A stretch of DNA of 46,941 nucleotides, from the IMG/VR virus record IMGVR_UViG_3300032024_000157, positions 1 through 46,941 of that record, one strand, 5' to 3'. Origin of the DNA: a virus (Duplodnaviria > Caudoviricetes). The position numbers and the translations under genes are program-made. Positions 1 through 46,941 of the stretch are shown piece by piece. Numbering within the stretch: the first letter of the stretch is position 1; each line of letters starts with the position of its first letter. The notes below the pieces were generated by a model that did no database searches, had not been told where the DNA came from, and worked only from the letters and a program-made list of their open reading frames with translations.

Positions 1-259
1 CCCGGCCTTTCCGGGGCCGTGCCCGGGGGGCGACAAACCCTGTGAAAAAAAAATTTTTTTTGGGGGCCCCCCCCCCCCCCCCCCCCCTGCCATTTCCATC
101 ATGGACGAACGAACGGACGAACGCATTGTCAAGGTCAGGTTCTGACTTGAACGCCGGCCCAGGCTGCTCGGCCTGGTCGGACGGCGAGGCTGGAAGTGCC
201 TAGACGACAAAGGGCAGGTCGAAGCCAGCCCGTGCCAGCTCCGCCTGCCCTTTGGTAGC

Positions 260-601
260 TTAATAATACTGCCCACTGACCGCTTTGGCTCCCTTGGCGA
301 TCGTGATGCCGCTCAGGGTGCCGGCCTTGATTTCGCGCTCCATCGTCTGATGGAAGGCGCTTTCGTTGGTCAGCATGACCGCATTCCAGACATTCAGAAG
401 CAGCCGGGGCGGCAGGTCTTCCTGCTCGCCGTCGACCACTTCCTCGATGGCCTTGAAGGCCGCCCCGCGAAGGGCTGCCGTGGTGGGGATATAGGCCGAC
501 CCGGCGCAAGCCGCCTTGAGCTGGTCGTAGATGGCCTTCCGGAAGGCGACCACGAGAGCCGCCAGCCGTGCCGAATTGTCCTTCCCATTGTCGTATTGCA
601 T
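260..601 (-). CDS. hypothetical protein (113 aa)
   Basis: Helical-looking ORF from ATG at 601 (MQYDNGK...); the longer upstream extension in the track looks non-coding. Confidence 0.75.
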   Translation of the reverse strand: MQYDNGKDNSARLAALVVAFRKAIYDQLKAACAGSAYIPTTAALRGAAFKAIEEVVDGEQEDLPPRLLLNVWNAVMLTNESAFHQTMEREIKAGTLSGITIAKGAKAVSGQYY

Positions 602-1137
602 ATGATTTGAATGAACCTTGCCTCCGGCGAGAGGGCAAGAGGTCGTCCCTTGCTTGCTCTGGTCGGCTGGCAAGAGAAGCGAAGCGCGAGTGCAGAGATT
701 ATTGCGACTCGTTCTCAACTGCCGGCCCGGCCTACCTGCGTTGAAACTGAATCTCATTCTCAACGCCGCCCTTGCCATTGCCGTCGGGGTTACCTTTGCC
801 CAAGGGGAGGGGGCCTTGTATTAACGTTTCCTTCTTCCTCCTCCGTCAATCAATTTCCCTTTTCCACGGCGGCGGAAAGAATTTTAGAAATGGCCAGGTG
901 TGGAGAGGGAAGAATTTGATGGGGCAAAGATTTGACTTGCGCCTAGGCTACCTGGCAGTAGGGTGGTGGCATGGTAGAGCCCTACAGCCCACGCGGAGCC
1001 ATGCCCGATGGAATTTTTCGCCGTCCAGAGGTTCGGGTGGTGGTTCAACCTCGCGGACGGAGCGTTGCAACAACGCAGCCACACCTGCCGGCCAGCGCGC
1101 TTGTCATCATGGCACGCTTGCCACAAGGAGGTGGGAA

Positions 1138-1797
1138 ATGAGCGATATGTTTGAACATCCACTGGCGGCCGTAGCGTCACGGGCAACGACCAGTCGCATC
1201 TACCTGCCGGCCAAGTTTAAGCCTGGACAGACGAATGATGAGAAGTCCGAACAGTGCGCTCATCGTCCCGAAGTCGCCGCGTTGGCAGATATGTACTTCA
1301 ACGACAGCGACCGTCTCGCAGGCGACCGTCTTTCTGCCGTTACTCTTCAGCAAGAGCGTCCAATTCATCGCATTATGATTTACTTGCATGCGCAGGGCAG
1401 TAGCGTTAAGGACATTGCTACGCACACAGGCTTCACTTCACAAGCCGTCTCCAACATACTGCGGCAGCCCTGGGCGCGCCTGCGTTTAGTTCAGATTCTG
1501 AAAGAGTCCGGCGGAGATGAAGTTAAACACTTCTTGACGCATGAAGTAGCTCCGTCCCTTACCATTCTACGCGAAATTCGAGATGGTGACATTCCCGGTC
1601 GCACCTCAGACCGACTGACTGCGGCCTCGGCTATCTTGGATCGTGCACTTGGAAAGCCCACTGTCAACGTCAAGACTGACAACACCAACCGTGCTGTGCC
1701 TGCTGACATCCAACGGCTCGAGACGGAAATTGCCGAAACTCGGCGGCAAATCGAACAGCGTGGTCAAATTGAAGCCCATGGAACCGGAACAAATTGA
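1138..1797 (+). CDS. putative terminase small subunit (HTH protein)
   Basis: ATG at 1138 after AAGGAGG; HTH-like GSSVKDIATHTGFTSQAVSNIL; SDRLTAASAILDRALGKP motif; overlaps the start of the large terminase. Confidence 0.7.
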   Translation: MSDMFEHPLAAVASRATTSRIYLPAKFKPGQTNDEKSEQCAHRPEVAALADMYFNDSDRLAGDRLSAVTLQQERPIHRIMIYLHAQGSSVKDIATHTGFTSQAVSNILRQPWARLRLVQILKESGGDEVKHFLTHEVAPSLTILREIRDGDIPGRTSDRLTAASAILDRALGKPTVNVKTDNTNRAVPADIQRLETEIAETRRQIEQRGQIEAHGTGTN

Positions 1798-3337
1798 CCC
1801 CGGTCTTGTGTTGCTTAAGCAACGCGAACTGGAGCTTCTTCGCACCAAGCTCGCACTCATTAAAGACCACGGTCTTGACTACTACCGTCCACATGAAAAA
1901 CAACACCTGTTTCATTGTTCTTCTGCCAAACGCCGTGGTTTTTTTGCGGGCAACCGTACTGGTAAGTCTGAATGCGACGCAGCAGAAACAGTCGCCTGGT
2001 TTGTAGGCGAACGTTCTTGGTACAAGTATTCCTTTCCAATTTTCGGTGTTCGTGATGGAGAACGTGTAGTTACCTCTTTTCACGAGGGGCATGACAACCA
2101 TCCTTTAGTTCGTCAAGGTATTCCGCAACATGCCACCAAGCAGCTCGTCATCACCACCGATTGGAAGAAGGTCGACGAGGTGTGGACCTCGGCCCTTGGT
2201 GACCCGCCCGGTAAGATTTGGAAGTTCCTACCGGCCAACCTAAAAGTCGAGACGCGACGCAATCATGAGGGCATCATCGATCGAATTTACAACCCCGTCA
2301 CCGCTGCGGTCATTCGATTCACCAACGAACAAGCGTTTATCAAAAATCCACAGTCTGGTGAATCTACCGACTACGACCGCATTGCTATTGACGAGCCTGT
2401 CTCTGTCGAAATGTGGACCGCTCACGCCCGCGGCCTTATTGACCGTGACGGCCAAGGCGACTTCACTCTTACTTCCCTTCGTGAGCGTTGGATATATGAC
2501 TACTTTAATCCTGAAGACGCCGTCGATGCGCGGGCCGATCGTTTCTCTTTGCGTGCAACCATGCACGACAACCCCTTTCTCTCAACGGTCGCTAAGCAAC
2601 GTTTCATTGACGAACTGTCGCCTGACGAAATCGAATGTCGTGTTAATGGCTTGCCACTAGAACTTTCAGGGTTGGTCTATAAAGAGTTCAGACGCGAAAA
2701 ACATATTCTCGCGCAACTGCCGTCGGGCTGGACCGACTGGGCCAACCCGCCCCTTGATCACACAATCTACGTATCTATAGACGTCCATGAACAAACCCCA
2801 CAAGCTGCGATGTTTGTCGCTGTCGGTCCGACCGGTCACCCTATTATCTATGACGAAATTTGGCGAACCTGCAACGCTGACGAACTCGCCGCTGAAGTGC
2901 TTCTACGTCTCGACGGACGGCAAGTTGGTTTTGTCAAATGTGACCCACGCGCTTGGCTCGAAGACCCTGTATACCACGTATCAATGGCCCAACGATTCTT
3001 TGCCCTCGGTCTCTTTGTCGAAAAAGCCTCCAAAGCCTTAACCTTCGGCATTCAAAACATGAAGTCCGTCCTCAAACGTGAGGCCGTCCATTTTGCCCCT
3101 TCGGTTAAGCGCACCCTGTGGGAAATCAACCGTTGGCACTATGACAAAGAAAACAAACCCATCGACAAAGACGACCATTTCATGGAGTGTATGTACCGCA
3201 TCTTCATGAACACCCTTGTCCATATCGACCCGGCCAAGTCCCAACCCGTAGAAGCCTTTGACATTGATATGTCCTCTAGGGTCCTTCGCGAGTTTAACGC
3301 AGACATGAAACAATTCGATCGAGCATTAACCAACTAA
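1778..3337 (+). CDS. terL: terminase large subunit
   Basis: HEKQ, Walker A FAGNRTGKS, Walker B IAIDEP, DNPFL, RNase H-like nuclease SIDVH...DDHFMECMYR. Confidence 0.93.
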   Translation: MEPEQIDPGLVLLKQRELELLRTKLALIKDHGLDYYRPHEKQHLFHCSSAKRRGFFAGNRTGKSECDAAETVAWFVGERSWYKYSFPIFGVRDGERVVTSFHEGHDNHPLVRQGIPQHATKQLVITTDWKKVDEVWTSALGDPPGKIWKFLPANLKVETRRNHEGIIDRIYNPVTAAVIRFTNEQAFIKNPQSGESTDYDRIAIDEPVSVEMWTAHARGLIDRDGQGDFTLTSLRERWIYDYFNPEDAVDARADRFSLRATMHDNPFLSTVAKQRFIDELSPDEIECRVNGLPLELSGLVYKEFRREKHILAQLPSGWTDWANPPLDHTIYVSIDVHEQTPQAAMFVAVGPTGHPIIYDEIWRTCNADELAAEVLLRLDGRQVGFVKCDPRAWLEDPVYHVSMAQRFFALGLFVEKASKALTFGIQNMKSVLKREAVHFAPSVKRTLWEINRWHYDKENKPIDKDDHFMECMYRIFMNTLVHIDPAKSQPVEAFDIDMSSRVLREFNADMKQFDRALTN

Positions 3338-3350
3338 TGTAAGCCCGCCC

Positions 3351-3761
3351 ATGACAATCACAACCGTAATCAACGCACAGTCTTTCGGAACTTCTACCAA
3401 CATTGGTCCCTTTTTCGCTGCTGCCAAGACCACTCTTGCTGCCGCTACTTCGTCCGTCTTCATTGCTGCTGCTGCAACCGTTCCTGATGCTGCAGTCAAC
3501 AGGTCAACAGTGTTGCGCGTTTGGCACGCCGTCTCGCCAAATAGCTACGGCACCGCCCTTGCCGGTGCGCACGCTCTTGCACAGACCGCCTCTTACATCG
3601 ACGTCACTCTTGATCCGTGTTCGAAACCAACGCTGGTCCTCGAACGCGTCTCCTCCACCCTTCCCGCCGCCGGGAGTAGTACTTATCACTACGTCTGGCT
3701 CGAAGCGCCAACACTGGTTGCTGCTGCTACGGTCACGGTCAAGCTCTGTGAGTCCCCATGA
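3351..3761 (+). CDS. hypothetical protein, probably virion-associated
   Basis: 136-aa Ala/Thr-rich beta-type ORF in the structural operon. Confidence 0.7.
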   Translation: MTITTVINAQSFGTSTNIGPFFAAAKTTLAAATSSVFIAAAATVPDAAVNRSTVLRVWHAVSPNSYGTALAGAHALAQTASYIDVTLDPCSKPTLVLERVSSTLPAAGSSTYHYVWLEAPTLVAAATVTVKLCESP

Positions 3762-3954
3762 CAAACACTCTTCTAGTCAACGGCGCAACTTTGGTGCCGC
3801 AGGTTCTTGTACCTCGGCCGGCCACTCATACCTATTCTTCCGAACGCTTCCTACACCAACCACCTCGGCCGGTGTAAAGCCCCATCCACAACTTCACTAC
3901 TAGTTTCCCCCGGACGTCTACCGTTACGGCACTCCATAATCAACCTCTCCTATC

Positions 3955-4518
3955 ATGCCTTCTGGTCAAACATCCACGGCAAGCAATGCTTTGCCTGTCT
4001 ACGTCGATGACAATACACGTCTCGGCTCCGTTCAGCTCTCTGGCGCTGGCCCCGGAACGTCCGCTCCCAACCAACGTGGTCTCATTCCGCAAATCATCCT
4101 TCCCGGTGGTGTTGCAACCACACTTATTGCAGCACAGTCTGGTTCGACTTGTTGCTGGGACGCTGCAGCCGGCTTTACTTACACACTGCCGGCTCCGGTC
4201 GTTGGTCTGGTGTTCGACTTCGTCGTCACCGTCACCAATACTTCAAGCAACCACAAAGTCATCACCGATGCTGCCACAACCTTCCTCAAGGGTTCTGTCT
4301 TCCAAACGGTCGAAGATACCACTCCTGGTGCCACGGCCGGTCCGAAGGACTTCTTGTTGAACGGCTCTACGCACGTTGCCGTCACCATGAATGGCACCAC
4401 GACTGGCGGCCTCTTTGGTACCAGGCTGCGTTGCCAATGCATCAGTTCAACGGTCTGGCTTGTCACCGGCTATGTTAAGGGTTCTGGCACCATCGCCACT
4501 CCGGCCGCGACCTCCTAA
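3955..4518 (+). CDS. putative head decoration / virion protein
   Basis: AAAGFTYTLPAP...GLVFDFVV and NGTTTGG...WLVTG pattern resembles small beta-rich phage virion proteins. Confidence 0.6.
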   Translation: MPSGQTSTASNALPVYVDDNTRLGSVQLSGAGPGTSAPNQRGLIPQIILPGGVATTLIAAQSGSTCCWDAAAGFTYTLPAPVVGLVFDFVVTVTNTSSNHKVITDAATTFLKGSVFQTVEDTTPGATAGPKDFLLNGSTHVAVTMNGTTTGGLFGTRLRCQCISSTVWLVTGYVKGSGTIATPAATS

Positions 4519-4566
4519 CCTCCAACCTCACCAACCAGTCTCAACCACTGGTTGGTCCTTTTCTTT

Positions 4567-5037
4567 ATGGACTTCACAACTCTCATGGCCGGACCCATCG
4601 GCGGCCTTCTTGGTATCGTAGGCAACGTGGCTAACACCATTCTGGCCATGAAACAAGAAAAGCAAAATCACGAGTTCGAACTGGCTCGTATCCCACTCCA
4701 ACTCAACGCTGATATCGAACGCGGCAAGGCACGTGTCGCTATCGCCGTTGAAGAAACGGCCGGTCAAGCCTTCATTGCTTCACAGCAAGCCGGCAAGGTT
4801 ACCGGTAGCGAATCACGTTGGGTTTTGAACGTTTCTGCAATGATTCGACCTGCAATTCTATTTCTGCTTCTTGTGGGGGTTGTCCTTCTTTACACTTCCA
4901 GCCAGCTTTCAGAAGGCATGGAATCTTACGTCATTCAGAACATCGTCACTGACTTCTCAATGGCGGTCTCTTGGTACTTTGGCGCACGGGCCAGTGCTAA
5001 AGTCATGCAAGGGTTCAAATCCAAAGCCGGCACATGA
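4567..5037 (+). CDS. holin-like membrane protein
   Basis: GGLLG N-terminus, HEFEL coiled coil, IRPAI followed by transmembrane helix, second helix ending WYFGAR, basic tail. Confidence 0.65.
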   Translation: MDFTTLMAGPIGGLLGIVGNVANTILAMKQEKQNHEFELARIPLQLNADIERGKARVAIAVEETAGQAFIASQQAGKVTGSESRWVLNVSAMIRPAILFLLLVGVVLLYTSSQLSEGMESYVIQNIVTDFSMAVSWYFGARASAKVMQGFKSKAGT

Positions 5038-5046
5038 ACTTAACTC

Positions 5047-5361
5047 ATGCCTTCTCACACCGACCCGCCCTTTCCGATGTCTGACTCCATGCATCCTGAA
5101 CTTCGGGCCTTTCTTATCGACCTACGTAGCGATACGCAAGAAATCAAGTTAGCACTTCGAGGTGACAACTTTGGCCAACCGGGCATCGTAAAAAATCTTG
5201 CCAACCTCAAAACGGCTTTTGAAGAGCACGTTATCGAAAACCAAATTAGTTTCGAACAGGAAAACAAGGAATGCGGTAAGCTCAACATAAAGATCGTCTA
5301 CGGAGGCGGTGTTATTGCTGGTGTTCTTTTCGCCCTCGAACTCTACAAAATCTTCAATTAG
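5047..5361 (+). CDS. hypothetical membrane-anchored protein (start may be 5077)
   Basis: Coiled-coil region followed by a C-terminal hydrophobic helix; next to the holin-like gene. Confidence 0.65.
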   Translation: MPSHTDPPFPMSDSMHPELRAFLIDLRSDTQEIKLALRGDNFGQPGIVKNLANLKTAFEEHVIENQISFEQENKECGKLNIKIVYGGGVIAGVLFALELYKIFN

Positions 5362-5379
5362 TGCGCTTCAGAACTGACC

Positions 5380-7305
5380 ATGACTCCAGAAATTGCTAAG
5401 CTTGTGGGAATGAAGGCGCAGCCTCGACAACTTCTTGACTTTACGCAGAGGTTGAAAGACTTGCTTGTCATGTCCCGTTCACAAATGGCAAAGAACTACG
5501 ACCAGTGGGACCGTTACGATCAGGTCTATCGTGGAGAACGCCAAGCCGATGCACAAGACAAGAAAGCTGAGGTTCGTGGCGAGCCGACCAAACTCATCCT
5601 GCCGCTTACTTTTGGACAGGTACAGACTTTTGTTGCTTTTGGTCATCAACTCTATAACCAACGCGACTACTTTTATGAAACCATTGCCTCCGGTCAAGAA
5701 GACGAAGGAGCGGCCAAGCTGGCCTCTGCTTTGCTTGAACAAAATCTGACCTACAACCGCTATCGTGCTGTTAAGCTCATTCAAAAACTTACCGATATTG
5801 CACGTTGGGGTCTTGGTGTTACAAAAACTTCGTGGGTCAGAGAGACTACTCCAATTATTGAGCAAGTTGTCGACCAGGCCGAAATGGCCGCTGTCCGGCC
5901 AGACATGCCCGCACCGGCCGTACCGCCAATGAAGTCGCAAGTCACTTACTCCACGAAATATCTTGGCAATCGTATCGTCAACATCTCGCCCTATCGTTGG
6001 TTTCCAGACGCACGTCTTCCAATTTCACGTTGGAGAGATGGAGAGTTTTGTGGTGACGAAATTGAAGAGTCCAAAGACGAACTGTCGCGCAACCCCTTGG
6101 TGGCCGGCATGGATCACGTCAACGATCTCGGTCCTGAATCCTTCAAAGACCGTCGGATGACTTTCCTCAAGAGACAAAGTGACCCGACTTCTACTGGTGC
6201 GTCCGTTCCGGCCGCTTACGCACTTCTGACTGAAATTCAAATTCGTCTCAATCCATCGAAGGTCGAAATTGACAATGGTGTCTTCCTTAGCGAGCACGAC
6301 TGTGAGCAAATTTATATTGTTTGGATCGTCAACGACGACCGCATCGTCCGTATTTCTGAGGCTGGCTACAACCATGAAGAATTCAGCTATGAGTGTGCCC
6401 AGCTTTTTGACGACCAGAACCGTTTTGTCAACTTCTCCCTCTGTGAGATGCTTTCAGCCCTGCAAGATACGGCTACGTGGTTTCTGAACTCCCACATCAC
6501 TAACGTCCGCAAAAACATCTTCAACCAAATGATTGTTGACGAGACGGCCGTAAACGTTGACGACATAATTAAGCGCCGTCCAATTATTCGCATGAAAGCC
6601 GGTCGTGCGGGTAGTGGTGTTGACACCTGGATTAAACAGCTTCAAACGGTTGACATCACCGGCAACCACGTTGGCGACATCGGTGTCCTTAACGGAATGG
6701 CAAAAGAAGCTACCGGCATCAACGAGACGCTTCTTGGTCAGTTCTCGCCGGGCCGACGGTCTGCAAAGGAAGCGGGCAACGTCGCTAACTATGCTGCTTC
6801 TCGTCTCATTATGATTTTTGGTTCTATTTGGGAGTCGTCTGAAGCGTCACAGGCACGTAAGATGCTTTCGAACCTTCGTCAAGGTCTCGACGAACCCACT
6901 CTTGTTCGTGTCTACGGGCAGGTCAACACACAAATTCAAGTGCAGGACGCATTGGCACTTGTCCCCGGACTGGCCGCACCGGCCGGTCCACAAGCACAGC
7001 TTCAAAGGGTCACCAAAGAAAATCTAATCGGCAACTACGACCTCACCATTTTTAGTGGCATCTTGCCTTCACAACGTCAGGCCAATGCCAACATCCTGCT
7101 TCAATGGCTAGAGACCGCCCTGAAAGACCCCAGGGTTGTCCTCGTTACGGGCCTTGACCCGCAACTTGTTCTTTTTGAGGTCTTCGAACTCTTAGGTGTA
7201 CGCAATGTTCAACGATTCCGACTCACTCCAGAGCGACTACAGCAACTTATGCTCATGGCTCAACCACCCGCAAACGCAGGAAGCCCTAAACCTTCTTCAA
7301 ACTGA
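5380..7305 (+). CDS. portal protein
   Basis: 641 aa, after terminase and before scaffold/capsid; WGLGVTKTSW, ISPYRWFPD, EATGINETLLG...RSAKE match podovirus portal patterns. Confidence 0.85.
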   Translation: MTPEIAKLVGMKAQPRQLLDFTQRLKDLLVMSRSQMAKNYDQWDRYDQVYRGERQADAQDKKAEVRGEPTKLILPLTFGQVQTFVAFGHQLYNQRDYFYETIASGQEDEGAAKLASALLEQNLTYNRYRAVKLIQKLTDIARWGLGVTKTSWVRETTPIIEQVVDQAEMAAVRPDMPAPAVPPMKSQVTYSTKYLGNRIVNISPYRWFPDARLPISRWRDGEFCGDEIEESKDELSRNPLVAGMDHVNDLGPESFKDRRMTFLKRQSDPTSTGASVPAAYALLTEIQIRLNPSKVEIDNGVFLSEHDCEQIYIVWIVNDDRIVRISEAGYNHEEFSYECAQLFDDQNRFVNFSLCEMLSALQDTATWFLNSHITNVRKNIFNQMIVDETAVNVDDIIKRRPIIRMKAGRAGSGVDTWIKQLQTVDITGNHVGDIGVLNGMAKEATGINETLLGQFSPGRRSAKEAGNVANYAASRLIMIFGSIWESSEASQARKMLSNLRQGLDEPTLVRVYGQVNTQIQVQDALALVPGLAAPAGPQAQLQRVTKENLIGNYDLTIFSGILPSQRQANANILLQWLETALKDPRVVLVTGLDPQLVLFEVFELLGVRNVQRFRLTPERLQQLMLMAQPPANAGSPKPSSN

Positions 7306-7516
7306 AGCGGACGGTTTAAAAGAAATCATCATAAACAACACGCCCAAACGTGACCTCGGCTCTTTTTTTGGTGAACTCATGCATCGAGAGCAATCTGTTG
7401 GAGAAATTCGAGGTCTTCAACGTTTGCAGCGCGCCATTCTTGACCGTCGGGACGAGCTTGCCAGACGCCTCAATCTTTTGCCTGAACAACCACAACCTGA
7501 AATCATCGATCAATGA
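7205..7516 (+). CDS. small head-associated protein
   Basis: Helical ORF ending ...EQSVGEIRGLQRL, typical of the small gene between portal and scaffold; overlaps the portal 3' end. Confidence 0.65.
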   Translation: MFNDSDSLQSDYSNLCSWLNHPQTQEALNLLQTEADGLKEIIINNTPKRDLGSFFGELMHREQSVGEIRGLQRLQRAILDRRDELARRLNLLPEQPQPEIIDQ

Positions 7517-8406
7517 CCACTCCCGCCGCCCCGTCTGAGGGCTCAATACAGACACCCTCGGCTTCTACACCTGTTTCAACTCCGACGCCTACTCCCGCAC
7601 CGGCCGCCTCGCCGTTTGCCGACACCCCAGCACCTGATTGGGTAAAAACGGCCGGTCTTGAAGACGTGCACAAACCTGTCGTCCCGACAACACCCCCGAC
7701 CGCCCCTGCCACCGCCCCGGTTACTCCACTTACTGCAACCGTTCCTTCGACGCCTCCGGCCGTGCCGCAGACCCTAACTGTCGACCACGCCGCGTTGGCT
7801 CGTGCAATTCGTGAGGGCAACGCTCCCGCACCGGCCGGTCCCACTGACGAAGAGCTTTCTCAACAACTTGGTATTGTCACCGTTACTCCACAGCTATATA
7901 AAGACGTCTTCGGTATTGACGGCACCCCAGCACAAATCACTGGACTCAACAACTACGGTCAAGCCATTGCCAAACAAGCCGTCACCATTGCCAAGGTTCT
8001 TTTCGATCGTGAACTTAAAGAGTTTCGTGACTCTATGGCTCCTTATACCCAAGTGGTGCAACAACAAGAAGCCTCTCGTATCAAGTCAGAGTTTTTCAAA
8101 ACCCATGCTGACCTCGCAGGTTATGAAGAACTCGTCACCCAACAGTATCAACTGGCCAAGTCGTCTGGACGTAAATTCAACACCCTTGACGAAGCCAGCA
8201 AATTTATCGCTGATCAAACACGTAGTGTCCTTAAGGGTCTCGGCATCACGCCGACCGCCCCGTCAGTCACTAACGGCTCAACACCTTCTGGCAAGTCTGT
8301 GCCCCAGACTCGCACTATGACCCCCCTATCAACGGGAGGGAAAAGTAGTGGTTCACCGTCAGCGAACCAACCAAAAACCATTATTGAACAGGTCTGGGGC
8401 GCGTAA
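7513..8406 (+). CDS. capsid scaffolding protein
   Basis: Pro/Thr-rich N-terminus, helical core, directly before the capsid gene. Confidence 0.7.
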   Translation: MTTPAAPSEGSIQTPSASTPVSTPTPTPAPAASPFADTPAPDWVKTAGLEDVHKPVVPTTPPTAPATAPVTPLTATVPSTPPAVPQTLTVDHAALARAIREGNAPAPAGPTDEELSQQLGIVTVTPQLYKDVFGIDGTPAQITGLNNYGQAIAKQAVTIAKVLFDRELKEFRDSMAPYTQVVQQQEASRIKSEFFKTHADLAGYEELVTQQYQLAKSSGRKFNTLDEASKFIADQTRSVLKGLGITPTAPSVTNGSTPSGKSVPQTRTMTPLSTGGKSSGSPSANQPKTIIEQVWGA

Positions 8407-8427
8407 TAACCTCAACTCACTAACCAC

Positions 8428-9804
8428 ATGGCCATCCTCGGCTTAATGAACGCGGAGTCCTTTGCGACAAACCGCTATCAGTCCCACCGCCGTCAAGTAT
8501 TCTACTTCTATCCAAACGGCGCGTCTCCACTCATGGGTCTTCTGTCCCTGATGAAAGACTTCACAATCGACGACCCTCAGCATAACTGGGACGAAAAACG
8601 TCTCAGCGAAAACTGGGGTGTCGCTGCCAACATCTCCACGACTGTGGCATTCTATTCCACTGGCGTTACGGTGGCGGCTGGTAAAGTAACCGCGGCCACC
8701 GTCGCTGCGGCAAACTTCACCCCAACGCAAGGCACACAATACGCCATCAAGACCTCAGCCACGCCGGAAAACGTCTTCCGCATCGGTCACATCTTTAGGT
8801 TTGTTGCGACCAACACGTCCGGCAATCCCGAAGAAATCATCGGGCGTATTAATGCTATCAACGTCACAGCTGACACTCCGACCACTACGCTTGGCTTTAT
8901 TGCCGTGCGTACTACGGCTGTTGCTATCGACTACGACGTCTCGACCCATGCAGGCACTCAGCTGACGATCATCGGTTCGGCCTTTGCCGAGGGCATTCGT
9001 GATGAGTCTTCGGGCATCTACAACGAGCCTGTCTCGCCTTATAACTACGCACAAATCTTTCGGAAACCCGTGACCATTACCGGCACGGCCCTAAAGACCA
9101 GCGCGAAGTTTGACGAAACTGGCATCTTCCCTGACCAATCCAAGGAAGCCGCTGTGGACTTCGCCCGTGAACAGGAGTGGAACTACATCTTTGGCGAACG
9201 CGCCAAAATCGGTAGTGCTACCACTTCCATCACCCGTTACATGGGTGGCATTCTCTACTTCCTGAAACTTTGGGAAGCGGGTGCTACTTACGGCAACACG
9301 GCAGCTACAGCCGACACTGACGACGGCAAACGCATCATTTCCAACACCGCAACTACGGTCTCTGCGACCCAGTTTGACGGCTGGATGGAACGCGTCTTCC
9401 GCATCAGCAACAACAAAAGCACCGAAAAGCTCGGCCTTTGTGGTTCTGGCGCACTGCTGACACTCAACCGTCTCTTCAAAAACAACGGCGTGGTAACTAC
9501 GCCGATGCCGATGAAAGAGACTTATGGCATGGACGTCCGTGCCTACACGTGCCCTTCCGGCACGCTGTATCTCAAGACCCACCCACTCATGTCACAAAAC
9601 TCCGTGTTGCGCAACAACATGCTAATTGTTGACATGCCAAACCTTAGCTACGGTTATCTCCGTGGACGCGACATGGAACTTCTGACCAACCGTCAGGACA
9701 ACGATGCCGATTACCGGAAGGACGAATGGTTCGGCGAATCGACTTTGGAACTAAACCTTCCTGAGTCCTTCATGTACATCCAAAACCTCATCACCGCAAT
9801 CTAA
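8428..9804 (+). CDS. major capsid protein (SU10/DUF5309-like)
   Basis: IIGSAFAEG, YNYAQIFRKPVTITGT, E...FGE, RYMGGI, YG...SGTLYLKTHPL patterns. Confidence 0.88.
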   Translation: MAILGLMNAESFATNRYQSHRRQVFYFYPNGASPLMGLLSLMKDFTIDDPQHNWDEKRLSENWGVAANISTTVAFYSTGVTVAAGKVTAATVAAANFTPTQGTQYAIKTSATPENVFRIGHIFRFVATNTSGNPEEIIGRINAINVTADTPTTTLGFIAVRTTAVAIDYDVSTHAGTQLTIIGSAFAEGIRDESSGIYNEPVSPYNYAQIFRKPVTITGTALKTSAKFDETGIFPDQSKEAAVDFAREQEWNYIFGERAKIGSATTSITRYMGGILYFLKLWEAGATYGNTAATADTDDGKRIISNTATTVSATQFDGWMERVFRISNNKSTEKLGLCGSGALLTLNRLFKNNGVVTTPMPMKETYGMDVRAYTCPSGTLYLKTHPLMSQNSVLRNNMLIVDMPNLSYGYLRGRDMELLTNRQDNDADYRKDEWFGESTLELNLPESFMYIQNLITAI

Positions 9805-9805
9805 C

Positions 9806-10150
9806 ATGGCTGCTGTAGCATCAACGGATGTCACACGTATCAGCAACTACACCACCGGTGACCGTTTCGGCAACCGCATTGAAGAAGTCAAAATCTTCGA
9901 TGTGGTCCTTAGCTCCAACGGTGGTACTGCTGATGACATTCCGGCAACGTTATTCGGACTGACGACAGTCAACTGGGCACAGTGTGTCCGGGCGATTGAC
10001 GGCAGTTCTGCGCTCTCGTGGGTCTCGGTCGTCGTCGAGGCTGACGGCGCAGGTATCCTCGTGTCTGATCCTGAAAACGCCACGGACGCAACCCGTGGCA
10101 ATCCATCCAACTACACCGGTACCGTGCGCATTCGCATGGGTGGTGTTTAA
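9806..10150 (+). CDS. putative capsid decoration / minor virion protein
   Basis: 114-aa beta-rich ORF directly after the capsid gene. Confidence 0.6.
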   Translation: MAAVASTDVTRISNYTTGDRFGNRIEEVKIFDVVLSSNGGTADDIPATLFGLTTVNWAQCVRAIDGSSALSWVSVVVEADGAGILVSDPENATDATRGNPSNYTGTVRIRMGGV

Positions 10151-10162
10151 CCCAACCCTACA

Positions 10163-10357
10163 ATGCCAAACCTACGCGATAAAGACGTGGTGAACATGAC
10201 GTTCACCACATCGTCCGGCAAGGACGTCAAAGACACACAAATGCTCAAAGGAGCGGCCCAAGACTCCCTCTTCGGCAAGAACGTAACCAAACAAGACGTC
10301 CGTTCCGGCGGCAAATCTGAGTTCGGCAAGCTCGGCGGAATGCCTACCGTCAAATAA
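10163..10357 (+). CDS. hypothetical protein (64 aa)
   Basis: Tightly packed ORF with backbone-like codon usage. Confidence 0.6.
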   Translation: MPNLRDKDVVNMTFTTSSGKDVKDTQMLKGAAQDSLFGKNVTKQDVRSGGKSEFGKLGGMPTVK

Positions 10358-10363
10358 CGCCAT

Positions 10364-10410
10364 GCCGCTAGTTAATGTCAGAAACTGACCTTGACTAGCG
10401 GCCCTTTTTT
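10364..10410 (+). terminator. intrinsic terminator after capsid genes
   Basis: GCCGCTAGTTAA...TTGACTAGCGGC stem followed by CCTTTTTT. Confidence 0.75.
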
Positions 10411-10415
10411 CTTCA

Positions 10416-11114
10416 ATGACATACGCCAACTTCAAAGATTCAGTCATCAGTTATCTTAACAGATCAGCTGCAGTTGTAGTGACTGGCGGCAATGTCGACC
10501 TTGTACTGTTGGCAATGAATGACGCTCGGCGCGCAGCACAGCGTGAATATTCGTTTGAAATGAACGCCACGCAGGCCTTTGTCCAACTTTCCATGCTTGG
10601 AAAGTCGTTGATGACGGACTTTCGTACTGCGCCAAGCGGCACGACCGTTACCATGGTGAAACGAATCGACGCGCTGTGGGAGTATACCACTACGACAATC
10701 GCTTCTACTACGGTCTACTACCCAACTCAATCTATTGAACTGCGTCGCAAGCATGCCCTTCGTGATCACGTACCTAGCGACCCCAACGCGGCTGCGTTAA
10801 CAGCACCTACCATCAGCACCTTCGCCTATCTTCAAGGCCAAAAACTTTTTCATACCAACCTTACCACGCAGACTTGGGTCCTTGCAGACGTCATCGAGTT
10901 CCAAGGCGACCACAAAGGGGGCACGGTTGAAGACATTTGGCTTCTTTACTTTACCGACTGGCTGCGCATGGCTACTCTTGCCAGTCTTAATTTGTGGCTC
11001 AAAGACAACGAGCGCACAGCCATCGACCAAGCGCTTCTTGGCGGTCTTTGGCAGAGCGTCAAAAAGTTCGACGCCGAACAGTCAATTTCAACTGACGACC
11101 TCTCCCTTGATTAA
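10416..11114 (+). CDS. head-tail adaptor protein
   Basis: MTYANFKDSVISYLNR...AMNDARRAAQRE N-terminus typical of adaptors; gene position. Confidence 0.7.
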   Translation: MTYANFKDSVISYLNRSAAVVVTGGNVDLVLLAMNDARRAAQREYSFEMNATQAFVQLSMLGKSLMTDFRTAPSGTTVTMVKRIDALWEYTTTTIASTTVYYPTQSIELRRKHALRDHVPSDPNAAALTAPTISTFAYLQGQKLFHTNLTTQTWVLADVIEFQGDHKGGTVEDIWLLYFTDWLRMATLASLNLWLKDNERTAIDQALLGGLWQSVKKFDAEQSISTDDLSLD

Positions 11115-12976
11115 TGACTAAGCATAATTACACTCGAGTGCCAAACGGTGGAGTCGACCGCACAGTCGAGCCGCATTTGGCAAGTCCAGACCACTTCTAC
11201 GACCTCTTAAACCTTCGACCTACAGTCGGAGCCTTGCGTCAGACCGCACCGATTGTCAGCAAGGTTGCTCTTGCCGCCTTGGCAAGTGAAACAAGTTCTA
11301 CAGTGCGATACATCGACCTCGTTCGCACTAACGCAGCTGCACTACGTTATCTTGTGCTCAACGAACAGACTGCTCGCTACATCGTTCCAACCGCTACCGG
11401 CACACAGACATTAATTCCAGCCGTCACTCAAACTAAGATGCCAAACAACATCACCAATTTTGGTGAGGTTCTTCTTTACGGCTTCAACACAACCGACTTT
11501 TCGACGTCTGGTGACTATATCGAAGTCGAAATTCAGTCTGCAACAACTTTTCGTTGGAATCGTAATGGTGGTGCTTGGACGTCAGGCGTCACTGTTGGTC
11601 GTGCACTTTCTCTCGGTGCGAACGGCCTTAAGATTGATTTTCTTGAGACAACCGGCTACACCGCGTCTGATCTTTGGCGCTGGACGCGGACGGAAACTTT
11701 GCCCTACAGTTCTAGCGTCTCTTCGACCAAAAACTTCTCCTACTCTTCTTCTCCCTATCTTACCGACGTTTATCTTGGTGGCATCGGTCGAAACGTGATG
11801 CGTGTGCGTGACGGTTTTATTACCTCCGTTGGTTACTCACGAGTTTATGGAAAGCACGTGGCTGTCTTTCAAAATCATCTTGTGGTCACTCACTATGCCG
11901 CTGCTGCCTACAGTGCAGGCGCTACATCCGATCCGTTCGCGGCCGCCACGACACCTTTCATGGTTGGTTGGAGCGACCTTAACAACCCAGACGCTTTTTT
12001 CTCTACTAGTGTCAACGAGGCAGACATCTATCAACTACCCTACAATACCTACTCTGAGGCCGTCAACTACGGCATTACTGGCACAGGCAAATGGGCGCAA
12101 ACACTTTGGCTCTACACTGCTGATGGCATGTCTTCGATGGACTATGTTGGTCTACCGAACGTTATGCAAATTCTACCGCGTTACACAGTAGGGTCTGTCT
12201 ACCCAAACGGTCTTGTGGTGACAGACAACGGTCACTATTTTATTGGACGCGGCAACATTTATTTTTTCAACGGCGGTTCTCCTCGACCAATTGCTGACGC
12301 TATTCGTGATAAGTTCTTTTCTGAACTGCTTCCGCTCGATCCTGGTGACGACAACTCTGAATCAGTCATTGGCTACTACGACCTCTTTCGTCGTGAAGTT
12401 TCGTGGATATACTGGACCTCGTCCGGACAAGGAAAACAGCTTGTTTATTCTGAACAGTTCAGTCGCTGGACCTTTCGCAATTTACCTTACGAGACCGACA
12501 ACAAACCACGTGCTATTGGTCGCGTCTATAACAGCACATCCAAATTGCTCTATGGTGGTGTAGCCAAAATTAATTTCGACTACGACTCCAATGAGTCCAC
12601 CACTAACATTCTTCTCGACGACCTTGCATCTACTGGTTATACACAGCCACTTGCAGAGACCAACGACATTTTCTACCGCGACCTGTTTGCGACAAAAGAA
12701 GCTGACTCGTTCTTTCTTGACGCCGGCTGGTCTTCTGGCGTTACTGGTCTTGAACTCAATCATTCCTTACGGAACTACGTCAGCAATTCCGTTGTCTTTA
12801 CTGCTTTGGCTGACAAGTGGACGCCTAACCTTCCCGAAGGGCGTCTTTCGTTTCCTCGTGGTGCCGGACGAGTCTTTCGCTTTCGCTTTAAGTTTGTCGG
12901 TACTAAACCCGTTGACTGCGTTCTCTGTGGTTGGGGTGATCAAGTGTACGGAGAAATGAAGGAGCTTAAACGATGA
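11114..12976 (+). CDS. tail nozzle / stabilization protein (P22 gp10, T7 gp12 analogue)
   Basis: 620 aa beta-propeller-like: FQNHLVV, VGWSDLNNP, YFIGRGNIYFFNG, C-terminal RVFRFRF. Confidence 0.75.
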   Translation: MTKHNYTRVPNGGVDRTVEPHLASPDHFYDLLNLRPTVGALRQTAPIVSKVALAALASETSSTVRYIDLVRTNAAALRYLVLNEQTARYIVPTATGTQTLIPAVTQTKMPNNITNFGEVLLYGFNTTDFSTSGDYIEVEIQSATTFRWNRNGGAWTSGVTVGRALSLGANGLKIDFLETTGYTASDLWRWTRTETLPYSSSVSSTKNFSYSSSPYLTDVYLGGIGRNVMRVRDGFITSVGYSRVYGKHVAVFQNHLVVTHYAAAAYSAGATSDPFAAATTPFMVGWSDLNNPDAFFSTSVNEADIYQLPYNTYSEAVNYGITGTGKWAQTLWLYTADGMSSMDYVGLPNVMQILPRYTVGSVYPNGLVVTDNGHYFIGRGNIYFFNGGSPRPIADAIRDKFFSELLPLDPGDDNSESVIGYYDLFRREVSWIYWTSSGQGKQLVYSEQFSRWTFRNLPYETDNKPRAIGRVYNSTSKLLYGGVAKINFDYDSNESTTNILLDDLASTGYTQPLAETNDIFYRDLFATKEADSFFLDAGWSSGVTGLELNHSLRNYVSNSVVFTALADKWTPNLPEGRLSFPRGAGRVFRFRFKFVGTKPVDCVLCGWGDQVYGEMKELKR

Positions 12977-14607
12977 ACACTATTTACGCCACCGAACTCG
13001 ACCCGGCAGTATTGGCCCGCTTTCGTGCCGTTGAAGGAAACGTTGCAACCCTCAGTGAGCAGTTTGACCTTTTCAGAAGCACTCGCCTGTCTGAATATCA
13101 ACTACAACCAAACTCTATTGGAACGCAACAACTGCAAATTGACAGCATACTGGCCCGGCACATTGCTGTTGACACCCTTTCTGCCATTTCGGCCGACATG
13201 GGCACGCTTACGGCCGGCAACATAACGTTCGATTCTGCCGGTTTTTTGCGTGGCGGTGCAACCGCTTACAACACCGGCACGGGGTTTTGGGCTGGCTACG
13301 ACATCGCAGCCTACAAAATGTTCATTGGGGCCGCAGCTGGTAATAAGCTTTTGTGGGACGGCACTACGTTGGCCGTTGTTGGTTCCATCACTGCTACAAC
13401 TGGTGCGATTGGCGGCTTCGACATCGGGGCGGACTACATCCGTGACGTTTCCAACTCGATGGGTCTTGCCTCAACAGTAACCGGCGGTGATGACGTTCGT
13501 TTCTGGGCTGGTGTGACCTTTGCCAATAGAGCTACCGCTCCCTTCTTCGTTACAGAGGCCGGCAACATTACGGCCAACAGTGCAACCATCGTCGGTACCA
13601 TTTCTGGCCGCTCAACTGCTATTGTTGCTTCTACGATCAACTCTGCCGGCAACGTCGTCACCGACCTCATCAATGCGCGGTTAGACTCTTCGGCCAAGAC
13701 CATGCTTGCCGACTTCACCTTTGGTGCGGCTGACTACTCTGGTGCGCTCAAGTCTGGCACCATTACGTGGAACACAACCACTGGTGCCTTGACTGGTGGG
13801 TCCGGTGTGTTGGTCTACCGCGGTGGTATTATCGGCGCGGCCGCAGGCGTTGCTAAATTTACTCTCGACGCCGCCACTGGTGCTGCTACCTTCGCAGGTG
13901 CGTTGTCCGCTCCGACCGGAACAATTGGTGGTTGGACAATTAACAGCACTACAATTACCGGTACTAATTCCACGCTGGACTCTGCTGGCGTGCTGACTCT
14001 TGGCACCGCAAACGACGTCTTCATCGCCTCCGCAGCCGACGCTACTTATCGACTTTGGATCGGTCACGCAACGGCTGCAAGCGGACCGTTTCGGGTGACA
14101 AAAGCAGGCGCGCTGACGGCAACCAGTGCTACTATTTCCGGTACGATCACGTCGACCTCCGGCACGATTGGTGGGTTCACGTTGGGCACGCCCTCAATTA
14201 TTGGTTCAGGCACCGGCAGTAACTACATCGAAATCGCCTCCGACGTTGCAGGAAAAACATTTGGTATTAAACTCGGTGAACAAGGAACGGCAGTCAGAAA
14301 TACGTTCGTCAACGCCGGTAGAATAACAATGACTTATCCAGGCACGGGCGGAAACAATCACGACGGAGTAACTCTTTACGCCGACACGGCGGCAACAGGG
14401 GCTGGAGTTGTGGAACTTCGAAAAAATGACAGCGCTACCGTGAACGTCTTGTTGCGCGGAGACACCGGCGACGGCACGTTTGTAGGTACCGTTCGGGCGA
14501 ACACCGCTTTTAATCATGACGGTACTGCTGGTGCAACCGGCACAATCGACATTGCTACGACGTCTTTCATCTTCGTTTCTGGCGGCATTATAACTAGTTG
14601 GTCTTAA
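12973..14607 (+). CDS. tail fibre protein
   Basis: LSAISADMG motif and repeated APF(F/R)VT.AG...ATI.GTI and G.IGG(F/W).I units; Gly/Thr/Ala rich. Confidence 0.75.
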   Translation: MNTIYATELDPAVLARFRAVEGNVATLSEQFDLFRSTRLSEYQLQPNSIGTQQLQIDSILARHIAVDTLSAISADMGTLTAGNITFDSAGFLRGGATAYNTGTGFWAGYDIAAYKMFIGAAAGNKLLWDGTTLAVVGSITATTGAIGGFDIGADYIRDVSNSMGLASTVTGGDDVRFWAGVTFANRATAPFFVTEAGNITANSATIVGTISGRSTAIVASTINSAGNVVTDLINARLDSSAKTMLADFTFGAADYSGALKSGTITWNTTTGALTGGSGVLVYRGGIIGAAAGVAKFTLDAATGAATFAGALSAPTGTIGGWTINSTTITGTNSTLDSAGVLTLGTANDVFIASAADATYRLWIGHATAASGPFRVTKAGALTATSATISGTITSTSGTIGGFTLGTPSIIGSGTGSNYIEIASDVAGKTFGIKLGEQGTAVRNTFVNAGRITMTYPGTGGNNHDGVTLYADTAATGAGVVELRKNDSATVNVLLRGDTGDGTFVGTVRANTAFNHDGTAGATGTIDIATTSFIFVSGGIITSWS

Positions 14608-14619
14608 TCTTTCCTTACT

Positions 14620-14982
14620 ATGAGCGCTTCCAACTCCCAACCCCGAGTGGTCCTTCCTGACTGTGTCGAAGGCGACAAGTGGGAACAAACCGCCTCTTTC
14701 ACCCGTGTCTCCACGGACTTCACCACCGTAGCCATCACCTGTAAGCTCAGGTCGGTCTCCGATGCTGGCACTGTCGTCCACACCTTTTCTGGCCTCACCG
14801 CGACCTTTCCTGACCCTACCGACCTCACCGCTTTCACCACCACCCTGACGCTTTCAGGAACTGAAACAGACGGCCTTGGCACGGGCCAGTATTGGGGTGA
14901 TGTTGTGTTGTCCATGACCGGCTTCGGTCCCTACACTCCTGTCCAATTTTCCTTCTCCATTACCCCGAGGATTACTGCATGA
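14620..14982 (+). CDS. Ig-like (BppU-type) fibre-associated protein
   Basis: EGDKW...TLTLSGTET..L.TGQYWGDV...ITPRIT pattern. Confidence 0.55.
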   Translation: MSASNSQPRVVLPDCVEGDKWEQTASFTRVSTDFTTVAITCKLRSVSDAGTVVHTFSGLTATFPDPTDLTAFTTTLTLSGTETDGLGTGQYWGDVVLSMTGFGPYTPVQFSFSITPRITA

Positions 14983-16364
14983 GCGACATAGATGTTACAT
15001 TTGCCAACTCGTCGACTATTGAAGTCTCCATGTACGGAGCTAACCTTACGGCTGGAGTCACCTCTATTGCCGGCACGGCCAACGAAATCACCGCGTTGGC
15101 TTCTACTGGGGCGGTTGTGTTGTCATTGCCAACTGCGTTGACCTTTACTGGAAAGACTGTTACCAACGGCTCATACACCACGCCTGACATCAACGCCGGC
15201 ACGGTCGATTCGCTTACTTCACTCTCTATTCGGTCGACCGGCGCGGCTTTCGACCTGACCTTTGCCACCGCCGAAGCGATAACGGCCGGCCGCACGCTCT
15301 CGTGGAACGTGGGCAACTCCGACCGCACGCTCACCCTCACCGGTGACACCACGCTGGCCGGCACCAACACCGGGGACCAGACGATCACACTCACCGGAGA
15401 TGCGACCGGCTCGGGCACCGGCAGCTTTGCCGTCAACGTCGGGAAAATCAACGGCACCTCCCTCGCCGGGCTCGCCACCGGCATCCTCAAAAATACCACC
15501 ACTACCGGCGTGCCCTCCATCGCCGTCGCCGGGGATTTCCCGACGCTCAACCAGAACACCAACGGCTCTGCCGCCACCCTCACCACCCCCCGCGCCATTT
15601 ACGGGAATAACTTCGACGGCAGTGCGGCACTCGCGCAGATCATCGCCTCGACCTACGGCGGCACCGGCAACGGCTTTACCAAGTTCACCGGCCCCACCAC
15701 GACGGAGAGGGTCTTCACCCTGCCGGATGTCGCTAGCGCTACCATGCTCTATGCCGGCGGGCCGCTCGGCACGCCCTCCAGCGGCACCGCCACCAACCTG
15801 ACCGGCACTTCCGGCATCACCGGCACCGGCGCTCTGACCTCCGGCTCCATCGCGCCGGGATTCGGGAGCATCAACGTCGGCGCCAACAGCATCACCGGCG
15901 GGGCCATCAGCGGGACGGCGTTGAATGTGACTGGCACAATTACAAGCACTAGTGCAACTGACTCAATTCAATTGGGAGCAGCCGGAACTGGATTCAACCT
16001 TACTCTAAAAGACTACAATACTGGAACGCATCGAAGCTGGTCTATGCGGGACGATTCCGGCGTCAACCGCCTACGCTTCGCATACTCTTCCGCCGACTAT
16101 GCCTTTTGGGACGTAACAAAAACCGCTGCGGCCAATACAGTTGCGGGACATATTTGGTATGCGGCCACCAGCTACGAATGGAAAATCGCTGGGTCACAAG
16201 TTGCGAGTATCACCTCCACCGGCCTCGCGGTGACAGGAGACATCTCACTTACAGGTGCGCTAAAGCTAGGCAACGCCTATGTCGCCACTCCTCAAGTTTC
16301 TACTGGCTACATTGTCATCAAAGACTCGACCGGCACGTCCTACAAAGTAAGCTGCAACGTTTAA
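14979..16364 (+). CDS. second tail fibre protein
   Basis: GVTSIAGTANEI, GTNTGDQTITLTGDATGSGTGS, PTLNQNTNGSAATL and STYGGTG fibre motifs. Confidence 0.75.
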   Translation: MSDIDVTFANSSTIEVSMYGANLTAGVTSIAGTANEITALASTGAVVLSLPTALTFTGKTVTNGSYTTPDINAGTVDSLTSLSIRSTGAAFDLTFATAEAITAGRTLSWNVGNSDRTLTLTGDTTLAGTNTGDQTITLTGDATGSGTGSFAVNVGKINGTSLAGLATGILKNTTTTGVPSIAVAGDFPTLNQNTNGSAATLTTPRAIYGNNFDGSAALAQIIASTYGGTGNGFTKFTGPTTTERVFTLPDVASATMLYAGGPLGTPSSGTATNLTGTSGITGTGALTSGSIAPGFGSINVGANSITGGAISGTALNVTGTITSTSATDSIQLGAAGTGFNLTLKDYNTGTHRSWSMRDDSGVNRLRFAYSSADYAFWDVTKTAAANTVAGHIWYAATSYEWKIAGSQVASITSTGLAVTGDISLTGALKLGNAYVATPQVSTGYIVIKDSTGTSYKVSCNV

Positions 16365-16378
16365 CTCAACCAACGAAC

Positions 16379-16990
16379 ATGAACCCTGACGGCACACACG
16401 ACAAGAATCTAATTGACGTCGATCCAGCTCAAAGTGGTACGGCCGACAACCAAACCGTTCTCTATCTCGGCACGGTCGACGCGTCGGCCAAAGACAATGC
16501 CGGACGTAGCATTTATACCGGCACCATAAAGATAACAAATCACTGCCACAACATCACCGTCAACGCCACCATCGCAACCGGTGGCAGTGAGAACATTGTT
16601 GACGAGAATAATGAGTGCTTTGGCAACCGGGTGGTTTTGACTCACGGCGTCATTGCGGGCAAGTATGGCATTTCTTCCAAGACGTGCAAGTACTCTCACT
16701 TCTCCGGTCACCTCGTCGGCAGTCCCTCGCAGTGGCACATCAACCTTGGCTCCTGGTCTGACCAAAGCAAGGCCGTTCAAGAACACACCACTCTTGTCCT
16801 GACCGCTGACTCCTACCCCATCCTCGTCTGGTCTGGCAACGCACGTAACACCATCCTAGACGACCCAAAGAAATACAAATTCGTCTTCAAGGTTTGGTTC
16901 TGCGACGTCCCTTATCTCGGCCGTGTCACCCTGGCTATCTTCCTTTTCGGTTGGTCAATAGCAAAACTCCTCAAACTCAAAAACGTATAA
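16379..16990 (+). CDS. hypothetical protein (203 aa)
   Basis: ATG at 16379; beta-rich with a hydrophobic C-terminal segment. Confidence 0.65.
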   Translation: MNPDGTHDKNLIDVDPAQSGTADNQTVLYLGTVDASAKDNAGRSIYTGTIKITNHCHNITVNATIATGGSENIVDENNECFGNRVVLTHGVIAGKYGISSKTCKYSHFSGHLVGSPSQWHINLGSWSDQSKAVQEHTTLVLTADSYPILVWSGNARNTILDDPKKYKFVFKVWFCDVPYLGRVTLAIFLFGWSIAKLLKLKNV

Positions 16991-16994
16991 TCCC

Positions 16995-17348
16995 ATGTCT
17001 ACACCGTACGAAATCAAACTCAGTAACGGCGCAACTAATTTCTTGCGCAACATGCTCAACTCTACCGGTTGGGCCAAAACCGTCAGCGACATCATTCTTG
17101 GCGGCGGCCTGCTTGTTGAGGTCGTGCCTGAAGTCGAAGTCCCACCAGCTACCGAAGGGGAACTTAAGCTGGCCTACGACAAACGACTCAATGAGTGGTC
17201 AACGGCAGGAGAGTACAAATTCTCCGTCTCTGATAAGCAGCGCGAAGCCATCCGTCGTTGTATCAAGCACTTCGCTGAACAGGCCGGTATTCCACCCAAC
17301 CGTTCTTCTGCCATGCTGCTAACGGCCTTTGGCTACTCAGCTGACTGA
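16995..17348 (+). CDS. hypothetical protein, possible fibre chaperone
   Basis: 117-aa helical ORF after the fibre genes. Confidence 0.65.
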   Translation: MSTPYEIKLSNGATNFLRNMLNSTGWAKTVSDIILGGGLLVEVVPEVEVPPATEGELKLAYDKRLNEWSTAGEYKFSVSDKQREAIRRCIKHFAEQAGIPPNRSSAMLLTAFGYSAD

Positions 17349-17351
17349 CCT

Positions 17352-17813
17352 ATGCACTTCCTTCGTCTCGAAGCACCTGACGCCGTTCTAGCCCACTGGC
17401 CCCTCTTTCGTGAGGGCCACAGGACACTACGTCAGATGTCCAACGCAATGGTTTCTGAAGACGAATACTGCAAAATGATCACGACTCTCTCTGCGCGTGG
17501 AGATGACGTCTACATCGGTGTTGTAGTTGATGGTGAACGCGACGTCTGTTATGGCGTTGCTATCAACTCAACACCACCTTACAGCGACAAACGCACTTTT
17601 GAAATCATAACCTACTATCACAATCCCGCCCGTCGTGACGCCACGCTTTTCATGAAAGAAGAGTTCGAAAAGTGGTGCCACGCTCAGGGAATACATAGCT
17701 ATTTGATTACTACTCGTCAATCACGGCGCACTAGTGGCGGAACCGACGACTGTTTCACAGCTAAACACTATGGCTTTCGCAAGGCCTATCTTGCGTTTGA
17801 AAAGAAACTCTAA
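17352..17813 (+). CDS. GNAT-fold-like protein preceding ejection proteins
   Basis: EEFEKWCHAQGIHSY...YGF pattern; position equivalent to P22 gp14 / T7 gp13. Confidence 0.55.
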   Translation: MHFLRLEAPDAVLAHWPLFREGHRTLRQMSNAMVSEDEYCKMITTLSARGDDVYIGVVVDGERDVCYGVAINSTPPYSDKRTFEIITYYHNPARRDATLFMKEEFEKWCHAQGIHSYLITTRQSRRTSGGTDDCFTAKHYGFRKAYLAFEKKL

Positions 17814-17818
17814 CGTCC

Positions 17819-19195
17819 ATGCCACAATATACACTAGATCAAACAGCTAAGGCCCTTCAAGTCAACCCACAACTTGCTCAAGACCTTCAAGCTATGTTGG
17901 CACAAAACGGCGACAGTCGTACGCCAGCACAATGGTTGATGGAAGACCTGAATGCCGGCGACACCAACACCAACTTTCTCAACGCAGTTCAACAGGCCAA
18001 TCAACCAGGTGCGTCGATTGTTCAGGCAGCCCCTACAGCTTCTGGCAGTCCTAGCGGCGGTGTTGTGCCAACTTCCAATCCTGGTGTGCCTGTTGTTCCC
18101 ACTATAACGAACGTTGCGCCTGCCGCCGGGCCACAGGGCTTTAGTCAAAACGAAGCTGGTGCTCAAACCGGCGGGTTTACCTCGGTTGGACAAAACAGCC
18201 AAACGCAGACCGGCCAACAAACGCAGTCCGGCACAGAAATCGGCACTCAAGCAGGCACTCAGTCAGGCACGTCAACACAAACCACGCAAGTCAACGACCC
18301 GTTTAATCTAACTTCTCTTGTAGGTACTCAACTAGGCACAACCACAGCGGACGACGCGGCCAATCGCGCGTTTTTGGCTGATTTTCGAGACACTGGTGGC
18401 ACGTCATTCGGTGGTCAGGTCGACCAAGCAATCCGTCGATCACTTTCCGGTCCCGGCATGCAAGGTGTTGGACAAGCAGCTCAAGGCCGTGCGGCTGGTT
18501 TTGCAGGCGCAGAAATTGCACGTACCAATGCGGGGCAACGTTTGCAAGCGGCGGAACAAATCAACAGACCAACCGGTCTTGCACAAACCGTCGGTGCCGT
18601 CAGTCCGCTCCTTGGTTCGACCACTTCTGGTGCTACAACTGGAGAGTCTACTGCAGTCAGCAACCTACAAAAACAATTAGAAACCCTCGACCTTCAATCT
18701 CTTGTCGGCAATGAGGCACAGGCCGGCACTGCAACAGGGCAGTCCATCTCTCAAGGTTCGGGCGTCGCTCCGGCCGGACAGCAGGTCAAAGCAGGAGGCT
18801 GTGTAGTTTGCACAGCTTATGTCTCCCTTGGTCAAATGAAGCCTGGCGCGATTCGTCGCGCTTGCAGGTTCAAGTGGGCACACTGGCCACGCTACGGCAC
18901 GTCTTTGACTGGCTACTTTCTTTACGGACCGTGGATTGCACGGGCTGTTCTTTCTAACGTCATCATACGGAATTTGATGCGGCCGGTGGCCCGTGCGATT
19001 CTTTACGAGGAGGTTCGTCTTTCTGCTCCGACGAGGCTGCGTATGCGGTGGAACGCGTACATCCTACATGGGGTGTTCGACTTCATGTCGTGGCCCGTCG
19101 GAGCACTCATGAAACTGGCCGGCATGGATGCGGACGTTCGCGACAAGCAGGTCAAGGCAATGCTAGTCAAACAAAACCTTAACTTTTCACTCTAA
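17819..19195 (+). CDS. ejection (DNA transfer) protein with C-terminal Cys-motif domain
   Basis: Gln/Gly/Thr-rich body; C-terminal GGCVVCTAY...GYFLYGPWIA domain. Confidence 0.6.
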   Translation: MPQYTLDQTAKALQVNPQLAQDLQAMLAQNGDSRTPAQWLMEDLNAGDTNTNFLNAVQQANQPGASIVQAAPTASGSPSGGVVPTSNPGVPVVPTITNVAPAAGPQGFSQNEAGAQTGGFTSVGQNSQTQTGQQTQSGTEIGTQAGTQSGTSTQTTQVNDPFNLTSLVGTQLGTTTADDAANRAFLADFRDTGGTSFGGQVDQAIRRSLSGPGMQGVGQAAQGRAAGFAGAEIARTNAGQRLQAAEQINRPTGLAQTVGAVSPLLGSTTSGATTGESTAVSNLQKQLETLDLQSLVGNEAQAGTATGQSISQGSGVAPAGQQVKAGGCVVCTAYVSLGQMKPGAIRRACRFKWAHWPRYGTSLTGYFLYGPWIARAVLSNVIIRNLMRPVARAILYEEVRLSAPTRLRMRWNAYILHGVFDFMSWPVGALMKLAGMDADVRDKQVKAMLVKQNLNFSL

Positions 19196-19614
19196 TGTCT
19201 CTATCTTCTAGCGACTGGAAAAAAATCATTGCGGGTCTTGGTCTCGTCACGGTAGGTGCCTTGACGGGTGGCGCGGCTATACCCGCACTTACAGCCGGAG
19301 CTTCGGCAGCAGGTGCTGCGGGTGCAGCAGGTGCCGGTACAGCCGTAGGTGCCGGTCTTGGTACTGCCGGTGCCGGTTTGGGTACCGCTGCAAGCAGTCC
19401 GCTTCTGGCTGCGGCGGGTAAGTTTGTCGCTCCAATACTTGCAGGTCAAGGAGTTGCACTGGCTGGTAGTGGTGCCGCACCAAAATTCAACGTTGACCCA
19501 CCTGGGGCCATACCCGATAGTCAACCAATGGACCTAAACGCTTTAATTCAAAAACCCCAACAAGAACAATCACGTCTTTCCAGACTTCAACTCGGCCTTA
19601 GCCGCCGCTTCTAA
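19195..19614 (+). CDS. small Gly/Ala-rich ejection protein
   Basis: Hydrophobic AG-rich stretch typical of membrane-inserting pilot proteins. Confidence 0.6.
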   Translation: MSLSSSDWKKIIAGLGLVTVGALTGGAAIPALTAGASAAGAAGAAGAGTAVGAGLGTAGAGLGTAASSPLLAAAGKFVAPILAGQGVALAGSGAAPKFNVDPPGAIPDSQPMDLNALIQKPQQEQSRLSRLQLGLSRRF

Positions 19615-19615
19615 C

Positions 19616-20359
19616 ATGCCACTTCCAGTCGCACAACTTGGTCACATGCCGAATCTTAGTTCTCCGGGCCGCGGTCCCACGACGGTCATTGAAGACCCGT
19701 GGCGGCAACTTGCCATACAGGTCCTTGGTTCGGTTGTCCAAAAAGGCATCAGCAACGCTTTCGAACAAGACTTTACTACGCAAGCGCAACGTGAGGGACT
19801 ACCCGTTGACCCCACCGCAAAAAACAACTCAGTACTTAAGCGTATATTCACAGGTGCGCGAACCGATGAGGAACAACTCAATCGGCTGCGTGGTGAAGCT
19901 GCACAGACGACTCGAACCAAACTTTCTGAGTCGGGTGCAAACAAACGTTCAGACGCACAAATCACAGCAGGACGAGAGGAGGGAATAGCCAATCGTGGTT
20001 TTCAACGAGACGAAAACTTAAGAAGGTCTGTCGACGAGTCCAATCGACTGTTGGCCACGTTGACCAACAACACCGCAATAAATGAAGCCGACAACACTGC
20101 GAGACTAGAGCTAGTCGATAGACAAATTGCGGCCGAAGAACGTGCGCTTGGTCGCAAACTAACCGGCGAAGAACAGCAGGTCGTTATTCGTTCGTTTATT
20201 GACCAAGCCGGCAAAATGACTGCGGCTGCGCCGGCGGAAGGACTGAAACAACAAATCCTTAACCCTGGTGCACCGCCCTTTGACGTCAACACCAACATTG
20301 ACGCGCTTGCTCAAAAACTACAATCAATGGGTTTTCAACTTACTCCAGTTTCTCGCTAA
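19616..20359 (+). CDS. putative ejection protein
   Basis: 247-aa coiled-coil ORF between the pilot protein and the giant protein. Confidence 0.55.
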   Translation: MPLPVAQLGHMPNLSSPGRGPTTVIEDPWRQLAIQVLGSVVQKGISNAFEQDFTTQAQREGLPVDPTAKNNSVLKRIFTGARTDEEQLNRLRGEAAQTTRTKLSESGANKRSDAQITAGREEGIANRGFQRDENLRRSVDESNRLLATLTNNTAINEADNTARLELVDRQIAAEERALGRKLTGEEQQVVIRSFIDQAGKMTAAAPAEGLKQQILNPGAPPFDVNTNIDALAQKLQSMGFQLTPVSR

Positions 20360-20379
20360 GTCTGTTTCAGAACCTGACC

Positions 20380-23300
20380 ATGACTACTCAAGACCAACAG
20401 ACATATAGTGAATTGATCGATGCTTGGCTGCAACGCCGGCGGAGTGGTGTTATCGAACCGCTGCCAGGCGACACTACACAGAAGTTGACCGACTTTGCCC
20501 AACGGTTTGTAGCCAATCGAGAGACACCCTATCCAGTGGCTGACACGGCCCTCAAGCTGTTAACCGGTCGATTGCCAACGCCACGCACGCCTACGTCCGA
20601 GCCGGAAGTGGGCGCAGTGACCGGAGAGATAGGTCGTGCTGGACTTGGGACAGTTGGCAGTCTAGTCGACCTGGCCGGGCAAGGCGGTCTCGAACCGGAG
20701 TTTGCCCCACGCAGGCTTCAAGAAGCAGTGACCTCTACACCTGTACAACCCAGTTTTGAGGCGGTTGGTCAAACCATTGGTCAGGCACTTCCTTCAATTG
20801 CTACAACCGCGCCGTTGTTGCTAACACCAGCCGGTCTACCCTTCGCCGTGGCAAAAGCCTACGGTGAGGCCTATACTCCACAGGCTGACCCGATTGCCGG
20901 TTTCGTTAGTGCTGCTGGCTTGGCAGCCGTTCCGGGTGCCATAGGCGGTGGTGCTCGCACGGCAGAAACGCTGGCCGAACGATTCTTGTTGCCCTCAGTC
21001 AACCGGATAGTAAAAGAAGGCGCTCCGGCAGTGGTTGAAGGTTTGCAGACAGCAGTCAACCCAACAACTCATAGCTTGTTGGCCGGCAGTCGTTTAGCCG
21101 GTGCTGTTGCTGCTGGTACGGCCGTGCCACAAGCACAACGCCAGGTTGACTCTTTGTTGCGGACTGGAGAAACAGCTCCCTTGTCTGGCGAAGACCTCGT
21201 CACCGACTTAGGGTTAAACCTCGCCTTTGCCGCACCGATTGCCAGGGCGGCTTTAAGTCCGCGTGGCAGGCCTGTCACACGCGGTGCTGACGGTCAGCCA
21301 ATCTTTAGTGAACAAGCCGCACCGCTTGTAGCCGAAACGATGGACCGTGCCTACAGGGCGCAGACCATCCGCAACGCACAGGCCGAAAAGACGGCTCAAT
21401 ACGAAGCAAGTCGAGGCCGACGCATTGCCGACACTCACCAAGAAATCTTTCAAGCCGCAGAACGCGGCGGCGACCCGACCGAAGCTATTGGTCGGTTAAA
21501 AGCACACTGGGAAGAGGCAAGACAGACAACCGATCCTGTGCGCGGGCTGGCCGTGTTGAAAGCTATTTCTGACGAAGGCAATGTGTCCGGTATTCCAGAC
21601 GACGCGTTTCATCGCATCGTAGCCGGCGTGCAGGGACGCTATGCCGACCACTTTAAGAACGATCCAACGTTGCCCGGTCCGGAAACTGTCAACACACTTG
21701 TTGAACGAGGACTTCTTCCACGTATCACAAAGGACTGGATCAGTCAAAACTTTGCTGAGGCGACCGATCAACTTCTTGGTGACTATGAAGGCGCAAAAAC
21801 AAACTTGGTAAATCGAATTGCTGCTCACTATGAAGAACGGCTCCCCGGTGCGTTGGCAGCTATGCGTGCCCAACCGCCCGAGGAAGCGCTTACGAAGACT
21901 ACGATGGGTCAGATGACTGACAGCGCAAAAGACGCGCAGTACATGGACTCACTCATTCGTCTCTATCCGCACCTAAAAGACGCCAAAGTGATTGGTGGTG
22001 GCACTGACGAGAAAGGTAACCTGGTAGACTCTTCATTGCTGCACGCACTTTACAAACGTGACGAAGTTGTCTCCGCTCCCATGTTTGATGTTGCCGGTCC
22101 GTTCCGTACTGGAAACAAGGCCAATTATGACGCGTGGAGAGACGCAGTTGTGCAAGTGGCCAGCACGTATGACCCTGTCACTCGACGCGGTCTATATCAG
22201 AAAACCGCAAACGGCAAGCCCGAACCTTTGTCTTTTGAAGACATGGTTGCCAAGAAAGACGGCAAGTACGTCTTCAAGCCTCGCGTTATTCGTGAAGTTG
22301 ACCGACCTGGTGCATCCGAAGCCGTGCGTGACGCCATTGAGTTTGTAGACAACATTCAACGACGTCAACCAGAAGACGAAATGAGCATAGAAGAGTTGAA
22401 CGCGCAAGTTTTCGAAACGCCTAGTCAGGTGCCAGCAGACTTAGGTGTGCGTAGGACAGGACGTATCGAAACGCCGGAAGCCGAAATTCTGGCTGACGCC
22501 GTCGACCAGGGCGTCGACCCGAAGAATTTTGAAAAGTATCTAGGAGACGTACGGGACTTCGAGCAACCGGCTCTTGGTCTTGACGCACCACATCCACCGG
22601 CCACGCTTTATGACATCGGTCTTCACTTAATGTCTAAAGTCTCCAAAGGCAACTCTGAGGAGTTGTATGCTAAGTACGGTGCGAAGTATTTTGGTCAACA
22701 AGACAAAGACTCCAAGAAGCCCGAACTGTTCAGGCGGTGGTTGCTGGCGCGACTGGAGTCTGAAATCGGACAACAGGGCAGCACTAAGAGTGCGCTAGGT
22801 GCAGAGCGTCAAGACGTTCATCAAATTACTAAGGCCCAACAAGAGTTCTACGCTGCGTGGCGGAACGTTGCCAACGCAAAACGCTTGCGTGACGGTAAGG
22901 AACCAATTGCTGAACCGGTAACCTTTGCTGAAAAACGAGAACAGTACCGTCACGCCCTTCGACTCTATGCCGGCACTCGTGGCAATGTTGACATGAAGCA
23001 GTTGTTTATTGACCTTCTTGATGACAACAAGACCTATAGGAATTTCTTACAAAGGACGGCCGGGCAGGTACAAAAGAGTCAGGTCGAGCCGTCGAAAGAC
23101 CGTGTCGAATACGACCGCCTTCAACAAGCCATGAAAGACCTGGGCTATGATAAGGCCGGCACGCCGGAGTTCAACAAGCTATGGCAACAAAGTGAAGACA
23201 TCAAGAACCGTCACGGCGGAATGCCACCACAAGAAACCACCAAGGCAGTTGTTTCTACACAGGACAGTGGAACAGACATTGAGCACACCTTTGCCGGTTT

Positions 23301-26300
23301 TACCAACCCGACTTTTGACGCGCTGCGGGTCGGAGAAGCGTTCGGTCTGCGTCTTGGACTTGATCCAACTACGGCTGCCGAACTTGGTAACCTCACGGCC
23401 AAGTTTGTTCAAGCCTTTCCTGAAATTGTTGGTTTTGGGGAAGTACGTTCTAACGAAGAGGGACTGCTTGGTCTGCACGTCAGTAATTCTGTAGCTCTTC
23501 AAGGACCAGTCGCTCTTGTTAATCTTGACACTATCGACGCTCGTCAACATGGACCGCTTCAAAAGATTGCTAGTTTCTTGATGGTTACTGCACACGAGCT
23601 TGGTCATGTTGACGTGACAACACCTGGTGCCTATCGTCAACAACGCGCTGACTCGAAAAAACTTGTCAAGGCCATGTTTACAGAAATTGGACGTGACAGC
23701 ACAATTGATTTGTTGCAAAATATCGAACAGGTCGTTTTGCCGCCGCAATTTCGTCCACGTGCACAAGCCTCTCTTGCTGACCAAGGATCAGGTTTTGAAG
23801 AAGAGGCGTTTTCGCGCATGCTGGAATACGCAATGCTTGGTGCGATGACAAAAGACAATCCGTGGTCTGGGAAGGTTGGTGGCAAGACAGACTCGTTTGG
23901 TGCTGCCATGAACTTTCTTCCTGACGAATTTCAAGCCGCAATGCACTTAGCTTTTCGTGACCTTTCAAACGTTATTGGTGCCGTCACAAACTACTACGCT
24001 TCTCGTCCACAACAACCGAAAGATAACTTCATAGTCAACACTCTGCAAGTTATAATGGACAATATTAATGCATACATCAATGTCAACGCTGTCAAGCTTG
24101 CTCAGTTTCGAACGGTAGTCGACCGTCAACGCGCCTTGTTTAGTGCCGCAAGTAGCGTTAATCTTGAAGATCCTGTCATGGTACGGACGGTGTTAGACAT
24201 GGACGAAGCGGCATCGAAAGACGTGACAGGTACTCATCAAGCTATTAGTCCTGACACACACGAAGCGGTCCAAATGGCACAAGTTGCGATGTTTGGCGGA
24301 AAGCAGGACAAGCTAGTGCTGGCTCATGAACGAGCACTGGGCACGCAAGTGCCACGCTGGTCGCATTGGGTGGCCCTTAGTTATCAAACGATGCTCCGTT
24401 TTCACAAAGAGGGCAATCCACTTGCCGAGACGGTTATGTACAAACTCAACGACCTTGAAAAAGCCTATTTTCGACTCAGTCGTCAAATGCACGACCCCTT
24501 TATGGTGACCGACGAGAAGGGCCGGCTCAAGTATGATCCACAACATCCATTGCTGCGTATCCTTCAACGTTCAGACCCAGCCGCCTCGCGTGCTCGTACT
24601 GTTCTTTCTGACCTAACACGTTGGGCCAACGAGACCGGCAAGCCAGTCGTCGAAAATGGACAACTAACTCCCGAAGCCCCTGAGAGTTTGCGTCAGAAAC
24701 TGACCTCGTTCAAGCCGGAAGATCAGCAAGGTATTTTGGCGGGCATTGACAGTCTTCTAAAAGGCACTAAAGAAGCGGCGACAGTTTTGTTTAATGACCG
24801 AGTAGAGTCATCTGCTGCACGTATTGGTGCAGTGCTTATGTCAGTAGACAAAACAATGTTTGCTGACAAGGTTTTTGGACAGGGTAAGCAGATTGTCGAA
24901 ACGAGCGTGGTGTTGCACAACGCCAAGACCGCACTAACACAAGCACAGAAGGAACCGACGCTGATGGCCGAGCTTCCTGCCGCACAACAGCGATTTGCAG
25001 CGGCACAACAAGCGTTCAATCAATCATTCGTTGGTCTACAAGGAGAGCAAATATCGGCCGTGCAGACCTATCTCTTTGGTAAGGACGGCATGGCGGCAGA
25101 GTTGTCGGCTCTTGACGCTTTCTTTAAGGAACGCGAAGGCTGGTTTACTACTGAATCACGGCCCGGCAGGTACTTTATTCAGTCTCATAAGCCAGACAAC
25201 GGCGGCGCCCACTATACTTCCGCATCCAACCTTCGTTTAGCAAAACAAGTGCAACAACGACTGGCTACAGCCGGCCACACCGGCATTCTTGCTACCGATC
25301 GTCAACGTCCCAATACGGACAATTTAATTGATGCTCCGGACGCTGTTATTCAGGCGTTTGTCAACAAAGAATCGGCGGCTTGGAAAAGCGTTCGGGACGC
25401 GATGGAGGCCCACCTATCACCGGAAGACCTTAAATGGATTGACGAGTTGGGGTATGTCCCCGGTGTAGAGGTGCAAAAAGGCATGGAGACCAAGTCGATC
25501 AAACGTTACATGCAACAGCGTGAGTTAACATCTGGTCGTGAAGAGCTTGATATGGTCGATGCGTTTACTGACTATACCGGCCGTGTAGCAGGCAGCGTAG
25601 CTCGACGCGGGCTAACACGTGAGTTGTCTCTTTTGATGCAAGACCCTCGGTTACGGAACGAAGGAGAGTTCAAGACGGTCGTTAAGACCATGCAGGACAC
25701 ATTGCTTCAACCCTTGAACAACGGACTACAAACAGTACGTGCCGGACTGACCGCACGCTATCTCGGCTTGCCTAACTTTGTTGGCCCGGTAATCGAGGTT
25801 ATGCAAAGCGCACAGGGCGTGCTGCCTTATTTTATCCAACAAGTTGGATTTGTAAAAGGCGTAGACACATTTCGAAACGCCTTGGTTAGTCCGGCTGTTA
25901 TTAAACTTAAACGCGGTGGTCTAGACTATCGTCGCATTATTACAAGTGCCAAGGAAAAAGAGAGTGTTGACCCGCGAGCTATGACCAAGCAAGAGGCAAC
26001 GTATCTTTACTACGAACGACAACAATCAGAGGGTGGTTTTAAGGCCGGACCTGTATATGCGTCGGGCTTTTCGCGCAACCACCAAATTTTGGAACAGGCG
26101 GCGTTTGGATTGGGCGCTTCCAAACCCAAACCAGTGGAGCAACAAGTTGGTGACCCGCTTTACTGGTTGGCACAAATGTCCATGTCGATTTACAGCACCG
26201 CGTCCGACTACAACACACGGGTTGCCTTTCTTGGTGCGCTCGACACGCTTTATGATCGTGGCGTGCGAGGCGTAGAACTTTACCAAGGCGCATCGGCTTA

Positions 26301-27537
26301 CCAAAACCTTTACACACATGGTGGCGGCAAAGCTAACACGGTTGGATATATTAACAAAATATCAAACCCGCTGACCCGTTCTGCCTGGGGCCTTACTGAA
26401 ACCATGCAACGCTATATGTTTGGCAACCTGACCATGCAGAAGGACATGTTTGACGAGATGATTGGGCGGGTTGAAGAGGCGACACCACGGCAAAAGAAGA
26501 ACGCAGCTGAGGCGTTTGCAACGGCACAGTTTGTTCAACTTCTTTTGGCCGGCGCAATGGGACTGACTGGTGTTGGCATTACGGCGGCCGTTACGCAGAA
26601 GTTGACAGGAAAAGACCCCAAGCAAGCGTTACGCCAGTTTTGGCAAGACCTGGTCAAGCGGCTTGGTGCTGACGAACCAACAGCAGTTTTACTGGCTAAC
26701 TACGCGCAGAACGGCATGCTCTCTACATCTCTTGGCGTGGACGTTTCTAATCGTGTCACCATGAACTCCTTCTTTGGGTTCAACGAATATGATGGTTTCA
26801 ACACGAACGAACTGACTGGTGTGGTCGGTTCTAGTATTGAAGACCTTTGGATGGCCGGTAAGTATGTTGCTCAAGGCAATTTAACAAAAGCCGGCCGCCA
26901 ATTGGCCAGTCCTTCAATGCGGCCCGCAATAGACCTGGCCGTTTCAAAACGTGACTATGGAGATTTTGCTCTTCGTGACCAAGGCAGCAACAAAATTACC
27001 GACCTGACGACGACAGAAGCCGCCAAGGCTGCTATCGGTCTCAAACCTTATCGGTATCGTCTTCTTCGTGACGCTAAGCAGGCTGAACAACTAAGCAACA
27101 AACAGTTTCAAACCACTAATGACCAAACGCTTGACAATCTGAGCCGTGAAATGCTTAAGGGAAACACGCAGGCTACAATGAACTATATTGCACAGCTGCG
27201 TGCTAAGGATTCTTTACAGTTGCCACAACCAATTGTTAGGTCAATCATTGACCGAGCCGTCGCTGCAAGTCAACCACAAGACGTGTTGGCGTCTGGACCG
27301 GTCGGCAACGCGCCGCAACAACGCGCCATTGCTGAGTCGTTCGGTGCGATTCCACGTCAATCAGAAATAGAAAACCTACGTCTACGAACTCAACTCAACG
27401 CCAAGACCGGCTTCATGGGTGGTCCTCCGCCGACGGGAAAGGAGATTGAACGGGCTGGGTTGATTGATGCCCTGGTTCAACAGCGTGGGATGACTCGAGC
27501 GGAGGCGGCACGGCTGGTGGGACTAATGGGGTATTAG
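20380..27537 (+). CDS. giant internal virion / ejection protein (2385 aa) with HExxH motif
   Basis: Last gene of the structural operon; mostly helical; TAHELGH zincin-like motif at 23593-23607. Confidence 0.7.
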   Translation: MTTQDQQTYSELIDAWLQRRRSGVIEPLPGDTTQKLTDFAQRFVANRETPYPVADTALKLLTGRLPTPRTPTSEPEVGAVTGEIGRAGLGTVGSLVDLAGQGGLEPEFAPRRLQEAVTSTPVQPSFEAVGQTIGQALPSIATTAPLLLTPAGLPFAVAKAYGEAYTPQADPIAGFVSAAGLAAVPGAIGGGARTAETLAERFLLPSVNRIVKEGAPAVVEGLQTAVNPTTHSLLAGSRLAGAVAAGTAVPQAQRQVDSLLRTGETAPLSGEDLVTDLGLNLAFAAPIARAALSPRGRPVTRGADGQPIFSEQAAPLVAETMDRAYRAQTIRNAQAEKTAQYEASRGRRIADTHQEIFQAAERGGDPTEAIGRLKAHWEEARQTTDPVRGLAVLKAISDEGNVSGIPDDAFHRIVAGVQGRYADHFKNDPTLPGPETVNTLVERGLLPRITKDWISQNFAEATDQLLGDYEGAKTNLVNRIAAHYEERLPGALAAMRAQPPEEALTKTTMGQMTDSAKDAQYMDSLIRLYPHLKDAKVIGGGTDEKGNLVDSSLLHALYKRDEVVSAPMFDVAGPFRTGNKANYDAWRDAVVQVASTYDPVTRRGLYQKTANGKPEPLSFEDMVAKKDGKYVFKPRVIREVDRPGASEAVRDAIEFVDNIQRRQPEDEMSIEELNAQVFETPSQVPADLGVRRTGRIETPEAEILADAVDQGVDPKNFEKYLGDVRDFEQPALGLDAPHPPATLYDIGLHLMSKVSKGNSEELYAKYGAKYFGQQDKDSKKPELFRRWLLARLESEIGQQGSTKSALGAERQDVHQITKAQQEFYAAWRNVANAKRLRDGKEPIAEPVTFAEKREQYRHALRLYAGTRGNVDMKQLFIDLLDDNKTYRNFLQRTAGQVQKSQVEPSKDRVEYDRLQQAMKDLGYDKAGTPEFNKLWQQSEDIKNRHGGMPPQETTKAVVSTQDSGTDIEHTFAGFTNPTFDALRVGEAFGLRLGLDPTTAAELGNLTAKFVQAFPEIVGFGEVRSNEEGLLGLHVSNSVALQGPVALVNLDTIDARQHGPLQKIASFLMVTAHELGHVDVTTPGAYRQQRADSKKLVKAMFTEIGRDSTIDLLQNIEQVVLPPQFRPRAQASLADQGSGFEEEAFSRMLEYAMLGAMTKDNPWSGKVGGKTDSFGAAMNFLPDEFQAAMHLAFRDLSNVIGAVTNYYASRPQQPKDNFIVNTLQVIMDNINAYINVNAVKLAQFRTVVDRQRALFSAASSVNLEDPVMVRTVLDMDEAASKDVTGTHQAISPDTHEAVQMAQVAMFGGKQDKLVLAHERALGTQVPRWSHWVALSYQTMLRFHKEGNPLAETVMYKLNDLEKAYFRLSRQMHDPFMVTDEKGRLKYDPQHPLLRILQRSDPAASRARTVLSDLTRWANETGKPVVENGQLTPEAPESLRQKLTSFKPEDQQGILAGIDSLLKGTKEAATVLFNDRVESSAARIGAVLMSVDKTMFADKVFGQGKQIVETSVVLHNAKTALTQAQKEPTLMAELPAAQQRFAAAQQAFNQSFVGLQGEQISAVQTYLFGKDGMAAELSALDAFFKEREGWFTTESRPGRYFIQSHKPDNGGAHYTSASNLRLAKQVQQRLATAGHTGILATDRQRPNTDNLIDAPDAVIQAFVNKESAAWKSVRDAMEAHLSPEDLKWIDELGYVPGVEVQKGMETKSIKRYMQQRELTSGREELDMVDAFTDYTGRVAGSVARRGLTRELSLLMQDPRLRNEGEFKTVVKTMQDTLLQPLNNGLQTVRAGLTARYLGLPNFVGPVIEVMQSAQGVLPYFIQQVGFVKGVDTFRNALVSPAVIKLKRGGLDYRRIITSAKEKESVDPRAMTKQEATYLYYERQQSEGGFKAGPVYASGFSRNHQILEQAAFGLGASKPKPVEQQVGDPLYWLAQMSMSIYSTASDYNTRVAFLGALDTLYDRGVRGVELYQGASAYQNLYTHGGGKANTVGYINKISNPLTRSAWGLTETMQRYMFGNLTMQKDMFDEMIGRVEEATPRQKKNAAEAFATAQFVQLLLAGAMGLTGVGITAAVTQKLTGKDPKQALRQFWQDLVKRLGADEPTAVLLANYAQNGMLSTSLGVDVSNRVTMNSFFGFNEYDGFNTNELTGVVGSSIEDLWMAGKYVAQGNLTKAGRQLASPSMRPAIDLAVSKRDYGDFALRDQGSNKITDLTTTEAAKAAIGLKPYRYRLLRDAKQAEQLSNKQFQTTNDQTLDNLSREMLKGNTQATMNYIAQLRAKDSLQLPQPIVRSIIDRAVAASQPQDVLASGPVGNAPQQRAIAESFGAIPRQSEIENLRLRTQLNAKTGFMGGPPPTGKEIERAGLIDALVQQRGMTRAEAARLVGLMGY

Positions 27538-28276
27538 TCTTGTCGTCGCGCCACCTAATAAACCTTGAATGTCTTACGTTCCCCGATTCGAAAACGGCGT
27601 TAGCCGTGAACTCACAGACTCTTCCCAAGTAGACCGCCCGATTGTTCCAGATGGTTCGTCGTTCTTCGTCAGTAAACCCGCCGCCAACAGATGTGGTATT
27701 TTGACCGTAGGCAACTCGGCAAGCTCCAAGACTACTCTCATACTTACCAAGTCCGGGTTCAAATCCAACAACGACTCCTTCAAAGCTATACTCTCTCTTC
27801 TCACGCATGATAGCGTCGTCGAGGGTAGCACTTGACCGGCGGTAAACAACTCCTTCCCACCCCTCACGCAGAACGTAACGTTCCCACAAGGCAGGCTGAT
27901 CGTTAATTCGGTAGGTGTCAACAATCGTATATACCGAGGGAAGCGTGAGCTTCCGTAAAAGACGGAGCCGAGCAGTGTAGGTTTCATTGGTAATAGGTTC
28001 GCCAAAAATAGACCAAAGATCGTAGATAAAAAAACGACCTTTGCGGTCAGGATGCTGCGCCCACTGCGTGCCGCGCATGAACTCGCCTATTAGGACACAG
28101 CCGTCTAGGCCACCCAGTGCTACAGAGCCAAAGCTACGGTCGGTTTCGGAACGGAAGTCAACCCCGCCGGAAGAGTGAATTGCACGACACCACCAACCGT
28201 CGTATTTTAGCTGACAGATGTCATACCCACGAGCTTTAGCCGTAGGGTAGTCGCCGTTGAGGTAGAGATTTCTCAT
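27413..28276 (-). CDS. ATP-dependent DNA ligase
   Basis: KYDG adenylation motif, IGEF, YDL, GWEGVVYR, OB-fold VGGGFTDEER and RHSRFIRWRDDK. Confidence 0.9.
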   Translation of the reverse strand: MRNLYLNGDYPTAKARGYDICQLKYDGWWCRAIHSSGGVDFRSETDRSFGSVALGGLDGCVLIGEFMRGTQWAQHPDRKGRFFIYDLWSIFGEPITNETYTARLRLLRKLTLPSVYTIVDTYRINDQPALWERYVLREGWEGVVYRRSSATLDDAIMREKREYSFEGVVVGFEPGLGKYESSLGACRVAYGQNTTSVGGGFTDEERRTIWNNRAVYLGRVCEFTANAVFESGNVRHSRFIRWRDDKTNTPLVPPAVPPPLESSHAVEPGHQSTQPVQSPFPSAEDHP

Positions 28277-28296
28277 GGTGTGGGTCAGTTTCTGAA

Positions 28297-29520
28297 TTAG
28301 ACTTCGCGCTTGAGAAAAATGTAACGTCTGTTGACACCGTCATCCACATCGTCGGCTAGACCGACTTTTCCTGCGTCACAGAGATACTTAATTACATTGT
28401 CCATATCGAGCCCATTAGCGTCGCGCCAAAGCAGACTTTTTAGTTGCGCAAGTGGCATACGACGCATTGAAACTTCTGACCTCGTGCCGTCTTCTCGTTG
28501 TAGAATGACTTTCTTGATTGGAGCGACGTTGAGAAAATCCATCGCCTTGACAGAGACTTGGTTAAGCTCGTTACGACCAATGCCTGAAAAGACACGAGCT
28601 AGGTGAAGTTCAGCCAAACCGAGCAACTCAAGACCGCGCACTAGATGATGTTCGTCAATTATCATTTCATCTCCGTCTGATATGGCAACGAGCATTGCGA
28701 CCTTAATAAGGAAGATATCCTTCGTCTCGTAGTAGCCGTCAGTTGTAGGGTCCGCCCCTCTCTTACGACTAGGATACCACGCGTCGAAGAACTTTTCAGC
28801 AGCAGGAGTCCAGGTGTACGGACCTGCCAACTTACCGATAGTTTCACTGCGGGCGACAACCCTGTCCCAAGCGGCACGCATCTCAACCGTAATGCGAGGA
28901 CGGGGGTTACTACCTTCTCGACCTGACGCATAAAGGAAGAGACAGCGTCGACTGAAACCGCCAGAGATGATGTCGTCTTTGAGATAGTTCGTAACCCAAT
29001 CGGGAGTAGTCCCGGCGATGAGGTTGAGAAACGGCCCCTGGACAAGGGTGCTGCCTTTGTTATTGGTGCGGACATGGTAGACGTTGCGGCTGTAGATGTC
29101 GGTCAGGAAGGAAATCATTCCGATACCGCCAGCCCCCAGGAACTCAGAGAGTTCGGTAGCGAGGATGGTATAGGGACTGGCGACGCGATACTTGTCGGTT
29201 GGTGGAAGGAAGTCAAGAATGGCTTGTTGTTCGTTGATGTCGGTGATAAGCTTTTCGCGAGTGACTGATTCCGCGGAGAGTGGAACTTTGCGTTGCTCCA
29301 TAAGGTCCTCAGCGATTTCCATAGCCACGTTTTTCCCGCAGCCCGGTGGGCCGACAAGAACGACATAGAGGTTCGGGTAGATTCGGATGTATTCACCTTT
29401 GTACGTCCAAACCCTTCGTTTAGTAAGTGCTGATAAGGCAACAAGGGAACAGAAGGTGTGGAAGGCCGCAGGGACTTCAAGTTCTTTGCAGTAATCACGG
29501 TAGTCAGAAAGAAAAGACAT
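28297..29520 (-). CDS. DUF3987-type P-loop ATPase, putative replicative helicase
   Basis: IYPNLYVVLVGPPGCGKN Walker A, TELSEFL, AGTTPDW, GGFSRR arginine finger. Confidence 0.75.
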   Translation of the reverse strand: MSFLSDYRDYCKELEVPAAFHTFCSLVALSALTKRRVWTYKGEYIRIYPNLYVVLVGPPGCGKNVAMEIAEDLMEQRKVPLSAESVTREKLITDINEQQAILDFLPPTDKYRVASPYTILATELSEFLGAGGIGMISFLTDIYSRNVYHVRTNNKGSTLVQGPFLNLIAGTTPDWVTNYLKDDIISGGFSRRCLFLYASGREGSNPRPRITVEMRAAWDRVVARSETIGKLAGPYTWTPAAEKFFDAWYPSRKRGADPTTDGYYETKDIFLIKVAMLVAISDGDEMIIDEHHLVRGLELLGLAELHLARVFSGIGRNELNQVSVKAMDFLNVAPIKKVILQREDGTRSEVSMRRMPLAQLKSLLWRDANGLDMDNVIKYLCDAGKVGLADDVDDGVNRRYIFLKREV

Positions 29521-29523
29521 GGA

Positions 29524-32043
29524 TTAACAAGCTCCCCAGGAGCGTCCAAATTTAATGTCGACTGAAATAATCACTTTGATTCCGTGAATAACGAGTTCGT
29601 TGTCGAACCACCGATGCAGGTTTTCGGCAGCAAAGTTATGAAGACGAGTAGGGAACTGCCCGGCAATGGCGTCATGGATTTGAAGGAGGGGTTCCACGAA
29701 GAGGGCGCCCGACTTACGACGGTTAGTCGTGTCGAACCACAGACGTTTGAGAGCAAGGTTTGTTGCATAGGTAGTATTGGCTTGAGGTTCGGACGCGAGT
29801 GCTTGACGAATTATGTCGTCTTCGATGTTGCGGGGGTTGCGGATGCCGAAGAAACGTCGGCGGATGCCAGCAGCGGTTTGAAGGACTCCACCTGTTTCAA
29901 CAAGATGAGTCCGCATCCACTGGCTTCTGGCTGAGATGTTATACCGGAGCATATAAAGGCGTTGATACTTTGCCACCTCAGACGGTGGTACGTCGATAAG
30001 TCCATCGGAGTCCTTAAAAATAGTAGCGGAGATAGTGTCTTCTTTGCCCTCATAGTTTGAGCCGTGTTGGACTCGCTTCATCGAAACGTATTTCCAGTCG
30101 GCGGGTCGACCGTCAGGAAGCATGCCTTTAGGGATGACTACCTTCTCGCATTCGGCCTTGGCGTCCTGACTGCCGAGGCGGGCAATAACGGAGGCGTCTT
30201 GGCCGGCCTCCATGACTTCAAGCATACGGAGTAAAAGGACCGCGGGCTTAACCCCTGCTTTGAGGTCTTCGAGCATGAGAGGGTGACCCAAGGCAGCAAG
30301 GTCAGCGGCGACAGTCCACGCATCAGCCCCTTTAAGGTCGGCTTGGAAGAAGGTGAAATCGTCGCCGTCGGGTATGCAGACATCTCGGAGGGATTTGGTT
30401 ACGTTTTGGAGGTTCGTCCCATCAAACGAGTGACCGACCTTCCCCTTCGCGGTGTAGAAGAGTTCCGCAATGGAAGTTTCGCGACTATTGCTCCGGCCCG
30501 TGACATCCGCCACGAGATTGTAGGCAGTACGCAGTCGCCCATCACTACTTGGAGTAAGCTTTTCAATGTCACTGATTCTTGTGCGAAGGTTAACAGCCCG
30601 AATGAGGTTGAGAAGTACGGAATCTTTACGCTTATTGTAAAAACGGAGCATGACTTCTTCCTTTGTAGTCGTGCCGTAACGCTTGTAGGGGGTGTGGGCC
30701 AGGAAATCATACAGAAGCCATTGTTTGTCCGTGGTGGATTTGGGGTTGAAAGAGTGCCCAAGGATGGGTAGGGTTACTTTGTCAACCGCTTCAATGAGTT
30801 TATTAAGTTCCTGTTCAGCTTCACAACGGTGCGCTGCCGCACGAACGGTGTCAAAACGACAGCCGCGCAAATGTAGGTAAGTGAAACAAGGAATAAGGTT
30901 AACGTTAAACTCATAGTGACTATAAGCCGCAGGATAGCGTCGAAGAACAGGTTCAATGGCGCGGTCCACCTCTTCGGTGCACGCCGAGTCCTTGAAGTTG
31001 TATAAAAGCTTGACATTGGAGTTTTGGGATTCACGGTCGTCTTTATAGTACGGTTCCTCTGTCCACAGGGACGTCGCAACCGCGAGAGATTTTTCGAGTT
31101 CATTGTAAAATTCCCATTGCTTCATCATGGTGTCGGAGATGATTCCGTCCACCACACAAGCGTGGCGCCAACCCAACACTAGAGTTTCATAGAAGGCGTT
31201 GTGACATTTTTTGCCACAGGCCGGGTCTGCGAGCCATGCCGAAAGGGCCGTCCAGACGAGGGCTTCCTCTTCTTCCGACCAGTAGTGGGCACCATCAATA
31301 TAGAACGGGATAACGATTCCACTATGCGGCGTTGGACAGACGGAGAGCATTGTAACACCGATAGCGTCAGAATAGCCCTCGATGTCAAAACTTGCACTTG
31401 CCTGCCGCGAACGGAGGTCTGCAAGAAAGATAAGGACCTCTTGTGCCGTCGGACGAAGGTTGCCAACTCGAACAGCTGGAACAATGCTGACCGTAGTAGA
31501 GTGTCGAACTGCTCTGGCAATGTCTGACCTAAAATAGGCCACGTCGCCAAAGGCACGTTGGATGTAAGCCGGGTGGAAACAGGCGACAGTTTTGTGACCG
31601 GTGCTGCCATGAAAGATACTGCCTCGCCACTCTTGAAGCGGAACGATGTAGCCCGCCGGATTTCCCTTGTTTGGCTTCCCCTGATAGCACTTGTCGGGCT
31701 TGAAGAAACGAAAGGCAGTGCGTCCAAGAGCCAACACACAATTCGGTTGGAACTTGTGTAGGTCTTCTGTAAGCTGCACGATGCCGCCCTGAATTTCCGG
31801 CCCGTGCCAATCAAAGGAGTCGATGTCATTATAAGGTGGATGGTGTTGAGTGATGTTGCCAAGAAAACAAGACTGCGGTAGGATGCCAGAATGCGATAGG
31901 ACCGCACGTAAAAGTTTGCCGCTCGACCCCACAAACGGTTCACCCGCCTGTTCTTCGTCTTGACCAGGGGCTTCGCCGACGACTGCTAGGCGACGACCTT
32001 GTGGGTCGGGGATTGAGGGAAAGAGGTTCGGGACGAGAGGCAT
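29524..32043 (-). CDS. polA: family A DNA polymerase with N-terminal uracil-DNA glycosylase-like domain
   Basis: UDG-4-like VGEAPG, PFVGSSG, HPAY; exonuclease FDIEG, HNAFYE, YNFKD; polymerase TGRSNS, NLQN, ADLKGAD, KRVQHGSNY, QIHDA. Confidence 0.92.
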   Translation of the reverse strand: MPLVPNLFPSIPDPQGRRLAVVGEAPGQDEEQAGEPFVGSSGKLLRAVLSHSGILPQSCFLGNITQHHPPYNDIDSFDWHGPEIQGGIVQLTEDLHKFQPNCVLALGRTAFRFFKPDKCYQGKPNKGNPAGYIVPLQEWRGSIFHGSTGHKTVACFHPAYIQRAFGDVAYFRSDIARAVRHSTTVSIVPAVRVGNLRPTAQEVLIFLADLRSRQASASFDIEGYSDAIGVTMLSVCPTPHSGIVIPFYIDGAHYWSEEEEALVWTALSAWLADPACGKKCHNAFYETLVLGWRHACVVDGIISDTMMKQWEFYNELEKSLAVATSLWTEEPYYKDDRESQNSNVKLLYNFKDSACTEEVDRAIEPVLRRYPAAYSHYEFNVNLIPCFTYLHLRGCRFDTVRAAAHRCEAEQELNKLIEAVDKVTLPILGHSFNPKSTTDKQWLLYDFLAHTPYKRYGTTTKEEVMLRFYNKRKDSVLLNLIRAVNLRTRISDIEKLTPSSDGRLRTAYNLVADVTGRSNSRETSIAELFYTAKGKVGHSFDGTNLQNVTKSLRDVCIPDGDDFTFFQADLKGADAWTVAADLAALGHPLMLEDLKAGVKPAVLLLRMLEVMEAGQDASVIARLGSQDAKAECEKVVIPKGMLPDGRPADWKYVSMKRVQHGSNYEGKEDTISATIFKDSDGLIDVPPSEVAKYQRLYMLRYNISARSQWMRTHLVETGGVLQTAAGIRRRFFGIRNPRNIEDDIIRQALASEPQANTTYATNLALKRLWFDTTNRRKSGALFVEPLLQIHDAIAGQFPTRLHNFAAENLHRWFDNELVIHGIKVIISVDIKFGRSWGAC

Positions 32044-32495
32044 TAGAATTCAGGTGGTTCATCGGTGTTTTGTTCGCCCAAGTCCCTTTCAAGAATTGAA
32101 GGCAACCTTGGGGCGGGAATATGCGAGAGTGGCGAGGGAAGGGTCGGCACAGGCGTCCGGGCTTGGGTTGCTTCTTTCCACGTGGTAATGGCGACTCGTA
32201 AGAAGGCGATGTATTGTATCTGCCCATGCACCCGCATCCTCTCCCCATAGCACCGCTTCCAGAAAGCCTTGAAAGCGTCCGGCATCGGGGTAAGTAGTGG
32301 GCCTTCTTGATCAAGGACGGCACGCTCGGCAGGTGTCGAAGCCTCGGCCTCACCCTCAGTCAACAGAACGTAAAGTTTCGGCCACTTGGTTTCGAGCCAG
32401 TCCTGTTCGACCAGCCAGTCGAGATATGAGTCGTCGACGTCTCTGATGGGCGTCCCTTTGAATTTACCATAGGGCATGGGGTCACGTTCGGTCAT
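32043..32495 (-). CDS. DUF3820 / ExoX C-terminal-like small-domain protein
   Basis: MPYGKFKGTPIRDVDDSYLDWL signature. Confidence 0.75.
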   Translation of the reverse strand: MTERDPMPYGKFKGTPIRDVDDSYLDWLVEQDWLETKWPKLYVLLTEGEAEASTPAERAVLDQEGPLLTPMPDAFKAFWKRCYGERMRVHGQIQYIAFLRVAITTWKEATQARTPVPTLPSPLSHIPAPRLPSILERDLGEQNTDEPPEF

Positions 32496-33961
32496 ATAAA
32501 CTTGACGTTCTTCAACGAACGTCTGTAGAGTTCTGATACGTTGACCACGCAGGCAGCATGGTGCTTTTCGTTGACTTCAATTGCAAGCGGCTGGAGACCA
32601 TACTCAATCGCAGCCAAAGTCGAACTGCCAACTCCTGCGAACGGGTCGAGCACGAGTTGTCCTTTGTGCGCGACAGCGGCGTAGAGCCACTGCCAGAGCT
32701 TAGGCGGTTTGGCAAAAGGGTGTTGTAATGCACGAGTTCCTTCGTCAGTAGCACCCATATAGACAGAGGAAGCCTGCGGTGTAAGTAGCGTAGCATTTCC
32801 TTTTCGGCAGACGATAGCGATTTCATAGTCTTTAGTGAAATTATAAAGAGCCATTTGGTTCATGCAACGGTGGGTCTTGTGCCAAATGAGAGGCCAACGT
32901 TGGACTTTGAAGCCGACACCAAGACAGCGGTCGTAAAGATATTGCCACGTCATTGCGTCAGTCCACATAATGCAGAAGCCGGTAGGTTTGAGGGTGCGAA
33001 AAGCCTGATGGACGAAAGAGTCGAGAAGATCCAGGTTGGGTTGGACTTCATGTTCGGCCTTGACGTCGTCAAGATTCTTCATCCCACCGTGTGGATTTGA
33101 TTGGTCAATGTAGTCCACATCAATAGCATACGGCGGGTCGGTAATAATATGATCCACACTGTCGCCGTCAAAGTTCTTCATGACCTCCAAGCAGTCGCCC
33201 TTTAGACACATCTTGCTAAGTGGAATGAGCATGACGTCGCCTGTCGGCTCTGCACCTGGCTGTTCGCCGTCGTCTTGCAGTTGGGCCACCGAGCCGGACG
33301 ACGGGCCGCCAATAGTAGCAAACACGTTGGTATCATCCAACTGTGCATCCATCAACATCTTTCTTGCGGCCTCGATGTCGAGGGACGGCAAGGTCATCTT
33401 AGCTAGAAGCTTGTTGGACTCTTCTGCTTTACGCTTGACAATTAGATTAAGAGCGTCCCACATCCGTTCGCACTTTTCAATTTCCTTATCACCTTGTTTG
33501 ATATAGACAGCCAACTCTAGCGAGTAAGAAATGTTCGCCCGACTCATGCCAAGCAGTTCACCCGTAGCGTCTTGTGTCCACCGCTCGCCGTGCAGTATCT
33601 TAAACATCGACTGCTTAGCATGAACGTCTGCAATGGCAAGCACACGCTCTTGCCATGACATGGCCTTGCGACGGACGTTCTCCTCGACCTCAAGGATACG
33701 TAAGGTAACTTCGTCGGCTACTTCAAAGTAAGTAACAGGAATATCAACCCACCCCAACTTGCGCATAGCACGCAGACGACGACCACCAGCGACGAGTGTG
33801 CCGTCCAGACGGACGACAATAGGTTGGAGAAGGCCGAGAGTTTTGATACTTTCAGCGAGTTCGTCGATATCTCCATAGTCTTTGCGGATTCGGTCTTTAT
33901 CATTGATAGATGTGATTGGAACGAGGAAGCGTTTGTTATTGTCGATGGTAGGAAGGGTCAT
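32492..33961 (-). CDS. ParB-like N-terminal domain fused to N6-adenine/N4-cytosine DNA methyltransferase
   Basis: LAESIKTLGLLQPIVV...AGGRRLRA...EENVRR; GDCLEVM, TDPPY, HPFAKP, VLDPFAGVGS (beta-class motif order). Confidence 0.9.
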   Translation of the reverse strand: MTLPTIDNNKRFLVPITSINDKDRIRKDYGDIDELAESIKTLGLLQPIVVRLDGTLVAGGRRLRAMRKLGWVDIPVTYFEVADEVTLRILEVEENVRRKAMSWQERVLAIADVHAKQSMFKILHGERWTQDATGELLGMSRANISYSLELAVYIKQGDKEIEKCERMWDALNLIVKRKAEESNKLLAKMTLPSLDIEAARKMLMDAQLDDTNVFATIGGPSSGSVAQLQDDGEQPGAEPTGDVMLIPLSKMCLKGDCLEVMKNFDGDSVDHIITDPPYAIDVDYIDQSNPHGGMKNLDDVKAEHEVQPNLDLLDSFVHQAFRTLKPTGFCIMWTDAMTWQYLYDRCLGVGFKVQRWPLIWHKTHRCMNQMALYNFTKDYEIAIVCRKGNATLLTPQASSVYMGATDEGTRALQHPFAKPPKLWQWLYAAVAHKGQLVLDPFAGVGSSTLAAIEYGLQPLAIEVNEKHHAACVVNVSELYRRSLKNVKFI

Positions 33962-34182
33962 AAAAGGTGAAATTTGTGTGCCATACTATAGATTACTTTC
34001 TTTTGGTCGAGAGAGAAACGAGTTGCGCCATGTTGCCAACGGACAAATTCTTGTTGCCACTCGTTAAGTTCGAAGTCGCCGTCGGATAGGTCGTTGAGGA
34101 TAAGTCTGGCGCATTCATTTGACATGCGTTCAGGACTTATAGCCCGTGGTGAAGACTGTCCAAGGTCAAGTAGGAGGCTCAT
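33958..34182 (-). CDS. hypothetical protein (74 aa)
   Basis: LNEWQQEFV...FSLDQKKVI; overlaps the start of the next gene. Confidence 0.7.
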   Translation of the reverse strand: MSLLLDLGQSSPRAISPERMSNECARLILNDLSDGDFELNEWQQEFVRWQHGATRFSLDQKKVIYSMAHKFHLL

Positions 34183-34470
34183 TTAGTTTGGTGGTTCTGG
34201 CAACTTATACCCCTTCGGTGTGTTTTTTGGTAAGTTCTTTGGATGCATAAGTACTGTTTTAATGGCTGTTGCTAGGTCAACCACTCTACAACCGCGCCCA
34301 ATATTGCGTGCGTGTTCTTCGGCAAGTTTTTTGTGAGGGCTGTGCCACGGACGGCTCAGGCCGGGATCACGCACGACTGTGCTGCCGTCTTTGCTAATAA
34401 TAACAAAGATGTCCTCGGCACGTCTACCGCCAGTGTTGATACGAAGCTCGTTAACTAGGTTAGATTCCAT
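34183..34470 (-). CDS. hypothetical protein (95 aa)
   Basis: Abuts the downstream gene; A-rich leader. Confidence 0.7.
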   Translation of the reverse strand: MESNLVNELRINTGGRRAEDIFVIISKDGSTVVRDPGLSRPWHSPHKKLAEEHARNIGRGCRVVDLATAIKTVLMHPKNLPKNTPKGYKLPEPPN

Positions 34471-34846
34471 ATTTAGTTGTTGATATAATGCAGTCTTACT
34501 GTCTTACCACTCAGAGCTGCAATGAATGTTTATGCCGGGAAAATAGAGTAAACCCGGACTTGCGACCGGACTCATTGGTACAGACAGCATAATACTCTTC
34601 GAGTCGAAATTGGTAAGCCTTTTCGCGACATGCTCAGGTCGGTGGCGTTATGATGGTCTTGCAAGACCAGAGGATGCGGTGGTGGTTGCGCTACGCCACG
34701 CGTCCGCTCGACTTGCATGGCCCATTAGCGTGACTGCCTAGAACGCTTGGCTTGCTATGCCTTGCTCGCGTCACGGTGGCTTCGGATTGAATACCGATTA
34801 AGAAGAGAAGCGGTCTCTGACGACTCTGAGTTACACCGCAAGTTGC
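34471..34846 (-). ncRNA. candidate structured RNA region
   Basis: 376-bp gap with no ORF of 60 aa or more in a dense genome; several stems, GCAA loops and a small pseudoknot on the - strand. Confidence 0.45.
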
Positions 34847-35284
34847 TTAGTGCTGGAGCTTGATGTAAGCCTTGACACGATTCTGGTTGCCGAACTCCTC
34901 CGACGACTCGACAGCCAGACGGAACGACACCGGCTTGCCGACATACATCGCCGGGTCGCCAAACGAACCTTCCTTTGTACCAAACACGGCCTCTTTGATT
35001 TGGGCCAGCTTGGTCATGCAGGTGTAAGTTTCGGTCGGCGGAGTGAGCCAGACCGTATCGCGCAGAAGAAAACCGGCAGGACGGGTTTGTCCTGACGTGG
35101 TACGTGTCGGATGAGTCGTGGTAAACTCAAAGAACACACCGGGTGTTTTCTTTTCTTTTGACGTGCCTTGATAGCACTTGGCAATAACGGCTGAGACGAT
35201 ACCGGCTTCAAGAACCGGAAATGATGTATCAACACCGGACAGGTCGGCGTTGAGCATCGAATCTACTGATGGGACTTCATTCAT
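34847..35284 (-). CDS. putative single-stranded DNA-binding protein (DUF669-like)
   Basis: DTSFPVLEAG...SKEKKTP...YVGKPVSF...EFGNQNRVKAY; adjacent to the Sak4-like ATPase. Confidence 0.65.
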   Translation of the reverse strand: MNEVPSVDSMLNADLSGVDTSFPVLEAGIVSAVIAKCYQGTSKEKKTPGVFFEFTTTHPTRTTSGQTRPAGFLLRDTVWLTPPTETYTCMTKLAQIKEAVFGTKEGSFGDPAMYVGKPVSFRLAVESSEEFGNQNRVKAYIKLQH

Positions 35285-35336
35285 ATGTATATGTGGGTTG
35301 GTTGTTCGAAGCATAATGCTTCAAAGCTGGTTCGGG

Positions 35337-36098
35337 TCAGGAACTGACCTTGACGCCCAGCAAGGGAGCAAGGATAGTCCAAATTTCGGTTGGTTTTTTA
35401 TCAGTGGTGTCGATGTTATGAGGAAGCGTGCGAATAGAAGTGCCCAGTGGTGGCCACTGAGAAAGGGGCACGGTGCGAAGACTGTATTTCATTTTCGCAC
35501 CTGGAATTTGTTCTGCTACGCAGCCGATGACGTCGGTGAAGAGACCGCCCAATGTGTCCTTGGCCTGACCGGGCAAGGCCAATGTGTGATGAGTGACCTT
35601 GGTATCATCGTCAGTCCAAGTAGTCTTGTGAACGGTGCAGATGATATACTTTCCAGTCGAACGAAGGTCGAAGATAAGTCCACGGAACATCGTCAAGAGC
35701 TTTCCGTAGTCGGGAATGGTCATGGCTTCAATGGGCTTGCCGGACTTGTCTGTGTCGCCCATCCGTTTATGCTCGGCAATGCACCAAGCACACATGTATT
35801 CAGACAGAATGGTTAGACTGTCAACAATGATTGTATCAATAGTCGGGTCGGCCATTGCAACCTTTAGGTCAGCCAATGCTTGTTTCCAGACCTCGCCGGG
35901 TGTTTTGACTGTCGTGCTTGGCGTGTCGTACTTGATGTTCTTGCCGACAGAGACACGCAAGGCGGAGTCTAGATTGTTGTCGACCTCAAGAAAATACGGA
36001 CGTGGAAATGCAGCGGCGACACAGGTCTTGCCGGACTTTGGATTGCCGACCAAAAGAATGGCTGGGTTGTTAGGTTCAGAAGAAGTAGAGGATTTCAC
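35337..36098 (-). CDS. AAA_24 / Sak4-like ATPase (ssDNA annealing)
   Basis: LLVGNPKSGKT, TIIVDSLT, PDYG, CTVH, LPGQ...FTDV; GTG start overlapping the upstream TGA. Confidence 0.8.
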   Translation of the reverse strand: MKSSTSSEPNNPAILLVGNPKSGKTCVAAAFPRPYFLEVDNNLDSALRVSVGKNIKYDTPSTTVKTPGEVWKQALADLKVAMADPTIDTIIVDSLTILSEYMCAWCIAEHKRMGDTDKSGKPIEAMTIPDYGKLLTMFRGLIFDLRSTGKYIICTVHKTTWTDDDTKVTHHTLALPGQAKDTLGGLFTDVIGCVAEQIPGAKMKYSLRTVPLSQWPPLGTSIRTLPHNIDTTDKKPTEIWTILAPLLGVKVSS

Positions 36099-36520
36099 GG
36101 GGTGGTGTTGGGTTCTGTGCACTTAACGACCATGCGTGTTGCAATGTGTTCAGCTACGGCAGGAACTACATAGCTTTCTTCTACCAGCTTACAAGTACTG
36201 GGAAGAGCGGCATCGTGAGCACGAAGCTCAAAACAGACTCCTTCAACGGTGGCACCATACGTAATGACCGCTTCGCCTTTTGTCTTCAACCACTGCGGAG
36301 AAAGAGTCATAAGCAACTGAAGGTCTTCGCGGTTGTAAACGCTGAACCAGAAGATGCCTGAATAGGCGTTTAGTTCAACAGTGTCTGATAGTTTGTCAAA
36401 AAGATGTTTGACGAGTTGTCTTCCTGTGTGTATTCGTGCAAGGGCAGTGGCATCACTGGTACAGGCTATAAGACCCGACTCCATTGCAAGACGTATGTCG
36501 TTTTCAATTTGTGTGTTCAT
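36095..36520 (-). CDS. hypothetical protein
   Basis: Start MNTQIEND overlapping the upstream stop. Confidence 0.7.
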   Translation of the reverse strand: MNTQIENDIRLAMESGLIACTSDATALARIHTGRQLVKHLFDKLSDTVELNAYSGIFWFSVYNREDLQLLMTLSPQWLKTKGEAVITYGATVEGVCFELRAHDAALPSTCKLVEESYVVPAVAEHIATRMVVKCTEPNTTP

Positions 36521-36756
36521 AAGGTTTGTCTGTTTTGAACGGCCCGGACCAACGTCCGGAACTCTCCTATTGACAGGGTCGCAGGCGCCATTGTTTGCCC
36601 GTCCTCGTCGACGATAATAGAATCGACAGAGCAAAGAAAGACAGAATCACCAGTCATGAGGTTTATTGTTTCTTCACAAGTTGCAGAGATGTGACACGGT
36701 TGGCCACCAAGCGTAAAGGCTAAGTGGACTGTGGATTTGTTGGAGCTTGTAGTCAT
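36517..36756 (-). CDS. hypothetical protein
   Basis: ATGA coupling to both neighbours. Confidence 0.65.
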   Translation of the reverse strand: MTTSSNKSTVHLAFTLGGQPCHISATCEETINLMTGDSVFLCSVDSIIVDEDGQTMAPATLSIGEFRTLVRAVQNRQTL

Positions 36757-37703
36757 TGACGTAAAGTTAATGGGTCCCATGTAACAGGACGAAATTCAGA
36801 CGTGCTGAGAGCCAGTTCACGATGTTCTGGTGCTAATGAACAAACAGCTCGATACTGACAAGAGCCATACTTAGCAACGCACCACTTGGTTGCTTTTGGA
36901 AAATAGCCACGTTCGCAGTGAGCAAGAAAATCCGAGACCAGTGCGAGTGAATCCACATGCCACTCGTCCAAGAGCGCACGATTGATTGGTATTGTGTGGC
37001 GCAAAAATTCAAACTTAACTCCGGTCTTTGTGGGTTTACGACAACCGAGACCGTTAATAGTTATGGCTTGACAAGGTTCTTTGAAAATATATTCAAGTGC
37101 AGCCGCATAGCCATACATTTGATGTGCAATCTCGAACTCTGAAAAGAACCCCGGTCCCATCATGCTGGTGGTTTTGTGGTCAAGAAGACCGAGTTTTCCA
37201 TCAGACCGATAGGCAAGGTCAATCTTGCCGGTCCAGATGACTGTGATTGGTCCCCACGAAGCAGTGTCGACCGTGCCGATGGGCATTGCAAACGGGATTT
37301 CAACAGCGGGTTGACCGTTAGGAAGCGTGGCGACGGTCCAGACCTCGGCTGGGTGGTCGTTGATGTATTTTGTGACAGCGTCGACAAGATAGGAAGTGGT
37401 GCGGTAGTCGTCTTCGGGGGTGTTGAGAAGTTGTTGTGCGGCGTAAGTTATGATGTTGGCATTTTCAGCAACACTACGATAGGCATTGCCATACTTTTTG
37501 TATACATACTCAAGGACGTTGTGAAAAGCTCCACCAAAGTCCAAAGCGATGCGACCCCGATTGAGTTCGAGACGACGAATGATGTAATAATAAGCCTGAC
37601 GTGGGCAGGTAGTGAAAAGCTCCATCGACGAGTTGTCGATGTAGAGGACACCGTCTTTAAGCGGCGGTTTAATCGGTGTGTGCGTAGTCATCAGATGAGA
37701 CAT
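36753..37703 (-). CDS. PD-(D/E)XK exonuclease, Cas4/AddB-like
   Basis: TCPR, GGAFH, VE.PF, GKIDL, DHKTT, Q..GY and C-terminal WC...CQYRAVC cysteines. Confidence 0.85.
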   Translation of the reverse strand: MSHLMTTHTPIKPPLKDGVLYIDNSSMELFTTCPRQAYYYIIRRLELNRGRIALDFGGAFHNVLEYVYKKYGNAYRSVAENANIITYAAQQLLNTPEDDYRTTSYLVDAVTKYINDHPAEVWTVATLPNGQPAVEIPFAMPIGTVDTASWGPITVIWTGKIDLAYRSDGKLGLLDHKTTSMMGPGFFSEFEIAHQMYGYAAALEYIFKEPCQAITINGLGCRKPTKTGVKFEFLRHTIPINRALLDEWHVDSLALVSDFLAHCERGYFPKATKWCVAKYGSCQYRAVCSLAPEHRELALSTSEFRPVTWDPLTLRQ

Positions 37704-37866
37704 CTTTTGGTTTGTGTTCAATAAACTTGATAAATGGACGGTCGGCCATCCGCTTTCGAATTGCTTCAAACTCGCCATTACGAAAACAAAGGTCTCCACA
37801 TTTGGCACCGTTCATGAAGACCCTCACGTGCGTATGCGTGCAGTTGGTTTTATAGTACCAGTTCAT
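37669..37866 (-). CDS. hypothetical protein (65 aa)
   Basis: HTHVRVFMNGAKCGDLCFRNGEFE; fills the gap between flanking genes. Confidence 0.6.
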   Translation of the reverse strand: MNWYYKTNCTHTHVRVFMNGAKCGDLCFRNGEFEAIRKRMADRPFIKFIEHKPKDVSSDDYAHTD

Positions 37867-37867
37867 A

Positions 37868-38146
37868 TTAAAAGTAGTCTCCTGCTTTGGCCTTAACGTC
37901 GACAACTTTCTCTCCTTTACCCTTTGTCCTGCTTGTTGCTCCTGACTCTTGTCGCACGGCCTGTGCTAACGCTGCCGGACTTGCTCTTAGCTGTCGCATC
38001 CTGGTGTTGTAGGCCCTTAGCTGTTCTGGACTCATGCTGGATTGTGGCAGTCCGATCAACACATGTATTGGAGCCGTTGCAAACGAAGTTGACAAAGCGG
38101 TCAAAGTCGGTAGGGTCGTAGGATTTAAGGTCGTTGGTTGTGACAT
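37868..38146 (-). CDS. hypothetical protein overlapping the upstream gene
   Basis: SSMSPEQLRAY...LRASPAAL helical segment; stop 1 nt before the next start. Confidence 0.55.
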   Translation of the reverse strand: MSQPTTLNPTTLPTLTALSTSFATAPIHVLIGLPQSSMSPEQLRAYNTRMRQLRASPAALAQAVRQESGATSRTKGKGEKVVDVKAKAGDYF

Positions 38147-38309
38147 AGTTGGCAAGGCGTTTGAATTGTGTGCGAATTACAAAAGTAAAAACACCGTCGT
38201 CGCCGACAGCGGATAGAATTGCGCGTTTGTCGCGTCGAGAGACCCAAACCTGTACTTTGCACAGGTCTTCGTCTTCGACAGGGGGCATAAGGGAACGAAT
38301 GGATGGCAT
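37917..38309 (-). CDS. hypothetical protein
   Basis: Begins 8 nt after the upstream gene; globular-looking first 80 aa. Confidence 0.6.
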   Translation of the reverse strand: MPSIRSLMPPVEDEDLCKVQVWVSRRDKRAILSAVGDDGVFTFVIRTQFKRLANYVTTNDLKSYDPTDFDRFVNFVCNGSNTCVDRTATIQHESRTAKGLQHQDATAKSKSGSVSTGRATRVRSNKQDKG

Positions 38310-38316
38310 AAATGGT

Positions 38317-38913
38317 TCATATCATTGTGGTGACGTCGGTCTGCTCATCATAAATGAAAGCCGTGTCGTATTTGGCGGTCATGGAATCCTGCACTTCTGG
38401 TGGAATTGTACCTTGAAAGTGCACAGGCTCTTTTCGATGACCCGATGCGCCGAGGACGCAATAGGCCTGCACTACGCCCGCGTTTGGGTTTGGCAATGTA
38501 TTAAGTTTGGTTGGATCATCAAGGACCATATCTCTTGGAAGTCGTCCGACCTGTCCTTTAGGCCGTATCCAAATGGCGTTGCCTTCAATGTCGACTGAGA
38601 CGCTCAAGGACGGTCCAGCCTCTTTAAGTCCAAGCTGAACATCAATGTCATATCCATATAGCAAAACGGCTTGACGAGCGTCACGCAGTCGATGCTCAAA
38701 GGTGTTTATTGTCATGTCGTGAGGAACGAGAAACTTTGTTGGCTTCGGCCAGTTTTTAAGTGCTAGACGAAGGTGTGCCTCATAGTTTCGATATGCCGAC
38801 TCCTTGAAGCGCCAGTGGTTGGATTTGGGGTTTAGTGCACCGGGTTGGATAATTTCAACGACTTGTCCGTCGGCTCGCAGCATCTTGGTTGAGAGGTCAG
38901 TACGCGGGTCCAT
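38317..38913 (-). CDS. hypothetical protein (198 aa)
   Basis: Long ORF in the early operon. Confidence 0.75.
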   Translation of the reverse strand: MDPRTDLSTKMLRADGQVVEIIQPGALNPKSNHWRFKESAYRNYEAHLRLALKNWPKPTKFLVPHDMTINTFEHRLRDARQAVLLYGYDIDVQLGLKEAGPSLSVSVDIEGNAIWIRPKGQVGRLPRDMVLDDPTKLNTLPNPNAGVVQAYCVLGASGHRKEPVHFQGTIPPEVQDSMTAKYDTAFIYDEQTDVTTMI

Positions 38914-38934
38914 TATTGTTGAAGACTAAGGTCT

Positions 38935-39309
38935 TTATACTTCAATCGGTGACTCTTTAGTTGCAGGAAGTCTCGTCATGACGTCAACAATAATACCACC
39001 GTCTGTGGTCAATCTTACTAACCACTCACCACCGATGGCGAGCTTCTGCCACGGACCGACATTTTCTAAGGCCGTTGAAATATAGCGGACAGTTGCCTTG
39101 ATGGAAACTATGTCTTCCGCGTCGTTCGGCGTAATCATCAAGGTCGGACGATTGTCCGACAGAATCGGTATGACCGCCGTGGCATGTAGACCTTTCAAGG
39201 CTTCTAACATGCGGGTCATTTTGGTGGCAATCTCAACGTGTGTCCAGCATCTTTGCTGTGCAGTAGTCCAGACGTCGCTAACCAATGTAGATGTGTGTTC
39301 TTGACTCAT
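38935..39309 (-). CDS. hypothetical protein (124 aa)
   Basis: ORF in the early operon. Confidence 0.7.
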   Translation of the reverse strand: MSQEHTSTLVSDVWTTAQQRCWTHVEIATKMTRMLEALKGLHATAVIPILSDNRPTLMITPNDAEDIVSIKATVRYISTALENVGPWQKLAIGGEWLVRLTTDGGIIVDVMTRLPATKESPIEV

Positions 39310-39354
39310 AAGCTCAATGGTCCTGCCCAGACCGTTCTGGGAAGGACGATGAGA

Positions 39355-40038
39355 TTACGACGCGTATCCGTCGGCAATCTTTTTCTTTTGAGCAACCTGG
39401 TCGTCCCAGATACCCTTGGCCAGCGCTTCACGCGTGGCCGCAACGTCTTGGCCGGTTTTGGTGTTGAACCGTGCGACCGCATCCTCGACGTTGCCCGCGC
39501 AACGTTCAATGAGCGCGTCAGCAATACCAAAGTAGGTCTTCGGGGTCTTTTTGGGACCGGCCGCCTGACGCTCCTGCTTCTTGGGGTCGAACGGCAGTGC
39601 GTTCAACACAGTTTGCATAAGCGACTGATAGCTCGCAATGGCAGCGTCCACACTGGGGAACTTTCCCTGCTGCACGAGGGTGGCGTATACGCGCTCCTCG
39701 TAGTTGGATTCAGTCTCGTCCCATGCCGTGACTTCTTCCTGTGTGATTTTGCCTTCGGCGTCCTTCACCTCGGGCTTGGTAATCTTCACACGGCGTTCGA
39801 TGCCGGTGAGTTGTTCCAGACCCTCGGTGGCCGGCACGCCGGCCTCCTTGTCCTCTTCCAGCCCGTGCAGGAAGCCGTAGCGTGCTTGGTTCAGCACGGC
39901 ACGATACAGGACGTTCTTGTTGGCCTCGTCTTTAGCCGCACCGTTGCGGCCGGCGAGTCGGTCGAACTCTTCAACCGTCGCTGGAACCTCATAGTTGAGG
40001 TTCTTAAAGCTAAGGCACTTGACTTGGATAGTTTCCAT
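39355..40038 (-). CDS. hypothetical protein (227 aa), probably highly expressed
   Basis: Start METIQV; strongly G/C-ending codons; charged helical protein. Confidence 0.8.
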   Translation of the reverse strand: METIQVKCLSFKNLNYEVPATVEEFDRLAGRNGAAKDEANKNVLYRAVLNQARYGFLHGLEEDKEAGVPATEGLEQLTGIERRVKITKPEVKDAEGKITQEEVTAWDETESNYEERVYATLVQQGKFPSVDAAIASYQSLMQTVLNALPFDPKKQERQAAGPKKTPKTYFGIADALIERCAGNVEDAVARFNTKTGQDVAATREALAKGIWDDQVAQKKKIADGYAS

Positions 40039-40150
40039 ATGTTTGATACAGGATGACGCCCTGCGGTCGCCGGGTGAATTGTGCTGGTGCACTCGGGTCA
40101 CCAGAATGAACAGTTGTTGTTCAAAGTAAGAAAAGCTGTGTAGCCCCTGC

Positions 40151-40414
40151 TTATAGCCTGCCAAGGGCAAGTGCGGTGGCACCAGCTAGGCCGGCCAGGA
40201 CAATGAAAAGTAGAAGGATTCTTAAACGTTGGTAACGGCAATCAAGAACTTCCAATTCGGCCTGGAGCTTACGTGCCCACAGTCCCTTTTGCGTCAATGC
40301 TGATTTATACCAGGCCAGTTCAGTTTCAAGTCGCACAATACGACTAGACGCCGCTGCGGTGACGGCTTCAAGACGACTGAAATTAGAAAAAGGTTTATAT
40401 GGCAGTTTAGTCAT
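40151..40414 (-). CDS. coiled-coil protein with C-terminal transmembrane helix
   Basis: Heptad region followed by ILLLFIVLAGLAGATALAL. Confidence 0.6.
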   Translation of the reverse strand: MTKLPYKPFSNFSRLEAVTAAASSRIVRLETELAWYKSALTQKGLWARKLQAELEVLDCRYQRLRILLLFIVLAGLAGATALALGRL

Positions 40415-40631
40415 GGTTGAGTTGTTTAAACCGGCGATAAATTCGGGGACGGCCGGCAATAGTTTCTTTGTTTCGAGTTGGCTTTTCGAGCCAAAGGTGC
40501 CAAAGAAGGTCTAGGTCTGCGGTAACAAACCGCCAGTAGCTTTGATTGAACGGTTGTTTTGAACGAAAAAACTCGACTGGTGTGTGTCCGGGTAGGCAGC
40601 CCATGATACGAAAGGAGTATGGATTATTCAT
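40407..40631 (-). CDS. hypothetical protein (start 40631 or 40673)
   Basis: MNNPYSF...; overlaps the next start. Confidence 0.5.
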   Translation of the reverse strand: MNNPYSFRIMGCLPGHTPVEFFRSKQPFNQSYWRFVTADLDLLWHLWLEKPTRNKETIAGRPRIYRRFKQLNHD

Positions 40632-40678
40632 GGTCACTTTCGGCTCGCGGTCCCAAAAGACCCGGCGCGGCATTGGTG

Positions 40679-40852
40679 TTATTGGCCAGCAACATCGACG
40701 AGCGTTTCTTCCGCCGTGCAGTGGCCGTCCGATTGCACGTTGCCCTCGTGCCATGTCGCGCCGCCGTCGAGCGAGTATTCGCACGCCCAGTCGCCCCAGT
40801 TACAGTCGTCGATGAGGTCCACGAGTTCCGTGAGGTGTATCTTCGGTTTCAT
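40679..40852 (-). CDS. 57-aa hypothetical protein absent from the ORF track
   Basis: My translation MKPKIHLTELVDLIDDCNWGDWACEYSLDGGATWHEGNVQSDGHCTAEETLVDVAGQ; ATGA overlap with the upstream stop. Confidence 0.6.
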   Translation of the reverse strand: MKPKIHLTELVDLIDDCNWGDWACEYSLDGGATWHEGNVQSDGHCTAEETLVDVAGQ

Positions 40853-41100
40853 AGCACGGTGATCAGAGCTTCGGCGGTGCCGTCGGCGTCATCATCTACA
40901 TAGCTGAGTTCACTGTAGCCTCTTAGACTGTAGCCGATGAGCTGCGCGAATTGCCGACGGTCGTCTGCCGTGAAGTCCATCACGGCGATTTTGCTCATGT
41001 CGATTCCGCCGCTGTCGAACAGGTGGCGGACAATGGCGTTTTCCTTAAAGCAGAGGACGCCCGATTTGTTTCTTTCGAATGGTTGGGTTGGGTGTTTCAT
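40849..41100 (-). CDS. cassette-borne hypothetical protein (83 aa)
   Basis: FKENAIVRHL...DRRQFAQLIGYSLRGYSELSY, a pattern I associate with a common small phage family. Confidence 0.8.
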   Translation of the reverse strand: MKHPTQPFERNKSGVLCFKENAIVRHLFDSGGIDMSKIAVMDFTADDRRQFAQLIGYSLRGYSELSYVDDDADGTAEALITVL

Positions 41101-41114
41101 GTTGGAAATTCAGA

Positions 41115-41174
41115 GGTTAACCAGTGCGATACAGACAACGTCATTCATGGCGTGGCTGATCGGGAACGTTCGGC
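41115..41174 (+). repeat. attC-like site 1 (60 bp)
   Basis: GGTTAAC CAGTGC GAT A CAGACA A CG TCA TTCA TGG CG TGGCTG ATC GGGAAC GTTCGGC. Confidence 0.8.
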
Positions 41175-41398
41175 AGATAAGAAATATCTCCATCGCGCTC
41201 CATGCCTTTTACAAGAGAAACGAATGTTTTGCGCTTGGCGGGAATCCACGGCTTGCCCGTGCGCTGGTCGGAATACCAAGCGACTGGTCTGCCTTTGTGG
41301 GTGCAGGTGCCGTCCGAGTAGAGTAGCCAGTCGAGGTAGTCGTAAAGAGCCGAACCTATCGCCCCAGCCAACGTGCGGGGATGTTCCGTGGTTTTCAT
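41141..41398 (-). CDS. cassette-borne hypothetical protein (85 aa)
   Basis: Starts inside site 2 and stops inside site 1 (...PNVPDQPRHE). Confidence 0.7.
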   Translation of the reverse strand: MKTTEHPRTLAGAIGSALYDYLDWLLYSDGTCTHKGRPVAWYSDQRTGKPWIPAKRKTFVSLVKGMERDGDISYLPNVPDQPRHE

Positions 41399-41461
41399 AT
41401 TTTAGGTGCGCTCAACATCGGGGGCTATTCGCCCGCACGCGGCTGAGCTTTATCGTTCGGG
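41349..41461 (+). repeat. attC-like site 2 (113 bp)
   Basis: GCCGAAC CTATC GCC C CAGCCA A CG TGCGGG ... CCCGCA CG CGGCTG AGC TTTATC GTTCGGG. Confidence 0.85.
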
Positions 41462-41823
41462 GAGATGCGACCGTGCTTGGCGAGCACATCGAGGCCGCAG
41501 TGTTCATAAAAGATTTTGCCGCACTTGGCGCAGGGCCATTGCACGCGCTGCGTGTGCGACGGGTGGTTGCCACACACTACCTCATCCGCCCATTTCTGGC
41601 AGTCCTTCCACGATGCGCCGCGAGGCGGTTCAGGCGGGATGGGAATGTTGGTCAGCGATTGGTCGCCCAGTCGGAACTCATGGCGGCAGGTGGACATCCT
41701 GAATCCCCGAACAAATCCCCGGAGCCAACGACGCGCAGCCGACCGGATGCGGTAGCTTCTCAGTCTGCGCCGCATCTTGGGGTGCATCGTGTAGGCGGGA
41801 GTAATCGGCGCGTCGTTGCTCAT
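41425..41823 (-). CDS. cassette-borne Cys-rich hypothetical protein
   Basis: CRHEF...WPCAKCGK...EHCG; starts inside site 3 and stops inside site 2 (...PNDKAQPRAGE). Confidence 0.7.
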   Translation of the reverse strand: MSNDAPITPAYTMHPKMRRRLRSYRIRSAARRWLRGFVRGFRMSTCRHEFRLGDQSLTNIPIPPEPPRGASWKDCQKWADEVVCGNHPSHTQRVQWPCAKCGKIFYEHCGLDVLAKHGRISPNDKAQPRAGE

Positions 41824-41837
41824 CTCAGGAGTTCTAC
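41706..41837 (+). repeat. attC-like site 3 (132 bp)
   Basis: CCCGAAC AAATC CCC G GAGCCA A CG ACGCG ... CGCGT CG TTGCTC ATC TCAGGA GTTCTAC. Confidence 0.85.
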
Positions 41838-42175
41838 CTACTGACGCTCACTTCCGCTTCGGGGTTTTCTTCGCAGGCGTGAAGATATTTCTCCAGCCAC
41901 GGCAAGAAGTTCTCGTAGAGCCCCCAGCCGTTCGGGCTGTTGTGCTTCTCGAATCGCACCGGGTCGGCCTTCATTTGCGCGATTCCGTTGCGCAGTGGCT
42001 CGATGAGTTGTGCGGCTTTCGTGATGCCGATTTCTTCGGGCCTCCAGCACGCCTCATAGATTCCAGCCTCTTCGGCCATCGCTCCGAGATTGTGCGTGAT
42101 GTTTTGCCCGAAGAGTTCTTGAGTGTGTCCGCACGTCGGGCACTGCGGTTTTGTGAGATATACGTCTAGGCTCAT
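41834..42175 (-). CDS. cassette-borne hypothetical protein (113 aa)
   Basis: MSLDVYL...NITHNLGAMAEEAGIY...NGWGLY, a pattern I associate with a widespread small phage family. Confidence 0.8.
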   Translation of the reverse strand: MSLDVYLTKPQCPTCGHTQELFGQNITHNLGAMAEEAGIYEACWRPEEIGITKAAQLIEPLRNGIAQMKADPVRFEKHNSPNGWGLYENFLPWLEKYLHACEENPEAEVSVSR

Positions 42176-42180
42176 GGTGT

Positions 42181-42621
42181 TTAAGAAAAGGTAGAACCAG
42201 TTGGTCCAGACAACGGCGCGCAAGCGCCGTGTCTGACCGCCGCGTTCGCCTCGGCCCCACGCTGCGAACGTAGGTGGGTCAGGAACTCGGCGGCCTTCGC
42301 TCGTGTTTCCTCCTCCGTCCAGCCTGCGGCTTTGTTGTAGAGGAAGTCGAAGTCCTCATTGAAAGGGTCTTCACTGAGCACGAAGTCCAGTGTATCCCCG
42401 GACACATGGCTGGGGTGGATGTAGAAGTTCACGTCTCCGGTAAGATGGCTGACATGTGCCGCGAGCGAGAAGTGAGTCACGCCAGCAGTGATCATCCGGC
42501 GCATATAGTGCGCCAGGCTTTCACTCTTGGGCCGAGGAGAACCAGCAGTCACAGCAGCAACGCCCGTTGCTGGGCCTTGCGATTCGGTAGGGGCGTCTCC
42601 GCCCGTGGATTGAGTTGTCAT
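42181..42621 (-). CDS. cassette-borne hypothetical protein (146 aa)
   Basis: ATG at 42621 inside site 5; reads through all of site 4 (...ANAAVRHGACAPLSGPTGSTFS). Confidence 0.7.
   Translation of the reverse strand: MTTQSTGGDAPTESQGPATGVAAVTAGSPRPKSESLAHYMRRMITAGVTHFSLAAHVSHLTGDVNFYIHPSHVSGDTLDFVLSEDPFNEDFDFLYNKAAGWTEEETRAKAAEFLTHLRSQRGAEANAAVRHGACAPLSGPTGSTFS
42191..42250 (+). repeat. attC-like site 4 (60 bp, textbook geometry)
   Basis: GTAGAAC CAGTT GGT C CAGACA A CG GCGC GCAA GCGC CG TGTCTG ACC GCCGC GTTCGCC; unpaired C and A on the top strand give extrahelical G and T on the bottom strand. Confidence 0.9.
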
Positions 42622-42674
42622 GGGAAGGGTTTTAGCTGCGCTCGGCCGGGCGTGGCTGACCTGCGTCGTTCTCT
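42536..42674 (+). repeat. attC-like site 5 (139 bp)
   Basis: GGAGAAC CAGCA GTC A CAGCAG CAA CGCCCG ... CGGGCG TGGCTG ACC TGCGTC GTTCTCT; left arm slightly irregular. Confidence 0.75.
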
Positions 42675-42955
42675 TCCGGCCAAGCGGTAGGCGCGGATTT
42701 AGCGTGCCGGCGAAGCTCGGCGGCACAGTGCATGGTGACTTGGTGGCCTCGGTAGTGCTCCACTTCATCGAGCACGTCGCCGCTTTTGCGGAAGCCCGCC
42801 ATCTTGGATTTCAGCCCGGCCGCGAGTTCTTCCAAGACCTCTTGCACGCGTTTCTCAAACAAATCCGGGGCGTGGATGGCGGTGTTTGCCCTGACCTCAT
42901 CACCCAACCGAATAACAACCCTGTCTAATATGGCCTCAAATTCCTCTGCCGTCAT
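42632..42955 (-). pseudogene. probable chimera: N-terminal fragment of a restriction endonuclease fused to an unrelated C-terminus
   Basis: ATGA-coupled to the C5 methyltransferase; MTAEEFEAIL...FEKRVQEVL resembles a type II REase start but no PD-(D/E)XK core follows; ends inside site 5. Confidence 0.45.
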
Positions 42956-43950
42956 ATCAGACAGTCTCTCACTGCCTTCGCGATATGCCAAGCCAAGACC
43001 GGGGGCACGGCGTTCCCAACCTGGCGCTCCGTTTCCCGCAATCCGCCGCTGAATATGAAGTTGTCGGGGAATGACTGGATTCTAGCCGCCTCGCGCATAG
43101 AGATGCGGCGGGGCAGGCGATAATGGAATTGAATGTTGCCGTGGCATTCAGCCCGCATGGTGTCGGCCGGTCTCTCTGCCTTGAGTATCCGGCTTCCTTG
43201 TTCGCTGCTCTTTTCGGCCCGGCTCCAAATATGGTTAATGGCCGGATTTTCCGCCACTTCGGCCAAGTCTTCGAGAGCCTGCTTTGAAGTGACCCATGAC
43301 TCACGTTTCAGAGTGGGCACCGGAGGCTGGAATTTCTTGGTCTTTCCCTTGGTCCCTACGATGAAGACGCGCTCGCGCATTTGCGGCACGCCGTAGTCAG
43401 CGGCCAAATACACCTGAGCGGAGACCGCGTAGCCCAAGCTCCTAAACGCAGCCATGATTTCCTCATAGAAATCCTTGTTCATCGGCATGAGAAGCCCCTT
43501 GACGTTCTCGGCCACAAAAACACGAGGCTCCGTCCGGCGAATGGTTTCGATCATTGCCTTGTAGAGATTGGTCCTAACGCCCTCAGAACCCTTGAGGATG
43601 CCGTTGATCGACACGTCCTGACACGGAAAACCGCCGATGACTACATCGGCGGTTTTAGGTAGCGCGGACAGAACCTCCCAGATGTCGTCACAATTTATTT
43701 TGTGCCCGAAATTGGCCTCATAGGTCTTGCATGCCGCCGGCTTGATGTCGTTCGCCCAATCAATGCGATAGGGAAGCCGGTCATAGGTCTTTCCCAGAAA
43801 CTTGAAACCCCCAAGGAACCCCATGTCCAAGCCTCCGCAGCCGGAGAAAAGCGATACCACAGAAAATTCTTTGGGAATTTTCTTCCGGACCATTTGCGCC
43901 ATCACCTGCCCGAAAGTCGCGGGCAGCGGTTCGATAATCATTTTCGTCAT
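42952..43950 (-). CDS. dcm: DNA (cytosine-5) methyltransferase
   Basis: Motifs I SLFSGCGG, IV GGFPCQD, VI ENVKG, VIII QMRERVF, IX REAARIQSFP, X VGNAVP. Confidence 0.95.
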   Translation of the reverse strand: MTKMIIEPLPATFGQVMAQMVRKKIPKEFSVVSLFSGCGGLDMGFLGGFKFLGKTYDRLPYRIDWANDIKPAACKTYEANFGHKINCDDIWEVLSALPKTADVVIGGFPCQDVSINGILKGSEGVRTNLYKAMIETIRRTEPRVFVAENVKGLLMPMNKDFYEEIMAAFRSLGYAVSAQVYLAADYGVPQMRERVFIVGTKGKTKKFQPPVPTLKRESWVTSKQALEDLAEVAENPAINHIWSRAEKSSEQGSRILKAERPADTMRAECHGNIQFHYRLPRRISMREAARIQSFPDNFIFSGGLRETERQVGNAVPPVLAWHIAKAVRDCLI

Positions 43951-44018
43951 TGGGTGAGTTTCTTGAGGTCTGCAGATTTTCGGGTTGATTGCATTCATTC
44001 GGGGCGGTTACTCCGCGG

Positions 44019-44552
44019 TTAAACATTTCGGGTTGATGGAAACTGGAATCCGGCCGCCTCCAATGAGGCGCACTGAGCATCAAGGCGGGCGATAAGGTCG
44101 ATGCATTTATCCCATGTCCGGCACTCAGAAACGGGATTCGTCATGGCCGCTTCGGCGTCCACAGCGTTCGCCGGGATCCATGATTGTGCGCGCGCCAACA
44201 TCATGCGGCTCTCGTCCAGAAGCGCGACCAGCGCGGAGTGTGAGTTGCAGGCGGATACGATGAAGGCGGCGTTGGCCAGGGCGTGTTTCCGGGCGCGATC
44301 TCCATTGCCTTCGTTCTCCGGGTCGTAACTCGGCATTTCGCACACCGGGCCATGCGGGATATACTCCGCCGCAACATGGGGCCACGCTTGGCCGTCATCA
44401 ACAAGCTGCCACGGCGTCGGCGTGTGCGCCTGAATGGGCGTATTGGGCGTGGGTGCTTTGGTGGCTTTAATCCCGGCAACGATCTGGCGGGCACGCTTGG
44501 AAAGACGGCTCTTTTTCGGGGCCGGGTGATAAGTGGAGTTATGGTTTTTCAT
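44019..44552 (-). CDS. hypothetical phage-type protein (177 aa)
   Basis: HTPTPW...ANAAFIVSACN motif pair. Confidence 0.75.
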   Translation of the reverse strand: MKNHNSTYHPAPKKSRLSKRARQIVAGIKATKAPTPNTPIQAHTPTPWQLVDDGQAWPHVAAEYIPHGPVCEMPSYDPENEGNGDRARKHALANAAFIVSACNSHSALVALLDESRMMLARAQSWIPANAVDAEAAMTNPVSECRTWDKCIDLIARLDAQCASLEAAGFQFPSTRNV

Positions 44553-44562
44553 ACGCCTTAAG

Positions 44563-44610
44563 ACTGCACACTGTGCAGTTGCTTGCAAGAATAAAGTTGC
44601 ACAATGTGCA
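44563..44610. promoter_or_regulatory. two TGCACA-N-TGTGCA palindromes (putative operators) between divergent genes
   Basis: ACTGCACA C TGTGCAGT at 44563-44579 and TGCACA A TGTGCA at 44598-44610 in an AT-richer gap. Confidence 0.65.
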
Positions 44611-44631
44611 GTTTCATTACACTGCTTCCGG

Positions 44632-44826
44632 ATGCACTTCGGAGAGGCATTGAAGCCGTGGTCAGCCACGCGAATAGCCCTGACGCTCGGTTGTCCCGAG
44701 AGAACGGTTTACGCGTGGAAGATGAACGAGCGGCTCCCTCCAGAATGGGTCCAGCGCCTCGTGCTGGAGAGACTGAAGCGCATAAAGCCCGACCATGCTG
44801 AACCTCCCCGGCCTGAACGTAGTTAA
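44632..44826 (+). CDS. small HTH (Cro/Xre-like) protein
   Basis: SATRIALTLGCPERTVYAWK...RLPPEW. Confidence 0.7.
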   Translation: MHFGEALKPWSATRIALTLGCPERTVYAWKMNERLPPEWVQRLVLERLKRIKPDHAEPPRPERS

Positions 44827-45073
44827 CGTAGCCGACCGCCAAGGAGACTATCTCCTTGAGGCCAACGTCAATCAGGAGGTGCCGGTGTGCGAATGCGCCG
44901 ACCCGCACGTGGTGGCCAACGGCCGTAAGCCGCAGGAGTTCGTCGATACCCCGATGCACGGCAAGCGGGTGGACATCGTGGTGAAGCGGCAGCGCTACAA
45001 GTGTCAGGGCTGCGGGCGCACCTACTACGCGGACATCCCGAACATGCACAGCAAGCACCGCATGACCCAGCGC
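44795..45073 (+). pseudogene. truncated ISL3-family transposase (zinc-finger N-terminus only)
   Basis: MLNLPGL...CEC...DTPMHGKRVDIVVKRQRYKCQGCGRTY...HRMTQR; similarity stops there and no DDE domain follows. Confidence 0.8.
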
Positions 45074-45078
45074 AGGCG

Positions 45079-45140
45079 GCCGAACCTGACTTCTGTTTGG
45101 CGGTGCTCATTTCCCGAGTGGCTGATGCGGATTGTTCGGG
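45079..45140 (+). repeat. degenerate attC-like site 6
   Basis: GCCGAAC ... GAG TGGCTG ATG CGGATT GTTCGGG; right arm has the same layout as sites 1 and 5, left arm does not pair. Confidence 0.5.
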
Positions 45141-45350
45141 TTAAGAGTTTGCGCCTTTTCGTGGCGTGGCGCTTGGATGCACCCAATTTCCAAGCCCACC
45201 GCAAAGCGGTCGGCGGAACATGTTCTTGGGTATCAACAATCCTTGGTTAGCCAATATAGTGGCGCGTTCGGCGCACTGTTTGATAGACATGAGTGTCTTC
45301 AAACGAATGGCGATTGGGTGCTTGCGTTTGGGAAGCGTTGTGGTGTTCAC
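45141..45350 (-). CDS. basic hypothetical protein (69 aa)
   Basis: Starts 2 nt after the upstream stop. Confidence 0.5.
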   Translation of the reverse strand: MNTTTLPKRKHPIAIRLKTLMSIKQCAERATILANQGLLIPKNMFRRPLCGGLGNWVHPSATPRKGANS

Positions 45351-45352
45351 AA

Positions 45353-46006
45353 TTAATAATACATCAATGCTTTTGTCTTAACCGAAATTGGCGCCAGTCC
45401 TTTCTTCACTCTCTTGGCGTCCTCCGATGCCCTTTCAGCCTCACGTTCCTTGTCACGGTCAGCCGCGACCTTGAAGAACTCACTGGCCGGCGTGATAACA
45501 GCTTCAATAAGAACATGCTTACGTCGACGTGGATCAACATGCTCCGCCGACCTAATGGTAATTTGCCACAAAATATCCGTGTTGGGAAAGGTCGCGGCGT
45601 GGGTAACTACGACGGTCTTGGTCGGCGTCAGCCCATGACGTTCCCGAAGCGTGTCGCGCTGTCCCGGACTTAACTGATACTGTCGGTCAACAAAGCAATT
45701 TGCTGCCGTCAACACTTCCGGTGCATACTGTCGCTGTTCATTCCATCCAATCGGTGGGTCACCGGGTTGTGCATCTACTGCGTAGATTGGAAACTTAAGA
45801 ATCTGAACAAAGTGCTCTTCAATGCTTGACGGCTTTGGGTTTCGTGCGGCCCACGTAACATCCTGTTCGGTCGGACTGCGTGTGTCAAGAGTCAAAAGCC
45901 AAGCGTTGTGTTCAGACCAAAGAGAAGACGTATCATAACCATACGCTTGAAGCGTATGCAGAGCCGTTTCGACTTGCTCAATGCCGTTGATGCGTGTATT
46001 GCTCAT
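45353..46006 (-). CDS. hypothetical protein (217 aa)
   Basis: ATG at 46006 (MSNTRING) coupled to the upstream stop. Confidence 0.75.
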   Translation of the reverse strand: MSNTRINGIEQVETALHTLQAYGYDTSSLWSEHNAWLLTLDTRSPTEQDVTWAARNPKPSSIEEHFVQILKFPIYAVDAQPGDPPIGWNEQRQYAPEVLTAANCFVDRQYQLSPGQRDTLRERHGLTPTKTVVVTHAATFPNTDILWQITIRSAEHVDPRRRKHVLIEAVITPASEFFKVAADRDKEREAERASEDAKRVKKGLAPISVKTKALMYY

Positions 46007-46161
46007 GGTAGCCTCACAATACGAAACCACCAAAGATACTTGATGACTGTCGGCCGACGTATGTCATAGTCAACAATGACAAGCCGCACGCTAGTTGCGT
46101 TTGGCTGTGGCGCGGCCATACAGGCCGTAGAGAGAAGAAGGAAGAGGAGAGTAGTTTTCAT
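46003..46161 (-). CDS. 52-aa protein with signal-peptide-like N-terminus, absent from the ORF track
   Basis: My translation MKTTLLFLLLSTACMAAPQPNATSVRLVIVDYDIRRPTVIKYLWWFRIVRLP; ATGA overlap with the next gene. Confidence 0.6.
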   Translation of the reverse strand: MKTTLLFLLLSTACMAAPQPNATSVRLVIVDYDIRRPTVIKYLWWFRIVRLP

Positions 46162-46434
46162 GTAGAAGATTAACAGCCAGCCAAGGTTGTCGCATTGTGG
46201 TCAGGCGGACGTGCTTCCCGGAGGTTGCACTGGAAGGAGAGCCTGTATTCCCTGCTACTTGGCTGGCTGTAAAGTTTGGTCGCACTGGGCTGCTATCTTC
46301 TGCGAATCGCGGGTGCGGTGGCACCACTTTAGGGCCGGAGGACCGAAGCCCTTCCGGCCCCATAGTGTAGGTCAGGAACTGAAAGCGACTTAATTGGCTG
46401 CGCGGATTAGGCCGTCTAGGTTGGGTGGCGGGGC

Positions 46435-46626
46435 TCACCTGAGGGCCACAATGACATTCAGCCCCACGCTGACCTGCTTCCCGTCGACCAGCAGGCCCGT
46501 CGGCTTGACGAAGCCGTGCGACGAAAACAGGATGCGCGACTTGCCGCTTGACGACAGGGCCGGACTTGGGTTGATGGGCACGGTGATGACAAGGGACTTG
46601 CCGTCTGAACTGAGTTGAGTATTCAT
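46435..46626 (-). CDS. small conserved-looking hypothetical protein (63 aa)
   Basis: SSSGKSRILFSSHG...VSVGLNV pattern; G/C-ending codons. Confidence 0.75.
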   Translation of the reverse strand: MNTQLSSDGKSLVITVPINPSPALSSSGKSRILFSSHGFVKPTGLLVDGKQVSVGLNVIVALR

Positions 46627-46941
46627 AGGATTGTTACCTTTGTGACAACAGACCGCCTGCGTTGCTTTATTGCCGCGCTTTGGGCCGACCTGCTGCCACC
46701 TCTTGCCGCGCCCGCGTGCGGTGCTACCGAGCCGGCGGCCCTTCCGTTCGTCCGTTCGTCCGTCCTCTCTTCATGCAGGGCTTGGAAGGGCTTGGAGAGG
46801 TGGTGCTACACTAGGTTGTAACAAATAATTTTTTCAGTGGACGGGCCCGGGGCCGCCGCGGGGGGGGGGGGGGGGGGGGGGGCGGGGCGCGGGGGGGGGG
46901 GTGTGGTGGGGGGTGGGGGGGGGGGGGGGGGGGGGCGGGGG

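Follow-up and report, generated by a model that had tools for sequence, protein, structure and literature searches.

Integron attC sites are built from an R″ box (RYYYAAC) and an R′ box (GTTRRRY) around an imperfect inverted repeat and measure about 55 to 141 bp. Clusters of at least two attC sites on the same strand within 4 kb, without a nearby intI gene, are known as CALINs (PMC4889954). The closest described systems are the CALINs of the virulent phages TJE1, PH101, and P12002L (Qi 2023, PMC9892861), which resemble the locus studied here in their multiple attC sites, their small genes, and the lack of an integrase, which likewise have a DNA methyltransferase in or near the array, and for which exchange with bacterial integrons has been proposed, as it is here. 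IntI1 recombined five of the six phage attC sites assayed in that work (PMC9892861). The statement in the first-pass annotation of our DNA that such clusters are known mainly from chromosomes and plasmids is to be corrected accordingly.

We analyzed a window of 46,941 nt, the whole phage record IMGVR_UViG_3300032024_000157 (98% complete according to CheckV), in which five attC sites enclose four cassettes at positions 41115-42674. The sites lie on one strand and no intI was found in the record, as in a CALIN and not as in a complete integron; a search of all six frames gave no tyrosine recombinase (zero PF00589 candidates, with the control positive in 14 of 14 genomes). The first-pass annotation had described attC architecture in an integrase-less cluster of an integrase-less genome, and the covariance-model hits and the recombinase search bear this out. 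What it missed is the inverted orientation of the genes relative to their attC sites, which is the unusual part of the array. Because versions of three cassette genes adjoin other neighbors in other sequences, the phage likely swaps small genes by means of an integrase borrowed either from the cell it infects or from a prophage residing there. The features of the region, with scores against our covariance models R1 and R2, are as follows.

40849-41100, minus strand: 83-aa gene left of site 1 (phrog_5848, E 0.007)
41115-41174, plus strand: attC site 1, 60 bp; crossover G 41168; R2 40.3 bits (E 1e-9), R1 34.1 bits
41141-41398, minus strand: cassette-1 gene, 85 aa (cassette 41169-41455); begins in the loop of site 2, extends 28 nt into site 1
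41349-41461, plus strand: attC site 2, 113 bp; crossover G 41455; R2 57.7 bits (E 4e-15); cassette-1 ATG in loop
41425-41823, minus strand: cassette-2 gene, up to 132 aa, Cys/His-rich (cassette 41456-41831); begins in site 3, extends 31 nt into site 2
41706-41837, plus strand: attC site 3, 132 bp; crossover G 41831; R2 26.1 bits (E 2e-5); encodes the N terminus of the cassette-2 gene
41834-42175, minus strand: cassette-3 gene, 113 aa, viral family (cassette 41832-42244); stop inside R′
42181-42621, minus strand: cassette-4 gene, 146 aa (cassette 42245-42668); begins in the loop of site 5, traverses the whole of site 4
42191-42250, plus strand: attC site 4, 60 bp; crossover G 42244; R2 39.8 bits
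42536-42674, plus strand: attC site 5, 139 bp; crossover G 42668; R2 39.3 bits (E 2e-9); cassette-4 ATG in loop
42632-42955, minus strand: 107-aa ORF, N-terminal stub of a type II restriction endonuclease (PADLOC REase_II, E 8e-5, profile positions 1-43 of 340)
42952-43998, minus strand: C5 cytosine DNA methyltransferase, 348 aa, open frame (PF00145, E 3e-65; TIGR00675 above cut-off; MTase_II, E 8e-91)
44019-44669, minus strand: phage-type gene, true start uncertain (phrog_1273, E 0.005)
44632-44826, plus strand: small HTH gene, divergent (weak Pfam HTH matches, E 0.002-0.009)
44795-45250, plus strand: N-terminal fragment of an ISL3 transposase (PF14690, E 1e-7; phrog_5749, E 7e-17, residues 2-94; NF033550, residues 25-99)
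45114-45140, plus strand: right half of an attC site only; left arm unrecognizable, ISL3 fragment to its left

The covariance-model search proposed in the first-pass annotation was run with our own two models and recovered the five sites. R2, built from 130 bacterial and viral matches outside the window (8 of them opposite-strand duplicates) and containing no window sequence, finds five of five whole sites on the minus strand at the coordinates originally assigned to them (E 4e-15 to 2e-5), and its next-best place in the 46.9 kb has an E value of 0.89; the attC bottom strand is thus the minus strand of the window and the top strand its plus strand. R1, built from 29 bacterial sites, matches sites 4, 1, and 2 (E 3e-10, 2e-8, and 3e-5), with the matches to sites 4 and 1 being partly circular because the pattern that selected the training sites was derived from site 4. 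All five sites have the AAC and GTT cores and lengths of 60-139 bp, and the outer four core bases often depart from RRRY, as in Opitutaceae sites. Extrahelical bases in the L boxes, on the arm opposite the bottom-strand AAC, are a criterion for attC (PMC5027507), and the R1 and R2 alignments place them there; the pairing is poorest in site 3, and site 5 has extra unpaired bases in its L″ arm. The whole-site DNA folding energy goes against the usual picture and is lower for the top strand in four of the five sites, reversing what is an average trend of attC sites rather than a strict criterion (PMC5027507). Judged by sequence and modeled pairing, sites 1-5 are attC sites of the Opitutaceae type, and sites similar to site 1 occur in three viral loci (L004, L010, and L013). 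A heuristic attC scorer of our own missed sites 1 and 5 and many sites of locus L001 and was replaced by the covariance models. An extra site or attI near 40640-40685 or 40420 found no support from R2, the half-site matrix, or the border and junction-pattern searches.

The cassettes bear the marks of exchange at their ends. R′ of one site and R″ of the next are complementary at 15 of the 16 variable positions (4, 4, 4, and 3), and the R′/R″ pairs of the same site at 9 of 16; 48 of 14,400 re-pairings reach 15 of 16 as well. Pairing across sites is free of mismatches in 71 of 103 bacterial and 17 of 25 viral cassettes, compared with 27 and 2, respectively, for the pair within a site. Moreover, homologues of three cargo proteins part from them at or beside the crossover codon. 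The nearer of the two homologues that the cassette-1 protein has besides itself (86% and 74%) diverges after YLPN, at the crossover; the tail of the cassette-2 protein differs in all five homologues, with P0012 identical over the first 38 aa and unlike in the tail; and N126 of the cassette-4 protein, encoded by the AAC of the crossover, is kept in six of six homologues, with divergence after it, one of them being 95% identical yet having a different tail. The DNA agrees: site 3 and a site of the L186 prophage are identical at 116 of 120 positions up to the crossover and at 9 of 40 after GTTC, and site 4 and a site of L153 at 49 of 56 and then 16 of 40, the 14-nt loop of the L153 site being the reverse complement of the site 4 loop. 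Judged from the end pairs and the homologue breakpoints, each cassette has a start complementary to its own R″ and travels whole, with G|TT as its borders. The change of sequence at G|TT that the first-pass annotation had expected in relatives was found in homologues and matching sites, and past movement of the cassettes at G|TT is thereby supported; against the gain, loss, and reordering that it inferred, if taken as ongoing in this genome, stand the searches described below, which found no attI and no cassette-skipping joint, and the two syntenic relatives that lack the array.

All four cassette genes lie on the attC bottom strand, antisense to the top strand, and three of them begin inside their attC, so that none (0 of 4) has the canonical layout of a top-strand gene that ends before its attC. 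Matches to PHROG families are confined to minus-strand ORFs (none for the five plus-strand alternatives tested). By longest ORF, a crude measure of orientation that is applied here to phage sites that are mutually non-independent, 92 of 103 bacterial cassettes are read from the top strand, whereas viral cassettes are read from the bottom strand in 15 of 25 cases (8 top, 2 ties) and those beside a phage-borne IntI in 11 of 15. Inversion is not universal in viral contigs, since L013 carries top-strand cassettes. AT skew was uninformative as an orientation test in bacteria (43 versus 59). The long sites (2, 3, and 5) each carry the start codon of a cassette gene in the loop, and a loop ATG opening a bottom-strand ORF of at least 45 aa is present in 37 of 42 long phage sites versus 13 of 46 bacterial ones. 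Three cassette genes enter the next site in one fixed frame. The frame in which AAC is a codon is open in 39 of 46 phage sites versus 37 of 94 bacterial ones and reaches a stop within 25 codons in 52 of 53 versus 80 of 139. Finally, a GAT core at R′ occurs in 42 of 141 chromosomal sites versus 1 of 50 phage or prophage sites, which argues that the phage pool differs from the chromosomal pool.

The cargo is of phage type, as the first-pass annotation had proposed. The cassette-3 protein matches phrog_4019 (E 4e-16) and falls in an Atlas cluster that is 90% viral, with no usable function in the Atlas; it has a 79% homologue among different neighbors in L001, where the array is likewise inverted, and a 57% homologue in L002, where attC is absent. 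The cassette-2 protein matches phrog_7696 (E 0.001). The cassette-3 and cassette-4 genes were not found in the 301 Opitutaceae genomes searched, a search run without a positive control, and the phage capsid protein had no match in the 301 genomes of the family of G002 (titled Opitutaceae). We infer from the attC type and the shared cassettes that the host is a member of the Opitutaceae. The same inverted layout lies beside a full-length IntI-like gene in three phage or prophage loci (L186, L192/L193, and L198) and beside a truncated one in L189. The IntI-like protein of L186 shows the catalytic residues and the IntI insertion in alignment, and this prophage has cassette 2 and a near-identical site 3 in common with our phage; at 160 and 178 bits, the scores of the prophage IntI-like proteins fall below the TIGR02249 cut-off of 265, and these proteins group with that of L198 with weak support (81/78). 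The enzyme for the array may therefore come from a prophage as well as from a chromosome, and the host integrase named in the first-pass annotation remains a candidate, now one of several.

Sites 1-5 are one gene apart, with gaps of 174-353 nt. The one-gene spacing originally described ends there, as 2.4 kb with several genes separate site 5 from the reported degenerate sixth site: the C5 methyltransferase, the restriction-enzyme stub, the phage-type gene, the HTH gene preceded by two palindromes at about 44565-44610, and the ISL3 fragment, which ceases to resemble the transposase at about residue 94-99, immediately to the left of the half site. As a whole attC, the sixth site (45079-45140) is rejected, since no stem spans it and R2 does not match it on the strand required, and only its right half stands; the right arm scores 13.8 on the half-site matrix (site 2 arm, 13.3; a chance match at 8766, 19.0). 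The 107-aa ORF, for which the Atlas gave no usable function, fuses the endonuclease stub to unrelated sequence reading through site 5. The methyltransferase, whose relatives gave no informative context, is likely an orphaned anti-restriction methylase. Beyond site 5, the right end is a methyltransferase/IS (R-M/IS) mosaic, with the half site beyond it. On the left, the 83-aa gene would be expected to belong to the cassette of site 1; no GTTAACC border (≤1 mismatch) was found in 39284-41114, and no attI matching the L186/L192 junction pattern at ≤3 mismatches, attI sites being poorly conserved.

The slot of the array is free of attC in both syntenic relatives (L190 and L191), as are the five records of distant capsid relatives (33-43%), for which the positive control worked, and three queries of viral_contigs returned no close relative. 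Neither R2 nor the half-site matrix backed the decayed attC halves that L190 seemed by eye to contain. Contigs of two sequencing runs that hold the region, and are possibly its source, contain no cassette-skipping joint, the run X3 holds a small share of the region in short pieces only, and no RNA data set is listed among the runs that contain it. A scan for sigma-70 promoters gave matches at chance level.

The explanation that we consider probable from these sequence comparisons is that the array was built by an integron integrase acting in trans inside an Opitutaceae host, with an enzyme borne by temperate phages of the mirror layout favored over a chromosomal one. IntI would cut the folded bottom strand at R′, so that each attC body would travel with the gene whose start it contains. 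The cassette genes would be read as a single operon from early minus-strand phage transcription, without an integron Pc promoter; a gene lacking a stop would gain a short C-terminal tail from the next attC, and at any landing place the shared frame would bring translation to an end within about 25 codons. Neither excision nor reordering would need more than attC × attC recombination, which would make attI unnecessary, and new cassettes may enter at attC- or attG-like sites or through homologous exchange with coinfecting temperate phages.

One alternative, which we consider unlikely, is that the array is entirely the work of an integron integrase encoded on the host chromosome, the prophage IntI being incidental. 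Such an enzyme is at hand, with IntI above the cut-off in 123 of the 301 genomes of the family of G002 (E ≤1e-30 in 146), the same attC family flanks chromosomal cassettes next to intI in L055 and L052, and IntI1 was active on most of the phage sites assayed (PMC9892861); yet the chromosomal and phage pools differ in R-box core, in what their loops contain, and in how their genes are oriented, and three cargo queries against the 301 genomes gave a sole match, inside a prophage integron. The array could instead be a frozen relic, a block that homologous or illegitimate recombination brought in from the integron of a temperate phage, leaving intI and attI behind, and that was kept for its genes once shuffling had ended. 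The lack of an attI or first-cassette border, the half site and mosaic at the right end, the extra bases in the site 5 arm, the missing array in L190 and L191, and the unseen variant joints all fit this reading, which we nonetheless doubt: near-perfect end pairs are retained in four cassettes, the 95% identical cassette-4 protein with another tail indicates recent turnover in the pool, and attI is dispensable for attC × attC excision (PMC8946536). A relic would be compatible with the account of cassette making given above.

That the hairpins act as RNA, in termination or the control of translation, or are the repeats of another recombinase, and only look like attC, seems to us highly improbable. 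They are cotranscribed with the genes and contain start codons, and the top strand often gives the better fold, but no Rfam family reaches its gathering score on them, terminator-like elements number 9 versus 7.7 expected by chance, the same hairpin family adjoins intI genes, and an RNA role predicts neither the cross-site end pairing nor the breakpoints at G|TT.

Building on an integrase acting in trans, we tentatively raise the possibility that Opitutaceae phages run an integron economy of their own, in which temperate phages with a dedicated IntI and attI maintain a mirror cassette pool that integrase-less lytic phages tap during coinfection. If so, the grammar of this pool would be a bottom-strand gene, a start in the hairpin loop, a single frame across the crossover, and a stop from any neighbor. 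The mirror layout would also insulate the pools, as a host defense cassette in a phage array and a phage gene in a host integron would both point away from the promoter and go unexpressed. Near-identical ends around unrelated genes (cassette 3 versus L153) and attC-less homologues of cargo (L002 and L190) would then be snapshots of cassette making. Integrons are regarded as bacterial devices, with cassettes that, according to recent preprints, often encode antiphage defense; in our phage, this chemistry seems to serve as a source of diversity among early genes, in a reversed design and with integrases borne by phages close at hand. The array offers material on two open questions, whether phages turn integrons to account in adapting themselves and how gene and attC first join, the latter because the site itself encodes part of the gene and recurs around unrelated genes.

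Set beside known systems, the array differs from the CALIN of TJE1, the only phage of Qi 2023 covered by our comparison of orientation, whose genes have the same direction as the top strand of attC. The accessible text of that study (PMC9892861) does not describe inverted cargo, loop starts, read-through tails, or cassette turnover between phages. Our literature search, in which subscription papers and bioRxiv supplements were thinly covered and to which the Dryad annotation of Qi 2023 could add cases, found no report of inverted cargo in phage cassettes or of a phage-specific IntI with such arrays. With the sedentary chromosomal integrons of Opitutaceae (L052, L055, L023, L032, L037, L060, and others), the phage sites share L boxes, two unpaired bases, 5- to 6-nt spacers, and cross-site R′/R″ pairing; unlike the phage type, those integrons have top-strand genes (as in the 92 of 103 above), common GAT cores, intI divergent from the genes, and shorter sites (median, 67 nt versus about 100-113 nt). 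Cassette entry without attI is known from attG insertion at GWT sites and SALINs (Loot, bioRxiv 10.1101/2022.09.11.507474), demonstrated in bacterial chromosomes, whereas no attG-type left border is identifiable here. L186, L192/L193, and L198 (with the truncated L189) have the inverted cargo, loop ATG, and frame seen here, together with an IntI-like gene, an attI-like junction at its 5′ end, and cargo directed toward intI, of which our array has neither gene nor junction. In these mirror loci, intI and the cassette genes are codirectional, as they are in the inverted-integrase integrons of the Treponema group (Cury 2016, PMC4889954); however, in the Treponema group, it is intI itself that is turned to the direction of the attC sites, whereas in the mirror arrays, intI keeps its usual position with respect to attC and the cargo is turned inside the cassette.

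Five attC sites were recognized in the window (sites 1 to 5, at 41115-41174, 41349-41461, 41706-41837, 42191-42250, and 42536-42674), as the first-pass annotation had claimed, whereas the degenerate sixth site that it had added (45079-45140) proved to be a right arm only. A core pattern taken from site 4 was found in at least 126 stretches of genome_contigs; among the matches listed, the full attC layout occurred largely in records titled Opitutaceae, Opitutia, or Verrucomicrobiota, and an integron integrase adjoins two such bacterial arrays (L055, above the cut-off, and L052, at 261.7 compared to a cut-off of 265). The two-helix bottom-strand structure is supported by 29 bacterial sites, with 89% of cells paired compared to 30 to 51% when slid. 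A covariance model built from these sites (R1) recovered window sites 4, 1, and 2, the matches to sites 4 and 1 being partly circular because the seed pattern came from site 4. A second model (R2), built from 130 non-window matches that included 8 wrong-strand duplicates and a look-alike of site 4 (in L153) and left out a twin of site 3 (in L186), matched all five sites on the minus strand at E 4e-15 to 2e-5 (rough values) and gave nothing better than E 0.89 elsewhere in the window. Folding energy was lower for the top strand in four of these five. In chromosomal Opitutaceae sites (L020-L141), ATC and GAT often replace the AAC/GTT cores (50 and 42 of 141, respectively).

The attC top strand is the window's plus strand and the cassette genes lie on the minus strand, an orientation overlooked in the first-pass annotation; protein-family matches and homologues of these genes fall exclusively in minus-strand frames. 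Single antisense ORFs are known in bacterial cassettes. There, the top strand carries the longest ORF in 92 of 103 cassettes (10 bottom, 1 tie); the bottom strand does so in 4/4 window cassettes, in 15 of 25 viral ones (8 top, 2 ties), and in 11 of the 15 beside a phage-borne IntI (2 top, 2 ties). On one viral contig (L013:2994-4042), two cassettes have their longest ORF on the top strand, the bacterial orientation. In all three long window sites the start codon of a gene lies within the loop, as in 37 of 42 long phage sites compared to 13 of 46 in bacteria. Within their own segments, three cassette genes out of four lack a stop codon, as does the ORF on the right-hand side of site 5; these run 28 to 64 nt into the next site. 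The fourth cassette gene stops directly before AAC, and all five ORFs share their frame with AAC. Among the loop-started ORFs of other phage arrays that reach the next site, 20 of 22 read through in the AAC frame and 2 end at a TAA within R'; another 10 cassettes lack an ORF of this kind. In a control covering all sites, those with a long open stretch used the AAC frame in 39 of 46 phage cases compared to 37 of 94 bacterial ones, and this frame met a stop within 25 codons at 52/53 phage compared to 80/139 bacterial sites. Since the sites are related, these orientation and frame counts are not independent events.

Judged from comparisons within and between arrays, the window segments are cassettes and have moved. 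Where an array has been built by recombination at G|TT, each cassette is expected to begin with bases that pair with R'' at its own far end. In the window (cassettes 1 to 4, 41169-41455, 41456-41831, 41832-42244, and 42245-42668) they do so at 15 of 16 variable positions compared to 9 of 16 for the pair within each site (own pair); 48 of 14,400 re-pairings reach 15. Cross pairs were perfect in 71 of 103 bacterial and 17 of 25 viral cassettes, and own pairs in 27 and 2; the bacterial set kept 141 of 174 matches, after removal of 33 duplicates that were partial or on the opposite strand, and the viral set kept 34 of 37 (3 weak ones dropped) and includes L153, a phage-like contig of a MAG. The expectation of the first-pass annotation that relatives would break at G|TT was borne out by protein tails and by site comparisons. 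In the cassette-4 protein, Asn126, encoded by the AAC of the crossover, is kept in 6/6 homologues, which differ beyond it, several tails resembling, by eye, the arms of other attC sites; of the two cassette-1 homologues, the closer likewise differs after the crossover, and cassette-2 tails differ in 5/5. Site 3 and its L186 counterpart are identical at 116 of 120 positions up to the crossover and at 9 of 40 past GTTC, and site 4 and its L153 counterpart at 49 of 56, then 16 of 40. These two comparisons indicate that the attC body moves together with its left-hand cassette and that the break falls at R', in agreement with what bottom-strand recombination predicts (PMC5027507). The cassette-3 gene has a 79% counterpart in L001, flanked by different sites and neighbors. 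Near-identical cassette ends also enclose unrelated genes in the window (41831-41841 and 42191-42250) and in L153:1181-1733: the first 11 bases are identical, the site matches at 49/56 positions, and the loop is inverted.

The stretch from site 5 to the half site is a mosaic rather than one cassette, comprising a restriction-enzyme stub, an intact C5 methyltransferase, a phage gene, an HTH gene, and an ISL3 fragment. Positions 42632-43998 hold a type II restriction-modification pair whose methyltransferase is intact and whose endonuclease is cut off.

The window is the entire virus record, 98% complete by CheckV, with terminase, SU10-type portal, and capsid genes on the plus strand and ligase, PolA with a uracil-glycosylase domain, ParB-methylase, and nuclease genes on the minus strand; the phage appears to be podophage-like and lytic. 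The ParB-fused methylase, at 32492-33961, is a second one. The array lies among small minus-strand genes, at the upstream end of the minus-strand arm. In line with the absence of a tyrosine recombinase already proposed from the sequence, a six-frame search of the window for PF00589 gave 0 candidates (control positive in 14/14 genomes), and no recombinase appeared among 42 window ORFs scanned against Pfam. The record terminates in G runs (46860-46941), likely a sequencing artefact. Both window ends are contiguous in the related locus L190, so that circular permutation or terminal repetition of the genome is probable.

The enzyme could come from a host chromosome or from a prophage. Chromosomal IntI above the cut-off occurs in 123 of 301 genomes of the likely host family, and a second chromosomal IntI group in Opitutaceae loci falls below the TIGR02249 cut-off. 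A search of the same 301 genomes with the cassette-2 alignment gave a single match, in contig C182 of genome G001, in a prophage-like block adjoining host genes (L186). This block and other phage or prophage loci carry inverted arrays beside IntI-like genes:

L186:9565-13423 (G001:C182), complete mirror-layout integron with seven attC matches, an IntI-like gene, and, near 12370, an attI-like junction
L192/L193:3310-6951, inverted array reading toward an IntI-like gene (56% identity) on two near-identical viral contigs, layout as in L186
L198:662-2457, inverted array reading toward an IntI-like gene, layout as in L186
L189:320-2047, inverted array reading toward an IntI-like gene, which is truncated

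In L186, the seven matches, with inverted cargo, lead up to a 333-aa IntI-like gene, and an eighth lies 7 kb off; in one cassette the top strand carries two ORFs, one of which is HTH-like on visual inspection. The protein scores 160 bits on TIGR02249, below the cut-off, yet, aligned with four chromosomal IntI, it shows the catalytic residues together with an insertion of the IntI type. The L186 and L192 proteins group at 100/100, their union with L198 at just 81/78, and the junctions upstream of intI are alike in L186 and L192. Five further viral records that carry such arrays (two of them at least 90% complete) gave no PF00589 match. In L195 (Virus Rctr41k, KX853513; GenBank), an IntI-like gene is annotated xerD, with two weak attC matches ~3 kb downstream. 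Given the cassette-2 match in a prophage integron, the phage-borne IntI-like genes, and the rarity of the GAT core in phage sites (1/50 compared to 42/141 chromosomal sites), we rate a prophage-borne integrase as a somewhat more likely candidate source than a chromosomal one.

Several findings in the window and its relatives, the folding energies and the mosaic described above among them, count against ongoing activity. Neither an attI nor a first-cassette border was found in the window. L190 is syntenic with the window, about 69 to 75% identical over long blocks; in the same slot of L190 and L191, attC was not detected and unrelated small genes stand instead, so that the array is specific to the window's lineage among those seen. 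A 30%-identical cassette-4 homologue occupies this slot at L190:8035-8334, within a 518-aa ORF, with attC not detected. The region is matched by contigs of sequencing runs X1 and X2, from which the window record itself may derive; a cassette-skipping joint was not found in them, contigs being prone to drop rare variants. In these contigs, 33 nt are missing between a pair of similar palindromes that precede the HTH gene (window 44564-44598), which is either a variant or an assembly effect.

Qi et al. 2023 (PMC9892861) reported 17 CALINs (attC clusters lacking an integrase) in 10,705 phage genomes and demonstrated IntI1 recombination for 5/6 phage sites. Our literature search found no publication on inverted phage cassettes. 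In the TJE1 array of Qi et al. 2023 (PMC9892861), genes follow the attC top strand, whereas those of the window lie on the bottom strand. On present sequence evidence, the window array is a real phage CALIN, but a mirror-image variant that follows a reading-frame rule of its own and is visibly linked to integrons carried by phages.

Follow-up and report, generated by a model that had tools for sequence, protein, structure and literature searches.

Short genes lined up between inverted boxes in a phage genome raise the question of whether they are integron cassettes, each placed there by site-specific integration. Integrons are known as bacterial devices. The stretch analysed here (the window) is the whole of virus record IMGVR_UViG_3300032024_000157, a phage of 46,941 bases that is 98% complete; an ORF scan of it (n = 44) matched terminase, portal, major head protein, DNA polymerase, primase, ligase, a Sak4-like protein and an exonuclease. 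Most genes to the right of 27.4 kb lie on the - strand, and the array sits in the early region. A sequence-only reading had taken the matches between its boxes as the footprint of real integration events.

All eight boxes are where that reading had placed them, and the six 9-mers among them are unique in the window. Since the first pair's 7-mers, GTTCGGC and GCCGAAC, recur 6 and 5 times elsewhere in the window, this pair is weak when taken alone. The array comprises five attC-type sites on the + strand (AAC..GTT; Table 1). Sites A-D are found at scores of 22-32 by an attC scanner that combines position weights with pairing in the L box and the stem and was refined by iteration from six seed sites, and site E is missed; shuffled copies of 1.6 Mb gave no hit of at least 16, and another scan gave 1 hit in 950 kb of shuffled sequence. 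The attC geometry (unpaired bases at 16 and 23-24, a 6-bp stem and 5-6-nt spacers) fits sites D and B, and nearly fits A. Site D has a 6-bp stem between unpaired bases at positions 16 and 23, which is the arrangement of unpaired positions and intervening stem described in the accessible text of PMC5027507, and all five site lengths are within the attC range of 57-141 bp given there. In site B a C in L'' and an A further on are unpaired, the bottom strand having G and T there, and the unpaired base of L'' in site A is A instead of C on the top strand. The strict RYYYAAC / GTTRRRY consensus is not matched, as R' reads GTTC in all five sites; Verrucomicrobiia host sites also often have GTTCGGC, so that this mismatch does not set the sites apart from host attC. 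R'' contains AAC and R' contains GTT, complementary in the circular form. With five sites in 1.56 kb and no integron integrase, the array falls under the definition of a CALIN.

Table 1. Positions of the array, its genes and the surrounding island in the window
Feature	Position	Strand	Remarks
Cassette unit B	41169..41455		287 bp
Cassette unit C	41456..41831		376 bp
Cassette unit D	41832..42244		413 bp
Cassette unit E	42245..42668		424 bp
attC-type site A	41115..41174	+	60 bp; AAC..GTT 41119..41168; R''-L'' spacer 6 nt; scanner score 27
attC-type site B	41349..41461	+	113 bp; AAC..GTT 41353..41455; scanner score 32
attC-type site C	41706..41837	+	132 bp; AAC..GTT 41710..41831; L box pairs 4/7, degenerate; scanner score 22.5
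attC-type site D	42191..42250	+	60 bp; AAC..GTT 42195..42244; canonical; L box 7/7; circle-form z -5.9
attC-type site E	42536..42674	+	139 bp; AAC..GTT 42540..42668; left arm with 2 additional bases, right half intact; missed by scanner
83-aa ORF belonging with site A	40849..41100	-	52% homologues in two viral loci
85-aa ORF (unit B)	41141..41398	-	start in site B loop, stop inside site A; no family
90-aa Cys/His-rich ORF (unit C)	41425..41697	-	stop inside site B; no family above cut-off
113-aa gene D	41834..42175	-	PHROG 4019 (unknown function); 7772 homologues
146-aa ORF (unit E)	42181..42621	-	start in site E loop; no family
107-aa ORF	42632..42955	-	N-terminus similar to the gene that follows a related methyltransferase in a Verrucomicrobiia genome (30%, E 1e-5)
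DNA cytosine-5 methyltransferase	42952..43998	-	inside the array's island
ISL3 transposase N-terminal fragment	44795..45078	+	same island
Possible right half of a sixth attC site	45107..45140	+	GTT at 45134; left half absent; under half-site threshold

Integrated integron cassettes show an R'/R'' offset between adjacent sites. The window does the same: as had been noticed from the letters, each R' pairs best with the R'' of the next site, at 15/16 positions after GTT as against 7/16 for its own R'' (4 bases each), and over 6 bases the counts are 21/24 and 7/24. On the other side, R'(B) matches its own R'' at 3/4, and R'(E) fits its own R'' at 5/6 over 6 bases, as well as R'(D) does. The fourth pair (D to E), noted before as 8/9, is longer than that, at 13/14. 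Since the offset is the unique best of the 120 possible R'/R'' assignments (p = 1/120), it is exceedingly improbable that the boxes are chance inverted matches or intergenic terminator-like hairpins, for which the frequency of the first pair's 7-mers could be adduced; the empty scan of the 1.6 Mb of shuffled copies, the chance-level number of terminator-like sites (9 found, 9.3 expected) and a set of 56 phage units, in which offset pairing beats own pairing in 46 and loses in 1, argue likewise. In host integron arrays the offset reaches 4/4 in 17/18 units and own pairing in 1/18, so such an offset is what any integron array normally shows and is unsurprising by itself.

Each unit begins with the TT of one R', closes with the G of the R' that follows and carries the attC upstream of its gene, and the unit lengths proposed earlier are correct. 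The left crossover of a unit A is unrecognisable, its left end being lost; a candidate end at 40739 (7/9) was not accepted, since a match of this quality would arise by chance and this one falls within an ORF. The R box forms by pairing of R' with R'', according to the integron literature consulted, and the circular form had been said to restore a matched attC. Circularisation and folding in silico bear this out for units B, C and D, and not for E: on going from the linear to the circular form, the bottom-strand fold changes from -20.0 to -22.5 kcal/mol in B, from -25.9 to -33.8 in C and from -19.2 to -23.1 in D, and is -23.8 in both forms of E. The outer 9 pairs of C and D gain in mean pairing probability, from about 0.2 to 0.98. 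In B, C and E it is the top strand that has the slightly better fold (by 0.8-5.1 kcal/mol), so free energy alone lends no support to a bottom-strand preference. A joint of excision at any G|TT was absent from the contigs of three runs, two of them possibly the source, a result that is uninformative either way.

The unusual feature of the locus, absent from the finding of the sequence-only reading, is the reversal of the genes. The scanner assigns the top strand to +, and all four unit ORFs are on - with the attC upstream, whereas a canonical cassette has its gene on the top strand followed by the attC. In Verrucomicrobiia chromosomal integrons, the same scanner places the longest ORF on the top strand in 21/21 intervals. 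Across a larger pool, made of units of 100-900 bp with at least 3/4 offset matches from 25 phage-type loci and 44 host regions, the longest ORF is on the attC bottom strand in 53/58 phage units versus 23/96 host units (Fisher p 4e-17), the other 73/96 host units having it on the top strand. The phage set excludes duplicates (L004, L012, L244, L268) and MAG contigs (L097, L107); having been collected by way of a single phage gene and a single integrase clade, it does not represent a random sample. The longest-ORF rule is also noisy, as 16/53 Planctomycetia host units were scored bottom. Reversed units often start inside their own attC, in its loop (29 of 50 bottom-strand units), and, unlike host units, stop inside the attC of the neighbour (32/50).

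Such a layout could also be obtained by reading the array with the opposite handedness, - being the true top strand, so that each gene would travel with its downstream hairpin and cross over at the other box. On - the genes do begin after a GTT box and end at an AAC box, like ordinary cassettes, the offset match alone fits both readings, and the slightly better top-strand folds at three sites point the same way. Against this, the polarity of the unpaired bases is the same as that found in host integrons with the same scanner, the first unit of phage integrons starts at an attI-like G|TT and has its hairpin at the far end, and the block conserved among relatives of gene D includes the upstream hairpin and not the downstream one, by which the opposite handedness is largely refuted; we regard it as highly improbable.

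Nearly as hard to sustain is the proposal that the units are ordinary host cassettes, captured out of a chromosomal integron, that either were turned round by top-strand recombination or are of a rare antisense kind, which we judge very unlikely. Top-strand recombination does invert cassettes, according to the accessible text of PMC5027507, the attC type resembles Verrucomicrobiia sites, and host units scored bottom do occur at the frequency given above. Inversion, however, turns gene and attC together and does not turn a gene against its own attC. The cargo is also of phage type: gene D belongs to PHROG 4019, a family mostly without attC, and 10/46 cassette proteins match PHROGs, with Lar-like, Mom-like and methyltransferase genes in other arrays. 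ORF E was not found in the 401 Verrucomicrobiia genomes searched, in a search run without a positive control.

The genes and sites are interlocked in the window. ORFs B, C and E end in or past the neighbouring site, and ORF E reads through all of site D, ending 6 bp before gene D. With a start at 41823, which falls within the L' box of site C, the ORF of unit C has 132 aa. The last codon and the stop codon of gene D form the R' box. Relatives were sparse. Viral matches of the unit E ORF in two loci are an 18-residue chance match in an unrelated frame without attC and were rejected, the junction pattern of unit C matched 0/407 loci, and a blastn search with the array as query returned a single 83-base hit among 50,697 annotated phages. 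The searches made yielded no informative relatives of units B, C and E, and only the gene D family is traceable.

The D family is where movement becomes visible. Homologues kept in one fixed order would have counted against integration; instead, relatives of the gene of the 413-bp unit lie between different neighbours, with identity ending at G|TT. Three loci (L003, L157, L159) are 82-87% identical over the gene and its upstream attC, and their flanks differ. In two of the three pairs identity begins at the left G|TT and stops at most 7 bases from the right G|TT; in the third it begins 14 bases ahead of the left one, within a site type common to both loci, and stops inside the attC. The left flank of L159 is not an attC. 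Movement with breakpoints at G|TT is thereby seen for relatives of unit D only; the gene D of the window itself has 83% DNA identity to the L157 gene, ending at the gene, and the ends are unshared. An inverted GTT..AAC pair of at least 8 nt surrounds the gene in 19/171 distinct D-family loci versus 1.35 expected by shuffling. This count is independent of the attC scanner, and the 19 loci include several site types; since the scanner misses Bacteroidota-type sites such as L226, its own count of 7/202 is a lower bound and has been replaced. Most D loci are without such a pair, e.g. L002. In ten loci with D-family genes flanked by matched GTT..AAC pairs (L226, L031, L032, L037, L043, L051, L056, L073, L091, L092) the hairpins are AT-rich and of another type, and L091 and L092 are in Bacteroidetes MAGs.

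The same family bears on how a cassette originates, because its genes are also attC-free in most phages and the states before and after can be compared. Members of PHROG 4019 are mostly attC-free and appear to have been boxed with unrelated attC types in several lineages. Between gene D of the window and L003/L157 the genes are about 83% identical; the two sides have different crossover points, R boxes and attC sites, and the boxes stand at different distances from the stop codon. On both sides R'' is complementary to the Arg and stop codons with which the gene itself ends. A tentative and on balance unlikely explanation is that phages build their own cassettes back to front from ordinary phage genes, R'' being written from the end of the gene by copying on a single-stranded circle. 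Among units with a perfect R box, the match in phages extends beyond the 7-bp box: at positions 5-9 after GTT it is 2.54/5 in 48 phage units (permutation p < 0.0002), 1.31/5 in 42 Verrucomicrobiia units (p 0.76; mostly from two genomes) and 1.79/5 in 47 Planctomycetia units (p 0.008). Compared per locus, the phage match exceeds that of hosts (p 0.013). The Planctomycetia excess weakens the view of this match as phage-only, and we describe it as stronger in phages without being exclusive to them. The excess would be explained if a single-stranded hairpin were copied on itself; selection for a stable stem or a younger age would account for it as well. In a quick, weakly supported tree of the D family, 5 cassette-borne rows of 139 account for 2 label changes. 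If R'' is indeed copied from the end of the gene, the question of cassette genesis becomes testable.

The window genome offers no enzyme for the reaction: PF00589 gave 0 tyrosine recombinase candidates at E 1, tblastn with the IntI-like integrase of the contig G002 found nothing under E 0.09, and no attI was found. A promoter scan was at chance level (2 found, 3.2 expected), and a Pc promoter on the attI side would read the cassette genes of the window antisense. Two further complete array-bearing phages are likewise without PF00589. Thus intI and attI do not occur together in the window, and they do so in viral relatives. G002, a 61-kb viral contig, has an IntI-like integrase gene (L156:1189-2172) that starts about 33 bp from a G|TT matching the first R'' at 10/10. 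Its best match is TIGR02249 (223.7 bits, under the cut-off of 265, versus 87 for XerC), and R131, K156, H256, R259, H282 and Y291, which we take to be the catalytic set of tyrosine recombinases, are invariant in 36/36 aligned rows together with a patch at 184-208, presumably the IntI-specific insertion.

The G002 integrase heads a group of at least 120 proteins with 54-91% identity. Among 80 viral recombinase loci gathered with the alignment of this group, 29 have a site, and in 28/29 its top strand is opposite to the integrase, the canonical polarity; sedentary host integrons and integrase-bearing viral relatives have the same intI-attI-attC polarity. An attI-like crossover lies 19-77 bp from the integrase start in 14/27 tested and matches the first R'' by 4-7 bases. 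In the viral contigs G002 (L156:1189-2172), L236-L269 and L280, IntI-like integrases occur with an attI-like crossover and reversed cassettes, and in the closest group the crossover is 31-35 bp before the start codon. Complete phage integrons with the reversed layout exist among relatives. In a quick integrase tree of 86 rows (3 duplicates dropped), virus-rich groups that are 16/16 and 11/12 viral separate from 45 host proteins, and 3 viral rows fall among hosts. The viral nature of the integrase-bearing records is taken from IMG/VR, and for G002 also from Bet-like and nuclease neighbours; terminase was found in 1/5, all records being incomplete. A chromosomal IntI-like gene, L368 (G297:C1), groups with the viral integrases; it is possibly in a prophage, and the scanner finds no site there.

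An integrase could also have come from the host. IntI is above the cut-off in 92/301 Verrucomicrobiia genomes, which makes supply in trans plausible. Verrucomicrobiia attC and the window sites are alike at 22-27 of 32 positions, and the methyltransferase of the window has a 59% match in 1/401 genomes; from this site likeness and this match only, we infer a Verrucomicrobiia-type host for the phage.

Taken together, the units are most probably genuine cassettes that belong to a phage-side variant of the integron in which the genes are reversed. It is likely that they entered as circles at G|TT through an IntI-family integrase which the window genome lacks and which may have been supplied by the host, a co-infecting phage or an ancestral phage. 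Reversal of the genes would allow the leftward early transcript of the phage to express the cargo. In three of the four ORFs the adjacent attC appears to supply both the C-terminal tail and the stop codon, and reshuffling would change these tails. The footprint proposed by the sequence-only reading is thus upheld as regards integron-type cassettes, the crossover at G|TT and moving relatives (the family of unit D). That support does not extend to events, past or continuing, in this phage itself, which is without integrase and attI, has degenerate C and E, and has lost the left end of unit A.

These same defects give weight to the possibility that the array is a fossil, built by IntI in another phage or prophage and then block-copied here through homologous or illegitimate recombination, with its shuffling now at an end. 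Its anatomy would be the same as in the preferred explanation, and only the place and time of integration differ. We give this history somewhat less than an even chance. The array occupies an accessory island missing from 6/6 distant relatives: among 37 exonuclease-bearing loci, 6 have homologues of both array-flanking early genes, which are about 0.4-2.5 kb apart and site-free between versus 5.3 kb in the window, the exonucleases being 25-46% identical and the scanner missing some site types. Closer relatives of the phage, with an exonuclease 82-86% identical, occur on contigs of 45-47 kb (P0243, P0244). Alongside the array, the island carries an ISL3 fragment and a methyltransferase whose partner is truncated, a content that favours at least some block transfer and decay; the absence of a G|TT joint from all contigs of the three runs is in line with such a history. 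The 107-aa ORF, which runs into site E, is likely the truncated restriction-enzyme partner of the methyltransferase, to judge from its resemblance to the gene in the Verrucomicrobiia genome. On the other hand, the end matches are near intact (9/9, 9/9 and 13/14) and D is fully canonical. Moreover, phage attC without a resident integrase were recombined by IntI1 in 5/6 tests, according to the accessible parts of PMC9892861. The array is likely partly decayed, B and D being the best candidates for sites that may still recombine.

The accessible parts of the same report (Qi et al. 2023, PMC9892861) describe 17 phage CALINs and 3 complete integrons, so phage CALINs are already published. The likeness to the window lies in an attC cluster without an integrase, in a phage of about 47-49 kb, with a DNA methyltransferase nearby, and the sites, of a kind shared with the window, were recombined by IntI1 at G|TT in the assay reported there. 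In its accessible parts, that report describes no genes reversed against their attC, attC-internal starts or virus-rich IntI clades, unlike what is seen here. TJE1, the only one of its phages that we rescanned, is canonical by the present scan, with 2 sites whose top strand is + and annotated genes on +. A search for papers on the reversed layout found none; most subscription journals and bioRxiv supplements were outside it. Verrucomicrobiia and Planctomycetia sedentary integrons share the attC type and the offset rule with the window, and differ from it in their top-strand genes. Insertion by IntI at secondary sites (attG), described in the accessible text of 10.1101/2022.09.11.507474, offers cassettes a route into a genome without attI; in that text it concerns ordinary cassettes in bacterial genomes, unlike the reversed units of phages. 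Anti-phage defence cargo in integrons is the subject of recent preprints, as their titles indicate. If the preferred explanation is true, host or phage integrases acting on a mirror-built phage pool of counter-defence-type cargo would equip phages with the same means of modular gene swapping, the window being one partly decayed example of a reversed array.

Several further features of the window were recorded. The stop of the methyltransferase overlaps the start of the partner fragment (42632-43998), and an intact-looking pair occurs in G149 (L428). The ISL3 fragment runs into the possible right half of an attC (44795-45140). Rfam gave 0 matches in the window, and the 227-aa early gene, used as a single-protein viral query, gave none. 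A virion-region protein of 2385 aa (20380-27537) is without a PHROG match. At the contig end (46840-46941) a poly-G tail is likely a sequencing artefact. An inverted repeat of 16 nt at 46170-46273, unscored as attC, is 94% complementary, has arms 72 nt apart and starts with TTAAC. At 44564-44598, both source-like runs are shorter by 33 bases, with 6 bases that fit either side.

Follow-up and report, generated by a model that had tools for sequence, protein, structure and literature searches.

Reversed gene cassettes of a phage attC array read through their sites in a shared frame

In the canonical polarity of integrons, a cassette gene lies on the top strand and attC stands at its 3' end. The window analysed here, a stretch of 46,941 nucleotides constituting a virus record estimated to be 98% complete, contains an attC array in which the genes lie on the other strand. 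How are such genes ended, and what is the unit that moves? An earlier note on this DNA had proposed that each gene takes its C-terminal tail and stop codon from the neighbouring cassette, in one reading frame common to the array. We consider it probable that this is a reversed phage cassette array, cut at G/TT (between the G and the TT) by an integron integrase acting in trans, in which attC serves as a translated junction. With this layout, genes would probably retain a correct end, and their coupling to the following gene, after reshuffling.

The array and its five sites

Profile and annotation searches, covering 53 chosen ORFs out of the 302 listed, placed terminase, portal and capsid genes on the + strand, and DNA polymerase, primase, ligase, a Sak4-like protein, an exonuclease and methyltransferases on the - strand. 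The cassette array is located in this - strand early region. The polymerase (29524-32043, -) belongs to family A and has a uracil-DNA-glycosylase-like domain at its N-terminus; a long G-rich run at the contig end (46837-46941) is probably a sequencing or assembly artefact.

Public collections were scanned with a 24-nt right-arm pattern designed from site S1 and from a relative, L001, which yielded 43 viral and 140 genome loci. Many genome loci were labelled Verrucomicrobiota, mostly Opitutaceae, and the 80 with flanks were analysed. An attC detector was then composed of arm matrices, trained on 145 strong sites (none from the window), and a pairing score. Shuffled loci (579 kb) gave no site scoring at least 25, as against 366 in the real loci. 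In the window, exactly five sites were detected, all with their top strand on +, at scores of 30.9-76.0, while the highest score over 20 shuffles of the window was 21.0; for S1 this test is partly circular, as the pattern was built from it, and detection is confined to one attC family. The sites were not resolved by a repeat search of the window, a plain fold scan lacked specificity, and a left-arm pattern search returned one locus only. An Rfam scan of positions 40000-46000 gave no match at the gathering score, promoter and terminator counts were at chance level, and a DNA-level search against phages gave no match longer than 83 nt. The five sites are as follows.

41115 to 41174, +: attC site S1 (R'' AAC at 41119, R' GTT at 41168; score 66.9), containing the tail and TGA stop of ORF A
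41349 to 41461, +: attC site S2 (AAC at 41353, GTT at 41455; score 76.0), with the ORF B stop and ORF A start in its loop
41706 to 41837, +: attC site S3 (AAC at 41710, GTT at 41831; score 61.6), with the ORF B start in its L' box and an Asn-frame TGA 4 nt ahead of that ATG
42191 to 42250, +: attC site S4 (AAC at 42195, GTT at 42244; score 60.8), a short site, all of which is read by ORF D
42536 to 42674, +: attC site S5 (AAC at 42540, GTT at 42668; score 30.9, the weakest of the five), with the ORF E stop and ORF D start in its loop

Two further places were left uncounted: a candidate sixth site at 45107-45141, whose right-arm score of 11.6 is no higher than shuffles reach (up to 13.0), and a suspected one near 40870, which gave no score. 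Within 44795-45141, an ISL3 transposase fragment (+) abuts a possible attC half-site oriented as S1-S5; its score is in the chance range, and an Asn-frame TGA overlaps an ATG at 45110.

All five sites form the imperfect inverted repeat R''-L''...L'-R' with AAC and GTT ends and asymmetric extra bases, S5 weakly. The extra unpaired bases lie in the left arm on +, which makes the - strand the bottom strand. Placing the cassette ORFs on the attC bottom strand, as the earlier note did, was therefore correct. DNA folding favoured the bottom strand over the top for S4 only (one of five), and S1 folds weakly, its R box being unpaired in the minimum-energy structure; a passage of PMC5027507 describes the bottom-strand advantage as an average trend and not an absolute rule. 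An array of at least two same-strand attC within 4 kb, without nearby integrase, is termed CALIN in the sections consulted of 10.1101/030866 and PMC9892861. The window array is thus a CALIN by definition, of non-canonical polarity, and not a complete integron: intI and attI are absent beside it, and present in the relatives G009, G003 and G015. The following genes belong to the array or adjoin it.

40849 to 41100, -: ORF F, 83 aa phage protein downstream of S1, matched by 7 phage records
41141 to 41398, -: ORF A, 85 aa, starting in S2 and crossing the S1 crossover
41425 to 41823, -: ORF B, 132 aa, Cys-rich phage protein with attC-encoded leader and tail
41834 to 42175, -: ORF C, 113 aa, phrog_4019, with its own start and its own TAG stop within the cassette body
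42181 to 42621, -: ORF D, 146 aa, starting in S5, crossing all of S4 and stopping 5 nt before the ORF C ATG
42632 to 42955, -: ORF E, 107 aa chimera ending in the S5 tail, with no attC upstream

By sequence, ORF list and detector, the starts at 41398 (S2), 41823 (S3) and 42621 (S5) and the stops at 41141 (S1), 41425 (S2) and 42632 (S5) all lie inside attC sites, as had been claimed, and every coordinate of the earlier note checks out. ORF F is probably the body of a further cassette; at its end, no left boundary, attC arm or attI-like motif was found. We found no viral relatives of ORF A or ORF D, no match for ORFs A-D in PADLOC or Pfam, and none for ORF E in a plasmid search.

The first ~44 residues of ORF E are the N-terminus of a type II restriction enzyme, joined to a different phage protein, and this chimera may mean that the array is decaying. 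Across 42632-43998 (-), a type II C5 methyltransferase gene overlaps (ATGA) the restriction-enzyme gene, of which ~44 codons remain, joined to what was once a cassette gene; apparently, the nuclease was lost from this phage while the methyltransferase was retained. In P0023, a similar truncated restriction-enzyme N-terminus is joined to another protein.

The shared frame and the stop/start junction

Four ORFs cross the crossover and read the conserved AAC as an in-frame Asn, with the tails PNVPDQPR, PNDKAQPR, ANAAVRHG and ENDAGQPR that the earlier note had quoted. The frame across R'' is not uniform, again as described there: ORF B reads the GTT as Val, and ORFs A and D are shifted by one base. 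As for ORF C, its TAG directly precedes the AAC, which had led to a count of five genes in one frame and a chance of 1 in 81; this figure does not hold, as it includes an ORF that never crosses. The ORF C homologue in L001 (79% identical) stops at TAA/C in another frame, so the TAG is incidental and only four genes count.

The single frame was upheld in a larger set. It comprised 53 reversed viral cassettes called with confidence, from 28 loci, in which 35 genes, spread over 24 loci, extend past the crossover. Every one of the 35 reads AAC as Asn, and the result was unchanged with the last 15 nt hidden from the frame caller. For 26 of them, neither of the other frames is closed by an R-box stop, yet these frames are never used. 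The other 18 stop on or before the R box (six at TAA/C, three at TGA/AC and nine earlier). Some bodies are homologous, so that the 35 genes are not 35 independent draws, and the patterns behind the set were designed on S1 and L001, both of one attC family, which leaves it incompletely independent.

The Asn frame is not unique to the inverted design, since ordinary top-strand cassettes of the same attC family also favour it. Read-through of R'' was seen in 13 of 75 canonical bacterial genes and used the Asn frame in 11 of the 13; on the gene strand of canonical sites, 100/133 have an Asn-frame stop at the site end. At this R'' read-through junction of ordinary cassettes, no shuffling takes place. 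In the canonical Opitutaceae-type attC (L055-L134), the Asn frame is mostly open and its stop lies ~7 nt before the site end (within the last 15 nt in 100/133 sites), forming a built-in translated linker.

These bacterial counts are what one would expect if the shared frame were a passive property of the attC family and compatibility with shuffling a by-product that was never selected. Near-palindromic arms with one conventional open frame per strand could have been inherited from canonical cassettes, and spacer and L box give both strands the same register. We nevertheless regard this as unlikely, as the bottom strands of bacterial sites lack the contrast between frames. The first stop falls inside the site in 93, 75 and 104 of 133 bacterial sites (Asn frame first), whereas the corresponding counts for the 53 viral sites are 50, 26 and 32. 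Viral loops moreover set the stop at their own ATG, and the unused open frames in 26 genes are not accounted for by R-box stops.

The position of the stop relative to the next start was examined in the 32 viral sites with an in-frame ATG. An Asn-frame stop lies within -16 to +1 of the ATG in 26 of them, against 5 and 15 for the other frames; with the L' box ATG set aside, the numbers are 19 against 5 and 6. Starts of the form ATGA create an Asn-frame TGA in 14/23 cases (p = 0.006). Fusion of the upstream gene to the next one would result at 1/53 sites in the Asn frame, as compared with 13/53 in each other frame, and the stop is still there at nine out of ten sites where the current neighbour ends early. 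In the window, the stop-to-start offsets are -4 (S3), -8 (S4), -13 (S5), -29 (S2) and -43 (S1), tight at just three of the five sites (S3, S4, S5). That the attC loop doubles as a stop/start junction is thus borne out by the layout of 26/32 viral sites. The claim that the shared frame keeps shuffled genes translatable stands only in part: tails are short and fusions few, but any frame meets a stop eventually. The gain would rather consist in short tails, avoidance of fusion to the next gene and stop/start coupling. According to passages of a review (PMC8876359), translation of the next gene is helped by ORFs translated within attC and by ORF-11, which spans attI1; the portion consulted of PMC11511950 reports that untranslated stretches lower downstream expression and that attC deletion mattered in a minority of cassettes only. 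A functional coupling step across attC would be in line with the layout.

Borrowed tails and the unit that moves

If a tail is supplied by the neighbour, homologous proteins should diverge directly after the Asn, and this holds for homologues of all four read-through proteins. The only close homologue of ORF A, P0002, shows no difference from it through YLPN and departs from it thereafter, and a second, more distant one has a different end. Six homologues of ORF D share an invariant Asn126 and all differ after it; in four of six ORF B homologues, the end consists of an Asn and a tail unlike that of ORF B; the alignment of P0022 with ORF E extends to the Asn. ORF B also has three homologues outside cassettes (L195-L197), with no site detected; their own start lies ~3 codons ahead of the R'' position, and they terminate a few residues beyond that of the Asn (register by eye).

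The cassettes of the array, taken from G/TT to G/TT, are the following.

41169 to 41455, no strand assigned: cassette A, mobile unit from the TT of S1 to the G of S2; own ends pair 4/4 in the R box
41456 to 41831, no strand assigned: cassette B; own ends pair 4/4 (read from sequence), breakpoint at 41455
41832 to 42244, no strand assigned: cassette C; own ends pair 4/4, in-array partner 2/4
42245 to 42668, no strand assigned: cassette D; whole unit in sequencing runs X13 and X9 with other neighbours on both sides; own ends pair 3/4

Cassette D is contained in the X13 contig as 42244-42671 and in the X9 contig as 42252-42671; in X12 and X6 the match begins at 42243 and 42249, respectively. Other attC right arms stand ahead of it in X13, X9 and X12. 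The match of the X3 contig begins at 41455, the G of S2. Breakpoints at 42243-42252, 41455 and 42670-42672 were thus found in runs of several studies; X1 and X2, from which this DNA may itself derive, were left out as support, and the lone RNA-labelled run among those compared is probably DNA. Furthermore, R-box pairing is perfect for the own cassette ends in 37/53 viral cassettes and for the in-array partner in 5/53 (p = 3.8e-7). From breakpoints and own-end pairing it follows that the mobile unit is a normal G/TT-to-G/TT cassette whose gene gets its tail from the neighbour. The earlier statement that each gene borrows tail and stop is therefore right about the borrowing and wrong about "each", 18/53 genes keeping their own stop.

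A second exchange point lies at R''. In 31 of 32 homologous site pairs (72-89% identical) the own bodies are unrelated, near-identical attC sites being joined to unrelated bodies at R''. S5 (92% identical in run X5) occurs with body D and also, from 42539, on other bodies in X5, X6 and X12. The S3 leader is common to P0011, P0014 and P0015; in P0014 and P0015 this leader of ORF B heads another body, and bodies A and B occur with other leaders. In a family of attC sites (L015, L021, L040, L041, L241), the L' box ATG starts a leader peptide shared by unrelated bodies. This pattern fits a reuse of attC modules on trimmed genes, and rare top-strand exchange could also give rise to it. One attC shared by different genes is normal in chromosomal integrons. 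High attC similarity is noted in part of PMC9892861.

The same observations (31/32 pairs, S5 on other bodies from 42539, the ORF B leader on another body) would also be expected if the sites were flipped, so that the top strand is recombined at R'', the gene travels with its downstream site and the cassettes are effectively ordinary. We hold this to be most improbable, as cassette D travels with S5 and not with S4, leaders are often conserved but no homologue has the same tail, and top strands recombine ~1,000-10,000 times less often, as given in a part of PMC5027507. Alternatively, an integrase may no longer act at all, the array being a fossil or shuffled on its conserved arms by a phage ssDNA-annealing recombinase, for which the Sak4-like gene (35337-36122) is a candidate. 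The lack of a tyrosine recombinase, the imperfect S1 and S5, the chimeric ORF E and the exchange of site and body at R'' would agree with this. It is very unlikely, however, given that breakpoints fall on the G of GTT or at most 8 nt from it, that the upstream arms differ and offer too little homology, and that own-cassette R-box pairing is kept.

In the reading that we favour, action of an integrase in trans on reversed cassettes, genes on the bottom strand place each attC ahead of its own gene, and an integron integrase likely cuts at the usual G/TT point. A cassette comprises a body and its own attC, bounded by G/TT. A gene that has lost its stop reads the AA of its own cassette and the C of the neighbour as Asn and gains a short neighbour-encoded tail. 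Its stop then falls in the loop of the neighbouring site, in most cases overlapping the ATG there or shortly ahead of it. As sites carry a stop in the Asn frame, any cassette may follow any other unfused, and genes with their own stop (TAA/C, TGA/AC or earlier) would be equally compatible. The ribosome may be carried through the RNA hairpin onto the next start. Expression would come from the phage early operon and not from a promoter beside attI, with the integrase possibly supplied by a Verrucomicrobiota host or by a related, integrase-encoding phage.

Orientation, integrase and host among related loci

The reversed array is real and recurrent. The strand of each body between two sites was called by a dipeptide coding score. 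In the first viral set, 54 of 83 cassettes were called confidently (44 bottom, 10 top), and in bacteria 80 of 98 (75 top, 5 bottom). A second pattern gave 65 loci, just 20 of them with a detected site; this set and six further loci provided 14 cassettes in 4 loci, nine of which were confident and all nine bottom. Together, 53/63 confident viral cassettes are reversed, against 5/80 in bacteria; counted per locus, reversed cassettes predominate in 25 of 30 viral loci and canonical ones in three, with two ties. The orientation that the earlier note described for one array therefore predominates in these related viral contigs. PHROGs matched 10/43 submitted bottom-strand proteins, all to phage families; these queries were the confident 44 of the first set minus one with a stop 588 nt early. 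The coding-strand score called cassette B "top", and this call was rejected, since homologues show the - strand ORF B to be the real gene. Two viral arrays are of mixed or canonical polarity: L031, with five confident top-strand genes and weak bottom calls, and L049, with two top and one bottom.

Profile searches of the window genome (~98% complete) detected no integrase or other tyrosine recombinase, and no attI-like motif was found in it. Near-full-length TIGR02249 matches were present in 3/35 viral records, with G009 above the cut-off and G003 and G015, apparently of the same phage type, below it. IntI-like genes in L208 (1400-2454) and L209 (1400-2451) directly follow reversed arrays on the gene strand, co-transcribed with the cassette genes and behind a short GTT-ended motif that we take to resemble an attI simple site. 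This motif is absent from the window array. The host may be a member of Verrucomicrobiota, as suggested by the attC family, by P0011 (source name Candidatus Didemnitutus), by L213, which has a near-identical S3 in a genome of the G001 family, and by L063 (labelled Geminisphaera), which has the same sequence as a provirus locus carrying a reversed cassette. The TIGR02249 cut-off is exceeded by 55/121 genomes of the G001 family, the likely host family. Several bacterial genomes have matches of intermediate score like those of L208/L209, possibly prophage copies. As stated in a section of PMC5371416, a bottom strand on the lagging-strand template raises excision; we can only speculate that replication co-orientation would place the bottom strand there.

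More tentatively, phages might run a cassette factory of their own, in which attC modules are combined with trimmed phage genes under the shared frame, using a phage IntI and attI. Each module would give start, leader, tail and stop, with IntI and attI at the far end of the early operon. If this were true, we would be dealing with a viral integron in mirror image, where the birth of cassettes could be observed. The way in which cassettes arise is called "largely unknown" in a passage of PMC5371416; free and captured ORF B, near-identical attC on unrelated bodies and the provirus genome L063 make cassette genesis testable.

Comparison with known systems

Cassette polarity has been treated as near-fixed in integrons, and cassettes are viewed as a bacterial resource that includes anti-phage genes. 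In the loci described here, phages maintain a separate, reversed pool of their own genes with the same attC family as their likely hosts, and independent cassettes follow a common reading-frame convention. In annotation, small phage proteins may thus be expected to bear leaders and tails derived from attC, and such arrays will be missed by pipelines in which genes and attC must not overlap. A literature search, with subscription journals mostly uncovered, found no account of bottom-strand cassette arrays with a shared frame.

The cassettes of Verrucomicrobiota (Opitutaceae) have the same arm consensus, R/L box layout, Asn-frame read-through and stop near the next start. However, 75/80 of their genes are on the top strand and the read-through stays within one cassette, whereas here it crosses the crossover and depends on the neighbour. 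In attI1 ORF-11 and short ORFs of attC, as described in parts of PMC8876359, the frame likewise runs over the crossover, ends at a stop supplied by the incoming cassette and helps translation of the next gene; ORF-11 is a short top-strand leader peptide, while here cargo proteins are read on the bottom strand through attC junctions. Integrons with an inverted integrase (Treponema and others, in the portion consulted of 10.1101/030866) have intI co-directional with the cassette genes, as do L208/L209. In the Treponema type it is intI that is inverted relative to attC, while in L208/L209 the position of intI is the usual one and the cassette genes are inverted.

A further likeness is offered by phage CALINs (Qi et al. 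2023, PMC9892861), which, going by sections of that paper, are integrase-less attC arrays with small genes and methyltransferases, as here, occur in lytic-type phages and have sites that recombined with attI1. The bottom-strand oligos listed there for the TJE1 CALIN are antisense to the genes, which places these genes on the top strand and not on the bottom strand as here. The text of the paper, as far as consulted, mentions no bottom-strand genes, loop starts or shared frame, while its figures or annotation could show reversed genes in other CALINs. A 47%-identical ORF C homologue stands immediately before the canonical TJE1 CALIN (L003 8001-8351, L004 1-1560), so that both polarities exist in phages and draw on the same gene families.
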